Below, piece by piece: positions 1-64,000 of a DNA stretch of 64,000 nt. Both the position numbers and the translations under genes were made by a program. The stretch covers positions 101,143-165,142 of the forward strand of contig DAIENX010000007.1 in the NCBI GenBank assembly GCA_027340875.1, given 5' to 3'. Each line of letters opens with the position of its first letter. Positions within the stretch are counted from its first letter, which is position 1. The DNA comes from Elusimicrobiota bacterium (GTDB taxonomy: Bacteria > Elusimicrobiota > Elusimicrobia > Elusimicrobiales > UBA9959). A model generated the notes under the pieces. It did not search any database. It saw nothing but the letters and a program-made list of their open reading frames with translations, and was not told the DNA's origin.

Positions 1-582
1 ACCGCCATAGCCGGCCCCAGCGGCTCCGGCAAGACCACGCTCCTCAACATCATCAGCGGCCTCGACAACCCCAGCTCCGGCAGGATCCGCCTCGCCGGCC
101 GCGAAATAAGCTCGATGAGCCAGTCCGAGCTCTCGGATTTCCGCCGCGACCACATAGGCTTCATCTTCCAGGCCTACAACCTCATACCCGTCCTCACCGT
201 CGGCGAGAACATAGAGTACGTGATGCTGCTGCGCGGCGTGCCCGCCGGCGAGCGCGCCGACAGAGTAAGACGCATCCTCGACGAGGTAGGCCTCTCCGGC
301 AAGCAGGGCCGCTTCCCGTCACAGCTTTCCGGCGGCCAGCAGCAGCGCGTCGCCATAGCCCGCGCGATGGTCTCCGGCCCGGACATCATCCTCGCCGACG
401 AGCCCACCGCGAACCTCGACTCCGCCACCGGCGGCGCGCTGATGGACATGATGCGCGAGCTCAACGAGAAGCGCGGCATGACCTTCCTGTTCTCCACCCA
501 CGACAGAATGATAATGGACAAGTCCACGCGCCTGGTAACCCTTAAGGACGGCCGCGTGGAATCGGACACCGTTAAGAAATGA
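1..582 (+). CDS. ABC transporter ATP-binding protein, LolD/MacB-like (5'-truncated by window)
   Basis: Frame 1 from base 1 reads TAIAGPSGSGKTT (Walker A), then [34 protein letters not shown] and FSTHD. Confidence 0.93.
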   Translation, partial: TAIAGPSGSGKTTLLNIISGLDNPSSGRIRLAGREISSMSQSELSDFRRDHIGFIFQAYNLIPVLTVGENIEYVMLLRGVPAGERADRVRRILDEVGLSGKQGRFPSQLSGGQQQRVAIARAMVSGPDIILADEPTANLDSATGGALMDMMRELNEKRGMTFLFSTHDRMIMDKSTRLVTLKDGRVESDTVKK

Positions 583-1808
583 GGAACCTTCTTGCGGCTC
601 TGGCCCTGCTGCTGCCCGCCATCCCGGCTGGCGCGGCCGACCTGTCGCTCAAGGGTTTCCTCAAGACCTACCTGTATTCCACCGAGCCGGCCGCGGTGCG
701 CGGCCTGCCCGGCCAGCCGGATGGCGCGTACGCCGCCAGCGAGACAAAGCTGCGGCTGAAGACCTACTGGGACAGTGGCGGTCCCCTTAAGGCCGAGGCC
801 GCCTACGAGCTGATCTACGACTCCCGGGAAAAGGCACTGGCCGCCGCCAGGCCGTTAACGGCCGGCTACGGCTACCGCGTCTCCGACCCCTCCCCCGTAC
901 TCGCTCCGGCCGCCGGAGGCGAGAGTTCCTCCGCCGCGCTGCTCCAGAACCTGGACCGGGCCTTCGTCACCTGGTCGCCGGCCGCTTTCGACCTGTACGC
1001 CGGCCGCCAGCCGCTGGCCTTCGGCTCCGGCCGCACCGTCAACCCCACGGACGTGCTGGCCCCTTACCCTTACGGCACCATAGACACCGAGGAGCGCCGC
1101 GGGGTGGACGCCCTCAGGCTCAAGCGGCCCCTTGGCGAGATGGGCGAGCTGGACGCCGGCTGGCTGCCGGGAAAGGACTGGTCCCGGAGCGATAGCGCGG
1201 CCTTCCTGCGGGCGCGGGACACCATCGGCCGGAACGACCTCACGGTCATAACCGCGGCCTTCCGCGGCAACCTGATGGCCGGCGGGGACCTGGAGCGCGA
1301 CATAGGCGGCGCCACTTTCCGCGCCGAGGCGGCCCAGGTCTGGGCCGGCAGCTTACAGAACCGCCTGCCCGGCGACGACTTCTTCCGGCTGACCGCGGGA
1401 GCGGAGTACAACTTCCCCCTGCTGGGCGGCCTGGATTCCTGGCTGGAGTACCATTACAACGGCGCCGGCAAGGACAAGCCGGCCGATTACCCCTCGCTGG
1501 CGGCCAGAACCGCCTACCGGGAGGCCAACGTCTACCTGCTGGGCAGGAACTACCTGTCCTGCGGGGCGGGGGCCCAGCTTTCCCCGCTGTTCTCGGCCTC
1601 AGCCGGCCTTATGGTCAACCTTGGGGACGGGTCCCTCTATGCCCTGCCCTCCGCGGAGTGGAACGCCGCCGAGAACCTATATCTCTCGGCGGGAGCGCTG
1701 CTGCCGTCCGGGCCGGGAGCCCGCCTCAGCGGCCTGGCCGCCCGCCCCGCCTCAGAGTTCGGGCTGTATGACAGGTCCCTCTACCTCTCCCTGAGGAAGT
1801 ACTTCTAG
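579..1808 (+). CDS. Exported, probable outer-membrane beta-barrel protein of the ABC operon
   Basis: Signal peptide; LDRAFV..GRQPLAFG and GVDALR motifs; ends in aromatic YF; overlaps the ATPase stop codon. Confidence 0.65.
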   Translation: MRNLLAALALLLPAIPAGAADLSLKGFLKTYLYSTEPAAVRGLPGQPDGAYAASETKLRLKTYWDSGGPLKAEAAYELIYDSREKALAAARPLTAGYGYRVSDPSPVLAPAAGGESSSAALLQNLDRAFVTWSPAAFDLYAGRQPLAFGSGRTVNPTDVLAPYPYGTIDTEERRGVDALRLKRPLGEMGELDAGWLPGKDWSRSDSAAFLRARDTIGRNDLTVITAAFRGNLMAGGDLERDIGGATFRAEAAQVWAGSLQNRLPGDDFFRLTAGAEYNFPLLGGLDSWLEYHYNGAGKDKPADYPSLAARTAYREANVYLLGRNYLSCGAGAQLSPLFSASAGLMVNLGDGSLYALPSAEWNAAENLYLSAGALLPSGPGARLSGLAARPASEFGLYDRSLYLSLRKYF

Positions 1809-1937
1809 GGCCGCAGGCCGTTTTTCCGCGCTTTAGGGCCTTTATTTATTATAAAATACAGGAATAGTGGCGGGACGCCCCCCAAAAAGGGCCTCCGGTC
1901 ACAGGTTTTCATATTCAAATGTAAGGCAGGAAAGCTA

Positions 1938-2798
1938 ATGGCGAATAAAGTTCTGGCGGAAATAGGCGTGATCGGCGGTACCGGCCTGTACGCCATGCAG
2001 GAACTTAAGATCCTCCGGGAGATAAAGGTCAAAACCCCCTTCGGCGACCCCTCGGACAAGATAATCCTGGGCTCCATCTCCGGCATCAAGGTAGCCTTCC
2101 TCCCGCGCCACGGCCGCAAGCACCACCTGCTCCCGGGAGAGATAAACCAGCGCGCCAACATGTGGGCGCTCAAGTCCATAGGCGTGAAGACCATCATCTC
2201 CGCCAGCGCGGTAGGCTCGCTCAAGGAAAAGCTGGCCCCCACCCATTTCGTCTTCCCCGACCAGTTCGTCGACAGGACCAAGGGCCGCCCCTCCACCTTC
2301 TTCGGCGGCGGCATAGTCGGCCACGTGCCCATGGCCGAGCCGTTCTGCATGGGCGTCTCCGACATGATATACAAGGAAGCCGTGAAACTGGGCATCAAGG
2401 CCCACAAGGGCGGTACCTATATCTGCATGGAGGGCCCCGGCTTCTCCACCAAGGCCGAGTCCGAATTCCATCGCAAGATGGGCTACGACATCATCGGCAT
2501 GACGATGGCCACCGAGGCGAAGCTCGCCCGCGAGGCCGGCTTCCACTACGCTCCCGTCTCGCTGGTCACCGATTACGACTGCTGGAAGGAAGGCGAGGAA
2601 GTGGACCAGCACCAGGTCTCCGAGACCATGCACAAGAACATAGGCAATATCCGCCGCCTGCTGGTGAAGATACTGCCGCTGGTGGCCGAGGCCGGCTGCC
2701 GCAACGGCTGCCCGTCCTTCTCGAAGAACTCTTTGCTGACGCACCGGGAGAACTTCCCTCCGAAGACCTACAAGAAACTGAAGCTGATACTGGGATAA
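1938..2798 (+). CDS. mtnP: S-methyl-5'-thioadenosine/purine nucleoside phosphorylase
   Basis: GVIGGTG, TPFGDPS, FLPRHG, AVGSL, EGPGFSTKAES, IGMT, VTDYDCW. Confidence 0.92.
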   Translation: MANKVLAEIGVIGGTGLYAMQELKILREIKVKTPFGDPSDKIILGSISGIKVAFLPRHGRKHHLLPGEINQRANMWALKSIGVKTIISASAVGSLKEKLAPTHFVFPDQFVDRTKGRPSTFFGGGIVGHVPMAEPFCMGVSDMIYKEAVKLGIKAHKGGTYICMEGPGFSTKAESEFHRKMGYDIIGMTMATEAKLAREAGFHYAPVSLVTDYDCWKEGEEVDQHQVSETMHKNIGNIRRLLVKILPLVAEAGCRNGCPSFSKNSLLTHRENFPPKTYKKLKLILG

Positions 2799-2802
2799 GA
2801 CA

Positions 2803-3243
2803 ATGGCCAAGAAGACAGCAGGGAAAAAAGAGCGCGGGAACTGGAAGCTGCGCCTGATAGAGGCGGCCAAGTCGGCGCAGAAGAAGGCCTACTGCCCCTA
2901 TTCCCGCTACCCCGTCGGCGCGGCGGTGCTGACCGATTCCGGCAGGCTCTACACCGGCTGCAACGTGGAGAACGCCTCGTTCGGGCTGGCGATGTGCGCG
3001 GAGCGGGTGGCCATCTTCAAGGCCGTCAGCCACGGCGACAAGAAGATCAAGGCCGTCTGCGTGGCGGCCAAGTCCGCCAAGCCCTGCGGCGCCTGCCGGC
3101 AGGTGATAATAGAGTTCGCCCCCAAGGACGCGGACATAATCTACGTGGACTGGTTCCCGATGGCCAAGAAGCAGAAAGTTACCTACACCAAGGCCGGCAA
3201 ACTGCTGCCGCAGGCCTTCGACCCGTCGGAAGCGGGATTGTAA
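2803..3243 (+). CDS. cdd: Cytidine deaminase
   Basis: AYCPYSRYPVGAA, GCNVENAS, CAERVA and PCGACRQ zinc motifs. Confidence 0.95.
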   Translation: MAKKTAGKKERGNWKLRLIEAAKSAQKKAYCPYSRYPVGAAVLTDSGRLYTGCNVENASFGLAMCAERVAIFKAVSHGDKKIKAVCVAAKSAKPCGACRQVIIEFAPKDADIIYVDWFPMAKKQKVTYTKAGKLLPQAFDPSEAGL

Positions 3244-3263
3244 AATTTACTGGAGGTGCATTT

Positions 3264-3641
3264 ATGGACGTCAAGACCCTTACTAAGATCACCAAGTGGA
3301 TGGAATCCACCGACCTAGAGGAGATAACCTGGAGGAGCGGGGACGACAAGATCTCGCTGAAGCTCAACAACAACCCGGAGCACAACGCCTCGATCTCCTC
3401 GTCGATGGAGCCCGTGCTCTCCCCTTCCATAGGCATATTCCGCTTCGCCCGCCCTGGCAAGACCAACCATCTGAAGGAGGGCTCCTCCATGAAGTCCGGC
3501 CAGGAGCTCGGCGTGGTGGAGGTGGGCAAGGAATTCAAGAGCGTGCAGGCGCCCGCGAACGGCCTGCTGAAGATCATCTCGATCTCCGACGGCAAGCCGG
3601 TGGAATACGGCCAGCCGTTGTTCTTCTTCGAGCCCAAGTAA
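3264..3641 (+). CDS. accB: Biotin carboxyl carrier protein-like, atypical biotinylation motif
   Basis: GGAGG RBS; SPSIGIF, GQELGVVE and VEYGQPLF typical of AccB; upstream of accC; EVGKE replaces EAMKM. Confidence 0.8.
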   Translation: MDVKTLTKITKWMESTDLEEITWRSGDDKISLKLNNNPEHNASISSSMEPVLSPSIGIFRFARPGKTNHLKEGSSMKSGQELGVVEVGKEFKSVQAPANGLLKIISISDGKPVEYGQPLFFFEPK

Positions 3642-3692
3642 GCTACGCCCACCGCCCCGGCCCCCCCGCGGCCGGGCGCCGGGCGCCCATAC

Positions 3693-5384
3693 ATGACCTC
3701 CAAGCCATCGACAATCAAGTGTCCGAAGTGCGGCAGCCAGCCGAACATCATCACCGACACCTGCATGAACTGCGGCTCGAAGCTGGAGAAGATCTGCGGC
3801 GAGTGCGGCGCAGCCGTGGCGGTGGAGAAGAACTACTGCGACAAATGCGGCTCGCTGCTGGCCCTGCAGCCGCCGCCAAGGCCCGATGCCCCGGGAACCC
3901 CTCCGCCGCCGCCCGCTCCGGAAAAAAGGGGATTCAGCCTGGAGATGGAATCCATCCAGGACACCGTATCCGAGAGGGCGACCTCCTTCCGCCGCAAGGT
4001 GGACACCGGGCCCGCTCCGGCAGGTCCGGCCGCCCCGCCGCCGCCCGCTTCCAAACCGGCCGCCTCGGGACGCTCGTCCAAGGGAGGAGGCAGCGTGCTC
4101 AGCCCGGATTCCGCCCGCCTGATGAAACAGGCGCCTCTGCCGCGGCCGGTCAGGCCCCCCATGCTCAAGAAAGTGACCGGCGCGCTGGTCACGGTCCTGC
4201 TGCTGGGCGTGCTGAGCGCCATACTCTACATGATAGCCGCGCCGTCGCTGCCAAAGCTGCGCCTGATAATGACGGCCAAGGCCTACCTCTCCGACATCTC
4301 AGAGGGCAAGTTCGAGAAGGCCTACTCGCTGCTCTCGACCAATTCCAAGGCGGCCTGCTCGCTAGAGGAATACCTCAAGAACAGCTCCGACTACTACGCT
4401 AAGGCCCCCGCCTGGCAGTTCAAGGACGTAGAGGTCTTCGCAATGACCAGCGATTCGGCGATGATCCGCTACATGCTCAAGGAGGGGAACGGGGAGTGGA
4501 AGTACGACTTCATCTCCTTCGTGCGCGAGAACAACCGCTGGACCCGCCCCTACATCTGGGTGCTGTTCCAGCCCATAGACGACGCGCTTAAGCGCCACGA
4601 CTTTCCGCAGGCCCTGTTCCTGGCGCAGAAACTTTACCTTACCGATCCGGTGGATCCCCGCACCTCCGGCTATCTCTGCGACGCCGAGTTCTTCATGGGC
4701 CTGCACGAGAAGGCCGTGGATTCCTGTAAGCGCATGATAGACAACGCGGCCATCTACCCGGTTGGCTATACCAGCGCGGAACTGTTCCAGTACAACTCCC
4801 ATTACGCCGACAGCCTGCGCTTCCTGCAGCGCGACCGGGTGGCCCTCCAGGAGTACGACAAGCTGCTCAAATGGCCCGGCGCCACCTCCGACCAGCTCTG
4901 CCCGGTGCACCTGAACCGCGCCGATTCATTCGTCTACCTGAAGGAGTACGACCGCGCCCTCAGGGAACTGATGGACGCCTCCAGCCTCTGCACGCAGAGC
5001 CCGGCCAAGGAGTCCACGCGGACCAGGCTTTACTATATGAGCGGTTCCGCCGGCCCGGCAGCCGTGGCCTTCGCCCAAAAATCCCGCTTCCAGCCCGGCC
5101 AGCCGCCGATAGGAGAGGCGCGCAGCAAGGAGCTGGCGGATCTGAAGGCAAAGCTGGGCCCGAGGAACGCCAGGCTCCTGCCCAAGGACCAGTGGATGGC
5201 CGTGCACGTGGCGGGCCCCGAATACCGCGTCTTCCTGCGCCAGGAGGGCATCAACCTCAGGACGAAGAAGTCCGAGACGCAGACCCTTTACACTTTCCTG
5301 GTAAACCTCTGGACCGGCAGGGCGACCGTGGAGAAGGCCCCCGGCCAGGATAAGCCCGGAGAAGTATCTCCGGACGGCAAATAG
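3693..5384 (+). CDS. Double zinc-ribbon, Pro-rich linker, single-TM, TPR-like protein
   Basis: Four CxxC pairs at the N-terminus, a Pro-rich tract, one hydrophobic helix, then helical TPR-like repeats. Confidence 0.7.
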   Translation: MTSKPSTIKCPKCGSQPNIITDTCMNCGSKLEKICGECGAAVAVEKNYCDKCGSLLALQPPPRPDAPGTPPPPPAPEKRGFSLEMESIQDTVSERATSFRRKVDTGPAPAGPAAPPPPASKPAASGRSSKGGGSVLSPDSARLMKQAPLPRPVRPPMLKKVTGALVTVLLLGVLSAILYMIAAPSLPKLRLIMTAKAYLSDISEGKFEKAYSLLSTNSKAACSLEEYLKNSSDYYAKAPAWQFKDVEVFAMTSDSAMIRYMLKEGNGEWKYDFISFVRENNRWTRPYIWVLFQPIDDALKRHDFPQALFLAQKLYLTDPVDPRTSGYLCDAEFFMGLHEKAVDSCKRMIDNAAIYPVGYTSAELFQYNSHYADSLRFLQRDRVALQEYDKLLKWPGATSDQLCPVHLNRADSFVYLKEYDRALRELMDASSLCTQSPAKESTRTRLYYMSGSAGPAAVAFAQKSRFQPGQPPIGEARSKELADLKAKLGPRNARLLPKDQWMAVHVAGPEYRVFLRQEGINLRTKKSETQTLYTFLVNLWTGRATVEKAPGQDKPGEVSPDGK

Positions 5385-5401
5385 TTGATCTTGGAGGCAA
5401 T

Positions 5402-6760
5402 ATGTTCAAGAAAGTACTGATCGCCAACCGCGGCGAGATAGCGGTACGGGTGATACGCACCCTGCGCGAGATGGGCGTAAGCTCGGTGGCGGTGTACTCC
5501 GAGGCCGACCGCTCCTCCCTGCACGTCCGGCTGGCGGACGAGGCGGTCTGCATAGGCCCGGCCATAGCCAAGGAGAGCTACCTCAGCATACCGGCCATCA
5601 TCTCCGCCGCCACGGTCACCGGCGCCGACGCCATACACCCCGGCTACGGCTTCCTGTCCGAGAACGCGGACTTCTCCGCCGCCTGCCGCGACAACGGTCT
5701 CGCGTTCATCGGGCCGTCCCCCAAGTCCATACAGCAGCTGGGCCACAAGGCCGAGGCCCGCAAGGTGGCCATGAAGGCCGGCGTGCCCGTGACCCCGGGC
5801 ACCAAAGAATGCGTGGGCAGGAACTTCAAGAGCGAGGCCGAGAAGATCGGCTTCCCGCTGATGATCAAGGCAGCCGCCGGCGGCGGCGGCAAGGGCATCC
5901 GCATCGTGCGCGAGGAGTCCCAGCTGGAGAAGGAAATGACGATGGCCTCCAGCGAGGCCAAGGCCGCCTTCGGCAACGGCGAGGTCTATTTCGAGAAGTA
6001 CATCGAGCTGCCGCGCCACATAGAAGTGCAGTTCGCGCGCGACACGCACGGCCACACGCTGGCCTTCCCGGAGCGCGACTGCTCCATACAGCGCCGTCAT
6101 CAGAAGCTGGTGGAGGAATCCCCCTCGCCTGCGGTGGACAAGAAACTGCGCGAGAAGCTGGAGGAGGCCGCCGTTAAGCTGGCCAACGCCGCCAACTACG
6201 TGGGCGTGGGCACCGTGGAATTCCTGCTGACGCAGACCGGCGAGTTCTATTTCATGGAGGTCAACACGCGCCTGCAGGTCGAGCACCCGGTCACCGAGTT
6301 CATCACCGGCTTCGACCTGGTGCGCGAGCAGCTGCTGGCCGCCTCCGGGGAGAGCCTCTCCTACACGGCCTCCCACAGCGTGCCGTACCGCGGCCACGCG
6401 ATAGAGCACCGCGTCAACGCCGAGGATTTCTCCAGGAACTTCCTGCCGTCCGTGGGCCGGGTAGAGGAGTGGCTCGTCCCCGGCGGCCCCGGCATACGGG
6501 TGGACACGCACGTCTATTCCGGCTACAACCTCCCTATCTATTACGACAGCATGCTGGCCAAACTGATAGTCTGGGACCAGACCCGCGAGCTGGCGGTCGC
6601 CAGGTCGGCCAGGGCCCTGAGGGACTTCAAGGTCTCCGGCATAAAGACCACGATAGACGCCCACCGCCTGATAGTGCAGAGCGAGGGCTTCAAGACCGGC
6701 AAGACCGACACCGGCTTCATGGAACGCCTGCTCGCTCCCGCGGAGGCCGCCGGCAAGTAG
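5402..6760 (+). CDS. accC: Acetyl-CoA carboxylase biotin carboxylase subunit
   Basis: KVLIANRGEIA, IHPGYGFLSEN, GGGGKG, ERDCSIQRRHQK, FMEVNTRLQVEHPVTE. Confidence 0.97.
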   Translation: MFKKVLIANRGEIAVRVIRTLREMGVSSVAVYSEADRSSLHVRLADEAVCIGPAIAKESYLSIPAIISAATVTGADAIHPGYGFLSENADFSAACRDNGLAFIGPSPKSIQQLGHKAEARKVAMKAGVPVTPGTKECVGRNFKSEAEKIGFPLMIKAAAGGGGKGIRIVREESQLEKEMTMASSEAKAAFGNGEVYFEKYIELPRHIEVQFARDTHGHTLAFPERDCSIQRRHQKLVEESPSPAVDKKLREKLEEAAVKLANAANYVGVGTVEFLLTQTGEFYFMEVNTRLQVEHPVTEFITGFDLVREQLLAASGESLSYTASHSVPYRGHAIEHRVNAEDFSRNFLPSVGRVEEWLVPGGPGIRVDTHVYSGYNLPIYYDSMLAKLIVWDQTRELAVARSARALRDFKVSGIKTTIDAHRLIVQSEGFKTGKTDTGFMERLLAPAEAAGK

Positions 6761-7228
6761 ATGCGCACCACCGGCAAAATAGTCCCTCTCAAGAAGGCGC
6801 TGGCACTGCGGGCCGCGCTCAGGAAGGCGGGCAGGATGGCGGTCTTCACCAACGGCTGCTTCGACCTGCTGCACGCCGGACATATCTATTCTATCGAAAA
6901 GGCCCGCTCTTTCGGGGATTTCCTCTTCCTCGGCCTCAATTCCGACGCTTCGGTGCGCCGCCTCAAGGGCCCCGCCCGTCCGATCAATAAGGCGCGGGAC
7001 AGGGCTCTGGTGCTGGCCGCCCTGCAGGCCGTGGACGCCGTGGTCGTATTCGGAGAAGATACCCCCCTGAAGCTGATAAAAGCCCTCAGGCCTGACGTGC
7101 TGGTAAAAGGCGCGGATTATACCAACGGTACCGTCGTGGGAGCCGAGTATGCCGGCATGGTAAGGCTGGTACCCCTGCTGAAGGGACGCTCGACCACCGC
7201 GCTGGCCAGGAAACTCTGCCGCTCCTGA
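6761..7228 (+). CDS. rfaE2: D-glycero-beta-D-manno-heptose 1-phosphate adenylyltransferase (RfaE domain II)
   Basis: FTNGCFDLLHAGH, GLNSDASVRRLKG, VLVKGADY, STT. Confidence 0.92.
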   Translation: MRTTGKIVPLKKALALRAALRKAGRMAVFTNGCFDLLHAGHIYSIEKARSFGDFLFLGLNSDASVRRLKGPARPINKARDRALVLAALQAVDAVVVFGEDTPLKLIKALRPDVLVKGADYTNGTVVGAEYAGMVRLVPLLKGRSTTALARKLCRS

Positions 7229-7270
7229 CCCCCATTTTTTCCCCTAAAGCTCCCCCCAATTTAATAAAAT

Positions 7271-8494
7271 ATGACGATATTACCTATGACCGACATTTTC
7301 GACAAGTGCCGCAGCTTCACCATCGCCCGCCAGCTCATCGAGTCGGGCATCTACCCCTATTTCAAGGAACTCGAGTCCGAACAGGCCCCGGAAGTGACCA
7401 TACAGGGCAAGAAGTTCATCATGTTCGGCTCCAACAACTACCTGGGTCTCGCGAACGACCCCCGCATGAAGCAGGCCGCCATAGACGCGGTCAAGAAGTA
7501 CGGGACCGGCGTGGCCGGCTCGCGCTTCCTGAACGGCAACACCGTGCTGCACACGGACCTGGAAAAGAAGCTGGCCGCCTTCAAAGGCCGCGAGGCCGCC
7601 CTGATCTACGCCACCGGCTACCAGATGAACCTGGGCGTGGTCAGCGCCCTGGTCGGCAAGGGAGATTTCGCGGTGGTCGACAAGCTTGACCACGCCAGCA
7701 TCCTGGACGGCTGCCGCCTGTCGCACGGCGAGGTGCGCCGCTTCAAGCACAACAATCCCGCCGACCTGGACCGCGTCCTGAAGGACATCGGCCCCGGCCA
7801 CGGCAAGCTGGTCATAGTGGACGGCGTCTTCTCTATGGAAGGCGACATCTCCCCCGTCCCGGAGATCTCCAAGGTCTGCAAGAAGCACGGCGCGCGCCTG
7901 ATGGTGGACGACGCGCACGCCACCGGCGTGCTCGGCAAGCACGGCCACGGCACTATGGAGCATTTCGGCCTCACCAGCAAGGACGTGGACCTGGTGGTAG
8001 GCACCTGCTCGAAGTCCTTCGCCTCGGTAGGCGGCTTCGTGGTGGGCGACGAGGACATCATCCACTACATCCAGCACGTTTCCCGCTCGATGATCTTCTC
8101 GGCGGCCCTGCCGCCCTCCTCGGTGGCCTCCATCGCAAAGGCCATAGACATCATCCAGGAAGAACCCCAGCGCATCAGAAAGCTCTGGGACAACTCCGCC
8201 TACCTGATGAAGCGCTTCAAGGCCCTCGGCCTCAACACCGGCGAGACCGCCACCCCGATCATCCCGGTCATCATCGGCGACAACGAGAAGACCTTCATGC
8301 TTTGGCGCATGCTCTACGACAACGGCCTGTTCACCAACCCGGTGGTCAGCCCGGCCGTGCCCCCAAAGCGGTCGCTCTTGCGCGTAGTGGTCACGGCCAC
8401 ACATACCCGTGAGCAGCTGGACAACGCGCTGGACATCTTCGAAGGCTGCGTCAGGAAGGTCATAAAGACCAGGCCTGCCCACGCGGCCAAATAG
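7271..8494 (+). CDS. spt: PLP-dependent alpha-oxoamine synthase, probable serine palmitoyltransferase (start may be 7286)
   Basis: GIYPYF N-terminus, FGSNNYLGL, GSRFLNG, DHASI, DGVFSMEGD, DDAH, GTCSKS (PLP Lys); resembles Bacteroides-type SPT; next to a CerS-like GNAT. Confidence 0.75.
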   Translation: MTILPMTDIFDKCRSFTIARQLIESGIYPYFKELESEQAPEVTIQGKKFIMFGSNNYLGLANDPRMKQAAIDAVKKYGTGVAGSRFLNGNTVLHTDLEKKLAAFKGREAALIYATGYQMNLGVVSALVGKGDFAVVDKLDHASILDGCRLSHGEVRRFKHNNPADLDRVLKDIGPGHGKLVIVDGVFSMEGDISPVPEISKVCKKHGARLMVDDAHATGVLGKHGHGTMEHFGLTSKDVDLVVGTCSKSFASVGGFVVGDEDIIHYIQHVSRSMIFSAALPPSSVASIAKAIDIIQEEPQRIRKLWDNSAYLMKRFKALGLNTGETATPIIPVIIGDNEKTFMLWRMLYDNGLFTNPVVSPAVPPKRSLLRVVVTATHTREQLDNALDIFEGCVRKVIKTRPAHAAK

Positions 8495-8506
8495 ACGGGC
8501 CCAGCC

Positions 8507-9619
8507 ATGCCCGCCGAAATAAGGGAAATACCCGAGAGCGACCTCGGCCTGTTCGTAGACTACCCGTATAACCTGTTCAGGGACAACCCTTTCTGGGCCG
8601 CCGACCTCAAAAAGGACGTCGCGCACCTGCTGCATACCGGCCACCCCTTCTGGCGGCACGGCGAACGCAAGATGTTCATGGCCTGCAGGGACGGCCGCCC
8701 GGTCGGGCGCATAGCCGCCATAGTCAACCACGCCTACAACAATTTCCACGGCGACCGCACCGGCTTCTTCGGCTTCTTCGACTGCGAGGACGACAAGGAG
8801 GCCGCGGCGCAGCTGTTCTCGGCCGCCGGGGCCTGGCTTAAGGCCCGCGGCATGGACTGCTCGATAGGACCGGTCAATCCCTCAACCAACGAGACCTGCG
8901 GCATGCTCTCGGAAGGCTTCGACTTCCCCCCCGTGGTCATGATGCCGTACAATCCGCCTTATTACCTCGCGCTGGCCGAGACGGCCGGCTACGGCAAGGC
9001 CAAGGACCTCTACGCCTACAATTACGAGACGGCCAACGGGTTCCCGGAGCGCTTCGACAAGATACTGTCACGCATGACCCGGGACGGCAAGGTCACCGTC
9101 CATTTCGCCGACGTCAAGGACATCAACGGGGCGCTGGGCGAGGTCAAGGACGTCTACAACTCGGCCTGGGAGAAGAACTGGGGCTTCGTGCCGATGACCG
9201 ACGAGGAACTCGACGACATGGCGGCGGCCTTCAAGCCGGTGCTGAAGCCGGAATACCTCTTCTTCGCGCGCTACGAGGGCAAGCCCGCCGCCTTCTGCCT
9301 GATGCTGCCCGACTTCAACATAGCCCTGAAGCCGGTCCGCGGCTCCCTCAATCCGCTCAACATACTGCCCTTCCTCTACCGGTTCACCTACAAGCTCGAC
9401 CGCGGCCGCATGCTCACCCTGGGGGTAAAGAAGGAATTCCGGGGAAAGGGCATAGAGCTGCTGCTGATAAAACAGGCCCTCCTCTCGGCCAAAAAGCTGG
9501 GCTGGAAGTCCGCCGAACTCTCCTGGACGCTCGAGAACAACGAGCTTATCAACAACACCATCGAAGCTATAGGCGGCAAACTCTACCGCAAGTACCGCAT
9601 CTACCGCAAGGACCTGTAA
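8507..9619 (+). CDS. GNAT-fold acyltransferase, bacterial ceramide synthase/YghO-like
   Basis: GRIAA, GFFGFFDCED, GPVNPSTNETCG, MMPYNPPYY, AWEKNWGFVP, LGVKKEFR, ELSWTLENN. Confidence 0.75.
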   Translation: MPAEIREIPESDLGLFVDYPYNLFRDNPFWAADLKKDVAHLLHTGHPFWRHGERKMFMACRDGRPVGRIAAIVNHAYNNFHGDRTGFFGFFDCEDDKEAAAQLFSAAGAWLKARGMDCSIGPVNPSTNETCGMLSEGFDFPPVVMMPYNPPYYLALAETAGYGKAKDLYAYNYETANGFPERFDKILSRMTRDGKVTVHFADVKDINGALGEVKDVYNSAWEKNWGFVPMTDEELDDMAAAFKPVLKPEYLFFARYEGKPAAFCLMLPDFNIALKPVRGSLNPLNILPFLYRFTYKLDRGRMLTLGVKKEFRGKGIELLLIKQALLSAKKLGWKSAELSWTLENNELINNTIEAIGGKLYRKYRIYRKDL

Positions 9620-9695
9620 GGGCTGCCCGGCCAGGGGGGCGCGGGTTTAATCATTTTGTAATCATTTCTTAACCACCGCGGGGTATAATAATACC

Positions 9696-10907
9696 ATGCG
9701 TTTTTCCGATCTGAAGAAGCTGAAGGAGGAGTCGGCGACGCCCAGAGCGAGGAAGCTGCCACCCCCTCCGCCGCCGCCCGCCGAAGAAAGGACGGCCTTC
9801 GAGGCGCGCTGCGAGGAACACGCCGAGCCCCCCGAACCGGCACCGGCCGCTCCGGAGAAGCCGCCGGCCCGCGAAGCCGCGCCGCCGGAACCGGCGAAAC
9901 CGCCGGAGCGCCCCACGTCGCAGGAGAAGAAGGCCGGAAAGAAGCCGTACCGCGAGCTGGAGGCCGAGGCCAGGGAGGCGTATTCGCGCCTGCTGCGCCA
10001 GGCCGCCCAGTACCTGAAAGCTTCGGACGAAGAATATACCGAGAAGTACGAATCCATCATCGCGCTGGCTTCCGCGACCGTCAACGCGCTGAGGGAGAAC
10101 CCGGTCCTGCTGGGGCTGACGGCCTACTCCACCGCGGACGACTACCTGCGCGGACATACCGCCAACACCTTCGTGCTCTCCCTGGCGATGGGCATGGAGG
10201 CCGGTCTCGACCAGCAGGAGCTGGGCCTGCTCGGCTTCTGCGCCATGGCCCACGACGCCGGGATGACCAGCTTCTCCGCCCTTTACAACACCCCGGGCCG
10301 GCTGGGAGAGCCGGAACTCGCGGAAATGACGCTGCACGCCGAGGCCGGAGCCGCGAAGCTGGACCGGATAGTGGACCTGGACTACAAGGTCAAGGACCGG
10401 GCCCGCCGCATAGTGCTGCAGGTCCACGAGCGCAGCGACGGATCCGGCTACCCGGACAGGCTTTCCAGCGAGGAGATAGACCCGCTGGCCCAGATCATAG
10501 GAATAGCCGACGCCTACGAGGCAATGTCCCATCAGCGGCCGTGGCGGGACGCGCTCCCGCCGCATGAGGCGGTCAGGGAGCTCATCGAGAAGGAAGGCCG
10601 CGGTTTCAACGCCAGGCCGGTCAAGCTGCTGCTGGCCTGCCTGTCGATGTATCCCCCCGGCTCTCTCATAGTCCTCTCCACCGGCGAGACGGCCCGCGTA
10701 CTGATGCCCAACCGCGGCCTGCTGACCAAACCGCTGGTGGAGATACTGCTGCGCCAGGACCTGACTCCGGCCGAAGGCCAGCTGGCCGACCTGAAGGAGC
10801 ACCCGCTGGTCTCGATAGAACATCCTATCACTCCGTCCGAACTGAAGGGGCGCAACCAGAAATGCGCGGCCAAGGCGGAACTCGCGCGTTGGTGGGTGGA
10901 CTGGTAG
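9696..10907 (+). CDS. HD-GYP domain protein (c-di-GMP phosphodiesterase family) with Pro-rich N-terminus
   Basis: HDAG, HERSDGSGYP, IADAYEAM, YPPGS C-terminal domain. Confidence 0.88.
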   Translation: MRFSDLKKLKEESATPRARKLPPPPPPPAEERTAFEARCEEHAEPPEPAPAAPEKPPAREAAPPEPAKPPERPTSQEKKAGKKPYRELEAEAREAYSRLLRQAAQYLKASDEEYTEKYESIIALASATVNALRENPVLLGLTAYSTADDYLRGHTANTFVLSLAMGMEAGLDQQELGLLGFCAMAHDAGMTSFSALYNTPGRLGEPELAEMTLHAEAGAAKLDRIVDLDYKVKDRARRIVLQVHERSDGSGYPDRLSSEEIDPLAQIIGIADAYEAMSHQRPWRDALPPHEAVRELIEKEGRGFNARPVKLLLACLSMYPPGSLIVLSTGETARVLMPNRGLLTKPLVEILLRQDLTPAEGQLADLKEHPLVSIEHPITPSELKGRNQKCAAKAELARWWVDW

Positions 10908-10914
10908 GCGGACC

Positions 10915-11322
10915 ATGCAGAAGAGACAGCTGCTGCTGATAGAGGACGAAGGCTACGTGATCTCCCGCATACAGGAGATCCTCTCCGCTTTCCCCTACAT
11001 CGAGGTCACGCGCACCGACGACGCCGAGCGGGCCCGCGCGCTGCTCGACGAAAAGCCTTTCGACGTGGTCATCGCCGACGTATATCTGCGCGGCGCCTCC
11101 GGGCTGGAGTTCTCGTTCAAGGCCCTGCAGAAGAACAAGGACGTCTGCGTCATACTGATAACCGGCATAGACAACGCCGACATGGCCGCCAAGGCCGTCA
11201 AGGAAGGAGCTTTCGATTTCGTGATAAAGCCGCCCGGGCTGGAGCGGCTGGCCAGCATGCTCAGGATGCTGGAGCTGGTGAAAGGACTAAGACCGCCGGA
11301 GGACGGCGGCCAGCAGCCCTAG
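10915..11322 (+). CDS. Single-domain response regulator
   Basis: LLIEDE, phosphoacceptor ADVYL, ILITG, FVIKP. Confidence 0.88.
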   Translation: MQKRQLLLIEDEGYVISRIQEILSAFPYIEVTRTDDAERARALLDEKPFDVVIADVYLRGASGLEFSFKALQKNKDVCVILITGIDNADMAAKAVKEGAFDFVIKPPGLERLASMLRMLELVKGLRPPEDGGQQP

Positions 11323-12138
11323 GAAGCGCCTGGCGTAGCTGAAAGCGGAGGCGGAACCGTAGCGGCGCTCCATGAAGCGCCTGTCCGGCACGGCGTACCG
11401 CGCCAGCAGGGACGGGCGCAGCAGCACCGGCAGCAGGTATTCCAGAGCACGAGAACGCCGCAGGGCGGCCCTTTCGAAGAGGGCCGCTTTTATCTTTTCC
11501 GCGCCTCTGGGCCGCAGCTCCTCCAGGGCCCGCTCCGGCACCCGGCACGGCCCCGCGGCCAGACGTCTTACCGCCGGCCATACCGCCGGGCGTATGCCGT
11601 AGAGGTTGGACTTGCGCGAGACCCCGGCCCAGAACTTTTCCCCGTCCCCCGGAGCGCTCATTGCCAGCCGGGCGCAGTCCTCTATGGCGCGCGCGGTGAG
11701 TTCGCCGTGATGCAGCAGCGGATGGACGGCGGCGTGCAGGAAGAGGTCCTCCCTGTTCAGGGCCAGCCCCCCGGGGCCAGGCTCCAGGCCCCAGCTGAAA
11801 AGGCCATCCGTGTCCCTGATATGCCAGAGGCCGGTATGCACGTCTATGACGGCGGGCGGAGCCTCTCCGGCCGAAGGACGGACCCAGGCGTCGGCGCTGT
11901 TGGGCATTGGCCGGTAGCCAAGCTCCCTGAGCGCGCCCTCGAAAGCCTCCAGGTCCGCCGGCCTGACCAGGACGTCAGCGTCCGTCATGCCGCGCTCGCC
12001 CGGCTGGTAGAGCCCCAGCTCCAGCAGCGCCGCGCCTTTCAGCGCGGCCACCTCCACTCCGGCTTTGGCGGCGGCGTCGCGGGCCTCCTCGAAGGCCCCG
12101 AGCAGCAGTATGTCCCTGGCAGCCGAAGTCCGGTCCAT
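11287..12138 (-). CDS. Nucleotidyltransferase family protein (NTP_transf_5-like)
   Basis: LKGAAL, R-x-M-x-DADVLV and IDVH motifs. Confidence 0.8.
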   Translation of the reverse strand: MDRTSAARDILLLGAFEEARDAAAKAGVEVAALKGAALLELGLYQPGERGMTDADVLVRPADLEAFEGALRELGYRPMPNSADAWVRPSAGEAPPAVIDVHTGLWHIRDTDGLFSWGLEPGPGGLALNREDLFLHAAVHPLLHHGELTARAIEDCARLAMSAPGDGEKFWAGVSRKSNLYGIRPAVWPAVRRLAAGPCRVPERALEELRPRGAEKIKAALFERAALRRSRALEYLLPVLLRPSLLARYAVPDRRFMERRYGSASAFSYARRFLGLLAAVLRRS

Positions 12139-12141
12139 CGC

Positions 12142-12459
12142 CTAATCCCAGCGTTCCTTCTTCTCTCCCGTAGGGTGCACCTCGGTAACGGAGTCGAACT
12201 TCACGCCGTAGACTCGGCGGCCCTTGTCCTGCCGCGTCCAGACCACCTCGCCGTGGGCCTCGAGCGCGCCCCGGCCCAGCAGGCGCAGCCTGGCCCTGAG
12301 CTTCTCCCCCTTCCGGAACTCCCTGTCGGAGGAGAAGGCTATGCCGCTGGCCGAGACGTCGGAAAGACGCCCGGTGGCCGTAAGGCGGCCGTCCTCGTCC
12401 AGAAGCTCCACGACCGAATCGTGCCTGTTCCTCTCCGCCCGTCTCTGTTCCCTGCCCAT
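12142..12459 (-). CDS. PilZ domain protein
   Basis: AGGAGG RBS; EQRRAER (RxxxR) and DVSASG (DxSxxG); GEVVW..YGVKF. Confidence 0.9.
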   Translation of the reverse strand: MGREQRRAERNRHDSVVELLDEDGRLTATGRLSDVSASGIAFSSDREFRKGEKLRARLRLLGRGALEAHGEVVWTRQDKGRRVYGVKFDSVTEVHPTGEKKERWD

Positions 12460-12588
12460 GCTTCCTCCTGTCCCAGACCCCGCTCCCATTCTATAATATG
12501 TCGGCCGGCGCGGCGCAGGTCCCGTTATTTTTATAATATAATACAAGTGGGCGCAAGGCGCTCTATCTTGGGGATCCGGGGACGTTTT

Positions 12589-12939
12589 ATGAAGATACTG
12601 GTCGTTGACGACAATCTCTTGACCAGGAGCATGATCAGGGACCTGCTCAGCGAGATGGGCCACGAGGTGGTAGGGGAGGCCGAGAACGGCGATGAGGCCA
12701 TACGGCTGTTCCGCGAGCTCGAGCCGGATCTGACGCTGCTCGACATGATCATGCCCGGCAAGACGGGCCTGGAGACGCTGCAGGAGATAAAGGCGATGGA
12801 CCAGGCTGCCCGGGTGATAATGGTAACGGCCGTGCAGCAGGAATCTCTCAGCACTCAATTACTGACTGCCGGCGCCGCCGCCGTGCTGCACAAGCCGTTC
12901 ATGTACGGCGACCTCGAGGAAGTGCTTAAGACGCTCTGA
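12589..12939 (+). CDS. CheY-like response regulator
   Basis: KILVVDD, VVGEAENG, LDMIMP, IMVTA, HKPF. Confidence 0.9.
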   Translation: MKILVVDDNLLTRSMIRDLLSEMGHEVVGEAENGDEAIRLFRELEPDLTLLDMIMPGKTGLETLQEIKAMDQAARVIMVTAVQQESLSTQLLTAGAAAVLHKPFMYGDLEEVLKTL

Positions 12940-12942
12940 ACC

Positions 12943-13512
12943 ATGCCGCAGAACCCCCCCTTGGACGTGCTGGCGCAGCAGGGCCTGGAGAAATGCCTCT
13001 CCAGGCTGTCGCGCATCTCCACCGGAGAATGGCGGGCTGCGATGGTTTCCGCCGGTCACGGCAAGCCGCGCGACGTGATAGCGCGCTACGCCGCCGCCGG
13101 CGCGCACGCCGTCTTCCTCCGCCTTACCGACATCCCCGTATATTCCATCATGCTGGTCAGCCCCGGCGACATCGAATGCGTCTCCCGCGGCTTCACCGGC
13201 CATTCCTTCCCGCGGTCGGAGAAGACCTCGCTGGCGGAAGAGATCATGCTGACCGAGCTGGGCAACATCATGCTCAACTCGCTGGTGAACTCCCTGCTCA
13301 ACGCCGTCAACAGGAGCGCGATGCCGGACCTGCCCGAGTTCATCGAAGGCGGGTACGGCGACATAGAGAAAGCCCTCGCCGCCAAGCTGCCGCTGGACAA
13401 GCCCTGCCGACTGATCTCCGCCGCCGTCAGCCTTCGCTGCGAGGGCCTGGCTTCCTGGACCATGCACGCCTTCGTCCCCGAAGAGCTGGCGGCCCAGATA
13501 GAGCGCCCCTAA
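12943..13512 (+). CDS. CheC-like phosphatase family protein
   Basis: TELGNI (ExxN) motif; immediately follows the CheY-like gene. Confidence 0.65.
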   Translation: MPQNPPLDVLAQQGLEKCLSRLSRISTGEWRAAMVSAGHGKPRDVIARYAAAGAHAVFLRLTDIPVYSIMLVSPGDIECVSRGFTGHSFPRSEKTSLAEEIMLTELGNIMLNSLVNSLLNAVNRSAMPDLPEFIEGGYGDIEKALAAKLPLDKPCRLISAAVSLRCEGLASWTMHAFVPEELAAQIERP

Positions 13513-13554
13513 GGCCGGCCGGACGCCTCGCGCGCCGTACCGCCGCCTCCATTT

Positions 13555-14853
13555 ATGCATAAACTTTACTACCCGGAAGACAAGCTCCCGCTTTCGCGCC
13601 TCGTGCCAATGGGTATGCAGCACGTGGTCGCGATGTTCGGCGCCACGGTGCTGGCCCCGATACTGATGGGGTTCAACCCGCAGACGGCCATCTTTTTCTC
13701 CGGTGTCGGCACGCTGATCTTCATAGCGGCCACCCGCGCCAAGGTCCCGAGCTACCTCGGCTCCTCCTTCGCTTTTATAGGTCCGGTGCTGGCCGTGACC
13801 GGCGGCAGCCCGGCCAACATCCCCTACGCGCTCTCCGGCATAGCCGCGGCCGCGGTGCTCTACGCTGCGGCCGCGGCCGTCACGATGCGCTGGGGCTCCT
13901 CCTGGATAGACAGGTTGATGCCGCCAATAGTCACCGGCGCGGTGGTGGCCATCATCGGCCTGAACCTTTCCTCGTCGGCGGTCTCCAACTTCATAAACAG
14001 CGACTTCGTTCTCGGCGGCCGGGCCGACGCGCTGAACCTGCTGGTCGCCGCCGTGACCTTCGCCGTGGCGGCCGCGGTCTCGCTGTACCTGCGCGGCTTC
14101 CTGCGCCTGCTGCCGATACTGACCGGCGTGGTGGCCGGCTACGCCCTCGCCTTCTTCCTCGGCCTGATAGGCCTGGAGCAGCTGGCCGCCGTGCGTTCCG
14201 CGCCGTGGCTGGGCCTGCCGCCCTTCACCGCGCCGGTGTTCAGCTGGCAGGCCGTGCTGGTGATAGCCCCTGTCTTCGTGGTGCTGGTGGCCGAGAACAA
14301 GGGCCACCTCGAGGCCATAGGCGGCTACATGAAGCGCGACATGAACAAACACCTGGGCCGCGCCTACCTCGGCGACGCGCTGGCGTCGTTCGTGTCCGCC
14401 ATGGGCGGCGGCACGCCGCAGACCACCTACGCCGAGAACATGGGCGTGATGGCCATCACGCGCGTCTTCAGCGTCTACAATTTCATCGCCGCGGCCTGCA
14501 TAGCCCTGCTGCTCGGGCTCTGCCCTAAGTTCGGCGCGGTGATACAGTCCATCCCGGCGCCGGTGCTGGGCGGCGTGACCGTGATACTGTACGGCCTGAT
14601 AGCGCTGATGGGCGTTAAGATCTGGCTGGACGCCAAGGTGGACTTCTGCTCGCACAAGAACCTGATAATAGCGGGCTCCTCCATCATCCTCGCCACCGGC
14701 CTCGGCGTGAAGGGTTTCACCGTGGCCGGGATAAATATAGCCGGCATAGCCTTCGGCACCGTGCTGGCCGTGCTGCTGCACCTGCTGTTCTCGTTCGGCG
14801 GCGAGGACCCGCAGGACGACGCCGCATGCGACTGCTCCCCGGAGGTGAAATAG
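13555..14853 (+). CDS. NCS2 uracil/xanthine permease
   Basis: QHVVAMFGAT, PSYLGSSFAF, TTYAENMG signature, many TM helices. Confidence 0.92.
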   Translation: MHKLYYPEDKLPLSRLVPMGMQHVVAMFGATVLAPILMGFNPQTAIFFSGVGTLIFIAATRAKVPSYLGSSFAFIGPVLAVTGGSPANIPYALSGIAAAAVLYAAAAAVTMRWGSSWIDRLMPPIVTGAVVAIIGLNLSSSAVSNFINSDFVLGGRADALNLLVAAVTFAVAAAVSLYLRGFLRLLPILTGVVAGYALAFFLGLIGLEQLAAVRSAPWLGLPPFTAPVFSWQAVLVIAPVFVVLVAENKGHLEAIGGYMKRDMNKHLGRAYLGDALASFVSAMGGGTPQTTYAENMGVMAITRVFSVYNFIAAACIALLLGLCPKFGAVIQSIPAPVLGGVTVILYGLIALMGVKIWLDAKVDFCSHKNLIIAGSSIILATGLGVKGFTVAGINIAGIAFGTVLAVLLHLLFSFGGEDPQDDAACDCSPEVK

Positions 14854-14854
14854 C

Positions 14855-16228
14855 ATGCCGTCAGGCTTCTTCTCGCTCTACCGTCCCGCCCCGTTCGCCA
14901 AGCCGCTCCCGGAAAACGAAGTCCCCGGCGCCTACCGCCGCCTGCGCTGGCAGGTGATGCTGTCGATCTTCGCCGGCTATACTTTCTTCTACTTCGTCCG
15001 CAACAGCTTCTCGCTGGCCAAACCCTACCTGATAAAGCTTTATGGCATGAGCAAGGGCGACGTCGGCTTCATCGCCACCGGCCTCGCGGTGGCCTACGGC
15101 CTGAGCAAGTTCATAATGGGCAACGTCTCGGACCGCTCCAACCCGCGCTATTTCATGGCCACCGGGCTGCTGGCCTCCGGCCTGGTCAACCTGATCTTCC
15201 CCAGCTTCGCCGGTTCGGTGACGGTTATGTTCGCGCTGTGGTTCGTCAACGGCTGGGCGCAGGGCATGGGCTGGCCCCCCTGCGCGCGCACGCTGACGCA
15301 CTGGTTCAGCGACGGGGAGCGCGGCAGGATCTTCGCCGTCTGGAACCTGGCGCACAACCTGGGCGGCGGGCTGGTGGGCCCCATAGTGAACGGCGCGCTG
15401 GCGCTGGCGGCCGTCATGGCGGCAGGGGCCGCTCTCGGCGGCGGCCTCACGCTGAAGCTGGTCTTCTACGTGCCGGCGCTGCTGGCCATAGGCATGGGCC
15501 TGCTGCTGCTTGTTTTCCTGCGCGACACGCCGCAGTCCTGCGGCCTGCCCTCCATAGAGGATCACAAGAACGACCACCCCGACACCGGCGTGGCCGATCC
15601 GGAGAAGGAGCTGACCGCGCGGGAGATCCTCTTCAATTTCGTCCTGAACAACAAGCCGCTGTGGATAATAGCCGTGGCCAACATCTTCATCTACGTCGTG
15701 CGCTACGGCGTGCTCAACTGGGCGCCCACTTATCTCACCACCGTAAAAGCCTGCCCGGCCGACACCTCGCGCTGGCTGTTCTTCCTCTATGAAGTGGCGG
15801 GCATACCCGGGACGCTGCTGGCCGGCTGGGCGTCGGACCGTCTCTTCGGCGGCCGCCGCAGCCCGGTCTCGTTCATCTTCATGGTGCTGGTCACAGCCGC
15901 CGTCTGGGTGTACTGGAAGAACCCGGCCGGGCATTTCCTGGTGGACTCGGCCTGCCTGTTCACCATCGGCTTCCTGATCTACGGGCCCGTGATGCTGATA
16001 GGCGTAAGCGCGGTGGACCTGGTGCCCAAGAAGGCCGCCGGCACCGCGGCCGGTTTCACCGGCTTCTTCGGCTATGTCTTCGGCGCCGTCATCGCCGAGC
16101 TGGGGCTCGGGAAGATAGTGGACCGCTGGGGCTGGGACGGCGGCTTCGCGCTGCTGCTGGCCGCCTGCGTCATCTCTATGGCGCTGTTCGCGGCCACCTG
16201 GAAGATGCACCACAAGGCGGACAGGTAG
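14855..16228 (+). CDS. glpT: MFS glycerol-3-phosphate transporter (GlpT/UhpC family)
   Basis: SDRSNPR, QGMGWPPC, WNLAHNLGGG, RDTPQSCGLP, VPKKAAGTAAGFTG. Confidence 0.85.
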   Translation: MPSGFFSLYRPAPFAKPLPENEVPGAYRRLRWQVMLSIFAGYTFFYFVRNSFSLAKPYLIKLYGMSKGDVGFIATGLAVAYGLSKFIMGNVSDRSNPRYFMATGLLASGLVNLIFPSFAGSVTVMFALWFVNGWAQGMGWPPCARTLTHWFSDGERGRIFAVWNLAHNLGGGLVGPIVNGALALAAVMAAGAALGGGLTLKLVFYVPALLAIGMGLLLLVFLRDTPQSCGLPSIEDHKNDHPDTGVADPEKELTAREILFNFVLNNKPLWIIAVANIFIYVVRYGVLNWAPTYLTTVKACPADTSRWLFFLYEVAGIPGTLLAGWASDRLFGGRRSPVSFIFMVLVTAAVWVYWKNPAGHFLVDSACLFTIGFLIYGPVMLIGVSAVDLVPKKAAGTAAGFTGFFGYVFGAVIAELGLGKIVDRWGWDGGFALLLAACVISMALFAATWKMHHKADR

Positions 16229-16230
16229 CC

Positions 16231-16968
16231 ATGACCCACCTGCTGCTCTGCTGCGCGGCGGCGCTGCTCTCCGCGCTCCCCGCCGCGGCTGCCGGGCAGG
16301 CCGCCGTACATTTCAAAACGTCCGACGGCTGCTCCCTAGAGGCTTTTTACCTGGCCCCCTCCAGCGGCGCTTACGTTTTCGTCAACGTGCACGGCCTCGG
16401 CTCCGACAAGAACGAATGGGCCCCGTTCCAGAAGGAACTGGAGAAACGGGGCATTGGCTATTTGTCGCTGGACCTGCGGGGCCACGGGAAGAGCAGGGCT
16501 TGCCGGGGAAAGGCCGCCGACTACAGGAATTTCTCGGCTGAGGATTGGGCGGCCGCTTCCAAGGATATCGAGGCGGCCTCCGCCTGGCTTGAGAAAAAAG
16601 GCCTGCCGGCCGGCCGCCAGATATTCTGCGGCGCCAGCGTAGGCGCCAACCTGGCGTTGAAAGCCGCGGCCGAGGGAAAGACGAAGCCTGCGGCGCTGGT
16701 GCTGCTGTCGGCGGGGCTGGAGTACGCCGGCGTCAGGGCCGACGCTTATCTGCCGCGCGCGCCGAAGCGCGTGCTGCTGCTGGCCTCCGAGAACGATCCC
16801 TACGCCTGGCGCAGCGCGCTGCTGTTCAGCGAGCGGGCCGGCGGATACGGGCTGAAGCTTTCCGCGCTGGACGGCGGCGCCGGACACGGCGTGAACATGT
16901 TCAAGACCCCGGGGGTCGCGGAAAAGGTCATAGACTGGGCCAAGAGCACGGAGACCGCGCAACGATGA
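16231..16968 (+). CDS. Exported alpha/beta hydrolase
   Basis: Signal peptide, VHG, DLRGHG, GASVG nucleophile elbow, D and GHG. Confidence 0.85.
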   Translation: MTHLLLCCAAALLSALPAAAAGQAAVHFKTSDGCSLEAFYLAPSSGAYVFVNVHGLGSDKNEWAPFQKELEKRGIGYLSLDLRGHGKSRACRGKAADYRNFSAEDWAAASKDIEAASAWLEKKGLPAGRQIFCGASVGANLALKAAAEGKTKPAALVLLSAGLEYAGVRADAYLPRAPKRVLLLASENDPYAWRSALLFSERAGGYGLKLSALDGGAGHGVNMFKTPGVAEKVIDWAKSTETAQR

Positions 16969-17822
16969 AAGAGAACAAGCACATAGGTAGGGACCTTGAG
17001 GACCCGGAGCGTCGCTTCGACCGCCTGACCCGCCTGGTGGGGCCGGAGGCGCTGCAGAAGCTGCGCCGCTCCCACGTGATGGTGATCGGGCTGGGGGGCG
17101 TAGGCTCCTGGGCCGCAGAGGGCGTGACGCGCTCCGCCGTCGGCCGCGTCACGGTGATAGATTTCGACACCGTCTGCATCAGGAACTTCAACAGGCAGCT
17201 CCAGGCCCTGAGCGGCACCGTGGGCAGGGAGAAGGCCCCGCTCCTGGCCGAGCGCCTGCGCCTGGTAAACCCGGAGGCCAGGATAGACGCCATAACCAAG
17301 CCTTTCAGCGAGGAGACCTGCGGGGAGCTGATGCTGGAGCGGCCGGACTTCGTGATAGACGCCATCGACCACATCACCTCCAAGTGCTACCTGATAAACT
17401 ACTGCCGCGAGCGCGGCATACCGCTGATAGTTTCCACCGGCTCCGGCGGCCGCTTCGACCCCACGAAGGTGCGCGTGACGGACCTGGGGCTCACCGAGCT
17501 GGATCCACTGGCCCGCGCCGTGCGCAAGATCCTGCGCGACAAGTACTCCTTCCCCAGGAAGGGGAAGTTCGGAGTGAGGGCCGTCTGCACGATAGAGCCG
17601 CCGCGCCGACCGCACGAAGGCGTGGAACTGTCCGACTGCAAGGCCGGCTGCCTCTGCCCGCAGGGCGAGAACCCGTTCCAGTGCTGCACCAAGAAGAGCG
17701 TGGTGCTGGGCACGGCCTGTTTCCTAACCTCGGTGTTCGGGATGACCTGCGCCGCGGAAGCGGTCAGGCATATCTGCGAGGGTCCGGCCAAGCCGGAGCC
17801 CCCGGCCTCTCACCTGGTCTAG
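16965..17822 (+). CDS. tcdA: tRNA threonylcarbamoyladenosine dehydratase (ThiF family)
   Basis: GLGGVGSWAAE, NFNRQL, IDAID, DPLARAVRK. Confidence 0.85.
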   Translation: MKENKHIGRDLEDPERRFDRLTRLVGPEALQKLRRSHVMVIGLGGVGSWAAEGVTRSAVGRVTVIDFDTVCIRNFNRQLQALSGTVGREKAPLLAERLRLVNPEARIDAITKPFSEETCGELMLERPDFVIDAIDHITSKCYLINYCRERGIPLIVSTGSGGRFDPTKVRVTDLGLTELDPLARAVRKILRDKYSFPRKGKFGVRAVCTIEPPRRPHEGVELSDCKAGCLCPQGENPFQCCTKKSVVLGTACFLTSVFGMTCAAEAVRHICEGPAKPEPPASHLV

Positions 17823-17826
17823 AAGT

Positions 17827-18570
17827 TCAGCGCTTTCCGGAAAGGAACCTGGCGGCATTGGCGACGGAGAGTTCCGCCATGTCTTCGGCGGAGCGCCCCA
17901 GTACCGCGGCCGATATCTCCACCACCTCCGCCACCCCGGCCGGCCCCGACCGCCAGCCGGGAGCGTCGCCTTCCGGAGACTCGGTCTCGAAGAGCAGCCT
18001 CTCGGGCGGCACCGCCGCCAGGGCCGCCTTCAGCTTCTCTCGCCTGGGGTCCTTCAGCTCCCCGCCGAAGGAAAAATACCCGCCGAGCTCCGCGAAGGCC
18101 TTCACAATCTCTGGCGAGCCCCCGTAGGCGTGCAGCATGAAACACGACAGCCCGGCAGCGCTCAGCAGCTCCAGCAACCGCCCCCAGCTTTTGACGCAGT
18201 GGATCACCGCCGGGCGGCCGAACTGTCGGGCCAGCTCCAGCTGGGCCAGGAAGTCCCTCTCCTGCCCAGCCGCGCCCTTCGCCCCGTCCAGGCCTATTTC
18301 TCCCACGCAGGCGGCCGGCACCCTGCGCAGGAACTCCTCCAGGCGGTACTGCCAGCCATCCTCGGCGCTGAACCACGGGTGGAGGCCGAAGGCCGGGACC
18401 ACTCCCGGATATCTGCCGGACAGCTCGAGCACCTTGCCCCAGTCCTCCGGGCTGGTGCCGCAGCAGAGCATGCCGGCAACGCCCGCCGAGGAGGCCGCCG
18501 CCATGGCCGCGGCCTCCTCGGCGTCGGCGGCGTAGTTCTGCAGGTGGTTGTGGGCGTCGAAGTACTTCAT
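17827..18570 (-). CDS. TatD family hydrolase
   Basis: DAHNHL, GLHPW, VGEIGLD, VIHC, LFETES. Confidence 0.9.
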   Translation of the reverse strand: MKYFDAHNHLQNYAADAEEAAAMAAASSAGVAGMLCCGTSPEDWGKVLELSGRYPGVVPAFGLHPWFSAEDGWQYRLEEFLRRVPAACVGEIGLDGAKGAAGQERDFLAQLELARQFGRPAVIHCVKSWGRLLELLSAAGLSCFMLHAYGGSPEIVKAFAELGGYFSFGGELKDPRREKLKAALAAVPPERLLFETESPEGDAPGWRSGPAGVAEVVEISAAVLGRSAEDMAELSVANAARFLSGKR

Positions 18571-19712
18571 TTCTTCCCCTGCTTCGTATAGCCGAAGTAC
18601 ATATTGATCTTTCCGGATATGCCGGGGGCGGGCTTGAAGGAATGCTCCCTGGGGTATTCCATCGCCGGACTGATCTCGCCGAACATCCAGCCGTTGTAAA
18701 GGTTGCGCCGGTAGGCCAGCACCACGGCGTAGAGCTCGGCCCTGTTGTACGGCACCGTGACCGAATGCAGCTGCAGGGCCAGTCCGACGGAATCCAGCCT
18801 GCCCACCTGCTTCACCACGGCCACCGACTCGAAGATGTCGATCTTCCTGGCCAGCGTGGTCTTCTCCGCGCTGGAGTTTATCGAGAGGGTCGCCCTCCTG
18901 GGAAGGGCGCGGGAGAAATAAACGCCTCCGGAAAGTTCCAGCCACGGGTCGGAGAACCAGCCGGCCTGCGTGAACACTATCGAGCGCCAGGCGCCCCAGA
19001 AATCGGCCTGCGCGCCAACCCGGAACTTGGCGAAGATCCTGTAGATCCGGCTTCTGGAGAGCATGAGCCTGCTACCCACGTGCAGGTCCTGCCTGAAGTG
19101 GCGGCCGGAGAACAGGCTGTACTTGCCGCCCAGCGTAGTGCCCTCGGAAGGGGTCTGGCCGCGCGCTATGCGCTCCTCGGAGGCCGACACAGAACCGTCC
19201 TCCGCCGGGGCGTGCTCTATGATCAGCTTGAGCCTGTGCAGGGTACTGGGCATATCTATGCGCATGTCTGCCCGCGGCTCGTTCTTCAGCGGCATGTAGC
19301 GCCCCACCACCGACCTAAAGCTCAGATTCATGGAGGTTTTGTTAGCGGAAGTCGCCTCCTGGCCGGAGATCAGTTTGTCTATGCCGGTGAAAAGGGAATT
19401 GAAGATCGACAGCCCCGGGCTGACCTCGTCGAGGAACAGCACCGGCCGGTGCGTATCGCTGGAAAGCTCAACTTCCGCCGGGACGGTGGAAACTTCGAGT
19501 CCGGACGGCGCTCCCGAAGAAAGCGCCGGCGCCGCCGGCGCCGGAAGGTCCTCCAGCCCGGCGCCAGACACGGAGACGGTGGAGATCTCCGCGGTCGAAG
19601 CGGCGTCTCCGGGAAAGGCCTCGTCCCGGGCCCTCGCCGGTCCGGGCAGGACGGCGGCCAGCAGCGCGGTCAGCGCTAAGAGCGTCGCATGGTTAGGGCG
19701 GGATCCTTTCAT
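18567..19712 (-). CDS. Exported hypothetical protein, probable outer-membrane beta-barrel
   Basis: Signal peptide; amphipathic beta-strand pattern in the C-terminal half; coupled to glmS and tatD. Confidence 0.6.
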   Translation of the reverse strand: MKGSRPNHATLLALTALLAAVLPGPARARDEAFPGDAASTAEISTVSVSGAGLEDLPAPAAPALSSGAPSGLEVSTVPAEVELSSDTHRPVLFLDEVSPGLSIFNSLFTGIDKLISGQEATSANKTSMNLSFRSVVGRYMPLKNEPRADMRIDMPSTLHRLKLIIEHAPAEDGSVSASEERIARGQTPSEGTTLGGKYSLFSGRHFRQDLHVGSRLMLSRSRIYRIFAKFRVGAQADFWGAWRSIVFTQAGWFSDPWLELSGGVYFSRALPRRATLSINSSAEKTTLARKIDIFESVAVVKQVGRLDSVGLALQLHSVTVPYNRAELYAVVLAYRRNLYNGWMFGEISPAMEYPREHSFKPAPGISGKINMYFGYTKQGKK

Positions 19713-22282
19713 CAGTCCACGGTTATGGATTTGCTGACGTTCTTGGGCGAGTCGGGGTGCACGCCGTGGTCCTGTATGCCGAGGCGGTCCAGGAAGTCCA
19801 TCTTGCGCACGCTCATCTCCATCGCCAGCAGCTGCAGCGCCACCGACGACGTGAAGAACACCAGCAGGTCGTCTCCGGTCCTGGGCAGCGCCACGTAGCC
19901 GTGGCGGTAGGTCTTGGAGTACATGGAAGGCACGCTCTTCTGCGCGGCCTCGCGCAGCAGCCTGTCCTCCTCGGCCAGCACGTAAATATTGGCGCCGCGT
20001 ATCTTGTGCGTGTTTATCTGCGAGATGGTCAGGTTCACGTCGCGCGAGTTGGGACCGGTGACGAACACCAACGGGTAGTTCGTGTACATGCTCTCGAAGA
20101 AGTTGTGCTTTTTGAAGATATCGGAGAACAGCTCCGCCTCGGCCAGACTGAGGCCGGCCGGCTTGCGGTCGAAGAAGGCGTAGCCGGAAACGGCGTGGAA
20201 GACGCGGGACAGGCTTTCCGGAGCCAGGCTCTTGCCGCCGCGGCCCACGGCGTACTTTATCATGTCGGCGAACTTGTCGGTCAGGGCGCCCACGCCCTCC
20301 ATGCCGAAGATCGTGTTCACTCCGAGTATGGTATTGGGGCCGTGCTTGAACTCCGGGGACTCGAAGCCCTCGGTGTGGTTGAGCACAACCTCGCGCACCT
20401 TGAGGGCGCCCTCTCGCGCTATGCCCTGCATGCCGGTGGCAAGAATATGCACGCTGGGCTCCAGATAGAGGTCCTGGGCGGCCTGCTGCACGGCGTCGCG
20501 CGTGTTGTTGATGGTCTCCTCTATCAGCTCCGGCACCCGGTAGAGGTTGTCGGCGTACTTCCTCAGCCCGGACGAGCGCGCCATGTCCCGGTCCTCCGCG
20601 GCCAGCCTCTCGCCCAGCCGGAGGGCCAGTAGGTAGAGGATAAGCAGCTGGTTGACGAAACTCTTCGTAGCGGGCACGGCTATCTCCGGGCCGCAGTAAA
20701 GCGGGATGCAGACATCCGATTTCTCCAGCGCTATCGTGGAGTTGACGTTGTTCACTATGTTCAGGAACGAGACCTTCCGGCCCGAGGCCTTCACCTGGTT
20801 GAGCACGTCTATCAGGTCCTTTGTCTCGCCGCTCTGGCTGATGCCGATGACGACGTCCCCGTCGCGCACGGAGCTAAGGCACTGCGCGCGGAAATCCCCC
20901 GGCAGGCAGGCCGTGACGGCCGTGCCCGCCATGCGGTTAAAGAAAACGGCAGCGCACCGGGCCGCGTTGTACGAGGTGCCACAGGCCACGAAATAGGCGG
21001 CGCGCCCTTTCCTCCGGCAGGAGGCGAGCCGCGCGCAGAACTCCCGTACCCGGGAGCGGATGTCCTCTATTTCGTCCACCATGAACAGGGCGTCAGCGAA
21101 CTTTATCGATTGGCCGCATTCGGCGGAGCCGCACAGGGAGCGCAGCTCCACGAAGAAGTCCGCCATCGAGGACTCCGGCGCCATGGAGGCCAGCGGCAGG
21201 CGGCAGGCACGGGCATACTCGAGGGCTTTCTTCATAGACCGGCAGCCGAAGAAGGAAGCGGCCTCTTTCTTGAAGACAGCCGCGTCCGTGATGGCGGCCA
21301 GCCGCGTCACGCGGGACTTCAGGTCCTTAACGAAGGGCTTGTCCTTGCGGGCGGCCTGGCGGGCCAGATCGGTGAGCGGGGAGCGGTCGGCGAAATAGGC
21401 CAGGACCTTGGAGGCCGCGGCGGACTCGCTGAAGATCTCCTGCTCCATGAAATAACGGAACGGCTTCCGGAGGCCGGTCTCCTCGACGCGCAGGTGACTG
21501 CGCAGTTTTTCCTTCTTGATGGGCCGGCCGGTGCGCAGGCTGAAGAACTCCGCCTTCTGCGGCGTGTACAGCGCGAACTCGTCCTCCTTGATGGGGTAGA
21601 GCATCTTGGTCATCGACAGCACGCTCGCGAGGTCCGACGAGGCTATTGTGAACGGGCCGTGCGCGTCGTCCACGCCGGCGCCCATGTAGAGGCTGCTGCC
21701 GGCCTTTATGCAGGCCATCAGCTCGGTGACCGGGTCCACCACCACGGCGGCGAAGGAACCCGTGGTCTTTTTGGCCGCGGCGAGTATCGCTTTCTTCAGC
21801 GCGTCGTGGCGGGCCTTCCTGTTCCTGTGGTCCTTGAGCCTTTTAAGCTCTATCGCGAAATAATGCTCCACGGTGTGCACCAGCATCTCGCCGTCGTTGT
21901 CGCTCTTCACGTCGTGGCCGGTGGAGACCAGCCATTCCTTCAGCTGGTCGCAGTTGGTGATGTTGCCGTTATGGGCGCCGTAGAGATGGGTGTGGCAGCG
22001 CGCGTCGTGCGGCTGGGCGTTCTCCTTCGTGACCACTCCGAACGTGGCCCAGCGCACCTGGCCGCAGAAGAGCTTTCCGGAGAGGCGGTCTATGCCCAGC
22101 TTCCTGGTTATTACACTGGGCGCGCCCACGTCCTTCTTGAGCGTGACGCGGCCGGCGGAATCCTGTATCAGCGCGCCGGTGGAGTCGTAGCCGCGGTACT
22201 CCAGCATCCGCAGCAGGCGCGAAGCCTCCACCCCGAGGTCTTCCCTGTCCTTAGCGCAAGTTAAGCCTATCACTCCGCACAT
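19712..22282 (-). CDS. glmS: Glutamine--fructose-6-phosphate aminotransferase, long form
   Basis: MCG N-terminal nucleophile, EYRGYDS, RWAT, HNG, CGTSY, SQSGETKD, EFKHGP, C-terminal PKNVSKSITVD. Confidence 0.9.
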   Translation of the reverse strand: MCGVIGLTCAKDREDLGVEASRLLRMLEYRGYDSTGALIQDSAGRVTLKKDVGAPSVITRKLGIDRLSGKLFCGQVRWATFGVVTKENAQPHDARCHTHLYGAHNGNITNCDQLKEWLVSTGHDVKSDNDGEMLVHTVEHYFAIELKRLKDHRNRKARHDALKKAILAAAKKTTGSFAAVVVDPVTELMACIKAGSSLYMGAGVDDAHGPFTIASSDLASVLSMTKMLYPIKEDEFALYTPQKAEFFSLRTGRPIKKEKLRSHLRVEETGLRKPFRYFMEQEIFSESAAASKVLAYFADRSPLTDLARQAARKDKPFVKDLKSRVTRLAAITDAAVFKKEAASFFGCRSMKKALEYARACRLPLASMAPESSMADFFVELRSLCGSAECGQSIKFADALFMVDEIEDIRSRVREFCARLASCRRKGRAAYFVACGTSYNAARCAAVFFNRMAGTAVTACLPGDFRAQCLSSVRDGDVVIGISQSGETKDLIDVLNQVKASGRKVSFLNIVNNVNSTIALEKSDVCIPLYCGPEIAVPATKSFVNQLLILYLLALRLGERLAAEDRDMARSSGLRKYADNLYRVPELIEETINNTRDAVQQAAQDLYLEPSVHILATGMQGIAREGALKVREVVLNHTEGFESPEFKHGPNTILGVNTIFGMEGVGALTDKFADMIKYAVGRGGKSLAPESLSRVFHAVSGYAFFDRKPAGLSLAEAELFSDIFKKHNFFESMYTNYPLVFVTGPNSRDVNLTISQINTHKIRGANIYVLAEEDRLLREAAQKSVPSMYSKTYRHGYVALPRTGDDLLVFFTSSVALQLLAMEMSVRKMDFLDRLGIQDHGVHPDSPKNVSKSITVD

Positions 22283-22378
22283 GCAAGCACCTCGCCCTCA
22301 GATTGACGACAATAAATAATAGCATTATCCTCGCGCCAGGTGCCCCCGGGATAATTTGTTAATATCTTATTTAGTTCT

Positions 22379-22592
22379 TTCAGGGATCGCGTGGGCACAC
22401 GCCAGCGGGCGACGCGGGGACCGGGTTAGCAAAACCTTCATGCGTGGAGCGAAGCGACACTTTCTTGCGCGAGGCTTGCACCGCGCCGAGCCCGAATGAT
22501 GAGCGAGGCCACGGTGTGGCCGAACGCGTTTTGCGTTCCGGTCCACGTGGCGCCCCGGAGACAAACCCCGATTGCCCGCGTTAAACCCGGAA
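22379..22592 (+). other. Intergenic nested-hairpin element (structured RNA or REP/MITE-like)
   Basis: 22407-22424 pairs with 22538-22555 (16/18); 22389-22397 with 22573-22581; GCAAAAC/GTTTTGC; three apical hairpins. Confidence 0.6.
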
Positions 22593-22623
22593 GCGCCGTC
22601 TTATTATTCTTACCGGAGGGAAC

Positions 22624-23496
22624 ATGAAGAGACTTCTTTTCGTAGTTATCGCCTGCGCGGCGTCCTCGGCCTCGGCGGCGGGCCCGCTGGTGCACGGTCA
22701 CCGCGGCAGCCGCGGCACCGTGCCGGAGAACACTATACCGGCCTTCGAGGCCGCCCTGATGGCCGGGGCCGACGTGCTGGAGATGGACATGAACGTCACC
22801 AAGGACGACGTCATCGTGATCTCCCACGAACCCAACGTCACTCCGGAGCGCTGCACGGGACCGGAAGGCGCGAAGCTGGAAAAGCCAGTGCCCATCCGCT
22901 CGCTAACGCTGGATGAGCTCAAGAAATACGACTGCGGCGCGCTGCAGAACCCCAGATTCCCGCGCCAGATACCGGTGCCAGGCACGCCCATGCCCACTTT
23001 GGACGAGGTCTTCTCTATGGTGGAGAAGTCCGGCTACGAGACCGCGCCGAAGGCCGAGTTCAACATAGAGACCAAGATCTTCCCCTGGGCCCCGGAGCTC
23101 TCCCCCGCCCCCGCCAAGTTCGCCGAGCTGGTGGTCAAGGAAGTCAGAAAGCACCGCATGGAGAAGCGCGTGATAGTGCAGTCCTTCGACGTGCGCACGC
23201 TGCGCGAGATAAAGAAGCAGGCGCCGCAGATCCGGACCTCGCAGCTCACCGGCGAGGACCTGCTAAACATCGTGCCGGCCCTGAAGGCCGACAGGACCGA
23301 CATCTGGAGCCCGAACATGTCGTGGGTGACGGCCGAGGCCGTGAAGGAAGCTCACGCCGCAGGCATACTGGTGGCTCCGTGGACCGTGAACGATCCAAAG
23401 ATATGGGACCTGGCCATCGCCGCGGGCGTGGACGCCATCATCACCGACTATCCCGCCGACCTGGTGGACTACCTGCAGGCCAAGAAGCTGCGCTGA
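22624..23496 (+). CDS. Exported glycerophosphodiester phosphodiesterase
   Basis: GHRGSRG..PENT, EMD, SHE, NIETK, QSFD, PWTVND, IITDYP. Confidence 0.92.
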   Translation: MKRLLFVVIACAASSASAAGPLVHGHRGSRGTVPENTIPAFEAALMAGADVLEMDMNVTKDDVIVISHEPNVTPERCTGPEGAKLEKPVPIRSLTLDELKKYDCGALQNPRFPRQIPVPGTPMPTLDEVFSMVEKSGYETAPKAEFNIETKIFPWAPELSPAPAKFAELVVKEVRKHRMEKRVIVQSFDVRTLREIKKQAPQIRTSQLTGEDLLNIVPALKADRTDIWSPNMSWVTAEAVKEAHAAGILVAPWTVNDPKIWDLAIAAGVDAIITDYPADLVDYLQAKKLR

Positions 23497-23521
23497 CCCT
23501 GAGAAGGCAGGATTTTTTTGG

Positions 23522-23562
23522 AAAAAACAAGAACCGCGCTTTAGGCGCGGTTCTTGTTTTTT
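23522..23562. terminator. Bidirectional intrinsic terminator
   Basis: AAAAAACAAGAACCGCGC-TTTAG-GCGCGGTTCTTGTTTTTT between convergent genes. Confidence 0.9.
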
Positions 23563-23572
23563 AAGACGACGG

Positions 23573-24163
23573 TCAGGGCCGGCCTTTGAAACTTCTGGCA
23601 ACTTTTTCGAAGACCTTCAGGTTCGGGGCGAACTCTTCCCTGGGGGCGCTGAAACGTACGACGTAGAAACCGGACTTGGCCGGCAGGACGTAGATCTTCT
23701 CCTTCAGGGCCACGCTCTCGTCGGACTTGCTCTCGGGGTGCAGGAACTCGAGCGTCTCGCTGGACAGCTCGAAGCCCTTCCTGTCGTTCAGCCGGATGTT
23801 CTTTACCGGCGCGTAATTCTCCCTGCTGGTTTTTGTCTCTCCCGCAACATTGCGTGAATTACGCTTTATGTAGTCCCTGTAATCGTTAAAATCCTCGTTG
23901 TCCTTGGAATAATAAGAAATGAATATCGCGATCGGAGCTTTAGCGGATTTAGGCGCAACCAATTCTATCTCGTATATCTTATACTCCTCGTCCTGGTCCT
24001 TGTCCCGTTTCAGCTCCCAGCTCTCCGGCACCAGGCAGGAGAAATGTCCGCCCTCCATGGAATAGGGCTTGTACTGCTCCGCGCGGGCCTTCGGCTGCGC
24101 CCCGGCCAAGGACGGAGAGGCCATGAAGGCAAGGAGGCTCAGGTTCAGCAAGGCGTTCTTCAT
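23573..24163 (-). CDS. Exported hypothetical protein (PsbP/DcrB-like pattern)
   Basis: Signal peptide; FSCLVPESW N-terminus and FEKVARSFK C-terminus. Confidence 0.6.
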   Translation of the reverse strand: MKNALLNLSLLAFMASPSLAGAQPKARAEQYKPYSMEGGHFSCLVPESWELKRDKDQDEEYKIYEIELVAPKSAKAPIAIFISYYSKDNEDFNDYRDYIKRNSRNVAGETKTSRENYAPVKNIRLNDRKGFELSSETLEFLHPESKSDESVALKEKIYVLPAKSGFYVVRFSAPREEFAPNLKVFEKVARSFKGRP

Positions 24164-25902
24164 ATGGTCAATGGCGGCACGGCCGCGCCGGCCGAGGCTG
24201 TGCCGCGCTCCAGCGCTTTCAGGCTTTTGCGGCCCTGCCTGTCCGAGGCGGCGTAACGGCTCCTGTACGTACCCAGGTTGGACAGGTCCCCCTGTATTTT
24301 AACAAGTACCGGCGTCTGTATCTCTTTTACCGAGTAGGCCAGCTCCTCCGGGGACATCTCCAGCGTCTCGGAAAGGCTTAGGCCTCCTGAGTCCAGGGCG
24401 GATTTTTCAGCCGCGGGCATGGTCTCGCGGCGCTCCAACTCCGAGGTTACAGCGCCCAGAACATGGGCGGCCGCGGTGGACAGCGATGGCAGCCCGGCGG
24501 AATATAATTGTCGCACTGTAATCGCGAATCCTTTGGAACCCCGCTTCTGGTACTGCGTGCCGACATCCATCTTTTTGGCGGCATACGAAGAAAATTCCCT
24601 GCTGGAGGTAAGAATATCCTTGAATTTCCGGTCTTTCTGCATTTTCTCCGTCGTATACAGCCCCTCCAGCGACATGGCCTCTATCTCATTCTCCTGCACC
24701 TGCGGCAGGTATATGCCACGTGAGACGGCCCAGTCGGCCTGCATCTTGTGGGCGGACTCGTAGACCACGGCCGGGGACATGTACTTGGCTATCTCCGCCA
24801 CCTGCTCCGGACTGCGCATCAGCGAGTCCGCCGTGTAGCCCTTCACCCGCATGTACTGCTGTATGGTCTCCGAGTCCAGCACTATGCCGCCGGTGGAGGC
24901 GTCGTAGCGGGAATAGGCCCCCTGCACGGGGGCCACGGTTATCTTCAGCCCGCCGGGGAAGGCGGAAAGCGCGCGGGCTCCGGCCTGCGTGCCGGAGAGC
25001 TCTTTCGTCACCGCGGTATTGAGCATGCCGCCCAAGAGCTGGCGCTGCTGGTAAGGCAGCACCTCGCCCGGCAGCGAGGAACGCGCGGAGTTTATCTTGT
25101 TCTTCAGGTCCTGGCTCACGGCGATATCGCTGTTGTCGAACATGTTGCCCAACAGGTAGAGCTGGTCGTCGAAGGACTTGCCAGAGAGCTGGCTCAGTTG
25201 CGCCGGAGACAGGGCCCCGGAGTTCTTCACCTGGATCAGCGCCGCCGCCACCGCCACGCGGTCCTTCTCGGCCGCAAGGCGCTCGTCGTTGTAGATCAGG
25301 AAGGACGGGTCGCGCGCTATCAGCTTCTCTATCACCGCGTTGCGCTCGCGCAGCACCATGCCTTCCCAGTTGGCCTTTGTTATGTTCTGCCAGCCGGCCT
25401 GGCCCCATTTCATCGTGCGGGTGTCGGTCATCGTGCCGAAGACGACCTCCCACTGCCTTATGGCCTTCCTCACGGCGGCCTTTTTGGCGGCCGGGTACCT
25501 GGGCGCGTACCGGACCAGCCAGGAGAGCAGCTTCTCCGGCTCCGGCCCCACGCCGAGCAGCGAAAGCGGCTTCTCCACGTCAATGCGGATGGCGAGAGAT
25601 TTGTTGAGCTGGTTGACCTTGGCGTCGTCCCAGTCCATGTTCAGCAGGTCCTTGAGGTCCTTGAGCGCCTCGGCCTTGCCCAGCAGCTCCGCGCTCTTGC
25701 GCGGGTCGGCCTGGGCCAGCTCGCGGGCCTCGCCGTCCCTCAGGTAAGCGGCCGCGGCGGCGGGATTGGCGCTGGCTATGGCCAGCTCGTAGGCGGCCAG
25801 CCTGTCGGCGGGGTCGCCCTCGGCGGCTCCGGCCCGCAGGCCGCAAACCAGCAGGACCGCGGCTGTGGCGGTTATGCGGGCGGTCCTGGCGGCGGCGCTC
25901 AT
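24160..25902 (-). CDS. Exported hypothetical protein with degenerate zincin-like motif
   Basis: Signal peptide; long coding-like ORF; VYESAH..ENEIEA. Confidence 0.7.
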   Translation of the reverse strand: MSAAARTARITATAAVLLVCGLRAGAAEGDPADRLAAYELAIASANPAAAAAYLRDGEARELAQADPRKSAELLGKAEALKDLKDLLNMDWDDAKVNQLNKSLAIRIDVEKPLSLLGVGPEPEKLLSWLVRYAPRYPAAKKAAVRKAIRQWEVVFGTMTDTRTMKWGQAGWQNITKANWEGMVLRERNAVIEKLIARDPSFLIYNDERLAAEKDRVAVAAALIQVKNSGALSPAQLSQLSGKSFDDQLYLLGNMFDNSDIAVSQDLKNKINSARSSLPGEVLPYQQRQLLGGMLNTAVTKELSGTQAGARALSAFPGGLKITVAPVQGAYSRYDASTGGIVLDSETIQQYMRVKGYTADSLMRSPEQVAEIAKYMSPAVVYESAHKMQADWAVSRGIYLPQVQENEIEAMSLEGLYTTEKMQKDRKFKDILTSSREFSSYAAKKMDVGTQYQKRGSKGFAITVRQLYSAGLPSLSTAAAHVLGAVTSELERRETMPAAEKSALDSGGLSLSETLEMSPEELAYSVKEIQTPVLVKIQGDLSNLGTYRSRYAASDRQGRKSLKALERGTASAGAAVPPLTI

Positions 25903-25903
25903 A

Positions 25904-27178
25904 TCACTTAAGCCTCTCCCTCATCATATCGAGCAGATAATCGTCCCAGAGCGAGTCGGCCGCGAAGGCCAGGCGCTCGTAATTGTCGGAGGCGTAACGC
26001 AGGTCCGGAATGTAGACGGCCAGGCCGTTGGCGGCCGTATAGGGATCGCCGTCCGGCGGCGGTCCGGCCGGCAGAGCCCCGGAGCGTATCAGCAGCGCGC
26101 CGGAAATATAGTTCCTCAGCGCCGCGCCCGCGACCCTGACCCGCCCGCCCGCCCTGGGAGAAGCGTCGACCTTGTCTATGTAATCCACGAGGTCCTTCGA
26201 GTCCTTGTTGGAAAAATGCGAAACGGAATCGGTCAGGGTTTTATCGGACGCCGCGGCCAGGGCCGCCGGGTCGGAACGGATGGCGGAAACCCAGTTGTCC
26301 AGCGCCTTTACGAAGGTTGGCAGGGCCGCCGTGCGTACGGCCGAGAGCGTGGCGTTATCGCTGCAGCTGGCGATGTACTCGTCCACGATGAGAGCGCCCA
26401 GCCGCTCCGCGTTCATGGAGGGGTTCGCGGCAAGGCGCCGGAGTATGGGGGCGTAGGGATAGCCGGCATCGGATATGGTCTCCTCGGAGCCCACCACTAC
26501 GGACGCGGCGTTCCTTAACTCGTAGGCCACTTCGGCCATCTGCATGCGGCAGGCGTCGGTGGCGAAAACGTCTATCTTGCGGCCAGCGGCGCGGCTTATC
26601 TCCTCCATGGCGCGCCCCAGCGAATCGATCTCGATATGGTTCCTGCTGACGTCGTCGAAGGAGATCCCCTGGAGGCCCGCGCCGTGGTTCCAGACCACCA
26701 CCGCCAGCTTCCTGGCCGGGTAGAGGCGCAGGCCGCGCCTGGCGAAGCGCACCAGGTTGGCCGCGCTGCCCATGTCGGAGTCGTTGGAGGAATAGATCAC
26801 CGGCGAGGTTATCTCCTCAGGGTCCTCGTCGCGGGTTATGTAGAGGGTCTTGGTTCCGCGCTGGAACCGCAGGTTGGAGTCGTCGTCGGACCCCATCAGC
26901 CCGTATTCCGCCAGCACCGCGACCTTATCGGTGGAGCCGACGGCCTCCATCTCGTTGATATCCTTCTCGGCGTCCCCCAACATGCCGAGGTCGTTCACCC
27001 CGTTGATGAAAACCAGCACCAGCCATTCCCTTTCGGCCGGGACCGCGGCGGCCGCGGGGGACGGCGCGGAAACCGAGGCCGGGGACGGCAGCGTCAAAGC
27101 GCCGAAAGGCGCGTCCTCTGCGACGAGCCCGGTACTTAACGCGGCCAGCGCCGCCAGGGTAAGCCACAACCGTTTCAT
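25904..27178 (-). CDS. Clostripain-like cysteine peptidase (C11)
   Basis: NGVNDL, DINEME, WNHGAG (His), DACRM (Cys), VGSEE..GYPY; start 27178 or 27193. Confidence 0.9.
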   Translation of the reverse strand: MKRLWLTLAALAALSTGLVAEDAPFGALTLPSPASVSAPSPAAAAVPAEREWLVLVFINGVNDLGMLGDAEKDINEMEAVGSTDKVAVLAEYGLMGSDDDSNLRFQRGTKTLYITRDEDPEEITSPVIYSSNDSDMGSAANLVRFARRGLRLYPARKLAVVVWNHGAGLQGISFDDVSRNHIEIDSLGRAMEEISRAAGRKIDVFATDACRMQMAEVAYELRNAASVVVGSEETISDAGYPYAPILRRLAANPSMNAERLGALIVDEYIASCSDNATLSAVRTAALPTFVKALDNWVSAIRSDPAALAAASDKTLTDSVSHFSNKDSKDLVDYIDKVDASPRAGGRVRVAGAALRNYISGALLIRSGALPAGPPPDGDPYTAANGLAVYIPDLRYASDNYERLAFAADSLWDDYLLDMMRERLK

Positions 27179-27212
27179 ATATATAGTTTCCACTATCGTT
27201 TGACTTTAATCA

Positions 27213-27289
27213 AAGGTCCAAAGACCCGGCGCGCAATAGGACTTAGGTCCTACCTGGCGGCGACATATCCTGGAGGGTCGACGGTCCTA
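27213..27289. promoter_or_regulatory. Cluster of three GGWC-N4-GWCC palindromic boxes
   Basis: AAGGTC-CAAA-GACCCG (27213), TAGGAC-TTAG-GTCCTA (27237), AGGGTC-GACG-GTCCTA (27274). Confidence 0.5.
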
Positions 27290-27337
27290 ATTAATAGTAT
27301 AGGCCTTTATCTTGACTTGTCAAGGGCCGGGGACGGT

Positions 27338-27796
27338 TCAGAAGCCGGCGTACTTGCGCACGCTGACCATTCTGGCGTAATAGTATGGATTATATACAGA
27401 ATCGATGTGCACCCCGTTGCTGAACGAGGCATGAACGAAGAAGCCCTTGCCCACATAGATGCCCACGTGGTCCACGCGCGGGGTGCCGGGGTTCTTCATG
27501 GCGAAGAAGATCAGGTCGCCCGGCAGGACGGAGGCGGGCGGAAGGCGCTTCGTCTGGGCGAACTGCTCTGCCGAAACGCGCGGCAGGTAAAGCCCGGCCC
27601 GGGCGTAGACCAGCTTGGCGAAGGCGGAGCAGTCCATGCCGGTATCCGGGTGCATTCCCCCCCAGAGGTACGGGGTGTTCAGGTACGTCATGGTCTCGCG
27701 CACCACGCCGGCGCGGGCCTCGGCTATCGTCGCGGCGCGGGCCGACACGGCGACCGACAGCAGCAAAGCGGCCAGCGCGGGTTTCAGGAGCCTCAT
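27338..27796 (-). CDS. NlpC/P60 (C40) peptidoglycan endopeptidase
   Basis: PYLWGG, DCSAF, PGDLIFF, HVGIY, FVHAS. Confidence 0.93.
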   Translation of the reverse strand: MRLLKPALAALLLSVAVSARAATIAEARAGVVRETMTYLNTPYLWGGMHPDTGMDCSAFAKLVYARAGLYLPRVSAEQFAQTKRLPPASVLPGDLIFFAMKNPGTPRVDHVGIYVGKGFFVHASFSNGVHIDSVYNPYYYARMVSVRKYAGF

Positions 27797-27830
27797 TTTT
27801 GTATTATATAACAAGTCGCCAGATATATCG

Positions 27831-28553
27831 ATGAGAACCGCGTTCCTCTCCCTGATACTGCTGACCCTGCCGCTGGCCCAGCCGCGCGCGGCCGGCCTGC
27901 CCGACCTGAAAAGCCAGGACGCCTGGACCGACAAGGAGAAGAAGGAGTTCCTGGACTACCTCAAGACCAGCCAGCCTATGCCGGCCGGCCAGGTAAAAAG
28001 CGTGGCGCACATCTCAAACGGGGTCTCTACGGTCCCGCGGAAGCCGGCCTTCGCCTCGCTGGCGCTGCAATCCGAGGCTTTGGTCATCAACCTCGGCGGC
28101 GGGAAAGCAAAGACCGAGACCTCCTACCCCGGACCGAAGCTGCTGGCAGGAGGCCACCTGTTCTCCTGGGTGCGCTATTACACCGGCCTCAAGTACAACA
28201 GCATGGGCCAGGACAGGCTGGACGGAGGACGCTCCCGCATCTCCCACCTGGAGATACCGGCCGGACTCGAGCTGGCGCTGATACCGCTCGGCACGCCGCA
28301 GACCCGCTACGTGCTGCTGCGCGGAGGGGTCTCGGCCCACCGCTTCTCCTCTTCCGCCCGAAATACGGCTTTCGCCGCCCCGCTGCTGGGCTGGCACCCG
28401 GCCTGGAACCTGGGACTGGGCTATGAATGGCAGTTCGACAATTCGCGCTGGCGCTTCCACTCGCTGGCCGAAGGCTACCGCTCCTTCGCCCGCTCGGGGA
28501 AGACCTCCTTCTCCGGCCTAGGCCTGACGGCCGGCTTCGTCTACACTTTCTGA
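27831..28553 (+). CDS. Exported hypothetical protein, probable outer-membrane beta-barrel
   Basis: Signal peptide; ends GLTAGFVYTF (Bam-type C-terminus). Confidence 0.65.
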   Translation: MRTAFLSLILLTLPLAQPRAAGLPDLKSQDAWTDKEKKEFLDYLKTSQPMPAGQVKSVAHISNGVSTVPRKPAFASLALQSEALVINLGGGKAKTETSYPGPKLLAGGHLFSWVRYYTGLKYNSMGQDRLDGGRSRISHLEIPAGLELALIPLGTPQTRYVLLRGGVSAHRFSSSARNTAFAAPLLGWHPAWNLGLGYEWQFDNSRWRFHSLAEGYRSFARSGKTSFSGLGLTAGFVYTF

Positions 28554-28559
28554 GCCCGG

Positions 28560-29105
28560 TTATTCCGGGAAGTGCTTCTTCGCGCAGTCGGGGCAGATCC
28601 CGTGCGAGAAGCGTATGGGGGAATTCTTCGCTATATAGGACGTCAGCGTCTCATAGGCCTCGTCGTCGCGGCGTATACGGCCGCAATAGGAACAGATAGG
28701 GATAATGGACTTCAGCGTGCCTATCTCGGTGTTCATGCTCAGAATGCGCTGCGCCACCCTCAGACGCACCCTCAGCAGGTCCTTATCGGGCGGCTTCTGC
28801 ATGTAATCGTCGGCGCCGGCGTCCATCGCCTCCATGAAATTTATGTTCCCGAGCTTGCTGCCGGTAAGGATTATGAAGTACACGTATTGCCTGGCAGCGT
28901 CGGCACGCACCTTCCTTATCAGCTCCAGCCCTGAAAGCCCCGGCATTATCCAGTCGCAGACGGCCACCAGTATCTCCCTGTCGGAAAGCGCCACCAGAGC
29001 CTCCGTGCCGTTGGAAGCGTAGACCGGCTTATGCCCGCACAGCTCCACTATCCGTCCCGCCACCATCCTGCTGGCGCTATCGTCATCAGCTATGAGTATC
29101 TTCAT
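28560..29105 (-). CDS. Response regulator with C-terminal Cys/His zinc-binding tail
   Basis: KILIADDD, CDWIMP, GADDYMQKP; IPICSYC..FSHGICPDC. Confidence 0.9.
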   Translation of the reverse strand: MKILIADDDSASRMVAGRIVELCGHKPVYASNGTEALVALSDREILVAVCDWIMPGLSGLELIRKVRADAARQYVYFIILTGSKLGNINFMEAMDAGADDYMQKPPDKDLLRVRLRVAQRILSMNTEIGTLKSIIPICSYCGRIRRDDEAYETLTSYIAKNSPIRFSHGICPDCAKKHFPE

Positions 29106-29258
29106 TAGATATCCCCCTGGAGGCCTATAATAGCATAATGGGCTTCCGCCTTGGACCGGTCCCGAGGACTCGCGCGGGGGCAAACCCGTCTTTCGCGGCG
29201 GCCCTATGAAACTTTTTCGCCTTCCCCGCATCTCATTGGTGCAGGAAAGGAGAAAAGC

Positions 29259-30611
29259 ATGGACCTGAAGAAGCTTCCGCTGGCTACAATACTGATACTC
29301 CCCCTCGCCGCCTACGCCAGGGCGGGCCTGACGCTGGAGCAGGCCGTGGACCGCGGGTTAAAAGTCGACAATGTGATAAGAACGGAGGCCGCCAGGGTGA
29401 GCGGGGCCAAGGCCGGTCTTAAGCAGGCCAGGATGAGCCGCTTCGGCGGGCTGAAGCTCAAGGGCATGTATACCGACGGGAACGACCCGGTCTACGCTTT
29501 CGCCACGGCGATGAAGCAGGGCACTTTCGGCATGGCCTCCCTGGCCACGATAAACGACCCGGACCCGGCGCGCAACTACATGGCAGGCGTGGAGGCCGGG
29601 GTCCCGCTGTTCACCGGCTTCGCCATTTCCAACGCGGAAAAGATGGGAAAGCTCGGCGTAGAGGCGGCCGAGGCCGGCTACGCCCGCGCCAACTCGGGCA
29701 TAACCTTCAAGATAGCCTACCAGTGGATGATGGTCCTGCTGCGCGCCCGGCTGGCCGGCCTGGCCGCCGACAGCGTCGCGGCGGCGGAAACCGAGCTCAA
29801 GACCGCCCAGATGCTCAAGGACAAGGGCATGGTGCTGGGCTCGGACTATTACGGCGCCGAGGCCATACTTTCCACGCTGCGCGGCTACAAACTGGAGTGG
29901 GACAAGGCGCTGGAGCTGGAGAAGGAGAAGCTGGGTATAGCGGTAGGCCTGCCCGGCGGGGCCGAGGTTTCCGGCGAGCTGCGCGACCCGGGCTACCCCG
30001 CCCTCGACCGGGGCCGGCTCGAGGACGGAGCCGCCGGCCGCAAGGACGTGCTGGCCCTGCGCAAGATGGCGCAGATCTCCAGGACGGCCGAGAAGATGCA
30101 GGAGAACTCCGTGCTGCCGGTAGTGGAGGCGTTCGGCTCCTGGGAGACCAATTCGGAGAGCCTTTCCGATTTCAAGGGCAACCGCATGCTCGGCCTGCGC
30201 CTGACCATGCCCATAGGCGACCCCGCCTGGTTCGCCAGGCGCGACGGCGCCAGGGCCGAGGCCTCCATGGCCTCCAGCCGCGCCGACGAAGCCGATAAGC
30301 AGGCCGCCGTAGAGCTGTCGGAAGCCCTCAACAATTACAGCTCCGCGCTCGAGACCCTGCCGGTCACGAAGGAGACCGTGGAGAAGGCCAAGCAGTCCCT
30401 GGAGCTGTTCCGCCCGCTGTACCGCCAGGGCCGCCAGAGCGTTCTGGAGGTGCTGCGCGCGCAGGCCAGCGTGCTGCAGGCCGAGGCCGCCTACTACCAG
30501 GACCTTTTCAAGCTGAACCTCTACCATGCGCAGGCCCTGCTGGCCTCGGAGACGCTGGACGCCGCCGCGGTCAAGGACATCTCCGGCAGGCTGTCCGCAG
30601 GGAACTATTAG
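29259..30611 (+). CDS. TolC family outer-membrane efflux protein
   Basis: Signal peptide; LTLEQAV, VPLFTGF, YRQGRQSVLEVLRAQ. Confidence 0.88.
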   Translation: MDLKKLPLATILILPLAAYARAGLTLEQAVDRGLKVDNVIRTEAARVSGAKAGLKQARMSRFGGLKLKGMYTDGNDPVYAFATAMKQGTFGMASLATINDPDPARNYMAGVEAGVPLFTGFAISNAEKMGKLGVEAAEAGYARANSGITFKIAYQWMMVLLRARLAGLAADSVAAAETELKTAQMLKDKGMVLGSDYYGAEAILSTLRGYKLEWDKALELEKEKLGIAVGLPGGAEVSGELRDPGYPALDRGRLEDGAAGRKDVLALRKMAQISRTAEKMQENSVLPVVEAFGSWETNSESLSDFKGNRMLGLRLTMPIGDPAWFARRDGARAEASMASSRADEADKQAAVELSEALNNYSSALETLPVTKETVEKAKQSLELFRPLYRQGRQSVLEVLRAQASVLQAEAAYYQDLFKLNLYHAQALLASETLDAAAVKDISGRLSAGNY

Positions 30612-30643
30612 CCGCAAAGCCCCGCTTGAACCGCAGGGACGGA

Positions 30644-30810
30644 CGGGCGTTCTTCCACGAACCCGTTGCGGAAGGGGGGGCCCCGTACTTTAAGACAAAG
30701 CGGGGATCGAGGAGAGGAGACCGGAAATTTCAGGCCCGCGGCGGGACCAAAGTACGGGGGGAAACCGACGCAAGGGTTTCCATCTTCCAGGGTTCGCGGA
30801 AGAACGCCCG
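30644..30810. other. Intergenic long inverted-repeat element between tolC and the RND gene
   Basis: 21-bp inverted repeat 30644-30664/30790-30810 (1 mismatch) enclosing a perfect 11-bp inverted repeat CCCCGTACTTT/AAAGTACGGGG. Confidence 0.7.
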
Positions 30811-30884
30811 GACAGCCAGACGGAACAAAAATACGCGTCGGACGACAGGACCCCGACGGAAACCTTAGAACATCGGAGCGACAA

Positions 30885-33800
30885 ATGCAGAACCCAGAAC
30901 ACAAGTACGGCATGGCCGGGCGCATAGCGGAGAGCTTCATAGGCTCCCGCCTCACCCCCATCCTGATAATAACCTTCATCCTGCTCGGCGTCTTCTCGAC
31001 GTTCAAGCTGCCGCGCGAGGAGGAACCGCAGATCAACGTGCCCATGTTCGACATCATGGTGCCGTTCTACGGCGCGGCGCCCAAGGAGATAGAGAAGCAC
31101 CTCGTCGAAGTGGGCGAGCGCAAGCTCTGGGAGATACCCGGCGTAGAGTACATCTACTCGATGGCCCAGCCCAACTTCGCGATGTTCACCGTGCGCTTCA
31201 AGGTGGGCACTTCCCCCGAGACCGCGGCCAACCTGATCTACACCAAGACGCTCGACAACAAGGACATCTTCCCGCGCGGCACCGGAGAGCCGCTGATCAA
31301 GTTCCGCGCTATCGACGACGTGCCCGTGCTGGCGCTGACGCTCTGGGGCAGGGACAAGAGCGGCTACGACCTGCGCCGCGTAGCGGCCAGGATACAGACC
31401 GAGATCAACTCCGTCCAGAACGTCTCCGAGACGCGCATCATCGGCGGCCACAAGCGGCAGTTCATAGTGCATTTCGACCCGGTCTCCATCGCGCGCCACC
31501 GCCTGACCCCGCCGATGCTGGCCGGCATCATCAAGATGTCCAACGCCAACCTGCCCGCCGGGCACTACAACAAGGGCGATACCGTCCTGCTGGCCCAGAC
31601 CGACGCCTTCGTCCGCAGCGCCGAGGACCTCCGCAACATCGTGGTCGGCGTCTACGACGGCAAGCCGGTGCGCCTCTCCGAGGTCGCCGACATCGCCGAC
31701 GGCCCCGACGAGGAGGAGCGCTCCGTCACGATGCTGCAGGGCCCCGCCTCCAGCTCCAAGGCCGGTCCGTCCGACGCGGTAACCCTCTCCGTGGCCAAGC
31801 GCCGCGGCGCCAACGCCACCGAGGTGGCCCGCGAGATACTCTCCCGCGTAGAGGCCATGAAAGGAAAGGAGATACCCGACGGCGTCAGCCTGACCGTCAC
31901 GCGCAACTACGGCGAGACCGCCAAGGCCAAGTCCGACGAGCTGATCTACCACATGCTGCTGGCCACGCTGTCGGTCACCGTGCTGATAGCCCTTACGCTG
32001 GGCCTGCGCGAGGCCGCCGTAGTGCTGGTGGCCATCCCGGTCACGCTGGCGCTGACGATGCTGGTCTACTTCCTGTACGGCTACACGCTGAACCGCATCA
32101 CGCTGTTCGCGCTGATCTTCTCCATCGGCATCCTGGTCGACGACGCGATAGTCGTGGTGGAGAACATCAACCGCCACTGCATGCTCCACAGGAAGAACTC
32201 GCTGTTCCGGAACATCCTGAACGCGGTGGACGAGGTGGGCAATCCCACGATACTCGCGACCTGGACCGTGATAGCCTCGATACTCCCGATGGCCTTCGTG
32301 CGCGGCCTGATGGGCCCCTACATGCGTCCGATACCGATAGGCGCCTCCGTCGCGATGCTGTTCTCGCTCGGCGTGGCCTTCGCCTTCACGCCGTGGCTGT
32401 ACGCCAAGGTGGTGGAGAAATGGCCGCTGAAGCACCACGGCCACGGCAGGGAGGGCGCGCTGGACCGCTGGTACCGCGGCCTGATGAAGAAGCTGATCTA
32501 TAAGCCGGCCGCGGGCAGGCAGTTCCTGCTCTTCACCGCGCTGCTGCTGGCCGGGGCGCTGGCGATGGTCGCCTTCAGGCTGGTCATCTTCAAGACGCTG
32601 CCGTTCGACAACAAGAACGAGTTCCAGGTCATCATCAACATGCCGGAAAGCTCGTCGCTGGCGCGCACCGAGAAGGCCGCGAAGGAGATGGCGGCCTACC
32701 TCTCCACCGTGCCGGAGGTCCGCGACCTGCAGGTCTACGCCGGCACCTCCGCGCCGTACAACTTCAACGGCCTGGTGCGCCACTACTTCCTGCGGCGCGA
32801 GCCCTACCAGGCCGACATACAGGTCAATCTCTCCGACAAGCACGAGCGCAGGCGCCAGAGCCACGACATCGCGCTGGCGGCCAGGCCGAAGCTCAAGGAG
32901 ATAGCGGACTCCTACGGCGCCCGCGTGCAGGTGGCCGAGGTGCCGCCCGGCCCGCCGGTGCTGGCCACGATGCTGGTGGAGGTCTACGACCCCAACCCCA
33001 AGAACCAGCGCGCGCTGGCCGAGGAGATAAAGAACCTGCTCCGGAAGTCCGACGGCATAGTGGACGTGGATTCCTACATACCCGACGACCAGCCGATAAC
33101 CCGCCTGGAGGTGGACCGCCAGAAGGCCACGCTCAACGGCATAGCGGCGGCGGACATAGTGCAGACCGCGGCCATGTCCCTCTCCGGCGCGGACATAGAC
33201 TCGGCGCACGTGGAGGACGAGAACGAGGCGGTCGACATCAGGCTGCGCCTCTCGCCGGAGAAGCGCCGCGAGCTGTCCACGCTCAAGGAGATAAAGTTCT
33301 TCTCCCCCAACGGCACCGCGATACCGATGGCCAGTTTCGTCAAGGCCGAGAACGGGCTCGAGAACCAGCCCATCTACCGCAAGAACCTGCAGCGCGTGGC
33401 GTACGTCACGGCCGACATAGCCGGCGGCACCGAAAGCCCGGTCTACGCCGTGCTCGACCTCAAGAAGAAGATAGACGAGCTCTCCCGGGCGCGCGGCGCG
33501 GAGATAAAGCAGTACTTCACGCGCCAGCCCGACAGCGCCTCCGAGACCGCGATCAAGTGGGACGGCGAGTGGCAGATAACCTACGAGGTGTTCAGGGACC
33601 TCGGCCTCGCGTTCGCGATGGTGCTGGTGCTCATCTACATCCTCGTCGTGGCCTGGTTCGAGGATTTCCTGACGCCGTTCATCATCATGGCCGCGATACC
33701 TATGGCGCTGATAGGCATCATACCGGCGCACTGGGCGATGCGCGCCTTCTTCACGGCCACGTCGATGATAGGCTTTATCGCGTCGGCGGGCATCGTCGTG

Positions 33801-34136
33801 CGCAACTCCATCATCCTGGTGGACTTCATCAATCTGAAGGTGAGAGAGGGTATGGAACTGAGGGAGGCCGTGATAGAGGCCGGCGTGGTCAGGTTCAGGC
33901 CTATGCTGCTGACCGCGCTGGCCGTCATAGTCGGCGCCGGCGTCATACTCTTCGACCCTATCTTCCAGGGCCTGGCCATCTCGCTGATAGCCGGGCAGAT
34001 AGCGGCCACGCTGCTTTCGCGCGTCGCCGTGCCGGTGCTGTACTACCTGGCCTTCGCGGGCCGGGAGCACCGTCTGAAGCCCGCAGCCGCCGAGCCCGAG
34101 GTCCGCGAGGAACTGCTCGGCGCGACCGGGGAATAA
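30885..34136 (+). CDS. RND efflux permease (AcrB/CusA superfamily)
   Basis: LPREEEPQI, GILVDDAIVVVENI, GIVVRNSIILVDF, RFRPMLLT; likely start MQNP at 30885 after GGAG. Confidence 0.93.
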   Translation: MQNPEHKYGMAGRIAESFIGSRLTPILIITFILLGVFSTFKLPREEEPQINVPMFDIMVPFYGAAPKEIEKHLVEVGERKLWEIPGVEYIYSMAQPNFAMFTVRFKVGTSPETAANLIYTKTLDNKDIFPRGTGEPLIKFRAIDDVPVLALTLWGRDKSGYDLRRVAARIQTEINSVQNVSETRIIGGHKRQFIVHFDPVSIARHRLTPPMLAGIIKMSNANLPAGHYNKGDTVLLAQTDAFVRSAEDLRNIVVGVYDGKPVRLSEVADIADGPDEEERSVTMLQGPASSSKAGPSDAVTLSVAKRRGANATEVAREILSRVEAMKGKEIPDGVSLTVTRNYGETAKAKSDELIYHMLLATLSVTVLIALTLGLREAAVVLVAIPVTLALTMLVYFLYGYTLNRITLFALIFSIGILVDDAIVVVENINRHCMLHRKNSLFRNILNAVDEVGNPTILATWTVIASILPMAFVRGLMGPYMRPIPIGASVAMLFSLGVAFAFTPWLYAKVVEKWPLKHHGHGREGALDRWYRGLMKKLIYKPAAGRQFLLFTALLLAGALAMVAFRLVIFKTLPFDNKNEFQVIINMPESSSLARTEKAAKEMAAYLSTVPEVRDLQVYAGTSAPYNFNGLVRHYFLRREPYQADIQVNLSDKHERRRQSHDIALAARPKLKEIADSYGARVQVAEVPPGPPVLATMLVEVYDPNPKNQRALAEEIKNLLRKSDGIVDVDSYIPDDQPITRLEVDRQKATLNGIAAADIVQTAAMSLSGADIDSAHVEDENEAVDIRLRLSPEKRRELSTLKEIKFFSPNGTAIPMASFVKAENGLENQPIYRKNLQRVAYVTADIAGGTESPVYAVLDLKKKIDELSRARGAEIKQYFTRQPDSASETAIKWDGEWQITYEVFRDLGLAFAMVLVLIYILVVAWFEDFLTPFIIMAAIPMALIGIIPAHWAMRAFFTATSMIGFIASAGIVVRNSIILVDFINLKVREGMELREAVIEAGVVRFRPMLLTALAVIVGAGVILFDPIFQGLAISLIAGQIAATLLSRVAVPVLYYLAFAGREHRLKPAAAEPEVREELLGATGE

Positions 34137-34150
34137 TCGAGGAGAATAAA

Positions 34151-34342
34151 ATGAAACTCAATGACGCGTTAAGGCTGCTGGCCGGGTTCATGGTGCTGCT
34201 GAGCGCGGCGCTCACGGTCTACGTGAACGGCAGCTTCATCTGGCTGACGGTGTTCGTGGGGGCCAACCTGCTGCAGTCGGCCTTCACCAAGTGGTGCCCG
34301 GCGATCTGGTTCTTCCGGAAGCTGGGTCTGAAGGAATGCTGA
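34151..34342 (+). CDS. DUF2892 (YgaP-like TM) small membrane protein
   Basis: GGAG RBS; LRLLAG..FVGANLLQSAFTKWCP. Confidence 0.85.
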   Translation: MKLNDALRLLAGFMVLLSAALTVYVNGSFIWLTVFVGANLLQSAFTKWCPAIWFFRKLGLKEC

Positions 34343-34354
34343 GGAAACGCAAAC

Positions 34355-34519
34355 ATGATGAAAGAGGAAAAGAAGAAAGAACCCGCGACAGGGAAATACG
34401 TATACGACAGGAATACGGGAAAAGTCGTGAAGGTGTCGGACCGGGCGAGCGCGACGAAGAAAGATGCGGCGCCCTCCTTTCCGTCCTGCGGGACTGGCGG
34501 CTGCTGCTGCGGAAACTGA
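34355..34519 (+). CDS. 54-aa small protein with Cys-rich C-terminus (absent from ORF track)
   Basis: GAGGA RBS; MMKEEKKKEPATGKYVYDRNTGKVVKVSDRASATKKDAAPSFPSCGTGGCCCGN. Confidence 0.65.
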   Translation: MMKEEKKKEPATGKYVYDRNTGKVVKVSDRASATKKDAAPSFPSCGTGGCCCGN

Positions 34520-34536
34520 GCTAGGCCCGCGGGGCC

Positions 34537-35193
34537 TCAGCGCAGCAGCTCGGCCGCGAAAGCCTTGGCTTCCTCTATGAAGCCCGGCCACTCGCCGGGC
34601 GATAGCAGGCCGCGCTGTTTTATCAGCAGCAGGAACCCCGGCGCTCCCTGCACCATCAGCCCGAGGTTCTGCTCGAACCAGGCTGCGCGGCGGGAGCCGA
34701 AGAAGGCGCGCACGCGCTCCTCGTCGGGGCCGGTCAGCCTGTACTTGTCCGAGAAGAGCGGGAACTCGGGCAGGTCTATGTCCTTGAAGCCTATCATCTC
34801 CCCGAGCTTATACATCAGCGTCTCCGGCTTCAGGTCGAAGCGCGGGATGTCGCCGCCGCAGGCCATCAGGGCCACGGTGTGCCTGCGGACGCTCCGGCTT
34901 TTCCCGGAGCCGATGGTGTAGCTGTAGTCGAACAACTTGACGGCGCCGTGCTGCGACTGGACCTCCACCATATTGAACGCGCGCCTGGAACGGCCCAGCG
35001 AAAAAAGCTCCAGGCCGGCCGCCGCCAGCGCGGCGGGGTCCGGGCCTTCCTGCGCAAAGATCAGCCCCATCGACGCCGCCATGGCCTCGATGTCCTTACG
35101 GCGCTTCCACACAAGGTACAGGGATCCGCCTCCGAAAACCGCCGCTATCACGAGGAATATAACGACCGGATGCGTTCCGAGCAGATCTTGCAT
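34537..35193 (-). CDS. Single-TM hypothetical protein
   Basis: N-terminal TM helix followed by a soluble domain; coupled to the upstream gene. Confidence 0.7.
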   Translation of the reverse strand: MQDLLGTHPVVIFLVIAAVFGGGSLYLVWKRRKDIEAMAASMGLIFAQEGPDPAALAAAGLELFSLGRSRRAFNMVEVQSQHGAVKLFDYSYTIGSGKSRSVRRHTVALMACGGDIPRFDLKPETLMYKLGEMIGFKDIDLPEFPLFSDKYRLTGPDEERVRAFFGSRRAAWFEQNLGLMVQGAPGFLLLIKQRGLLSPGEWPGFIEEAKAFAAELLR

Positions 35194-35465
35194 CAGTTCC
35201 CCCCCGTCTTGTTGAGGTCCAGGCTGTCCAGGTTGGTCTTTTCCGTCTTCTCGTAGAGCTCTTTGGCGGCCTTGGCCTTGGAGATCTGGTCCACCTGGCC
35301 GCGCAGATAATTACCCGCGGCCGTAGCCGGCGGCTTCTCGGCCGGAGCGGCCGCCTGCGCCGGCTCGGCCTTCGGCTGCGGCACCTGCTCAGGCTGCTTC
35401 TTCTTGCAGGCCGCGGCTAAGAGCAGCGCCGGCACCAGCCACGCCATAAGCGATCTGTTCGTCAT
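35193..35465 (-). CDS. Small lipoprotein
   Basis: Lipobox LAAAC; GGGGGG RBS. Confidence 0.7.
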   Translation of the reverse strand: MTNRSLMAWLVPALLLAAACKKKQPEQVPQPKAEPAQAAAPAEKPPATAAGNYLRGQVDQISKAKAAKELYEKTEKTNLDSLDLNKTGGN

Positions 35466-35474
35466 GTCCCCCCC

Positions 35475-36500
35475 TTAAAGGTCTATGAGATGTTCAGCTA
35501 TCTGCACCGAATTAAGGGCAGCGCCCTTGTAAAGGTTGTCGGATACCACCCAGAGCTGGAACTCGCGCGGCGAGGTCTTGGAGCGGCGCAGGCGGCCGGA
35601 GTAGACTATGTCGGTCCTGTGGCCGTTCTCCAGCGGCGTCGGGTAGTTCTCTGGTTCGGGCAGGAACTTCAGCCCCGGGGTCCTGGCGAACTCCCGCCTG
35701 ATATCGGCGAGGCCGCAGGGCCTTGAAGTGGTGAACCAGAGCGCCAGGGAATGCCCGCGCAGCACCGGCACGCGCACCGAGGTCACGCTGATGCGCAGGC
35801 GCGGAGCGCCCAGTATCTTTTTCAGCTCCGCCTCCACCTTGTTCTCCTCGCCGGTATTCCCTTCCGCGTCGAAGCCGCCAACCTGCGGGAAAAGATTGAA
35901 GGCTATCGGCCGGGGAAAGCCCTTTCCCTTGAGGCGCGGCACGGAACCTTTCCGGAGATAACCGCGCAGCTCCTCTTCCAGCTCAGTCATCGCGGCCTTT
36001 CCGGCCCCGGAGACTGCCTGATAGGTGGCCATGCGCAGCTCGGAGAGGCCGTAGCGCCTGTGCACCCCCGCCAGCGCCACCGCGGCGCCGGTCAGCGTGC
36101 AGTTGGGACCGGCGATAAGGCGCCTCGAAGACTTCAGCTCGCCGCCGTTCACCTCCGGGATCACCAGCGGCACTTTCGGGGAGAGCCGGAACTGCGAGGA
36201 ATCGTCTACGCACCAGACCCCCTCGGCCGCCAGCCGCGGGGCGAACTTCTCCGAGACTTCCTCGTTAGAGACGAAAAAAACGATATCGGCCCGCTTCAGG
36301 GCCCCGAAGGACGGGGCCGAGCAGGCGTAGCGCCTGCCGCGGAACCTTACGTATGCGGCCCTGCGGCCGGAGTTGAAGGCGTACAGCTCGGCGACCGGGA
36401 AGCGCCGGCTCTCCAGCAGGCCCAGCAGCTCCCCCCCCACCATGCCAGAGGCCCCCACCACCGCCACGTCGAACTTTCCGGATCCCTTCTTTCCGTTCAT
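35475..36500 (-). CDS. asd: Aspartate-semialdehyde dehydrogenase
   Basis: VGASGMVG, PLVIPEVN, PNCT, YQAVSGAG, RVPVLRGHS, DNLYKGAALNSVQIAE. Confidence 0.95.
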   Translation of the reverse strand: MNGKKGSGKFDVAVVGASGMVGGELLGLLESRRFPVAELYAFNSGRRAAYVRFRGRRYACSAPSFGALKRADIVFFVSNEEVSEKFAPRLAAEGVWCVDDSSQFRLSPKVPLVIPEVNGGELKSSRRLIAGPNCTLTGAAVALAGVHRRYGLSELRMATYQAVSGAGKAAMTELEEELRGYLRKGSVPRLKGKGFPRPIAFNLFPQVGGFDAEGNTGEENKVEAELKKILGAPRLRISVTSVRVPVLRGHSLALWFTTSRPCGLADIRREFARTPGLKFLPEPENYPTPLENGHRTDIVYSGRLRRSKTSPREFQLWVVSDNLYKGAALNSVQIAEHLIDL

Positions 36501-37555
36501 TCCGATGCGTCCCCTTCGCCGGCGGGCTGTTCCGGAGCAGGCTGCTCCGGCGCCGCCTGCTTCATGGGCGGGATGGTTATCTCCTTGGAATAGCCCACGT
36601 TCTCCAGGCTGTCAACGGCGGCCGCCCTCAGGTAGAACATATCCGCGGATATCCCGTCCCGGGCGAAGGTCCAGAAATACGGGGCCCTGAAGAAATATCT
36701 GGTCACCCGCTGCCAGTCGAACTTGTCGTAGGAGACCTCCAGCCAGGCCGCGCGCACGTCCTCGCCTATGGCCGAGAAGGAGACGTTTATCTCCGTGGAG
36801 GTGAGCTCGGCGGCGAAGCCCTTGATGAAGACGCGGTACTCGTTGAACGGCACGAGCTTCACGGCCATAGCCGGCTTTATGCCGGAGATCGGGGTCTCCA
36901 GCACGCCGTCGCCCGAAGGCGCGTTGCCCCTGATGGAGCGGTTGACCCAGACGTTCTCCTCGCCGCCGCCGCTCATCGCGGCCGCTATTATCGGGGAGCT
37001 GGACGCCGAGACGAAGTAGCGGGAAGAGGACCAGAGCGCGAGATAGTTGTCCTTGTCCCCGGAGACGCGGGACAGCGGGACCTCGGCCCAGACCCACCGG
37101 GAGGAGTCCACACCGTCGAGGGAATCGTTCGGCAGCGGCTCCCGCGGCAGGTCGGCCGCCTCGGCCAGGAAATAGGTGTGGTCCGAGCTGAACGTCGGGG
37201 CCTGGTTCACCGCCATGTAGATCTTGCCGGGTATCGGCTCGGGGTCCCAGGAATAGGGCCACGACATGATCTTCGCGCGGCCGAGCTTGGCCCCGACGTA
37301 CGCCTTCGCGTAGCCGGCGGTGGGTATCGGCGGCAGCTTGACGATCCAGCAGTTGTTGTAGCCGACGTACCAGTCCGCGTGGAAGCCGCCGTCGGCGTAG
37401 AGATAGTAGCGCCCGAGGTTGCGCTCCGGGGCGAAGTACGCGGGCACGAAGGCCTTCGGGCCCGCGGAGAATACCGGCCCGCCCTCGGCGGCCGCCGGCG
37501 CGGCGGGCGCGGCGAGCAGCGCGGCGAGCAGCAGAGTCTTAGCCAGGCGTGCCAT
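36497..37555 (-). CDS. Exported hypothetical protein
   Basis: Signal peptide; aromatic-rich beta content; between parB and asd in one run. Confidence 0.7.
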   Translation of the reverse strand: MARLAKTLLLAALLAAPAAPAAAEGGPVFSAGPKAFVPAYFAPERNLGRYYLYADGGFHADWYVGYNNCWIVKLPPIPTAGYAKAYVGAKLGRAKIMSWPYSWDPEPIPGKIYMAVNQAPTFSSDHTYFLAEAADLPREPLPNDSLDGVDSSRWVWAEVPLSRVSGDKDNYLALWSSSRYFVSASSSPIIAAAMSGGGEENVWVNRSIRGNAPSGDGVLETPISGIKPAMAVKLVPFNEYRVFIKGFAAELTSTEINVSFSAIGEDVRAAWLEVSYDKFDWQRVTRYFFRAPYFWTFARDGISADMFYLRAAAVDSLENVGYSKEITIPPMKQAAPEQPAPEQPAGEGDASE

Positions 37556-37558
37556 GTG

Positions 37559-38431
37559 TTACTTTTTTATTATTCGTGTTACCCTGTCGAGATCGTCGAA
37601 GGAGAAGTAATGCACGACGATCCGGCCGTTCTGCGGGCCGGGGCCGGGGCAGACCTCGACCTTCGTGCCGAGCGTCTTCTCCAGCTCCGATTCCAGGGCC
37701 AGCACCTCGGGGGTGCGCCTGGAGCCGCCCCGCGGGGCCTTCGCGGCGCGCGGCCTGTCCTTGTGGAAGCCCTGCGCGAAGCCCTCCACGTCCCTGACGG
37801 TCAGCTTCTCGCTGATGATCCGCTGGTAGAATTCCCTTCTCTTGGAAGAATCGGGGATGGAGATGAGCGCCCGCGCATGCCCCTCCGTGATGGCGCCGGA
37901 CTGTATGCCCTGGCGGATATCGGCGTCCAGCTCGAGCAGGCGCAGCGTGTTGGAGACGGCCGCGCGGGATTTCCCCACCCGGGCCGCGATGTCGGCCTGG
38001 GAAACGCTGAAACTGTCCATCAGCTGGCGGTAGGCCATGGCGGTGTCCACCGCATTGAGGTCCTCCCGCTGTATGTTCTCTATCAGGGAAAGCCCCAGCT
38101 TCTGCTCGTCGCTCAGGTCCTTCCTTATTATAGCGTCTATCTCAGCCAGGCCGGCCAGTTTGCAGGCCCGGAGCCGGCGCTCGCCGGCCAGCACGGTGTA
38201 CTGCCCGTCGCCGTTATTCCTCCAGACGGTAATAGGCTGCAGCAGCCCGCCGGACTTTATGGACTCGGCAAGCTCGGCCAGCTTCTCCTCGTCGAAGATC
38301 CTGCGGGGCTGATAAGGGTTCGGAATGATGGCGCCCACCGGGATCTTCTGCACCATGTCCCCGGAAATATCGTTGTCCCGCACTTTCGTTATAAGCGAAT
38401 CTATGCCCCTGCCTAATGCCTTCCTGCTCAT
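37559..38431 (-). CDS. parB: Chromosome partitioning protein ParB
   Basis: ALGRG, PNPYQPR, GERRLRA, ENIQREDLN, HTH GKSRAAVSNTLRLL. Confidence 0.96.
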   Translation of the reverse strand: MSRKALGRGIDSLITKVRDNDISGDMVQKIPVGAIIPNPYQPRRIFDEEKLAELAESIKSGGLLQPITVWRNNGDGQYTVLAGERRLRACKLAGLAEIDAIIRKDLSDEQKLGLSLIENIQREDLNAVDTAMAYRQLMDSFSVSQADIAARVGKSRAAVSNTLRLLELDADIRQGIQSGAITEGHARALISIPDSSKRREFYQRIISEKLTVRDVEGFAQGFHKDRPRAAKAPRGGSRRTPEVLALESELEKTLGTKVEVCPGPGPQNGRIVVHYFSFDDLDRVTRIIKK

Positions 38432-38468
38432 TGAATATTCTCCTTAAAATACAAAGCTTTTTTCTATA

Positions 38469-39308
38469 CTAGCCGCCCAGGTCATACTCCATCTCCGCTT
38501 CCTCGTTGACATAGAGGTCGGAGTTCTTGTAGCGGGAGATATCCACGCCGCGGCGGGCCAGGAATTCCAGCGCCAGCTCCTTGTACGCCAGGGCGCCGCG
38601 GGAGCTGGGGTCATAGACGAAGATAGGCTGGCCGTAGCTCGGGGCCTCGGCCAGGCGGACGTTCCTGGGGATAACGGTCTTGTACAGTTTCTCCCCGTAG
38701 TATCTGGCTATCTCCTCTTTCACCTGGTTGGCGAGGTTTATCCTCGAATCGAACATGGTTATGACGCCGCCGTCTATCTTCAGGCCGGGATTAAGGGCCA
38801 CTTTTATTTTTTCGACGGTGTTCATGAAGTAGGCCAGGCCCTCCATGGCGTAATATTCGCACTGCACGGGCGTGATCACGGAATCGGAGGCATTGAGCGC
38901 ATTAACGGTCAGCAGCCCGAGCGACGGAGGGCAGTCTATAACGATGAACTTGTACATCCCCCTCACCTTATCCAGGGCTCTCTTCAGGACGGCCTCCCGG
39001 GAAAGCACCCCGACCAGCTCTATCTCGGCGCCGGCGAGGTTGTGGCTGGTGGGAACGATGTCCAGCCACTCCACGGAGGTCTGGTGTATAGCCGCCTCCA
39101 CCGGGGCCCTCCCGCTCAGCACGTCGTAGATATTCTTGTTGTTCTTGGTGATGTCCACGCCCAGGCCCGACGTGGAATTACTCTGCGGGTCGAAGTCTAT
39201 CAGCAGCGTTTCATAGTCGAAAGCGGCCAGGGCCACCGCCAGGTTGATTGCCGTGGTGGTCTTCCCTACGCCGCCCTTCTGGTTGGCTACTGCCACTATT
39301 TCTGACAT
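38469..39308 (-). CDS. parA: Chromosome partitioning ATPase ParA/Soj
   Basis: NQKGGVGKTT, DPQSN, DCPPSLG, QCEYYAMEG, IPRNVRLAEAPS. Confidence 0.96.
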   Translation of the reverse strand: MSEIVAVANQKGGVGKTTTAINLAVALAAFDYETLLIDFDPQSNSTSGLGVDITKNNKNIYDVLSGRAPVEAAIHQTSVEWLDIVPTSHNLAGAEIELVGVLSREAVLKRALDKVRGMYKFIVIDCPPSLGLLTVNALNASDSVITPVQCEYYAMEGLAYFMNTVEKIKVALNPGLKIDGGVITMFDSRINLANQVKEEIARYYGEKLYKTVIPRNVRLAEAPSYGQPIFVYDPSSRGALAYKELALEFLARRGVDISRYKNSDLYVNEEAEMEYDLGG

Positions 39309-39335
39309 ATCAGCTCCGTTCCTTCCGCGCGCCCT

Positions 39336-39495
39336 GTTTTCACGTGAAACGTTCCTGCGCCGCGGTATCCACAATTCTATAGATTTGGGCCATCCGTGTC
39401 AACTGTACGCCGGTTTGGCCGCTGTTTTCACGTGAAACACCCCCTCCCGCCCGCTTCATGGTATTTTGGGCGGGGGTCTGTTTTCACGTGAAAAC
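39336..39495. promoter_or_regulatory. parS: Three parS-like sites upstream of parA
   Basis: GTTTTCACGTGAAACG (39336), GTTTTCACGTGAAACA (39424), GTTTTCACGTGAAAAC (39480) versus consensus TGTTTCACGTGAAACA. Confidence 0.85.
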
Positions 39496-39500
39496 CGCCC

Positions 39501-39797
39501 CTACCCCATTCTCTTGGCCGCTTCCGCGGCATCGATATCCCCGCGCTCCAGATCTTCCAATATCTTTGAAAGTTTTTCGCGCCTGTGCCGCCCCTGGGAG
39601 AACTTGTGCCCCCACCACTGCCGCCCGAAAAGAGCGTCCCATATAGACATAAGACCGACGGCCACTATTATGACGGGCCAGTCGCGCCCAAAATGGAACG
39701 ACAGGCTGATATACCCCAGGTTGTGCGCCCATATCAGGGCGCCGGCGCCGGCGATAATAATTCCCCAGAAGAACTTCCTCATGCTGAATGCGAGCAT
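39501..39797 (-). CDS. Small membrane protein (LiaF-TM/DUF5668-like) with SHOCT-like tail
   Basis: Two TM helices, WPVIIVAVG, ILEDLERGDIDAAEA. Confidence 0.7.
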   Translation of the reverse strand: MLAFSMRKFFWGIIIAGAGALIWAHNLGYISLSFHFGRDWPVIIVAVGLMSIWDALFGRQWWGHKFSQGRHRREKLSKILEDLERGDIDAAEAAKRMG

Positions 39798-39808
39798 TGT
39801 CTCCCCCT

Positions 39809-40174
39809 TTATTCTATGAATATCTCCACTTTGTCCCCGCCATCCTGAACATCCACTATCTTCATGGGCGTCTGCTGCTCTATAGCCTCCTGTATGCGCC
39901 CCAGGTCGACGTTGTAGCCCTTCCCCTCCAGCTTGGACCTTATCTTCCCCTCTATGAAAGGAAGCATGAACTTCGCCCAGCCCAGCGGCACGTTCACGTT
40001 CACTTTGGGCTCCGACGTCCCCCCCTCGTACACGCGTATCCGGAGCGCCCGCCCCTTACCGGCCTCCGGCGCCGGCGACGAAGCCTCCAGCGCCTCCAGC
40101 AGCGACATGGCTTCCGCGGTGCCGATCTTCTTCTCCTCCAGCAGCTTCAATATGCGCATCTTCTCTTCGTTCAT
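39809..40174 (-). CDS. SHOCT-like (YvlB N-terminal) domain protein
   Basis: EEKMRILKLLEEKKIGTAEAMSLLEAL; LRIRV..KVNVNVP. Confidence 0.75.
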   Translation of the reverse strand: MNEEKMRILKLLEEKKIGTAEAMSLLEALEASSPAPEAGKGRALRIRVYEGGTSEPKVNVNVPLGWAKFMLPFIEGKIRSKLEGKGYNVDLGRIQEAIEQQTPMKIVDVQDGGDKVEIFIE

Positions 40175-40183
40175 AACCCCTCC

Positions 40184-40552
40184 TTATGACTCAAGACCCT
40201 TCAACAGCCCGACGGCTTCCTGCGCGGAGATCTCCCCCCGCTCAAGCCTTGAAACTATCTCCAGCCTGCGCTTCTTGGCCTCGGCCCGCAGGCTTCCCAG
40301 TCCGAGCCGGTTCAGCAGGGCATCCAGCCTTCCCTTGACCGTAGGATAGGAGATATTAAGCTGCCTCTCCACCTCCTTGATATTTCCCCGGGCGGACAAA
40401 AAGACCCGCAGGAAATTTTCATCCTCTTTGGAAAGCAGGGCAAAAACCGGCAGCTCGAAGTTGCCCTTGATGGTGGTATGGCAGTCACCGCAACCAAGCT
40501 CAGTTACGACCACCTTTCCGCCGCAAGAAGGACATTTATTAGGAATATTCAT
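40184..40552 (-). CDS. DUF2089 family zinc-ribbon/HTH regulator
   Basis: CPSCG..CGDC, GNIKEVERQLNISYPTVKGRLD. Confidence 0.88.
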   Translation of the reverse strand: MNIPNKCPSCGGKVVVTELGCGDCHTTIKGNFELPVFALLSKEDENFLRVFLSARGNIKEVERQLNISYPTVKGRLDALLNRLGLGSLRAEAKKRRLEIVSRLERGEISAQEAVGLLKGLES

Positions 40553-40601
40553 ATATTCAATTTACACATTAATATTTTCAATATTTTATTTCACTATTCA
40601 A

Positions 40602-40630
40602 ATTATAACAGAACATATTTAAAATGTCAA
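40602..40630 (-). promoter_or_regulatory. Consensus sigma70 promoter of the DUF2089 operon
   Basis: Minus strand TTGACA-17 nt-TATAAT with TG extension. Confidence 0.85.
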
Positions 40631-40636
40631 GGCCAA

Positions 40637-40678
40637 AATAAAAAACCGCCCTCCTTATATTAAACATAAGGAAGGCGG
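40637..40678 (-). terminator. Intrinsic terminator
   Basis: 13-bp stem (one G-U on the minus strand) followed by a T-run, downstream of 40694..41809. Confidence 0.75.
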
Positions 40679-40693
40679 CAGAAAACCAGGTCT

Positions 40694-41809
40694 TTAGCCT
40701 ACTTTCGAAGCCAGCAACGACACCTGCTCAAGAATTTTTTTCACATCCTCCGTTCTCACGCACCCTTCCCGGGTGAAAGAGAACTTGAACTCTCCGCCCT
40801 CCAGGGACATCCCGGTAAAACCGGCGGCATCGGAAAAGATTCCCGGCTCGCGCCTGGCGGGGGGGAGGATGCGCATGGCCTCGCCGGGCCTGTCGCAGCG
40901 CACGTCGTAAAAATCCCAGTGCGGCACGTCGGGAACGCGGGGGAGAGAGCCGAACGAGACCCCCAGCGCGTTCTCGGGCTTCACCGAGAGCCTGAGGCCC
41001 GACGAATTCGGACAGCGGCAGAGCACCTGCAGCATGAAGCTGGGCGGCGCGCCCCTGCTCGAGGCGCGCTGGTCCACGTCGAAGAACACCTCCAGGCCGT
41101 TCATGAAGCCCTTGGAATCATAGATCCCGTCGCCGGAGCCGGCGTCGACGAAGCCGAGCTTGGCGCCGATAGCGCGCCCCTCGCCGCTGCGCTGGCGCGA
41201 CATGCCGAAATACGCCCCGGCCATCCCGACGATCAGCCCCAGGAGCCCCAAAACGCCGTAAGGACGGCTATTCTCCGGCGAGAAAGCCCCTGCCGCAATG
41301 AACACGCCCAGGAATATGCCGCCGATCACCAGAAGAAAGGAGAACAGCGCCAGAGCCCCGTAAAGGACGTTGGAACGGACCGCGGGAGTGCCGTACAGCA
41401 GTTTGCCGCCTATAACGACGAGCACGCCCAGCGGGATAAGGGAAAAGGTCGATACGGAATAGGTGTTCACGCCGTTGGGCCCCGCGAAGAAGGCCGCGGC
41501 TCCGCCCAGGACCATCAGCGCGCCCGTCAGGTACACCCAGGAAGGCGCCTCGGCGGGCACTTCGACGCCCATCAGCTCGGGAAGGAGGGTCTCGTCCTCC
41601 CCGGAGGGAGGGGGCGGCGGCGCGCCCGACGGAAGAGACCGCTCCTCATCCCGGCCGATGAAGGGGGAAACCACGAACAGCACCCCTCCGAGGACCATCA
41701 GGGCGAAGGACAGGTAGAACAAAGAGTTCCCGGGGTAATAACGCTCAAGCCTGAAGCCTATCACGGAGGCCACGAGGAGGGGAAAACCGGCCTTACGAAG
41801 CACCTTCAT
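40694..41809 (-). CDS. Multi-pass membrane hypothetical protein
   Basis: About six hydrophobic helices then a soluble C-terminal domain. Confidence 0.7.
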   Translation of the reverse strand: MKVLRKAGFPLLVASVIGFRLERYYPGNSLFYLSFALMVLGGVLFVVSPFIGRDEERSLPSGAPPPPPSGEDETLLPELMGVEVPAEAPSWVYLTGALMVLGGAAAFFAGPNGVNTYSVSTFSLIPLGVLVVIGGKLLYGTPAVRSNVLYGALALFSFLLVIGGIFLGVFIAAGAFSPENSRPYGVLGLLGLIVGMAGAYFGMSRQRSGEGRAIGAKLGFVDAGSGDGIYDSKGFMNGLEVFFDVDQRASSRGAPPSFMLQVLCRCPNSSGLRLSVKPENALGVSFGSLPRVPDVPHWDFYDVRCDRPGEAMRILPPARREPGIFSDAAGFTGMSLEGGEFKFSFTREGCVRTEDVKKILEQVSLLASKVG

Positions 41810-41834
41810 GAGCAGATTATATCAGCCGGCGGGG

Positions 41835-41864
41835 AAAAAAGAAAGGCCCGGTCTCCCGGGCCTT
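41835..41864 (-). terminator. Intrinsic terminator
   Basis: AAGGCCCGG-4-CCGGGCCTT stem followed by TCTTTTTT on the minus strand. Confidence 0.75.
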
Positions 41865-41884
41865 GGCGCCAAGCGCGCGCGGGC

Positions 41885-42151
41885 TTAGAACCCGCCGGAG
41901 CCGCCGGAACCGTCCGGATCGGAGCCGCCGCCGGAATCGTCGCTCCCGCCGCCGCAGCCGCCGTCGTCGGTGGAGTCGTCCGGCCCGCCGTTCCCTCCGT
42001 CATCATCGTAGCCGTCGGGATCCCCGGAGCCGGTGCCGTCGGGCGTGGAGCCGGCCGCGAAAGCCGCCGGGCAGAGCGGGCCCGTCAGGACAGCGAAGCC
42101 GCCCAGAACGACCGCCAGAGTCATCAGAACCGCCGCAAAAAGTTTCCTCAT
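41885..42151 (-). CDS. Small exported Gly/Asp/Ser-rich protein
   Basis: GGAGG RBS, signal peptide ending AFA, acidic low-complexity mature part, own terminator. Confidence 0.7.
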   Translation of the reverse strand: MRKLFAAVLMTLAVVLGGFAVLTGPLCPAAFAAGSTPDGTGSGDPDGYDDDGGNGGPDDSTDDGGCGGGSDDSGGGSDPDGSGGSGGF

Positions 42152-42257
42152 ATACCCTCCAGTCAGGAAATGTTAGCAAACCGCCGGCCCGCGCCGCATT
42201 GACCTAGGACAGGTCTCAGCGGGCCCTGTCAATGGAGACACGCTCCGGAAACGGCCG

Positions 42258-42527
42258 CTAATCCCAGCCCATGGAATCCATCTCTTTGTCCGACGTAAAA
42301 GCGGCCTGGGAGGCCTCTGGTTCTGTTTTTCCCGGCGCGGAGGGGGGGAGCGGCCCGGGCGCGGAGGCGGCGGACGCCGTCCCCGCCAGCGCGGAGGCCG
42401 GCACCGCCCAGTTCCTCCCTACGCGTATGGCCGGCATGCTGCCCGCCTTGACGCGCTTAAAAACGGCGATGCGGCTGACGCCCAGCAAAGCGGCAGCCTC
42501 GGGAATAGAGTAGTACTCCCTTGCCAT
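42258..42527 (-). CDS. Excisionase/BldC-like helix-turn-helix DNA-binding protein
   Basis: YYSIPEAAALLGVSRIAVFKRVKAGSMPAIRVGRNWAV (HTH_17 pattern). Confidence 0.85.
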   Translation of the reverse strand: MAREYYSIPEAAALLGVSRIAVFKRVKAGSMPAIRVGRNWAVPASALAGTASAASAPGPLPPSAPGKTEPEASQAAFTSDKEMDSMGWD

Positions 42528-42536
42528 CCTTCAGAT

Positions 42537-42615
42537 ATTAACTTATGTTAACCTTAATTTCAATAAAAAAAATCAACATCAACCCTTGCCAGCAATCTAG
42601 TTAACTTTAGTTAAC
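42537..42615. promoter_or_regulatory. Two RTTAAC-N4-GTTAAC operator-like boxes
   Basis: ATTAAC-TTAT-GTTAAC (42537) and GTTAAC-TTTA-GTTAAC (42600) in an AT-rich divergent promoter. Confidence 0.55.
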
Positions 42616-42704
42616 CAGAAAATAAGGGCCCGCCATACCGTCACCAGCCCGCACCGCGCGCAGGAGAAAATGCCCCAGGCCGAAAAATTTATATACTATG
42701 AGCG

Positions 42705-43697
42705 ATGCGTATCCTTATATTAGGAGGCACCCGCTTCTTCGGAAGGGAAACGGCGATACGCCTGCAGAAAGCCGGCCACGAGGTAACGGTGTTCTCCCGC
42801 CGCGTCCCGGTGGACGGCCTGCCGCTGGACATACGCCAGGCCAGGGGGGACCGCGCGGTGGAGATAGACCTCAACCGCATGGCCGTGGAGCCCTGGGACG
42901 CCATAATAGACAACATCTGCTACAGCGGCGAGGACGCGCAAAAGGCCGTAAAGGTATTCAGCGGGAGGACCGGCATATACCTGTTCACCTCCTCAGCCTC
43001 GGTATACCCGATCTTCGAGGGAGCGGTTTCGCCGTACCGCGAGAACCTGACGGACCTGCTGCGCCTGAAGGAACCGCTCAAGGAGAAATACGCCTACGGC
43101 CTCGGCAAGCTCGCCGCCGAAAGGGAGTTCCTGAAGGCTTTCGCCGAGAAGAAGTTCCCGGCCGTCGTGGTCCGGCCGCCAATAGTCATCGGCCCGGGAG
43201 ACCCGACGCTCCGGGCCTATTCCTACTGGCTGCGGCTGGCCGACGGCGGGCCGCTGCTGCTGCCCGGCTCCTATTTCCGCAGCCGCTACGTGTTCTCCCG
43301 GGACCTGGCCGGGGCCATAGAGACGCTGATCGGTTCCGCCGGGCATTGCGGCAGGGTCTTCAACATCGCCGGAGCGGAACAGCTGACGCTGGAGGATTTC
43401 GCCAGGATCTCCGCCCGGATAATGCATAAGGACGCGGAGCTGCTCTGCCCGGACCACGCCTGGCTGAAGGAGCGGGGCTTCGACTTCTCGGCCTCGCCGT
43501 TCTCTTCGGGCGGGGACTTCGTGCAGGACATCTCGCTGGCCGAAAAGGAGCTGGGCTGGAGCCCGACTCCGGCGGCGGAGTGGATAGAGGAAACGATACA
43601 CTGGCAGCTGTTCAGCTACACCGGCCCGGCGCCGAAGAACTACGCCGGCCGCAAGCGGGAGCTGGAACTGGCCGCTGAATGGAAGGCAAGGACATGA
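42705..43697 (+). CDS. NAD-dependent epimerase/dehydratase family protein
   Basis: ILILGGTRFFG, TSSASVY, YGLGK (YxxxK), VVRPP. Confidence 0.88.
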   Translation: MRILILGGTRFFGRETAIRLQKAGHEVTVFSRRVPVDGLPLDIRQARGDRAVEIDLNRMAVEPWDAIIDNICYSGEDAQKAVKVFSGRTGIYLFTSSASVYPIFEGAVSPYRENLTDLLRLKEPLKEKYAYGLGKLAAEREFLKAFAEKKFPAVVVRPPIVIGPGDPTLRAYSYWLRLADGGPLLLPGSYFRSRYVFSRDLAGAIETLIGSAGHCGRVFNIAGAEQLTLEDFARISARIMHKDAELLCPDHAWLKERGFDFSASPFSSGGDFVQDISLAEKELGWSPTPAAEWIEETIHWQLFSYTGPAPKNYAGRKRELELAAEWKART

Positions 43698-44293
43698 CCA
43701 CCACCGAAAGAGCGGGAAAGATAAAGATATTCCTGATGGACGTGGACGGGGTGCTGACGGACGGGAAGATGTACTACGTCCCCGGCCCGCGGGGGATGAT
43801 AGAGTTCAAGGGTTTCCACTCGCTGGACGGCATAGGACTGCGCCTGCTGAACCAGTTCGGGGTGCTGACCGGCGTGATCACCGGACGCGAGTCGCCCTCC
43901 ACCGAGGAGCGCGCGGCGGGCCTCGGCATGTCCTACGCCTACCAGGGCTTCCTGTCCAAGGTGGAGCCGCTGCGGAAAATACTCGAGGATACCGGCCTCA
44001 AGCCCGAGAACGTGGCCTACATGGGGGACGATCTCACAGACCTGCCGGTGCTGCGGCTGGCGGGGCTGCCCTGCGCGCCCGCGAACGCGATACAGGAGGT
44101 GAAGAGGGCCTCCCGCCTCGTCACGAAGCGCGAAGGCGGAGCCGGCGCCGTGCGCGAAGTCTGCGATCTCATACTCAGGAGCCAGGGGCGCTGGGCGGAG
44201 GTGATGCGCTGCGTGGAGACGGCCCACTGGCCGCCGGTTCGCGGCGCCGGCCTGAAGATAGTGCGCCAGTCCGGGAAAAGGGGGAAGAAATGA
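43694..44293 (+). CDS. kdsC: KDO 8-phosphate phosphatase (HAD)
   Basis: [33 protein letters not shown]. Confidence 0.88.
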
Positions 44294-44745
44294 AGCTGCT
44301 CTGCGGCGCCGCGCTGGCGCTGGCACTGGCCGGGCCGGCCGCTGCCTCGTTCGACGAATGGGAACCCGAGGCCTCCCAGCAGGCCGACGAGGCCCAGGCC
44401 GGGGAGGAGGACGGCGCCCAGCCGCTTCTCCAGGAGAGCGGAGAGGACCTGGCTGATTTCGTCACCGACTACATACGCAAGGACATACAGCTCAAAGGGG
44501 CCTTCTTCATCGAGGACAAGGCCGCGAAGAAGGTCCTGAAGCTTTCGCTGCTGGCCGTAGGAACGGAGACCTCCGACGGAGAGAACGGCTCCAGGGCCGT
44601 TACCGCGCGCTTCAAGGACGCCGGCGGCGCGGAGTTCTCGGTGCTGTTCTGGCTGCGGGACGCGCCGTGGGGCGGCCTGGACATCTTCAGGCTCGAGCTT
44701 AAAGCCTCCAAGCCGGCGCCCGCCGCCGGGAAGGGGAAAAGATGA
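44290..44745 (+). CDS. Exported hypothetical protein
   Basis: Signal peptide; overlaps both neighbours by 4 nt. Confidence 0.65.
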   Translation: MKLLCGAALALALAGPAAASFDEWEPEASQQADEAQAGEEDGAQPLLQESGEDLADFVTDYIRKDIQLKGAFFIEDKAAKKVLKLSLLAVGTETSDGENGSRAVTARFKDAGGAEFSVLFWLRDAPWGGLDIFRLELKASKPAPAAGKGKR

Positions 44746-45428
44746 AGGGGCAGTTCCTGACGGCTTTCGGGGCCGGGCTGGCCTCCTTCTTCTCCCCGTG
44801 CATACTGCCGCTGCTGCCGGCCTACCTCTCGATGCTCTCGGGCTTCTCCGCCGGCGAGATAACGCGCGGCGACGCGAAGGTGTCCGTGAAGAAAGTAATG
44901 GGCAACGCCGCGCTCTTCGTGACCGGCTTCACGCTGGCCTTCGCCGGCCTGGGCGCGGCGGCCTCGGGCATAGGCGCGCTGCTGTACGACTACAAGTACG
45001 TCCTGATGAAGGTCTTCGGCGTGGTCATGGTGCTGCTCGGCGCGCACATGACCGGCCTGCTGAACCTGAACTTCCTCAACTATGAGAAGCGCCTTTCCAC
45101 CCGGGGACTGGCGCAGGGCCCCGTGGGCTCCTTCCTGGCCGGCTTCGCCTTCGCGCTGGGCTGGTCGCCGTGCATAGGGCCCATGCTCGCCTTCATCCTC
45201 GGCATGGCCGCTGCCTCCGGCACCGCCGCCAAGGGAGTGGCGCTGCTGCTGGTCTATTCCGCCGGCCTGGCCGTCCCGCTGCTGGCGGCGGCGGCCCTGA
45301 CCGCCGAGTTCTTCTCCTTCATAGCGCGCTGGCGCGGGGCGATGCGCTGGGTGGAAGTGGGCGCGGGGGTGGTGCTCGCCGCTGCCGGCGTGCTGCTGTT
45401 CCTGGACAAGCTGATGGTTATGGGTTAA
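44742..45428 (+). CDS. ccdA: Cytochrome c biogenesis/thiol-disulfide transporter CcdA
   Basis: SFFSPCILPLLPAYL and GWSPCIGP. Confidence 0.9.
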   Translation: MKGQFLTAFGAGLASFFSPCILPLLPAYLSMLSGFSAGEITRGDAKVSVKKVMGNAALFVTGFTLAFAGLGAAASGIGALLYDYKYVLMKVFGVVMVLLGAHMTGLLNLNFLNYEKRLSTRGLAQGPVGSFLAGFAFALGWSPCIGPMLAFILGMAAASGTAAKGVALLLVYSAGLAVPLLAAAALTAEFFSFIARWRGAMRWVEVGAGVVLAAAGVLLFLDKLMVMG

Positions 45429-45444
45429 GTTCCGCGGCGGACCT

Positions 45445-46020
45445 TCAGGAGAATTTCCTGGAGCCGGGTTTCACCACCGGGGTTCCGGAAGCGCAGAGCG
45501 GGCATTTGTCAGGCTGATAGGCAGTCAGGCCCAGCCTTAGCAGGCTCAGCGCCGGGAACGGCAAAGTCCTTTCGCCCATCCGGTTTATCACCGACATGGC
45601 TCCGATAGTTTCGGCGCCGGCGGCGGCGGCGACCGCGGCCGTCTCCAGCGTGGACTTCCCGGTGGTGAAGACGTCCTCCACGATGACGATCCGCGCGCCC
45701 TTCTTCAGCGAGAACCCGCGGCGCAGCGTCATCAGGTTGTTCTCCCTCTCCGTGAAGATGAAATCCACGCCGAACGCGCGGGCCACCTCGTGCCCGATGA
45801 TCAGGCCGCCCATAGCCGGGGAAAGGACCAGGTCCGGCCTGGCCCCGCTCCAGCCTGCTGCCAGCGCGGCCCCCATGCGCCCGGCCCAGGCCGGGTTCTT
45901 GAGCGCCAACGCGCACTGGACGTAATTGGGGCTGTGCAGCCCGGAGGAGAGCAGGAAGTGCCCCTCGAGGAAGGCGCCCGAAGAGGCCAGATAGCTCCTG
46001 AGTTCTTCCTCGTCTATCAT
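45445..46020 (-). CDS. pyrE: Orotate phosphoribosyltransferase
   Basis: GHFLLSSGLHS, VIVEDVFTTGKS; in pyr cluster. Confidence 0.93.
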   Translation of the reverse strand: MIDEEELRSYLASSGAFLEGHFLLSSGLHSPNYVQCALALKNPAWAGRMGAALAAGWSGARPDLVLSPAMGGLIIGHEVARAFGVDFIFTERENNLMTLRRGFSLKKGARIVIVEDVFTTGKSTLETAAVAAAAGAETIGAMSVINRMGERTLPFPALSLLRLGLTAYQPDKCPLCASGTPVVKPGSRKFS

Positions 46021-46694
46021 TTCAGGTCCTCCAGTATGCCCGCCGCGGCCGCGGCCGGATCCCCGGCCGCTATTATCGGGCGCCCCACTACTATGAAATC
46101 CGAGCCGGCCTCCCTGGCCGCCGCCGGCGTGACCGCGCGCTTCTGGTCGTCGCCCAGCGCGGCGGGCCTGATGCCGGGGGTGATCAGCTTGATGCCCGCC
46201 CCGTGGAGCTTCCTGAGCTGGCCGGCCTCCAGCGGCGAGCAGACAACGCCGTCGGCGCCGCTATCCAGGCCGAGGGCCGCCAGGTTCCTGACGGTCTTGG
46301 CTATGCCGCAGCGGTAGCCGGCGCGGAACAGGCCGTACTCGTCGAAGCTGGTCAGCACCGTGATGCCCCAGAGCTTCGGGCGCTTCTCGAGCTCCGCGCA
46401 GGCCTTCACCATCTCCGCGCCGCCGGAAAGATGCAGCGAGACGGAGTAGACGCCCATCGCGGCGGCGTTGCGCACGGCGCCTTTTACGGTGTTGGGGATG
46501 TCGTGGAACTTGAGGTCCAGGAAGACGCGCCCGCCGTGCTTGTGGACGAGGTCCACCGCCGCGGGCCCCTCCGCGGTGAACAGCACCGAACCTATCTTGA
46601 AGAACTTCACGCGCCCCTCGAGCTTCCGCAGAAGCGTCTCGGCGGACTTCAGCGTGTCCGTGTCCAGCGCGGCTATCAGTTCGGTCTTGTGCAT
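46017..46694 (-). CDS. pyrF: Orotidine-5'-phosphate decarboxylase
   Basis: FLDLKFHDIPNTV, TPGIRP, DDQKR, VVGRPI. Confidence 0.96.
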   Translation of the reverse strand: MHKTELIAALDTDTLKSAETLLRKLEGRVKFFKIGSVLFTAEGPAAVDLVHKHGGRVFLDLKFHDIPNTVKGAVRNAAAMGVYSVSLHLSGGAEMVKACAELEKRPKLWGITVLTSFDEYGLFRAGYRCGIAKTVRNLAALGLDSGADGVVCSPLEAGQLRKLHGAGIKLITPGIRPAALGDDQKRAVTPAAAREAGSDFIVVGRPIIAAGDPAAAAAGILEDLK

Positions 46695-46739
46695 AGGGGG
46701 AGCGGATTAATTATATAAAATCGCCCGCCTCCCCGCCGG

Positions 46740-47786
46740 CTAATCCCGGGAACCGGGGCGCCAGCCGCTGCGGCGGAGATGGTCGAGTATCTCCTTGACT
46801 ATGAACGGCCCCTCGTAGACGAGGCCGGAGTAGACCTGCACCAGGTCCGCGCCCAGGCGCAGCTTCTCCCTAGCGCTCGGGCCGTCGAAAATGCCGCCGG
46901 ATCCTATGATGGGGACGCGGCCCTTCACCAGCGCGGCGGTCTTGGCCAGCACCGCGCTGGAAAGCTCCCTGAGGGGGCGGCCGCTGAGGCCTCCCTCGTA
47001 CGCCTTCCAGCGCTGCGGCACGGCCGCCCGGTCCACCGTGGTGTTGGTGGCTATCAGCCCGAACCCTTTCTCCACGGCCAGCGCCGCGGCGCCCTCGAGA
47101 TCGGCGTCCTCCAGGTCGGGGGCTATCTTGACGAAGAAAGGCTTGGTCTTTTTGCAGCCGGCCGCGAAGTCGAGCATCGGCTCCACGAGCCGGCGCAGCT
47201 TCTCCCCGCGGTGCAGCGAACGCAGCTGCAGCGTGTTGGGCGAGCTGATGTTGACGGCGAAATAGTCGCCGAACTCGTACATCACCTTCAGCGTCTCCAG
47301 GTAGTTCCTGGGGGCGTCCTCGAGGGAGCAGTCGGCGTTCTTGCCCACGCTGATGCCCACCGGCACAGGAAGCGGCAGCAGCTTCTCCAGCGACTTGGCC
47401 GCGGCCCAGGCGCCGGAGTTATTGAAGCCCATGCGGTTGATTATGGCCCCGTCGTCGCGCAGCCTGAACAGGCGCGGCTTGGGATTGCCGGGCTGCGGCC
47501 GCAGCGTGACCGTGCCGAGCTCGAGGAAACCGAAACCGAGGCCGGCGAGGAAGCGGGCGGCCTCGCAGTTCTTGTCGAAGCCGGCCGCCAGGCCCACCGG
47601 GTTGCGGAACTTCAGCCCGGCCGCGCGCACCGGCATGTCGGCCGAGCGCGTCAGGAAGCGGAGCACGGAGTTGAACAGCTCGACGTGCTGCGTCGAGCGC
47701 GCGGTCCTGATAAGCGAGTCGTGGACCAGCTCCGGGTTGAGAGCGAAGAGTATGCGCCTTACAAGCTTCCGGTAGAGGAATCCCAT
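46740..47786 (-). CDS. pyrD: Quinone-dependent dihydroorotate dehydrogenase (class 2)
   Basis: NPVGLAAGFDKN, GNPKPRLFRL, NISSPNT, KIAPD, GGLSG. Confidence 0.95.
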   Translation of the reverse strand: MGFLYRKLVRRILFALNPELVHDSLIRTARSTQHVELFNSVLRFLTRSADMPVRAAGLKFRNPVGLAAGFDKNCEAARFLAGLGFGFLELGTVTLRPQPGNPKPRLFRLRDDGAIINRMGFNNSGAWAAAKSLEKLLPLPVPVGISVGKNADCSLEDAPRNYLETLKVMYEFGDYFAVNISSPNTLQLRSLHRGEKLRRLVEPMLDFAAGCKKTKPFFVKIAPDLEDADLEGAAALAVEKGFGLIATNTTVDRAAVPQRWKAYEGGLSGRPLRELSSAVLAKTAALVKGRVPIIGSGGIFDGPSAREKLRLGADLVQVYSGLVYEGPFIVKEILDHLRRSGWRPGSRD

Positions 47787-47822
47787 AGCAGTCCTACAAT
47801 TCTAGCAAATGACGGGAACCGT

Positions 47823-49094
47823 TCAGCGGGAAGAGAAGACGACATTCCCGGCGAGGACGGTCAGCGCCGGCCAGCCGCTCAGCCGCCGGCCCACGTAGGG
47901 GGAATTGGACGAGCGCGAGACGAACGAGGAAGGCACGCGCCTGACGGAGGAAGGGTCCAGCACCGTCACGTCCGCGTCGAAGCCGGCGGCCAGCCTGCCC
48001 TTGCGCGCGAGACCGAGCAGCCCGGCCGGGTTGAGCGACGTGAGCGCGGCCAGGCGCTTCTTCGGCAGCCCGTTGGCCCGCACGAGGACGGTCACGCACA
48101 GGGGCGCCAGCGTCTCGAGGCCGATTATGCCGAACGGCGCGCGGGCGAGCCCGCGGGCCTTCAGCGCGGCCTCGTGCGGGGCGTGGTCGGTGGCGATAAC
48201 GTCAATGGTGCCGTCGAGAACGGCGCCCAGCACCGCGTCCCTGTCGGCGGGGGAGCGCAGCGGCGGCTTCATCTTGAAGGAGGCGTCGTCCTTCCTTATG
48301 TCCGAGTCGCTCAGCGTGAAATAATGAGGGCAGGTCTCGCCGGTCACCTTCCAGCCGCAGGCTTTGGCCGCCCGCAGCGCGGCAACGGAGGAGGCCAGGC
48401 TCAGGTGCTGCAGGTGTATGGGCCCTGCGGCGGAAGCGGCGAGGAGGTCGGCCAGCACCGCGTTCAGCTCGGCCGCCGGCGGTATGCCGGGCACGCCGAG
48501 CCGCCGCGAGGCGGGCCCCTCGTTTATCGCTCCGGCGCCGGTCCTGGAAAAGTCCTCCGAGTGGTTCAGCAGCGGCGTCCCGAGCGCGGCGGCGGAACGT
48601 ATGAGCCCCGGCAGCAGCCGCGGCGGTATGGCGGAGCCGTCGTCGGTGAACGCCGCGGCGCCGGCCTTCTTCAGCGCCGCCAGGCGCGAAGGCGAACGCC
48701 CGGCACGGCCCGAGGTGGCCGCGGCGGAAAAATAGAGGTTGGCCGGCAGGCCGGCGGCCCTGGCCCTGTACCTGCGCAGCAGAGCCGGCGAGTCCATCGG
48801 CGGTGAGGTGTTAGGCATCAGCAAAGCCGAAGTAACGCCGCCGGCCGCTGCGGCCGCCGCGGCGCTGGCCAGCGTCTCGGCTGCCTCGGCCCCGGGCTCC
48901 CTGGCATGCACGTGCAGGTCCACGAAGCCCGGGAAGACCCAGAGGCCGGACGCGTCGAACTCCCGGCAGCCGGCGGGGGGGCGTATCCTGCCGCCGGCGC
49001 GGACTATGCCGGATCCGGAAAGCAGCAGGTCGCCCCGCCTCTCTCCGGAGACCGGGTCCACCAGCAGGCCGTTCTTTATCAGGAGACCGCTCAT
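47823..49094 (-). CDS. pyrC: Dihydroorotase (type I)
   Basis: DLHVHAREPG, MPNT, TDDG, ETCPHY, KMKPPLR, ATDHAPH. Confidence 0.93.
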   Translation of the reverse strand: MSGLLIKNGLLVDPVSGERRGDLLLSGSGIVRAGGRIRPPAGCREFDASGLWVFPGFVDLHVHAREPGAEAAETLASAAAAAAAGGVTSALLMPNTSPPMDSPALLRRYRARAAGLPANLYFSAAATSGRAGRSPSRLAALKKAGAAAFTDDGSAIPPRLLPGLIRSAAALGTPLLNHSEDFSRTGAGAINEGPASRRLGVPGIPPAAELNAVLADLLAASAAGPIHLQHLSLASSVAALRAAKACGWKVTGETCPHYFTLSDSDIRKDDASFKMKPPLRSPADRDAVLGAVLDGTIDVIATDHAPHEAALKARGLARAPFGIIGLETLAPLCVTVLVRANGLPKKRLAALTSLNPAGLLGLARKGRLAAGFDADVTVLDPSSVRRVPSSFVSRSSNSPYVGRRLSGWPALTVLAGNVVFSSR

Positions 49095-49750
49095 TTAACC
49101 GGGCTGGTCCGGGCGGGCAGGCCCGCGGCCGGAGAGCTCTCTATGGTGACCTGCCGGGGGCCGAAAGAGCTGTCGCTCTCCCGGTACGCGACCAGTTGCA
49201 GCCCCGCCAGCAGCAGCAGCGTAGCCCAGACGACGTGCAGCGCCCGCTTAGGGCTGAAGCCGTGGGCGGTCTTGGCCAGCACCGCCAGCAGCAGCGCTCC
49301 GCCGATGGCCGAATGCCTCGCCAGCACCTCGCGCCAGGCGGCCTCGTTCACGCGGCTGGCCATCATGAAGTACAGGCACGCGGCGAAAGCCAGCAGGCCG
49401 AGGAAGGTCGTCTGCCAGCCGCCGCCCTCACGGCCGACGGCCACCCTTGTCAGCAGGCTCAAGCCCGCGCCGGTGAAGAGGCAGGCGAAAGCGATGAACA
49501 GATAGAAGCCGCGCCGCAGGTTCAGCGCGGCGGAAAGCTGCTCCAGGCTGCCGCCGCCCGGGTAGGCCACCATCACGGCCAGCATGGCCACCCCGGATAT
49601 GGCCAGCGCGAAGCCGGCGGCCAGCGCGGCCCCGCGGCCCTTGTTGTCCAGGGCGTAGGCCTCGGCGGCGCCGAGCAGTATCAGGGCCGCGCCCTGCAGC
49701 GAGTGTATCAGGTTGGAAGCGCGGGTGAAATCAGCGTAATCTATGGTCAT
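49091..49750 (-). CDS. Multi-pass membrane hypothetical protein
   Basis: About six hydrophobic helices; coupled to pyrC. Confidence 0.65.
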   Translation of the reverse strand: MTIDYADFTRASNLIHSLQGAALILLGAAEAYALDNKGRGAALAAGFALAISGVAMLAVMVAYPGGGSLEQLSAALNLRRGFYLFIAFACLFTGAGLSLLTRVAVGREGGGWQTTFLGLLAFAACLYFMMASRVNEAAWREVLARHSAIGGALLLAVLAKTAHGFSPKRALHVVWATLLLLAGLQLVAYRESDSSFGPRQVTIESSPAAGLPARTSPVK

Positions 49751-50133
49751 TTCTTCTTGCCACGCCGGGTCGGCCCGGAAAGATAGAAATACAGACCGGA
49801 GACGCCGGTGCCGATGAACAGCAGCCAGAGCGGGCTGGAAAGGCCCGGCGCTCCGGAGACCGGAACCTCGGGAGCTGGGGCTGAAGCCGGCTCAGGAGCG
49901 GGTGTCTTCGCGGCCTCTTTCTCCGGCTTGGGCTCCGCCTGCCTCATGGCCGCGCGCGTTTTGCCGGCCGCGGACGTCGCTGGAGGCAATGGCTCCCGCA
50001 GCGAGGCGGCGACGAACGGGGAGGTCCGCTTGGAGCCCGCGGAACAGGCGTCGGCGCTCTTCGCGCAGCCGGGATCCGCGGCGCGCAGCGCGGGAGCGGC
50101 CAGCAGCAGGGCGAGGATAAGCGTAGTTTTCAT
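49747..50133 (-). CDS. Exported protein with C-terminal membrane anchor
   Basis: Signal peptide, Cys pair, Pro/Ala linker, C-terminal TM helix and basic tail. Confidence 0.6.
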   Translation of the reverse strand: MKTTLILALLLAAPALRAADPGCAKSADACSAGSKRTSPFVAASLREPLPPATSAAGKTRAAMRQAEPKPEKEAAKTPAPEPASAPAPEVPVSGAPGLSSPLWLLFIGTGVSGLYFYLSGPTRRGKKK

Positions 50134-50684
50134 GGCTTGTTGTAGGAGGAGAACTGGTCTTTGGTCTTGCGCGGACGCGGGGCGGGGTTTTCGGCCGGGT
50201 AGCCTACCGAGATGAGCACCTGTATGCGGCGCCCGGGACCTACGCCCAGGGCTTTGCCGGCCGCCTTAGCGTTGAACCAGCCCAGCCAGCAGGTCCCCAG
50301 CCCCTGCTCCGCGGCGGCCAGCACGAAATGCTCGGCGGAGATTCCGACGTCTACCAGACGGAAATTGGTGTCCTGCACCTGGTTGCCGAGCCAGGCTGTC
50401 AGCTTCCCGGTGTCCGAGACCACGGCGACCATTACGGGCGCCTTGGCGGCGAACTTGCAGGCGGCGTAGACCCCGCTGAAAGCGGCCGCGCAGAACTTCT
50501 CCTTCAGGACGGGCTCGTCTATCACGACGAAGCGGCAGGGCTGGGCGTTGCAGGCCGACGGGGCCAGCCTGGCGGCCTCCAGGCAGATGTCCAGCTTCGC
50601 CCTCTCCACGGGGGCGGGACTATAGCTGCGGATGCTGCGGCGCGCGGCCGCGAGCGCCAGGAAGGGGGAACGCTGCATTCCCAT
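50130..50684 (-). CDS. Nitroreductase family protein (start may be 50678)
   Basis: RRSIRSY, APSACNAQP, GLGTCWLGWF, VGYP. Confidence 0.93.
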   Translation of the reverse strand: MGMQRSPFLALAAARRSIRSYSPAPVERAKLDICLEAARLAPSACNAQPCRFVVIDEPVLKEKFCAAAFSGVYAACKFAAKAPVMVAVVSDTGKLTAWLGNQVQDTNFRLVDVGISAEHFVLAAAEQGLGTCWLGWFNAKAAGKALGVGPGRRIQVLISVGYPAENPAPRPRKTKDQFSSYNKP

Positions 50685-50728
50685 ATTTTATAATATAGCG
50701 TGGCCTTATTGGCCGGGAGGCTAGCGCT

Positions 50729-51067
50729 ATGAACGACTGGAAGGACAACGTGGATTTCGCGATGACCGTGTGCGACGCCGAGGGGAAGATAACGCTGATG
50801 AACGCCAAGGCCGCCGCCACCTTCGCCAAGAGCGGCGGCGCGGAGCTGGTGGGCAAAAGCCTGCTCGACTGCCACCCGGAACCTTCGAAGACGAAGCTTA
50901 AAGACCTGCTCTCCTCTCCGCGGCTCAACGCCTACACGATAGAGAAGAACGGCGTGAAGAAGCTTATCTACCAGGCGCCGGTGATGGAGGGAGGAAAGCT
51001 CGCCGGCATAGTGGAACTCTCGCTGCCGCTGCCCGCCGAAATGCCGCACTTCGTCCGAAAACCCTGA
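50729..51067 (+). CDS. Stand-alone PAS domain protein
   Basis: TVCDAEGKITLMN, GKSLLDCHP; GGGAGG RBS. Confidence 0.8.
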   Translation: MNDWKDNVDFAMTVCDAEGKITLMNAKAAATFAKSGGAELVGKSLLDCHPEPSKTKLKDLLSSPRLNAYTIEKNGVKKLIYQAPVMEGGKLAGIVELSLPLPAEMPHFVRKP

Positions 51068-51100
51068 TGCCGGCAACGCCGACCGGCGCAGTTTCCAGGA

Positions 51101-52876
51101 TCAGAGCGCGCCGGAGCGCTGGAAGCGGCGGGCCAGGTCGGCGCCGGAGAGGAAGAACAGCGTAGGGCGCCCGTGCGGGCAGTGGAAACTGTCTTTCGTC
51201 CCGCGCAGGTCCTCCATCAGGCGCAGCGCCTCCTGCGGCTTCACGAAGTCGTGCGCCTTTATCGACTTCTTGCAGGCCATCGTGGCTATGATGTTTCGCT
51301 TCATGTCCTCGGCGGCCTTCTCGGGCTCGCCCAGCACCTCGGACAGGTAGCCCAAAAACTCCGCGAAGGCGGGCTGCGTGAAATAGAACAGCGCAGGGGC
51401 CGCGCGCAGCAGCGCCACCGCCGGGCCGCGCTGCTCCACCTCGAAGCCGGCACTCTTCAGCCAGTCCTTCCACTTGAGCACCGTCTCCATCTGGGAGCGG
51501 GAAAGCTCGGTCTCCAGCGGCACCAGCAGCGGCTGCACCTTGACCGAGCCCTTGTCGAACTCCCCCAGGTACTTCTCGAACAGCACGCGCTCCTGCGCGG
51601 CGTGCTGGTCCACCACCAGCAGGCCGGCGTCGGTCTCGAAGAGCAGGTAGCTCTTGGCCAGCTGGCCCAGGTAGGAGAGGTCGTGGGCGCGCCAGTCTGC
51701 CGCTGCGGGAGCGGCACCCGCCGCGGGTCCCGCGGGAACGGAAGAGGCCGCGTCGAACAGACCGCCGGTCTCCGCGGCCGCGGACGGGGCGGCGCCGGCC
51801 TCGCGGTAGGCCGGCACGTCGGGAGCGGAAAAAGGTTTCGCGCCGGCTTCGGGGGCCAGGGCCACGGCGGCGGTCTGCTTCGAAAGGAGCTCCTCGTAGA
51901 CGCAGCCGGAGACGGTCTTGAAGATCTCGTTCTCCGACGAGAACTTCACGTCCCGCTTCTGCGGGTGGATGTTGGCGTCGAAAGCGCCCGGGTCCAGCTC
52001 CACGAACAGCGCGCAGGCTGGATGGCGGCCGGTCAGCATGTGGCCGTAGCCGCGGTAGAGGGCCTGCCGCAGCAGCGCCGAGGAGACGGGGCGGCGGTTG
52101 ACGAAAAAGTGCTGGTTGACGCGCGTGGAGGCCAGCGCGTCCGGCCTGGACACCAGGCCGTAGACGGCCATGCCCGGGGTCTTGCTCTCCACGCGGGCCA
52201 GGCCGCCGTAGACGCCTTTGCCGAAGATGACCGCCGCGCGGTTCTTGAGGTTCTCCCACATGCCCCCGGGCAGGGAAGGCAGATCGAGGATCCCGGCGCC
52301 GTCTATAACCAGGCGGAAAGAGACGCCGGGGCTGGCCAGCGCGGCCTCTTCCACCGCGCGTATCAGGTGCGAGCGCTCCGCCGCGTCGCTCTTCATGAAC
52401 TTGGCCCGGGCCGGCGTGTTGAAGAACAGGTCCGCGGCCTCTATCGTGGTGCCTTTCACCGGGGGGGCCGGCAGCTCGGCGATCACCTTCCCTCCCTCGC
52501 CCTCTATCGAATAGCCGGAATCCGCGCCGGCCTTGAAGGAGGTCAGCTTCAGCCTGGACACCGCGAAGACGGAATAAAGGGCCTCGCCGCGGAAGCCGAA
52601 AGTGGCCAGCGAGTAGAGGTCGTCGAAGGCGCCGAGCTTGCTGGTGGCGTGACGGCCCAGCGCCAGCCGCAGGTCCTCGCGGTCCATGCCGCGCCCGTCG
52701 TCGTGCACGCGGATCAGGCCGCGGCCGGCCTTTTTTATCTCGATATCCACGCGCGAGGCGCCTGCGTCCAGGGAGTTCTCTATCAGCTCCTTGAGCACCG
52801 AGGCGGGACGCTCGATGACCTCGCCGGCGGCGATCTTGGACACCACATCTTCGGGCAGCACTTTTATCTCTGGCAT
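51101..52876 (-). CDS. mutL: DNA mismatch repair endonuclease MutL
   Basis: IAAGEVIERP, HATSK, GFRGEAL, DQHAAQERVLFE, ACK, CPHGRP. Confidence 0.97.
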   Translation of the reverse strand: MPEIKVLPEDVVSKIAAGEVIERPASVLKELIENSLDAGASRVDIEIKKAGRGLIRVHDDGRGMDREDLRLALGRHATSKLGAFDDLYSLATFGFRGEALYSVFAVSRLKLTSFKAGADSGYSIEGEGGKVIAELPAPPVKGTTIEAADLFFNTPARAKFMKSDAAERSHLIRAVEEAALASPGVSFRLVIDGAGILDLPSLPGGMWENLKNRAAVIFGKGVYGGLARVESKTPGMAVYGLVSRPDALASTRVNQHFFVNRRPVSSALLRQALYRGYGHMLTGRHPACALFVELDPGAFDANIHPQKRDVKFSSENEIFKTVSGCVYEELLSKQTAAVALAPEAGAKPFSAPDVPAYREAGAAPSAAAETGGLFDAASSVPAGPAAGAAPAAADWRAHDLSYLGQLAKSYLLFETDAGLLVVDQHAAQERVLFEKYLGEFDKGSVKVQPLLVPLETELSRSQMETVLKWKDWLKSAGFEVEQRGPAVALLRAAPALFYFTQPAFAEFLGYLSEVLGEPEKAAEDMKRNIIATMACKKSIKAHDFVKPQEALRLMEDLRGTKDSFHCPHGRPTLFFLSGADLARRFQRSGAL

Positions 52877-52899
52877 AGGAAGATTTTATCAATTCCGGC

Positions 52900-53640
52900 T
52901 CAGCCCAGCATCCGGTTGCCCATCATCACCAGGTTCACCATGGCGTGCATCATCACGTTGACCGGCAGCCGCCGCTCCTTCTCGTAGACCCAGCAGAAAT
53001 ACAGGCCTACCGGCAGCATCAGCGGGGCGGCCGCGCCGTGGAAGAGCGCGAAAAAGGCCGCCGAGCAGCCGGCGCTGTACCAGAAGCCGCGGGAGGCGCG
53101 CAGCGAGGCGAAGAGGACGCGCCTGAAGAAGAGCTCCTCGGCCAGCGGGCCGAGCGCGCAGGCCGTCAGCAGCGACGGCAGCAGCCGCCACGGCGAGACC
53201 GCCGCCACCTTGCGCAGGATCACGCCCTCGCGCGCGGCCGGCGCGGAGACAGGCTGCAGCAGCGTTTTCATGCCGTGATCGCCCAGCAGCAGCCAGAGGC
53301 CGGACAGGACCACGGCGATGGCGGCGGCGAGCAGCACGTAGCCGCCGAAATATTTCAGGGCCTTGAGCAGGTCGTCCGGGAATTTCCGCTTCCAGTCCGC
53401 CAGCGCCGTCCGCCAGTCGGCGCCGAGGCGCGCCAGCAGCGCGGCGGAGGCGGCGGCGGTGCCCAGCATCGCCGGGGCTATGGACTCCAGGGGGGTGAAG
53501 CGCAGGCGCAGCAGCTCCTCCGCCAGGGCGGGCAGGGCGGAGAGCACGGCGTGCAGGAAGACTATGAAGGCGGAGAATGCCAGCAGGCGCACGCCGTCGC
53601 GGCACGTGGCCGCGCCGCCGAAAGGGTCGTTAGCCTCCAT
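52900..53640 (-). CDS. CPBP (CAAX/Abi) intramembrane metalloprotease
   Basis: AEELFFR, FALFH, HAMVN. Confidence 0.88.
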   Translation of the reverse strand: MEANDPFGGAATCRDGVRLLAFSAFIVFLHAVLSALPALAEELLRLRFTPLESIAPAMLGTAAASAALLARLGADWRTALADWKRKFPDDLLKALKYFGGYVLLAAAIAVVLSGLWLLLGDHGMKTLLQPVSAPAAREGVILRKVAAVSPWRLLPSLLTACALGPLAEELFFRRVLFASLRASRGFWYSAGCSAAFFALFHGAAAPLMLPVGLYFCWVYEKERRLPVNVMMHAMVNLVMMGNRMLG

Positions 53641-53656
53641 GCCCGGGGGTCCCGGC

Positions 53657-54820
53657 TCAGGGCCGCGGGGCGGGGGCCTGGCCGGCCTTGGCTATGTAAT
53701 CCAGCGCGTAGGTATAGCCGCCGAGCTCGCCGGTGACGGCTGAGCCGACCACCGGCAGGCCGGCCGCCTCGAAGGCCGCGGCCTTGTCCTGCATGGCTTT
53801 CCTGGCGTCCTTGTCAAAGGTGAAGGTCTCCTGGGCCTGGTAGGTCTCCACGGCGGCGGACTGCACCACCCCGGAGTGCTGGTAGAAGTTCTGCACCAGG
53901 AAATCCACGCCGTAGGAATAATCGCCGCCGACCGGCCTGGACACGGAGGAGAGCGGCGGCACGCCGGCTTTCCGGAACAGCGGCTCGGCGGCCTTGCCGG
54001 CGGCCAGCGCGTTCTTCTCGAACGGGAAGGTCTCCCTGGCGTCGTAGCGGAGCACGGAGTACTGCGGCCTGGGGGCGGCTTTGCCGGTCTTGACCGCGTA
54101 TTCCACCTGCACGGCATAATCCCCGTCGGGGCGGCTCACGGCCTTGCCGCGTATCGCGGGCACGCCGGCCTGCCTGAAAAGGGACAGGTAGTAGGCGATG
54201 TTCTTCTTGGCCTCGCTCTCGAAGGTGAACTTGCCGCCGGTGTACTCCCTGAACTTGACGTCGTATTCCGGAGCCCGCTGCAGCACGTCGGTCACCAGGT
54301 AGTCCACGGCGAAGGCGCCGTCGCCGCCGGAATCGTAGGTATAGGAGCCGACCACGGACAGCCTGGCCGCGCGGAAGGCGGCGGCGCAGTCGTTCATCGC
54401 GGCCGCGGCGCTCTGCGAGGGCCAGTATGAGGAACCGTTATCGTAGGTCGCCACCAGCACGGCCGGCGGCAGCGCGGCCCCGGCCTTGACCGTCGGGATG
54501 TAATCTATCGCGAAGCTGTAATCGCTGCCGGCGGGAACGACCCGGCCGCCCAGGGTGGCGATGCCGGCGGCGTTGAGGTCCCGTATGCGGGCTTCCATCG
54601 CGGGTTTCGCCTGGCTCTCGAAACTGAAGGTCTCGTCGGTAGTATAGGCCGCTATCTGGACGCCGGGAGGGATCACCGGCGGCTGGCCGTGCGGAACCGG
54701 CACCGCCGGCTGGGCGCCGTGCACGCTGCCGGCGGTATATGAGTTCAGGACGAAATCCTGCGAGAAGGACGGCGTCGCCAGGACAAAAAAGGATATTGCG
54801 GCGGCTACTGTGTTCAGCAT
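53657..54820 (-). CDS. Exported protein with five tandem ~60-65 aa repeats
   Basis: GGGAGG RBS, signal peptide, repeated Y..ETFxFExxA...AG...GDYx..DY units. Confidence 0.8.
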   Translation of the reverse strand: MLNTVAAAISFFVLATPSFSQDFVLNSYTAGSVHGAQPAVPVPHGQPPVIPPGVQIAAYTTDETFSFESQAKPAMEARIRDLNAAGIATLGGRVVPAGSDYSFAIDYIPTVKAGAALPPAVLVATYDNGSSYWPSQSAAAAMNDCAAAFRAARLSVVGSYTYDSGGDGAFAVDYLVTDVLQRAPEYDVKFREYTGGKFTFESEAKKNIAYYLSLFRQAGVPAIRGKAVSRPDGDYAVQVEYAVKTGKAAPRPQYSVLRYDARETFPFEKNALAAGKAAEPLFRKAGVPPLSSVSRPVGGDYSYGVDFLVQNFYQHSGVVQSAAVETYQAQETFTFDKDARKAMQDKAAAFEAAGLPVVGSAVTGELGGYTYALDYIAKAGQAPAPRP

Positions 54821-54901
54821 TGTGCCTCCCTGTACCCTTAAATTATAATAATTACGCGCCGGCAGGTCATGGGCCAATAGGCCATGCCGCCGGTAGGCCG
54901 T

Positions 54902-55312
54902 ATGGACAAGAACAGGAACTGGCTCGATTACTTCTACTACGCGGCGCCAGCCTGGTTGCTGCTGGAGACCTTTTTCTGGCCCAACTTCAGGGCCGGCGCC
55001 GTGACCGGCGGCTCCTTCTGGGGGAACCTGGCCTTCTACTCGGCCGAGGGCGGGCTGGGGGCCGCGCTCTATTTCCACCTGCCCTACGCCAGGCCGGCCG
55101 CGCTCCTGGAGAACGCGGCGCTGGTAGTGGTCTATATGAAGTTCATCCTGTTCGCGCCGTGGGACATAGCGGCGAACATCGCCGACCCGGGAGCGGGAGA
55201 GGCCGCCTCGGCCTACGCCGCCGCGCTGCCCGGCGCGCTGTACTCCTGCTGCCACGTGATGCTACGGCTGCGCTCGGAACTGGACCGCCGCGGCGGAAAG
55301 TTCAATCCTTGA
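54902..55312 (+). CDS. Small membrane hypothetical protein
   Basis: Four hydrophobic segments; start 54902 or 54884. Confidence 0.6.
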   Translation: MDKNRNWLDYFYYAAPAWLLLETFFWPNFRAGAVTGGSFWGNLAFYSAEGGLGAALYFHLPYARPAALLENAALVVVYMKFILFAPWDIAANIADPGAGEAASAYAAALPGALYSCCHVMLRLRSELDRRGGKFNP

Positions 55313-57878
55313 GCCGCTTCTTCCAGTCGCTTATCACGGAGAGAGCCTGCAGCGGCGTCATGTTGTCGGCGTCGCACATCTTCAGCTCGTCGAGCACCGG
55401 ATGGCCGGAGAAGATTGGCAGCAGCGGCGTCTGGTTCTCGTCCCTGGACTCCACCTGGATGTTCCCCTTCGTCTCCAGCGCGCGCAGGATCTCCCTGGCG
55501 CGCGCTATCGCGCTCTCCGGCAGGCCGGCCAGCTGGGCCACGTGGATGCCGTAGGACTTGTCGGCGGGTCCGTTCGAGATCTTATGCAGGAAGACGACCT
55601 CGGTCTTGCCGAGGGCGTTGGTCCATTCCTTCACGGCGATGTTGCAGTTCTTGATGCCGGCGAACTTCTCGGCCAGCTCGGTCAGCTCGAAATAATGGGT
55701 GGCGAACAGCACCTTGGGGCCGCCCTCCGGCTTGTAGAGGTGCTCCACCACCGCCCAGGCTATCGAGATGCCGTCGAACGTGGAGGTGCCGCGGCCGACC
55801 TCGTCGAGAAGTATCAGGCTCTTCGGGGTGGCCAGGCGCATGATGGCCGAGGTCTCGCGCATCTCCACCATGAACGTGGATTCGCCGCGCGCCATGCGGT
55901 CCTGCGCGCCTATCCGGGTCATGATGCGGTCCACCACGCCTATCTCGGCGGCGCGGGCCGGCACGAAAGAGCCGATCTGCGCCATGATCACCGCCACGGC
56001 GGCCTGGCGCAGGTAGACGCTCTTGCCGCTCATGTTGGGCCCGGTCAGTATGATCACGCGGGCGTCGGAATTCCCTATCTCCAGGTCGTTCGGGACGAAG
56101 GTCCCCGCGGGCAGGAAGCGCTCTACCGCCGGGTGGCGCCCCTCCTCTATCCTGAGGACGTCGCCGGAATTCACCCTGGGGCGGGAGAACTCGTAGCGCA
56201 CCGCGCTCTCGGCCAGCGCGTAGAAGACGTCCAGCTCTGCCGCGCCGTTGGCGAAGGTCTTCAGCTCGCCGAGAGAGGCCTTCACCTTTTCCCGCAGGGC
56301 GCAGAAGAGATGCGTCTCCAGCTTGGACATCTTCTCCTCGGCGCCGAGGATCTTGTTCTCGAGGGTCTTCAGGTCCTCGGTTATGTAGCGCTCGGCGTTG
56401 ACCAGCGTCTGCTTGCGCACGAAATAATGGGGTACCTTCTGCGACTGCGCCTTGGAGACCTCGATGTAGTAGCCGAAGACGCTGTTGTAGCCCACTTTCA
56501 GGGTGGGGATGCCTGTCTTCTCCTTCTCCCTCAGCTCGATGTCGGTCAGCAGTTTCTGGCTGTCGCGGCGGACCAGGCGCAGCTCGTCGAGATCGTCGCT
56601 GTAGGCCTCGCGTATGACTCCGCCGTCGGACAGCCGCGCGGGCGGGTTCTCCGCCAGCGCGCGCTCGAGCTCCGCCCGCAGGCCGTTAAGCGCGTGAGAG
56701 GCGGCGTCCAGGCGCGCGGCCAGTTCCGGAGCGCGCTCGAAGAAGCCGGCGGAGCTGAGCAGCAGCTTCAGGCGCGGCAGCTGCGTAAGGGCCTTGCGCA
56801 CGGCGCCGAGGTCGCGCGGGGAGGCGGAAAGGTTTATCACCCGGCCAAGCAGGCGCTCGACGTCGGGCACCTGGGAGAGGATGTCGCCCAGCTGCTCGCG
56901 CGCCTCGCGGTTCTCGGCCAGGAAGGCGGTGAAGTCCTGGCGGGAATGTATCTCGCGCAGGTCCGTCAGCGGCTCCAGCAGCCAGCGGCGCAGCATCCGC
57001 GAGCCCATCGAAGTGCGGCACAGGTCCAGCACGCCCCAGAGCGTCTTGGAGTCGTCGCCGTCGGGAGAGGAGACAAGCTCCAGCGTCTTGATCGCGGACT
57101 CGTCGAGCTGCAGGCGGTTGGACGGCTCGTGGTAGGAAGGCGCGAACACCTCCTTCAGGCCCGGCTGGGTCTGGCGCACGTAGGAGACGGCCCGCAGGGC
57201 GGTCTGCATGGCCAGCTTGTGGTTCTGCCACACCGGCTGCGAGGCCCAGTCAGGAGTATGGGCGTCCTCGCCGTGGTACTCGGTCAGCGGCACGGAACCG
57301 AAGTCCAGCCCCCGCCTCCTTATCTCCTTGATAGTCTTCGGGCCGGCTATTATCTCGGCCGGAGCTGTCTTGGAGACGTACGAGAGCAGCTGGTACAGGT
57401 CCGGGTCGTTGAGGTTCTGCGTGGCCAGGAAATCCCCGGTGGAGGCGTCGAAGGACGCGAGGCCCCAGCCGACGATGTCCAGCTCCAGCGCCACCAGGTA
57501 GCGGCTGGTCCTCGGCTGCAGCAATTCGTCCTCCACCACGGTCCCCGGGGTTATCAGGCGCACGACCTCGCGCTTGAACAGCTTGGTCTTCTTCGCGTCG
57601 CCGGAGGGGGCGACCTGCTCGCAGATGGCCACCTTGTGGCCGGCCGCCAGCAGGCGGGCGATATAGTTGGTGGCCGAATGGTGCGGCACGCCGCACATCG
57701 GCACGCTCTGCCGGGCGGTGAGCGTCAGGCCCAGCTCGGAGCTGGCGGCCTTGGCATCGTCGAAGAAGAGCTCGTAGAAATCTCCCAGCCTGAAGAACAG
57801 CAGCGCGTGGGGATAGGACTTCTTCAGCGCCTGGTACTGCTGCATCAGCGGGGTTTCGGGTGTTTCAACCTGTGTCAT
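55302..57878 (-). CDS. mutS: DNA mismatch repair protein MutS
   Basis: TPLMQQY, GDFYELF, GPNMSGKS, STFMVEM, LDEVGRGTS, SYGIHVAQLAG. Confidence 0.97.
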   Translation of the reverse strand: MTQVETPETPLMQQYQALKKSYPHALLFFRLGDFYELFFDDAKAASSELGLTLTARQSVPMCGVPHHSATNYIARLLAAGHKVAICEQVAPSGDAKKTKLFKREVVRLITPGTVVEDELLQPRTSRYLVALELDIVGWGLASFDASTGDFLATQNLNDPDLYQLLSYVSKTAPAEIIAGPKTIKEIRRRGLDFGSVPLTEYHGEDAHTPDWASQPVWQNHKLAMQTALRAVSYVRQTQPGLKEVFAPSYHEPSNRLQLDESAIKTLELVSSPDGDDSKTLWGVLDLCRTSMGSRMLRRWLLEPLTDLREIHSRQDFTAFLAENREAREQLGDILSQVPDVERLLGRVINLSASPRDLGAVRKALTQLPRLKLLLSSAGFFERAPELAARLDAASHALNGLRAELERALAENPPARLSDGGVIREAYSDDLDELRLVRRDSQKLLTDIELREKEKTGIPTLKVGYNSVFGYYIEVSKAQSQKVPHYFVRKQTLVNAERYITEDLKTLENKILGAEEKMSKLETHLFCALREKVKASLGELKTFANGAAELDVFYALAESAVRYEFSRPRVNSGDVLRIEEGRHPAVERFLPAGTFVPNDLEIGNSDARVIILTGPNMSGKSVYLRQAAVAVIMAQIGSFVPARAAEIGVVDRIMTRIGAQDRMARGESTFMVEMRETSAIMRLATPKSLILLDEVGRGTSTFDGISIAWAVVEHLYKPEGGPKVLFATHYFELTELAEKFAGIKNCNIAVKEWTNALGKTEVVFLHKISNGPADKSYGIHVAQLAGLPESAIARAREILRALETKGNIQVESRDENQTPLLPIFSGHPVLDELKMCDADNMTPLQALSVISDWKKRLKD

Positions 57879-57942
57879 ATGGTCAGATAAGGAGGCCCGG
57901 CCGCCGCGCGGCCGCCTGAAGATAAGCGCCGGGAACGGCGCG

Positions 57943-58920
57943 CTACTGCCGGGTATATTGTATCAAAAGCTCTTCGGCTTCTTTAAGTGTTTTGAGCTTC
58001 ATGAACGCGCCGCGGGCGCCGGCGGCGCCGGGCAGTCCCTTGAGCCAGTAGCCGACCAGTTTGCGGGCGCGCGCCAGGCCGTGTTCCTCGCCGTAGATGC
58101 CGGCGTTCAGCTCCAGGAAGCGCAGGAAGAGCTTGATGCGGTCGGCGTCCGACGGCGGAGGGGCGTCCCTGCCGGAAAGTCCGGCCGCTATCTCGGCGAA
58201 GACGGCGGGGTTGAAGACCGCGGCCCGGCCCACCGCCACTCCGGCGCAGCCGGCCTCGAGCATCGCGCGGGCCTGCGCGGCCCCCTCCACGCCGCCGTTG
58301 CCGAAAACAGGGACCTTCACCGCGGCCGCGGTAGCGGCCATGTGATCCAGATTGACCGGACCCGAGTGGAACTGCGAGGCCGGCCGGCCGTGCAGCGTTA
58401 TCGCCGAGGCCCCGGCCTCCTCGCAGGCGCGGGCGAGCAGCGGCCCCAGGTTGGCGCCTTCCTCCAGTCCGGTCCTGAACTTCACCGTGACCGGCACCTT
58501 CACGCTTTTCACCATGCGCGAGACGATGTCCGCCAACAGCATGGGCGCGCGCATCAGCTCGGCCCCCGCGCCGGAGCGGCGCACCTTCTTGACCGGGCAG
58601 CCGGCGTTCACGTCCACCATGTCGGCCCCGGCGCGTTCGGCGGCCTGGGCGGCCAGCGCCATCGAGGCCGGGTCGGCCCCGAAGATCTGTATCGCGGCAG
58701 GATGCTCCCCGGGGAGCAGCTCCAGCATTTTGAACGACTTCTTGTTGCCGTACTTGAGGCTTTCGGCCGAGACCATCTCGGTCACGACCAGGCCGGCCCC
58801 GCCGCCGGCGGCGAGGATGCGGAAGGCCGCGTTGGTTATGCCGGCCATAGGGGCCAGCGCCAGATTGTTGGATAATCGGACCGCGCCTATGCGCAGCGGA
58901 CGCAGGAGTCGCTCTGTCAC
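57943..58920 (-). CDS. dusB: tRNA-dihydrouridine synthase
   Basis: LAPMAGIT, NAGCP, TVKFR, LHGR, GNGG, VGRAA. Confidence 0.9.
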   Translation of the reverse strand: MTERLLRPLRIGAVRLSNNLALAPMAGITNAAFRILAAGGGAGLVVTEMVSAESLKYGNKKSFKMLELLPGEHPAAIQIFGADPASMALAAQAAERAGADMVDVNAGCPVKKVRRSGAGAELMRAPMLLADIVSRMVKSVKVPVTVKFRTGLEEGANLGPLLARACEEAGASAITLHGRPASQFHSGPVNLDHMAATAAAVKVPVFGNGGVEGAAQARAMLEAGCAGVAVGRAAVFNPAVFAEIAAGLSGRDAPPPSDADRIKLFLRFLELNAGIYGEEHGLARARKLVGYWLKGLPGAAGARGAFMKLKTLKEAEELLIQYTRQ

Positions 58921-59702
58921 GGGTTTACGGAATAACTGCCGTCATGGGCCAGGAAAAAATCCCTCGGGGCGCGGCGGAAGACCGGGTCGGTCTCGCTGCG
59001 CGGGGCGCCGGCCTTCCTCAGTACGTCGAGCTGGAACGAGAAGGCCTTGTCCTCCACGGCCAGCACGGAGTCCAGTGCCTTGTAGTCGAACACCATCGGA
59101 TTGGCCTCCACCTGCAGGTCGCTCTTCTGGCCCGGCGGCGGCACCTTGCCGCCCGTCTTCCTCCGGCGGCTCATCGCATAGGCGGCGTGCCAGGCCTGGT
59201 GGGCTATGATGCCCGCGCACCAGGTGACCGACCTGTAGGCCTGCGCGTCCGACATGGCCGCCACCGGCACGCCGTTCTCCATGTAGAAGCCGGTCTTGTT
59301 CTCGCTGCGGATCACGTAGAGGTTCCGCCTGATGAAAAGGAAGGTGTCGCGGTCCGAGCTCCAGATGAGCTTCAGGGCGTTGGTGACCTGGCGCTTGAAC
59401 TCCGCGGAGCCCTGTATGTCCAGTCCCGCGCGGGGGTCATAGGCGTCCGGTATGCGCGCGGCGGCCACGCCCTCCCCTTCAGCCTCCGCAGGGGCCGGGG
59501 AGGCCGGCGCCTCCGGGGTCGCGCCGGCGGCGGACGGAGCAGCCTGGCCGAAGATCTTGGCGCCGGCCGGCACCGACGCCGCCTCCTGGGCGGGCCGGCG
59601 CACCTGCACGAAATACCAGACCGCCCCGCCCAGCAGCAGCAACGGCAGCAGGGCCAGCACCTTGCGCGTCAGGAATAAGCTTTTGTGTTCGCCGTCGCTC
59701 AT
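58917..59702 (-). CDS. Single-TM hypothetical protein with HQxxH motif
   Basis: N-terminal TM helix, Pro/Ala linker, IIAHQAWHA..EDKA. Confidence 0.65.
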   Translation of the reverse strand: MSDGEHKSLFLTRKVLALLPLLLLGGAVWYFVQVRRPAQEAASVPAGAKIFGQAAPSAAGATPEAPASPAPAEAEGEGVAAARIPDAYDPRAGLDIQGSAEFKRQVTNALKLIWSSDRDTFLFIRRNLYVIRSENKTGFYMENGVPVAAMSDAQAYRSVTWCAGIIAHQAWHAAYAMSRRRKTGGKVPPPGQKSDLQVEANPMVFDYKALDSVLAVEDKAFSFQLDVLRKAGAPRSETDPVFRRAPRDFFLAHDGSYSVNP

Positions 59703-59772
59703 ACCGTGGCACCTAAAAGCGAGAAGCGAAAAGAGGCAGGCCCCTTTCCGCCCCGCGATCCGTCCGCAGCGC

Positions 59773-60174
59773 CTACTTCAGCGCTTTCAGATAGGATTTG
59801 TAGAAGGCCTGCAGTTCGCTGTCCGGGTCCTGGAACTCCAGGATGTGCTTCCTGCAGCCGCGGCGGGAGCAGATCTGCACCTGACCGCCGGCCTTCAGAT
59901 CGAAGGCGACCATCTGGGAACCGCACGCGTCGCATTTGCGGGTGCTCTTCAGGTCGGCATCGCAGTGGGGGCAGCGGAAGCCGGCCACCTTGCCGACCGG
60001 CATGTTAAGGGAGGTCTCGACCTGGTAGCTGCCATAGAGGGAGCTGAGGTAGAGGGGGGCATGCTTGCCGGCATAGGTAAGATTGACCTCGATGGCCTTG
60101 GCGTCGTCCAGCTTCTTGGACGCGCTCATGAGGGATTTGCCGCAATGCGGGCACTTTACGGATACGCTCAACAT
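59773..60174 (-). CDS. Cys-rich zinc-finger-like protein
   Basis: CPHC, CPHC, CDAC and CSRRGC..H; GGAGG RBS. Confidence 0.75.
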   Translation of the reverse strand: MLSVSVKCPHCGKSLMSASKKLDDAKAIEVNLTYAGKHAPLYLSSLYGSYQVETSLNMPVGKVAGFRCPHCDADLKSTRKCDACGSQMVAFDLKAGGQVQICSRRGCRKHILEFQDPDSELQAFYKSYLKALK

Positions 60175-60240
60175 AGGGACCTCCGGTACGGACCGTTCTT
60201 ACGGTCCTTTGACAGCCTCCTATGATATCAAATTCGCCGA

Positions 60241-62193
60241 TTATTCGTAACGGAGGGCTTCGATGGGCGAAAGCTCGGAGGCCTTCCTGGCCGGCCAGAA
60301 GCCGAAGACCACGCCCACCCCGGCCGAGAAGCCGAAAGCGAGCCCGACGGAGGCGGGGGAGATGTAGATGGCCCAGCCGGCCAGCTTGGAAAGTATCACG
60401 GACGCGCCGGCGCCCAACAGTATGCCTATGATGCCGCCGGTCACCGAGACTATGATGGCCTCTATCAGGAACTGCAGCAGGATTGCCTTTTTCGTCGCAC
60501 CGATGGCCTTGCGCAGGCCGATCTCGCGGGTGCGTTCGCTGACGCTGACCAGCATGATGTTCATGATGCCGATGCCGCCGACCACGAGCGAGATGCCGGC
60601 GATGAACCCGAGCAGCAGGCTGAAGGTCTTGACGGTGCCGCTGAGCATGGACTGCAGGTCGGCCATGTTCATGACCGAGACCGGGTCCTCCTTCCAGGCG
60701 GGGGTCCCCGTGCGCTTGCGCATCAGCTTCATGATGGCGTCCTGCACCTGCGGCATCAGTTTGTAGTCGGTTACCTCCACCCAGATGTTGTCCACGTACT
60801 GCTTGCCCAGCAGGATGCTCATCGCCGTGTTAAGCGGCACGAGGATAACGTCGTCCTGGTCGCGAAAACCGCCGGCGCCCTTCATCGGCAGCACGCCTAT
60901 CACGCTGAAGTTCTTGCGGTTGATCTTGATGGTCTTGCCCACCGGGTCCTCTGTCCCGAACAGGGTATTGGCCACCGTCTGGCCCACCAGGCAGACCCGC
61001 TTCAGCTCCCTATTCTCCTGCTCGGTGAAGAAACGTCCGTAATAGGCCTGCGAATTGCGCATCGAGGCGTAGATCGGCAGCGCGCCGGTGACCGTGGTCC
61101 TGGTATTCACCGCGTTGTAGACGGCCTGCACGCTGCCCTGCACGTTGCCGTCCACCTTGGTGACGTCCGGGACCTCTCGCTTTATGGCCTCGGCGTCGGC
61201 CATCGTCAGGCGGCTGACGGCTCCCCGGCCGAAAGAGGCCCCGCCGTGCTGCAGATTGCCGGGCATGATGCCCAGCAGGTTCGTGCCCAGCGAGGACATG
61301 CGCTCCTGGATGGACTTCTGCGCGCCGTACCCCACCGCGAGCATGGTTATCAGGGCCGAGACGCCGATGATGATGCCCAGCATCGTCAGCAAAGAGCGGG
61401 TCTTGTTGGTGATGATGGAACTGAGGGCCGACTTCAGGTTCTCCCTCGCCTCGCGCCAGCTGAAGAAGAACGAGGAAGAGGCCCGCAGGCGGCTCTGCTC
61501 GGCGCTCCTGACCGCCTGGGACCGCTTCTTGACGCGGTCCTCCACTACGAGCCCGTCCCTGATCTTTATGATCCGGTCGGCCCATTCCGCGATGTCTGGC
61601 TCGTGAGTGACCAGTATTACGGTGATGCCCTGCCCGTTGAGCTTGCGGAAGATTCCCATGATCTCTTCGGCCTGCGCGCTGGCGAGGTTGCCGGTGGGCT
61701 CGTCGGCGAAGATGATCTTGGGGTCGTTGACCATGGAGCGGGCTATGGCCACGCGCTGCTGCTGGCCGCCGGACAGCTCGTTGGGGCGGTGCATCATGCG
61801 GTCGGAAAGCCCCACGCCGGCAAGGTGCTTAGGGGCGTTGGAGAGGTCGGGGTCGATCCCCAGGTAGATCTGCGGCAGGGCCACGTTCTCCAACGCGGTT
61901 ATGCGCGACAGCAGATTGAACTGCTGGAAGACGAAGCCTATGATCCGGGCCCGCAGGTACGAGGTCTCGGCGTCGTCGAGCTCGGAGACCTCGCGGCCGA
62001 AGAGCCTGTAGGAGCCGGAGGCGGGCTTATCCAGCAGACCGAGGATGTGCATCAGCGTCGACTTGCCGGAGCCCGACGGTCCCATGATGGCGACGAATTC
62101 GCCTTCCTTTATGGACAGGTCCACGCCGCGCAGCACCTCCAGCGGCTCGCCGCCCATCTCGTAGACCTTTCTAATGCCCTTCAACTCGATCAT
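60241..62193 (-). CDS. macB: MacB-type ABC transporter, fused ATPase-permease
   Basis: [51 protein letters not shown]. Confidence 0.93.
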
Positions 62194-62212
62194 AATGTCG
62201 GCCCGCGGGCTA

Positions 62213-63208
62213 TCAATGTCCGCGCACGGCCTGCCGCTGCTGGCGTGTCATATTGGGCCGGCCAGGCATCAGCGGGTTCCCGCCCTCGGCCTGCTGCGGC
62301 TTGTAGCCCCGCTGCTGGAAATAGACCTCGTCGCCGGCCTCCAGGCCGGAGGCGATCTCTATGCGGCCGCCGGACTCGGTGCCGGTCTCGACCCGCTGGT
62401 AGACCGGCTTGCCGTCCTTCAGAGCGGTGATGACCGCGGTGTTGCCGGAGGGGTCCACGGTAAGCGCCCGGGAGGGGATCATCACGGCGTGCTCGCGGCG
62501 CGAGACGACGATGCCTATGTTGGCCGTCATCTGCGACTTGAAGAAGGCCGGCACGCTGTCCGGGCGTATCTTCACGCCGTAGGTGATAACGTTGGAAACG
62601 TTCTTTCCCTCGTCCAGGATCTGGAAGACGCGGCCCGTGACGGGCCTGTCTGGGTAGGCGTCCAGGGTTATATTTGCGCGCTGCCCGACCTTCACCTTGC
62701 CGATGTCGGACTCGTCCACGCTGGCGGTGACTATCAGCTGGTCGGACATCGCGTAGAGCACCGTGGACGCGCCCACGGTCTGGCCCTCCACGACGTTCTT
62801 CAGGATTATGTTGCCTGCCAGCGGCGACATCACCTTTATCGGCTTGTAGGAATCCTGCCAATACCTGTACTGCTGGTCGCCCATCGAGCGGGCCGCGTCC
62901 AGGATGGCCACCCTGTCGGTGGAGCTCATCAGCGCCAGCACGTCGCCGGCTTTGACCGGATCCCCTTCGTCAACCAGCAGCTTCTCTATGCGGCCGGAGG
63001 AGGGGGGAGTTATCTCCACCCTGTTGAGCGGCTCGACCTGGCCGGTGGTCTCCACGGTCTCGCGGAGGGCCTGCTCGCTGGCCTGCATCGAGACGTACTT
63101 CACCTCGCCGGCGGACTTGCCGCGGGCAAATAACCACCAGCCCGCCGCGCCCGCCAGAGCCACGGCGATGGCGGCGTATATCTTAGCGTAGGATCTCTTT
63201 GCGGTCAT
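62213..63208 (-). CDS. macA: MacA-type periplasmic adaptor
   Basis: N-terminal anchor, SGRIEKLLVDEGD, VDESDIGKVKVGQ, SGLEAGD. Confidence 0.88.
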   Translation of the reverse strand: MTAKRSYAKIYAAIAVALAGAAGWWLFARGKSAGEVKYVSMQASEQALRETVETTGQVEPLNRVEITPPSSGRIEKLLVDEGDPVKAGDVLALMSSTDRVAILDAARSMGDQQYRYWQDSYKPIKVMSPLAGNIILKNVVEGQTVGASTVLYAMSDQLIVTASVDESDIGKVKVGQRANITLDAYPDRPVTGRVFQILDEGKNVSNVITYGVKIRPDSVPAFFKSQMTANIGIVVSRREHAVMIPSRALTVDPSGNTAVITALKDGKPVYQRVETGTESGGRIEIASGLEAGDEVYFQQRGYKPQQAEGGNPLMPGRPNMTRQQRQAVRGH

Positions 63209-63230
63209 TTTCTTTCTCCGTTAAGCGGCG

Positions 63231-64000
63231 TCACTCTCCCAGCCCTACCCCGAGCAGGTTCTCCACCCCTATCCAGGCGACGTTGGCGTTCTTCAGGTAA
63301 TTAAGCCGGTTGAGCTGCGAGTCCACCAGGCTCTGCTCTATGTTCTCCAGGTCTATGAAGCTGATCTGGCCGGCCTGGTAGTGTATCCTGGACTCTTCGT
63401 AGCGCTCATCGTTGGCCTTCAGCACGGCGTCTATGCTGCGGGCGCTGTCCGCGGCGTTCTGGTAGGAGTAATAGGAGCTGACTATGCTGTTCTCCAGGCG
63501 CTGCCTGGTGCTTCGCAGCGAATCCTCGCCGCTCTTCAGGGCCGACCTGGCCGCCTTGTTGTTGTCGGCGTAGTAGGTGGGCCCGTTCGAGAACAGCGGC
63601 AGGCTCAGGCTGAAGCCGAACGACCAGGAGCGGGTGCCGGGAAACTCCGAGTCGCCGGACCAGCTCACTCCCTGGCTGGCGCTCAGAGTGGGGAGAGCGT
63701 CGAACTTCGCGGAAAGGGAGCGCTCCTTAAGTATCTCGAGGCTCTTCTTCTGCGACGCTATCTGCGGTATCTGCTCTATCCTGGCCCTGATGCCGGACAG
63801 CTCCAGCTTCTCGTCCGGCAGCGCCAGGTCGTCCTTGGCCGTCAGCGGCACGTAGTCGGCGCTGCCCATGGCGTTGAGCAGGTCGCGGCGGGCGGAGTCC
63901 ACCGAGCGCTCCGCCCTGGCTATGTCGGATTTGGCCTGGGCGGCCAGCGCCGCGGAGTACAGCATGTTTCCGCGCGACTCCATGCCGCTGGCGTACTTCA
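63231..64000 (-). CDS. TolC family outer-membrane protein (5'-truncated by window)
   Basis: LSLPLF and YQAGQISFIDL; upstream of macAB. Confidence 0.85.
   Translation of the reverse strand, partial: KYASGMESRGNMLYSAALAAQAKSDIARAERSVDSARRDLLNAMGSADYVPLTAKDDLALPDEKLELSGIRARIEQIPQIASQKKSLEILKERSLSAKFDALPTLSASQGVSWSGDSEFPGTRSWSFGFSLSLPLFSNGPTYYADNNKAARSALKSGEDSLRSTRQRLENSIVSSYYSYQNAADSARSIDAVLKANDERYEESRIHYQAGQISFIDLENIEQSLVDSQLNRLNYLKNANVAWIGVENLLGVGLGE

Follow-up and report, generated by a model that had tools for sequence, protein, structure and literature searches.

In Caulobacter crescentus the sphingolipid pathway includes the synthase Spt (CC_1162), the N-acyltransferase cerS/bCerS (CC_1154, equal to CCNA_01212) and the reductase CerR (CC_1164), and the order of reactions proposed in PMC11087976 is condensation, then cytoplasmic N-acylation, then reduction. 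According to PMC11324152, Caulobacter CC_1154 follows LptF2/LptG2, and in Rhodobacteria cerS appears to sit in another transcription unit than spt. Genetic evidence for bCerS exists for Caulobacter CC_1154 and Bacteroides fragilis BF9343_4218 only. In Escherichia coli of the B type the cluster, present in BL21 (PMC9386255), consists of spt, acpR, epi, aasR and yghO (ECD_02850-02854), and the legend to Figure 9 of PMC9386255 lists its acyltransferase gene beside the Caulobacter one ("aca: CC_1154, yghO ECD_02850"), the N-acyltransferase function of YghO being a proposal of that paper. Spt-like genes are known from about 40 phyla, and in Bacteroidota the genes for Spt, bCerS and CerR are also unlinked (PMC11334938). 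The residues around PLP-serine have been described for Spt of Sphingobacterium multivorum (PMC10196870). The gene pair described here is a further member of this already known two-step sphingolipid route, widespread in bacteria, and most probably provides its first two cytoplasmic steps.

Gene pair and its neighbourhood

Elusimicrobiota are a phylum with cultured members, and the window (the whole analysed stretch of DNA, 64 kb long) had been regarded from the beginning as probably of this lineage; the organism-named matches among the best 120 agree, being all labelled Elusimicrobia, Elusimicrobiota or Elusimicrobiales except for one labelled just "bacterium". The two genes of the pair, both with ATG starts, encode an alpha-oxoamine synthase (AOS) of 407 aa (P0001) and a GNAT protein of 370 aa (P0002), listed with the surrounding features in Table 1. 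They are considered real genes and not chance reading frames because of Pfam matches to Aminotran_1_2 (E 7e-60) and to Acetyltransf_1 (GNAT; residues 214-345 of P0002, E 1.4e-6), respectively. The distance of 12 nt and all six motifs quoted by the initial annotation were found in the coordinates and translations, namely GIYPYF, FGSNNYLGL and GSRFLNG in the synthase and GFFGFF, MMPYNPPYY and NWGFVP in the GNAT protein. The promoter/terminator scan, whose counts were at shuffle level, gave no terminator-like site in the spacer, and co-transcription of the two genes is therefore likely.

Table 1. Features of the gene pair and of its surroundings in the window.
Feature	Position	Strand	Evidence or remark
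BCCP/accB-like ORF	within 2994..3641		
Zinc-ribbon gene, 563 aa	3693..5384		between accB-like ORF and accC
accC (biotin carboxylase)	5402..6760	+	NCBIfam 642, cut-off 626.5
rfaE2-like heptose-1-phosphate adenylyltransferase domain protein	6761..7228	+	score 177.8, below cut-off 181.5; 42 nt upstream of synthase
Spt-like alpha-oxoamine synthase (P0001)	7271..8494	+	Pfam, NCBIfam, PDB, residues, tree, dN/dS
Spacer between pair	8495..8506	+	12 nt; TAG ends at 8494, next ATG at 8507
bCerS-like tandem-GNAT N-acyltransferase, YghO/CC_1154 family (P0002)	8507..9619	+	homology, Pfam, AF2 model, dN/dS
HD-domain (HD_5) protein	9696..10907	+	76 nt downstream of P0002
Response regulator	10915..11322		next after HD_5 gene
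First strong terminator 3' of pair	11462..11490	+	terminator scan
Epimerase	42705..43697		adjoins kdsC
KdsC	43679..44293		TIGR01670 141.9, cut-off 106.95, passed

The upstream neighbour accC is conserved in Elusimicrobiales relatives, and both the HD_5 gene and the response regulator gene are conserved in five related loci. It had been noted that the pair lies directly after accB, accC and rfaE2, which is correct for accC and the rfaE2-like gene, whereas the accB-like ORF does not adjoin accC. Of the two LPS genes reported earlier, kdsC passes its model cut-off and the rfaE2-like protein remains just under its own.

The synthase

Judged by its sequence, the first protein is an alpha-oxoamine synthase closest to Spt of the Bacteroidota type. 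The Pfam match places it among fold-type I PLP alpha-oxoamine synthases, and its best NCBIfam model is NF047600 (SPT, CFB group) with 536 bits, which is below the equivalog cut-off of 640, while the models of the proteobacterial Spt types, NF047599 and NF047603, gave 407.5 (cut-off 500) and 340.6 (cut-off 670). No curated SPT equivalog cut-off is reached, yet SPT is the top-scoring family, and a score of this kind may be expected for another phylum, since the CFB group and Proteobacteria are the groups to which the models are fitted. The second-best model was TIGR01825 (BioF/Kbl family) with 426 bits, and the BioF and Kbl models scored 402 and 371 bits, so that the early impression of a protein nearer to Bacteroides-type SPT than to BioF or Kbl proved right. 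Against solved structures the scores were 424 bits for S. multivorum SPT, 245 for the cysteate fatty acyltransferase (CFAT), about 240 for Kbl and about 214 for BioF.

The PLP lysine is K248, and K248, H141, D213 and H216 align with Lys244, His138, Asp210 and His213 of the structure 8GUH. The serine site comprises N55, G83, S84, N120, H141, S188, D213, H216, T245, S247 and A278; the residues described in PMC10196870 are kept in the alignment, and the serine-site residues are invariant or nearly so across 40 cassette-linked synthases. In a tree of 64 rows, built by a quick method without HemA and TIGR01825-type references, BioF and Kbl were represented by a single long-branched sequence each, both from E. 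coli K-12. These two stand outside a 61-row clade (SH-aLRT 93) that unites the protein with the Spt of E. coli and Sphingomonas, and the grouping with Spt is thus seen in phylogeny as well. Comparison with the three closest loci gave dN/dS of 0.13-0.20.

The GNAT protein

The second protein is assigned on homology to the YghO/CC_1154 (bCerS) family, where the link runs via YghO, the legend of PMC9386255 and synteny. E. coli YghO is homologous to it over the full length (33% identity over 369 aa, E 5e-68), and the Sphingomonas homologue shares 32% identity with it. A search with the protein gave 7421 cluster representatives at E<=1e-3. In the family tree the YghO, Roseomonas and Sphingomonas homologues nest inside the family. 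According to these data the bCerS-like nature proposed for the second gene was upheld. The C-terminal GNAT domain carries a CoA loop R312-x-x-G315, and there is little or no variation at W340, L342, E343, N345 and Y363; dN/dS was 0.15-0.35 in comparison with the three closest loci.

The AF2 model (pLDDT 93.9) is a tandem GNAT, and Foldseek related it to tandem-GNAT small-molecule amine N-acyltransferases with E 9e-15 to 3e-11 and TM 0.53-0.65. A sequence search of PDB returned just two chance-level matches (E 0.21 and 0.5), NCBIfam has no model matching this protein or YghO, and the ESM Atlas supplied generic GNAT cluster names and nothing more. The predicted complex of P0001 and P0002 had a score of 0.00, which gives no verdict and is uninformative on binding either way.

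Conservation of the cassette

Of the 80 related loci, 59 have a synthase gene in the region flanking the GNAT gene, and in 53 the two genes are immediate neighbours on one strand; the cassette spans 13 named phyla. A CerR-type reductase or CerR-family epimerase is nearby in 44-46 of these loci, and 29 have a PAP2_3/PAP2_C gene, while Rubrobacter and Streptomyces possess AOS-GNAT-reductase triads. One natural AOS-GNAT fusion was identified (P0160). A further search for Spt-GNAT fusions among longer proteins gave 197 matches at E<=1e-20, of which the best 120 have 751-867 aa and no PF00155 among their precomputed Pfam domains, and for this reason the fusion looks rare. The longer proteins look like GNAT-GNAT tandems, and P0123 was confirmed to be one; those among the matches listed that carry an organism name are Planctomycetota.

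The initial annotation regarded the lineage as unexpected for such genes, which is weaker than it sounds given the number of phyla published for Spt-like genes (PMC11334938) and the spread of the cassette itself. Among the papers searched there was none naming Elusimicrobi* together with serine palmitoyltransferase, and none with lipid data for this Elusimicrobiota lineage.

Proposed pathway and alternative explanations

The assignment of the pair to the first two steps is based on family membership, active-site residues, gene linkage, the natural fusion and purifying selection. As to substrates, step order and final lipid, we infer that the PLP-dependent synthase would form 3-ketosphinganine by condensation of L-serine and a long-chain acyl thioester, that the GNAT protein would N-acylate this product to 3-keto-dihydroceramide, and that a reductase encoded elsewhere would convert it to dihydroceramide. 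The acyl donor is probably acyl-CoA or housekeeping acyl-ACP because the pair lacks a dedicated AcpR or AasR in its vicinity.

No homologues of CerR, AcpR, AasR or PAP2 were found in the window or in flanks of up to 10 kb around the pair at the nine closest Elusimicrobiales loci, and tblastn searches of the window with AcpR of E. coli and Sphingomonas and AasR of E. coli had no match at E<=1; the Rhodobacteria-type arrangement, with dedicated AcpR and AasR beside spt, is absent from the pair. The epimerase adjoining kdsC was considered as a CerR and rejected, since it is only weakly similar (<=27% identity to the cassette CerR-like proteins, E 1e-10; E 0.017 with the Rubrobacter reductase). 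When the L044 CerR-like protein was used as a query, the named matches among the best 120, most of which lack names, were Endomicrobium, Endomicrobia or unspecific Elusimicrobiota, with no Elusimicrobiales, Elusimicrobiaceae or Elusimicrobium among them. Since the pair has no CerR or PAP2 gene close by, a complete route to ceramide is put forward conditionally, and of the earlier statement that the organism makes ceramides alongside LPS the part on LPS genes stands, while the part on ceramides would depend on a reductase from outside the 64 kb.

In this connection it could be supposed that Elusimicrobiales run a reductase-less two-gene pathway, in which the cassette lost its CerR and PAP2 partners and was re-wired behind both accC and the heptose gene, ahead of the HD-domain/response-regulator pair, with 3-keto-dihydroceramide as the end product or with reduction by an unrelated enzyme; such a scenario seems unlikely. 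It is also quite unlikely that the pair makes an N-acylated amino-ketone other than canonical ceramide, either from a 1-deoxy or glycine/alanine-derived base or as unreduced 3-keto-dihydroceramide in a clade without CerR. The lack of a CerR-like gene in the window and the nine loci, the synthase score under the SPT equivalog cut-off and the discussion of alanine use by Spt in Ding et al., where other amino acids are also proposed (PMC11334938), are in line with such a product. On the other hand, the serine-contacting residues are intact and do not vary, the missing CerR in 64 kb says little because the three genes are also unlinked in Bacteroidota, and both the synthase and the GNAT protein of the Elusimicrobiales clade nest among CerR-bearing cassettes in the trees.

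A very improbable explanation is that the synthase is a CFAT, with sulfonolipid (capnine-type) bases as the product of the pair. CFATs are close Spt relatives, CFAT/SulA (PDB 28EH) agrees with the synthase in fold and PLP chemistry, and Tyr117 of the synthase corresponds to CFAT Tyr115, where S. multivorum Spt has Phe114; this reading was nevertheless rejected on the structure scores given above and on pocket residues, since CFAT Ala82 and Lys280 are replaced by Ser84 and Ala278 and the retained Asn120 is a feature absent from CFAT according to the CFAT paper. Hardly credible too is a BioF/Kbl-type housekeeping enzyme beside an unrelated acetyltransferase, which the TIGR01825 and BioF scores might suggest and which was rejected on the same-strand linkage across phyla, the fusion, the tree and the absence of bio or tdh genes near the pair.

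If the Spt and bCerS assignment is true, Elusimicrobiota would join the bacteria able to build sphingolipid backbones alongside LPS. The adjacency of Spt and bCerS genes, frequently joined by CerR and PAP2 genes, makes a portable module in many phyla, and together with the natural fusion supports the published view that N-acylation comes directly after condensation. The pair itself is a minimal two-gene cassette, easy to express and assay, and the reductase missing near it in the Elusimicrobiales clade is the sole point that could teach something new.

Comparison with known systems

The pair shares with Caulobacter an alpha-oxoamine synthase and a GNAT protein of the YghO/CC_1154 family, but its genes are 12 nt apart and AcpR, AasR, CerR and LptF2/G2 are not nearby, and its synthase resembles Spt of Bacteroidota more closely than the proteobacterial types (536 bits vs 408 and 341). 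The Sphingomonas homologue of the GNAT protein sits after lptF-lptG, which matches the layout at Caulobacter CC_1154 and supports the assignment to the cerS family.

E. coli yghO has genes for an acyl-AMP ligase, an epimerase, an ACP and an AOS as neighbours; its product shares the NWGFVP, MMP and SW-LE-N motifs with the GNAT protein, and the synthase and E. coli Spt share 38% identity. Genes for a dedicated ACP, an acyl-ACP synthetase and an epimerase belong to the E. coli cluster but not to the pair, and the placement of yghO there is divergent.

The two-GNAT-domain fold is also that of the glucosamine N-acetyltransferase 5KF1, CBG 2WPW and MshD 1OZP, which are 13-16% identical to the GNAT protein and use acetyl-CoA with sugar or peptide amines. 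The order of AOS followed by GNAT recurs in Rubrobacter radiotolerans and on Streptomyces sp. NBC_01001 plasmids, where the genes overlap or abut, a reductase follows as the third gene, unlike in the window, and the GNAT proteins are 41% and 38% identical to that of the pair. The best solved relative of the synthase is S. multivorum Spt (PDB 8GUH, 3A2B), in which Met271 and Phe114 correspond to Ile275 and Tyr117, and the PLP lysine, His138, Asp210, His213, Thr241, Ser243, Asn52, Gly80-Ser81, Asn117, Ser185 and Ala274 are all matched.

The gene pair and its neighbourhood

The two adjacent genes, read in the initial annotation as a candidate sphingolipid pathway in an unexpected lineage, encode P0001, an alpha-oxoamine synthase (AOS) resembling serine palmitoyltransferase (Spt/SPT), and P0002, a tandem-GNAT protein resembling bacterial ceramide synthase (bCerS). 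The six motifs quoted in that annotation were all found in the two translations, and the 12-nt spacer was confirmed, the first stop codon occupying 8492-8494 and the second ATG starting at 8507. Purifying selection acts on both genes (dN/dS of 0.13-0.35 against the three closest loci). The pair had been placed directly after accB/accC/rfaE2; accC and an rfaE2-like gene indeed lie upstream, but a zinc-ribbon gene parts the BCCP-like ORF from accC. The presence of rfaE2 and kdsC in the window was borne out, the rfaE2-like score falling slightly under its cut-off. The zinc-ribbon product has an N-terminal double zinc ribbon without other family match and is kept in six related loci. The terminator scan gave no terminator-like site between the pair and its neighbours before 11462, a result at shuffle level that proves nothing.

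Features of the window around the Spt-bCerS-like gene pair
Feature	Position	Strand	Remark
BCCP-like ORF	within 2994..3641	+	upstream of pair
Zinc-ribbon protein	3693..5384	+	563 aa; upstream of pair
accC	5402..6760	+	above NCBIfam cut-off
rfaE2-like adenylyltransferase	6761..7228	+	177.8 bits; cut-off 181.5
P0001	7271..8494	+	407 aa
P0002	8507..9619	+	370 aa
HD-domain (HD_5) protein	9696..10907		downstream of pair
Response regulator	10915..11322		downstream of pair
PilZ protein	12142..12858	-	near pair
NAD-dependent epimerase-family gene	42705..43697	+	overlaps kdsC start
KdsC	43679..44293		

In P0239, a member of the P0002 family, a PilZ domain is fused at the N-terminus, and this fusion, together with the HD_5, response regulator and PilZ genes by the pair, hints at possible c-di-GMP control of the pathway. 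A c-di-GMP phosphodiesterase model matches the HD-domain protein of the window weakly.

The synthase

P0001 (Pfam Aminotran_1_2) is matched best among NCBIfam models by NF047600, the CFB-group SPT, with 536 bits, which is under the curated cut-off of 640, followed by TIGR01825 (426), beta-proteobacterial SPT (408), BioF (402) and Kbl (371 bits). Among solved structures the Sphingobacterium multivorum SPT is the closest with 424 bits, ahead of a Thermus-type BioF/Kbl enzyme (299), Sphingomonas SPT (296), cysteate fatty acyltransferase (CFAT, 245), Kbl (about 240) and BioF (about 214 bits). When residues of S. multivorum SPT given in a passage of PMC10196870 were mapped by alignment, Lys244 corresponded to K248, His138 to H141, Asp210 to D213, His213 to H216, Thr241 to T245, Ser243 to S247, Asn52 to N55, Gly80-Ser81 to G83-S84, Ser185 to S188, Ala274 to A278 and Asn117 to N120, while Met271 and Phe114 are replaced by I275 and Y117. 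When P0001 was aligned with 39 homologues linked to a cassette of synthase and GNAT genes, the matching residues proved invariant (N120 nearly so). In CFAT the cysteate pocket includes Ala82 and Lys280 (PMC13692747, in part), whereas in P0001 these two positions are occupied by Ser and Ala.

The alternative named in the initial annotation was a synthase grouping with BioF or Kbl. In a quick-method tree of 64 rows (P0001, 58 synthases from related loci, the N-terminal part of P0160, and as references one Spt each from E. coli and Sphingomonas plus one BioF and one Kbl from E. coli K-12) P0001 was placed within a 61-row clade (SH-aLRT 93) with both Spt references, while the single BioF, the single Kbl and the outlier L043 lay outside on long branches, so that this alternative is not favoured. 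In the Acidobacteriota locus L043 the synthase (11143-12684, minus strand) adjoins the GNAT gene but on the opposite strand; its branch is very long and falls outside the Spt clade, so the enzyme could be another kind of alpha-oxoamine synthase.

The putative N-acyltransferase

P0002 shows only a weak Acetyltransf_1 match in Pfam (residues 214-345), and no useful match was obtained against NCBIfam and PDB sequences. Its family is nevertheless large, with 7421 cluster representatives at E ≤ 1e-3 and 1377 at E ≤ 1e-30. The AlphaFold2 model from a 35-row alignment (mean pLDDT 93.9) retrieved with Foldseek tandem-GNAT small-amine N-acyltransferases at TM 0.53-0.65, namely glucosamine N-acetyltransferase 5KF1, CBG 2WPW, MAB_4324 and MshD. 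In tblastn 43 plasmid records were matched, including those of E. coli (annotated yghO; 33% identity over 369 aa, E 5e-68) and Sphingomonas parapaucimobilis (32% identity, E 6e-66), and in an 86-row family tree YghO and the homologues from Roseomonas and Sphingomonas fall within the rest of the family, on branches that are not long. The Fig 9 legend of PMC9386255 pairs the E. coli and Caulobacter genes ("aca: CC_1154, yghO ECD_02850, Swit_3908 ..."). Judged from these sequence relations, with YghO as the tie to CC_1154, P0002 is a member of the YghO/CC_1154 family, the cerS/bCerS of the literature, and the earlier reading of the second gene as bCerS-like was upheld. In the C-terminal GNAT domain the R312-x-x-G315 loop is kept, and W340, L342, E343, N345 and Y363 vary little or not at all; these residues may have catalytic roles.

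According to sections of PMC11324152, Caulobacter CC_1154 is an N-acyltransferase (CerS) required for dihydroceramide, CC_1156 and CC_1155 are LptF2 and LptG2, and CC_1165-1162 are aasR, cerR, acpR and spt. In the E. coli PN43 record (2325..10104), lptF and lptG are followed by AOS, ACP, epimerase and fatty acyl-AMP ligase genes on the opposite strand and lastly by yghO; its Spt exceeds the NF047599 cut-off (600 bits vs 500). The order yghO, aasR, epi, acpR, spt equals the consecutive tags ECD_02850-02854, and the record carries the E. coli B-type sphingolipid cluster known from the literature. Its lptF and lptG are paralogues, and yghO adjoins glcC. In Sphingomonas the P0002 homologue comes last, after a run of NAD(P)H-binding protein, ACP, AOS, ATP-binding protein, lptF, lptG and desaturase genes.

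Linkage across genomes

A family-alignment scan with one genome per species matched at least 600 stretches, of which the best 80 loci were kept. The synthase was detected by tblastn with P0001 in 59 of them (same strand in 57, 47 of these upstream and 10 downstream; opposite strand in 2), spanning 13 named phyla, and in 53 of the 80 the P0001 and P0002 alignments end no more than 189 nt apart; no synthase was found in 21, two of which are too short to judge. Clustering of all ORFs within 7 kb revealed a CerR-like (ceramide-pathway reductase) neighbour of about 325 aa (Pfam Epimerase/3Beta_HSD) in 44 loci (46 by tblastn), whose family matches the genes in the CerR position of E. coli and Sphingomonas with E about 1e-41; AOS-GNAT-reductase triads also occur on Rubrobacter and Streptomyces plasmids. 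Another neighbour, present in 29 loci (for example, L036:11192-12091, minus strand, and L064:9077-9934, plus strand), encodes a PAP2_3/PAP2_C membrane protein of about 300 aa, a candidate for the transferase that would add the ceramide head group; one weak match, of 26 bits, was to a model for phosphoinositol dihydroceramide synthase. Near-identical GNAT and PAP2 genes, lacking a synthase in what flanking sequence is available, were seen in L033, L019 and L058, labelled Akkermansia muciniphila, Bifidobacterium and Verrucomicrobiota, respectively; for the Bifidobacterium contig a binning error seems likely, given that its GNAT groups closest with that of L058.

The cluster representative P0160 (780 aa, outside the window) is a natural fusion, the only one of synthase and GNAT seen, with an Spt-like part at 57-396 (49% identical to P0001; best model NF047600, 470 bits) and a P0002-like GNAT at 418-779. 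Many of the 120 listed P0002-like proteins, of 751-867 aa, apparently consist of two P0002-like units in tandem; in P0123 two stretches match P0002 and GNAT domains lie in both halves, and the named organisms among the listed proteins of this type are Planctomycetota (Pirellulales, Thermoguttaceae).

The missing reductase

Neither the dedicated ACP (AcpR) and acyl-ACP synthetase (AasR) of Caulobacter/E. coli-type clusters nor the cassette-linked PAP2 has a homologue in the 64-kb window, and the search for CerR gave one weak match, the epimerase-family gene at kdsC (27% identity, E 1e-10). This gene is disfavoured as CerR by its distant relation to the CerR-like proteins of the cassettes; an envelope sugar enzyme is the likelier product. 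CerR-like and PAP2-like genes were likewise not found in the flanks of nine same-clade loci (L001-L006, L011, L018, L021), while the Elusimicrobiota locus L044 and the locus L007, from an unclassified MAG, have the epimerase-AOS-GNAT arrangement; among the matches listed, close relatives of the L044 reductase carry Endomicrobium/Endomicrobia names. The absence of CerR from 64 kb is weak evidence, because in sphingolipid-producing Bacteroidota the three pathway genes are likewise unlinked (PMC11334938, in part).

Lineage and comparison with known pathways

The best P0002 homologues are 90-52% identical, and those with organism names among the best 120 listed all belong to Elusimicrobia, Elusimicrobiota or Elusimicrobiales, except one called only "bacterium", in agreement with the proposed Elusimicrobiota origin. 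The closest genome loci are L001 (unclassified MAG), L002 (Elusimicrobiaceae MAG) and L003 (Elusimicrobia MAG), and accC and rfaE2-like neighbours are common to ten loci.

The Spt-bCerS-CerR pathway itself is already known. In Ding et al. study (PMC11334938), in the parts concerned, Spt-like proteins were reported in MAGs of 38 phyla, giving 40 potential sphingolipid-producing phyla, and bCerS and CerR were frequently co-located; Elusimicrobi* is not named in its main text. Among the full texts searched no paper was found joining Elusimicrobi/Elusimicrobia to serine palmitoyltransferase, and the listed co-mentions of Elusimicrobiota and sphingolipid are, by titles and abstracts, microbiome surveys.

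Alpha-oxoamine synthases need a free amine for PLP chemistry, so condensation by the synthase must precede the step of the GNAT. This order fits both the Caulobacter proposal, which puts Spt and bCerS in the cytoplasm and CerR in the periplasm (a passage of PMC11087976), and the B. fragilis knockouts, in which 3-ketosphinganine builds up upon cerS loss and keto-dihydroceramide upon cerR loss (bioRxiv 10.1101/2023.05.23.541633, in part).
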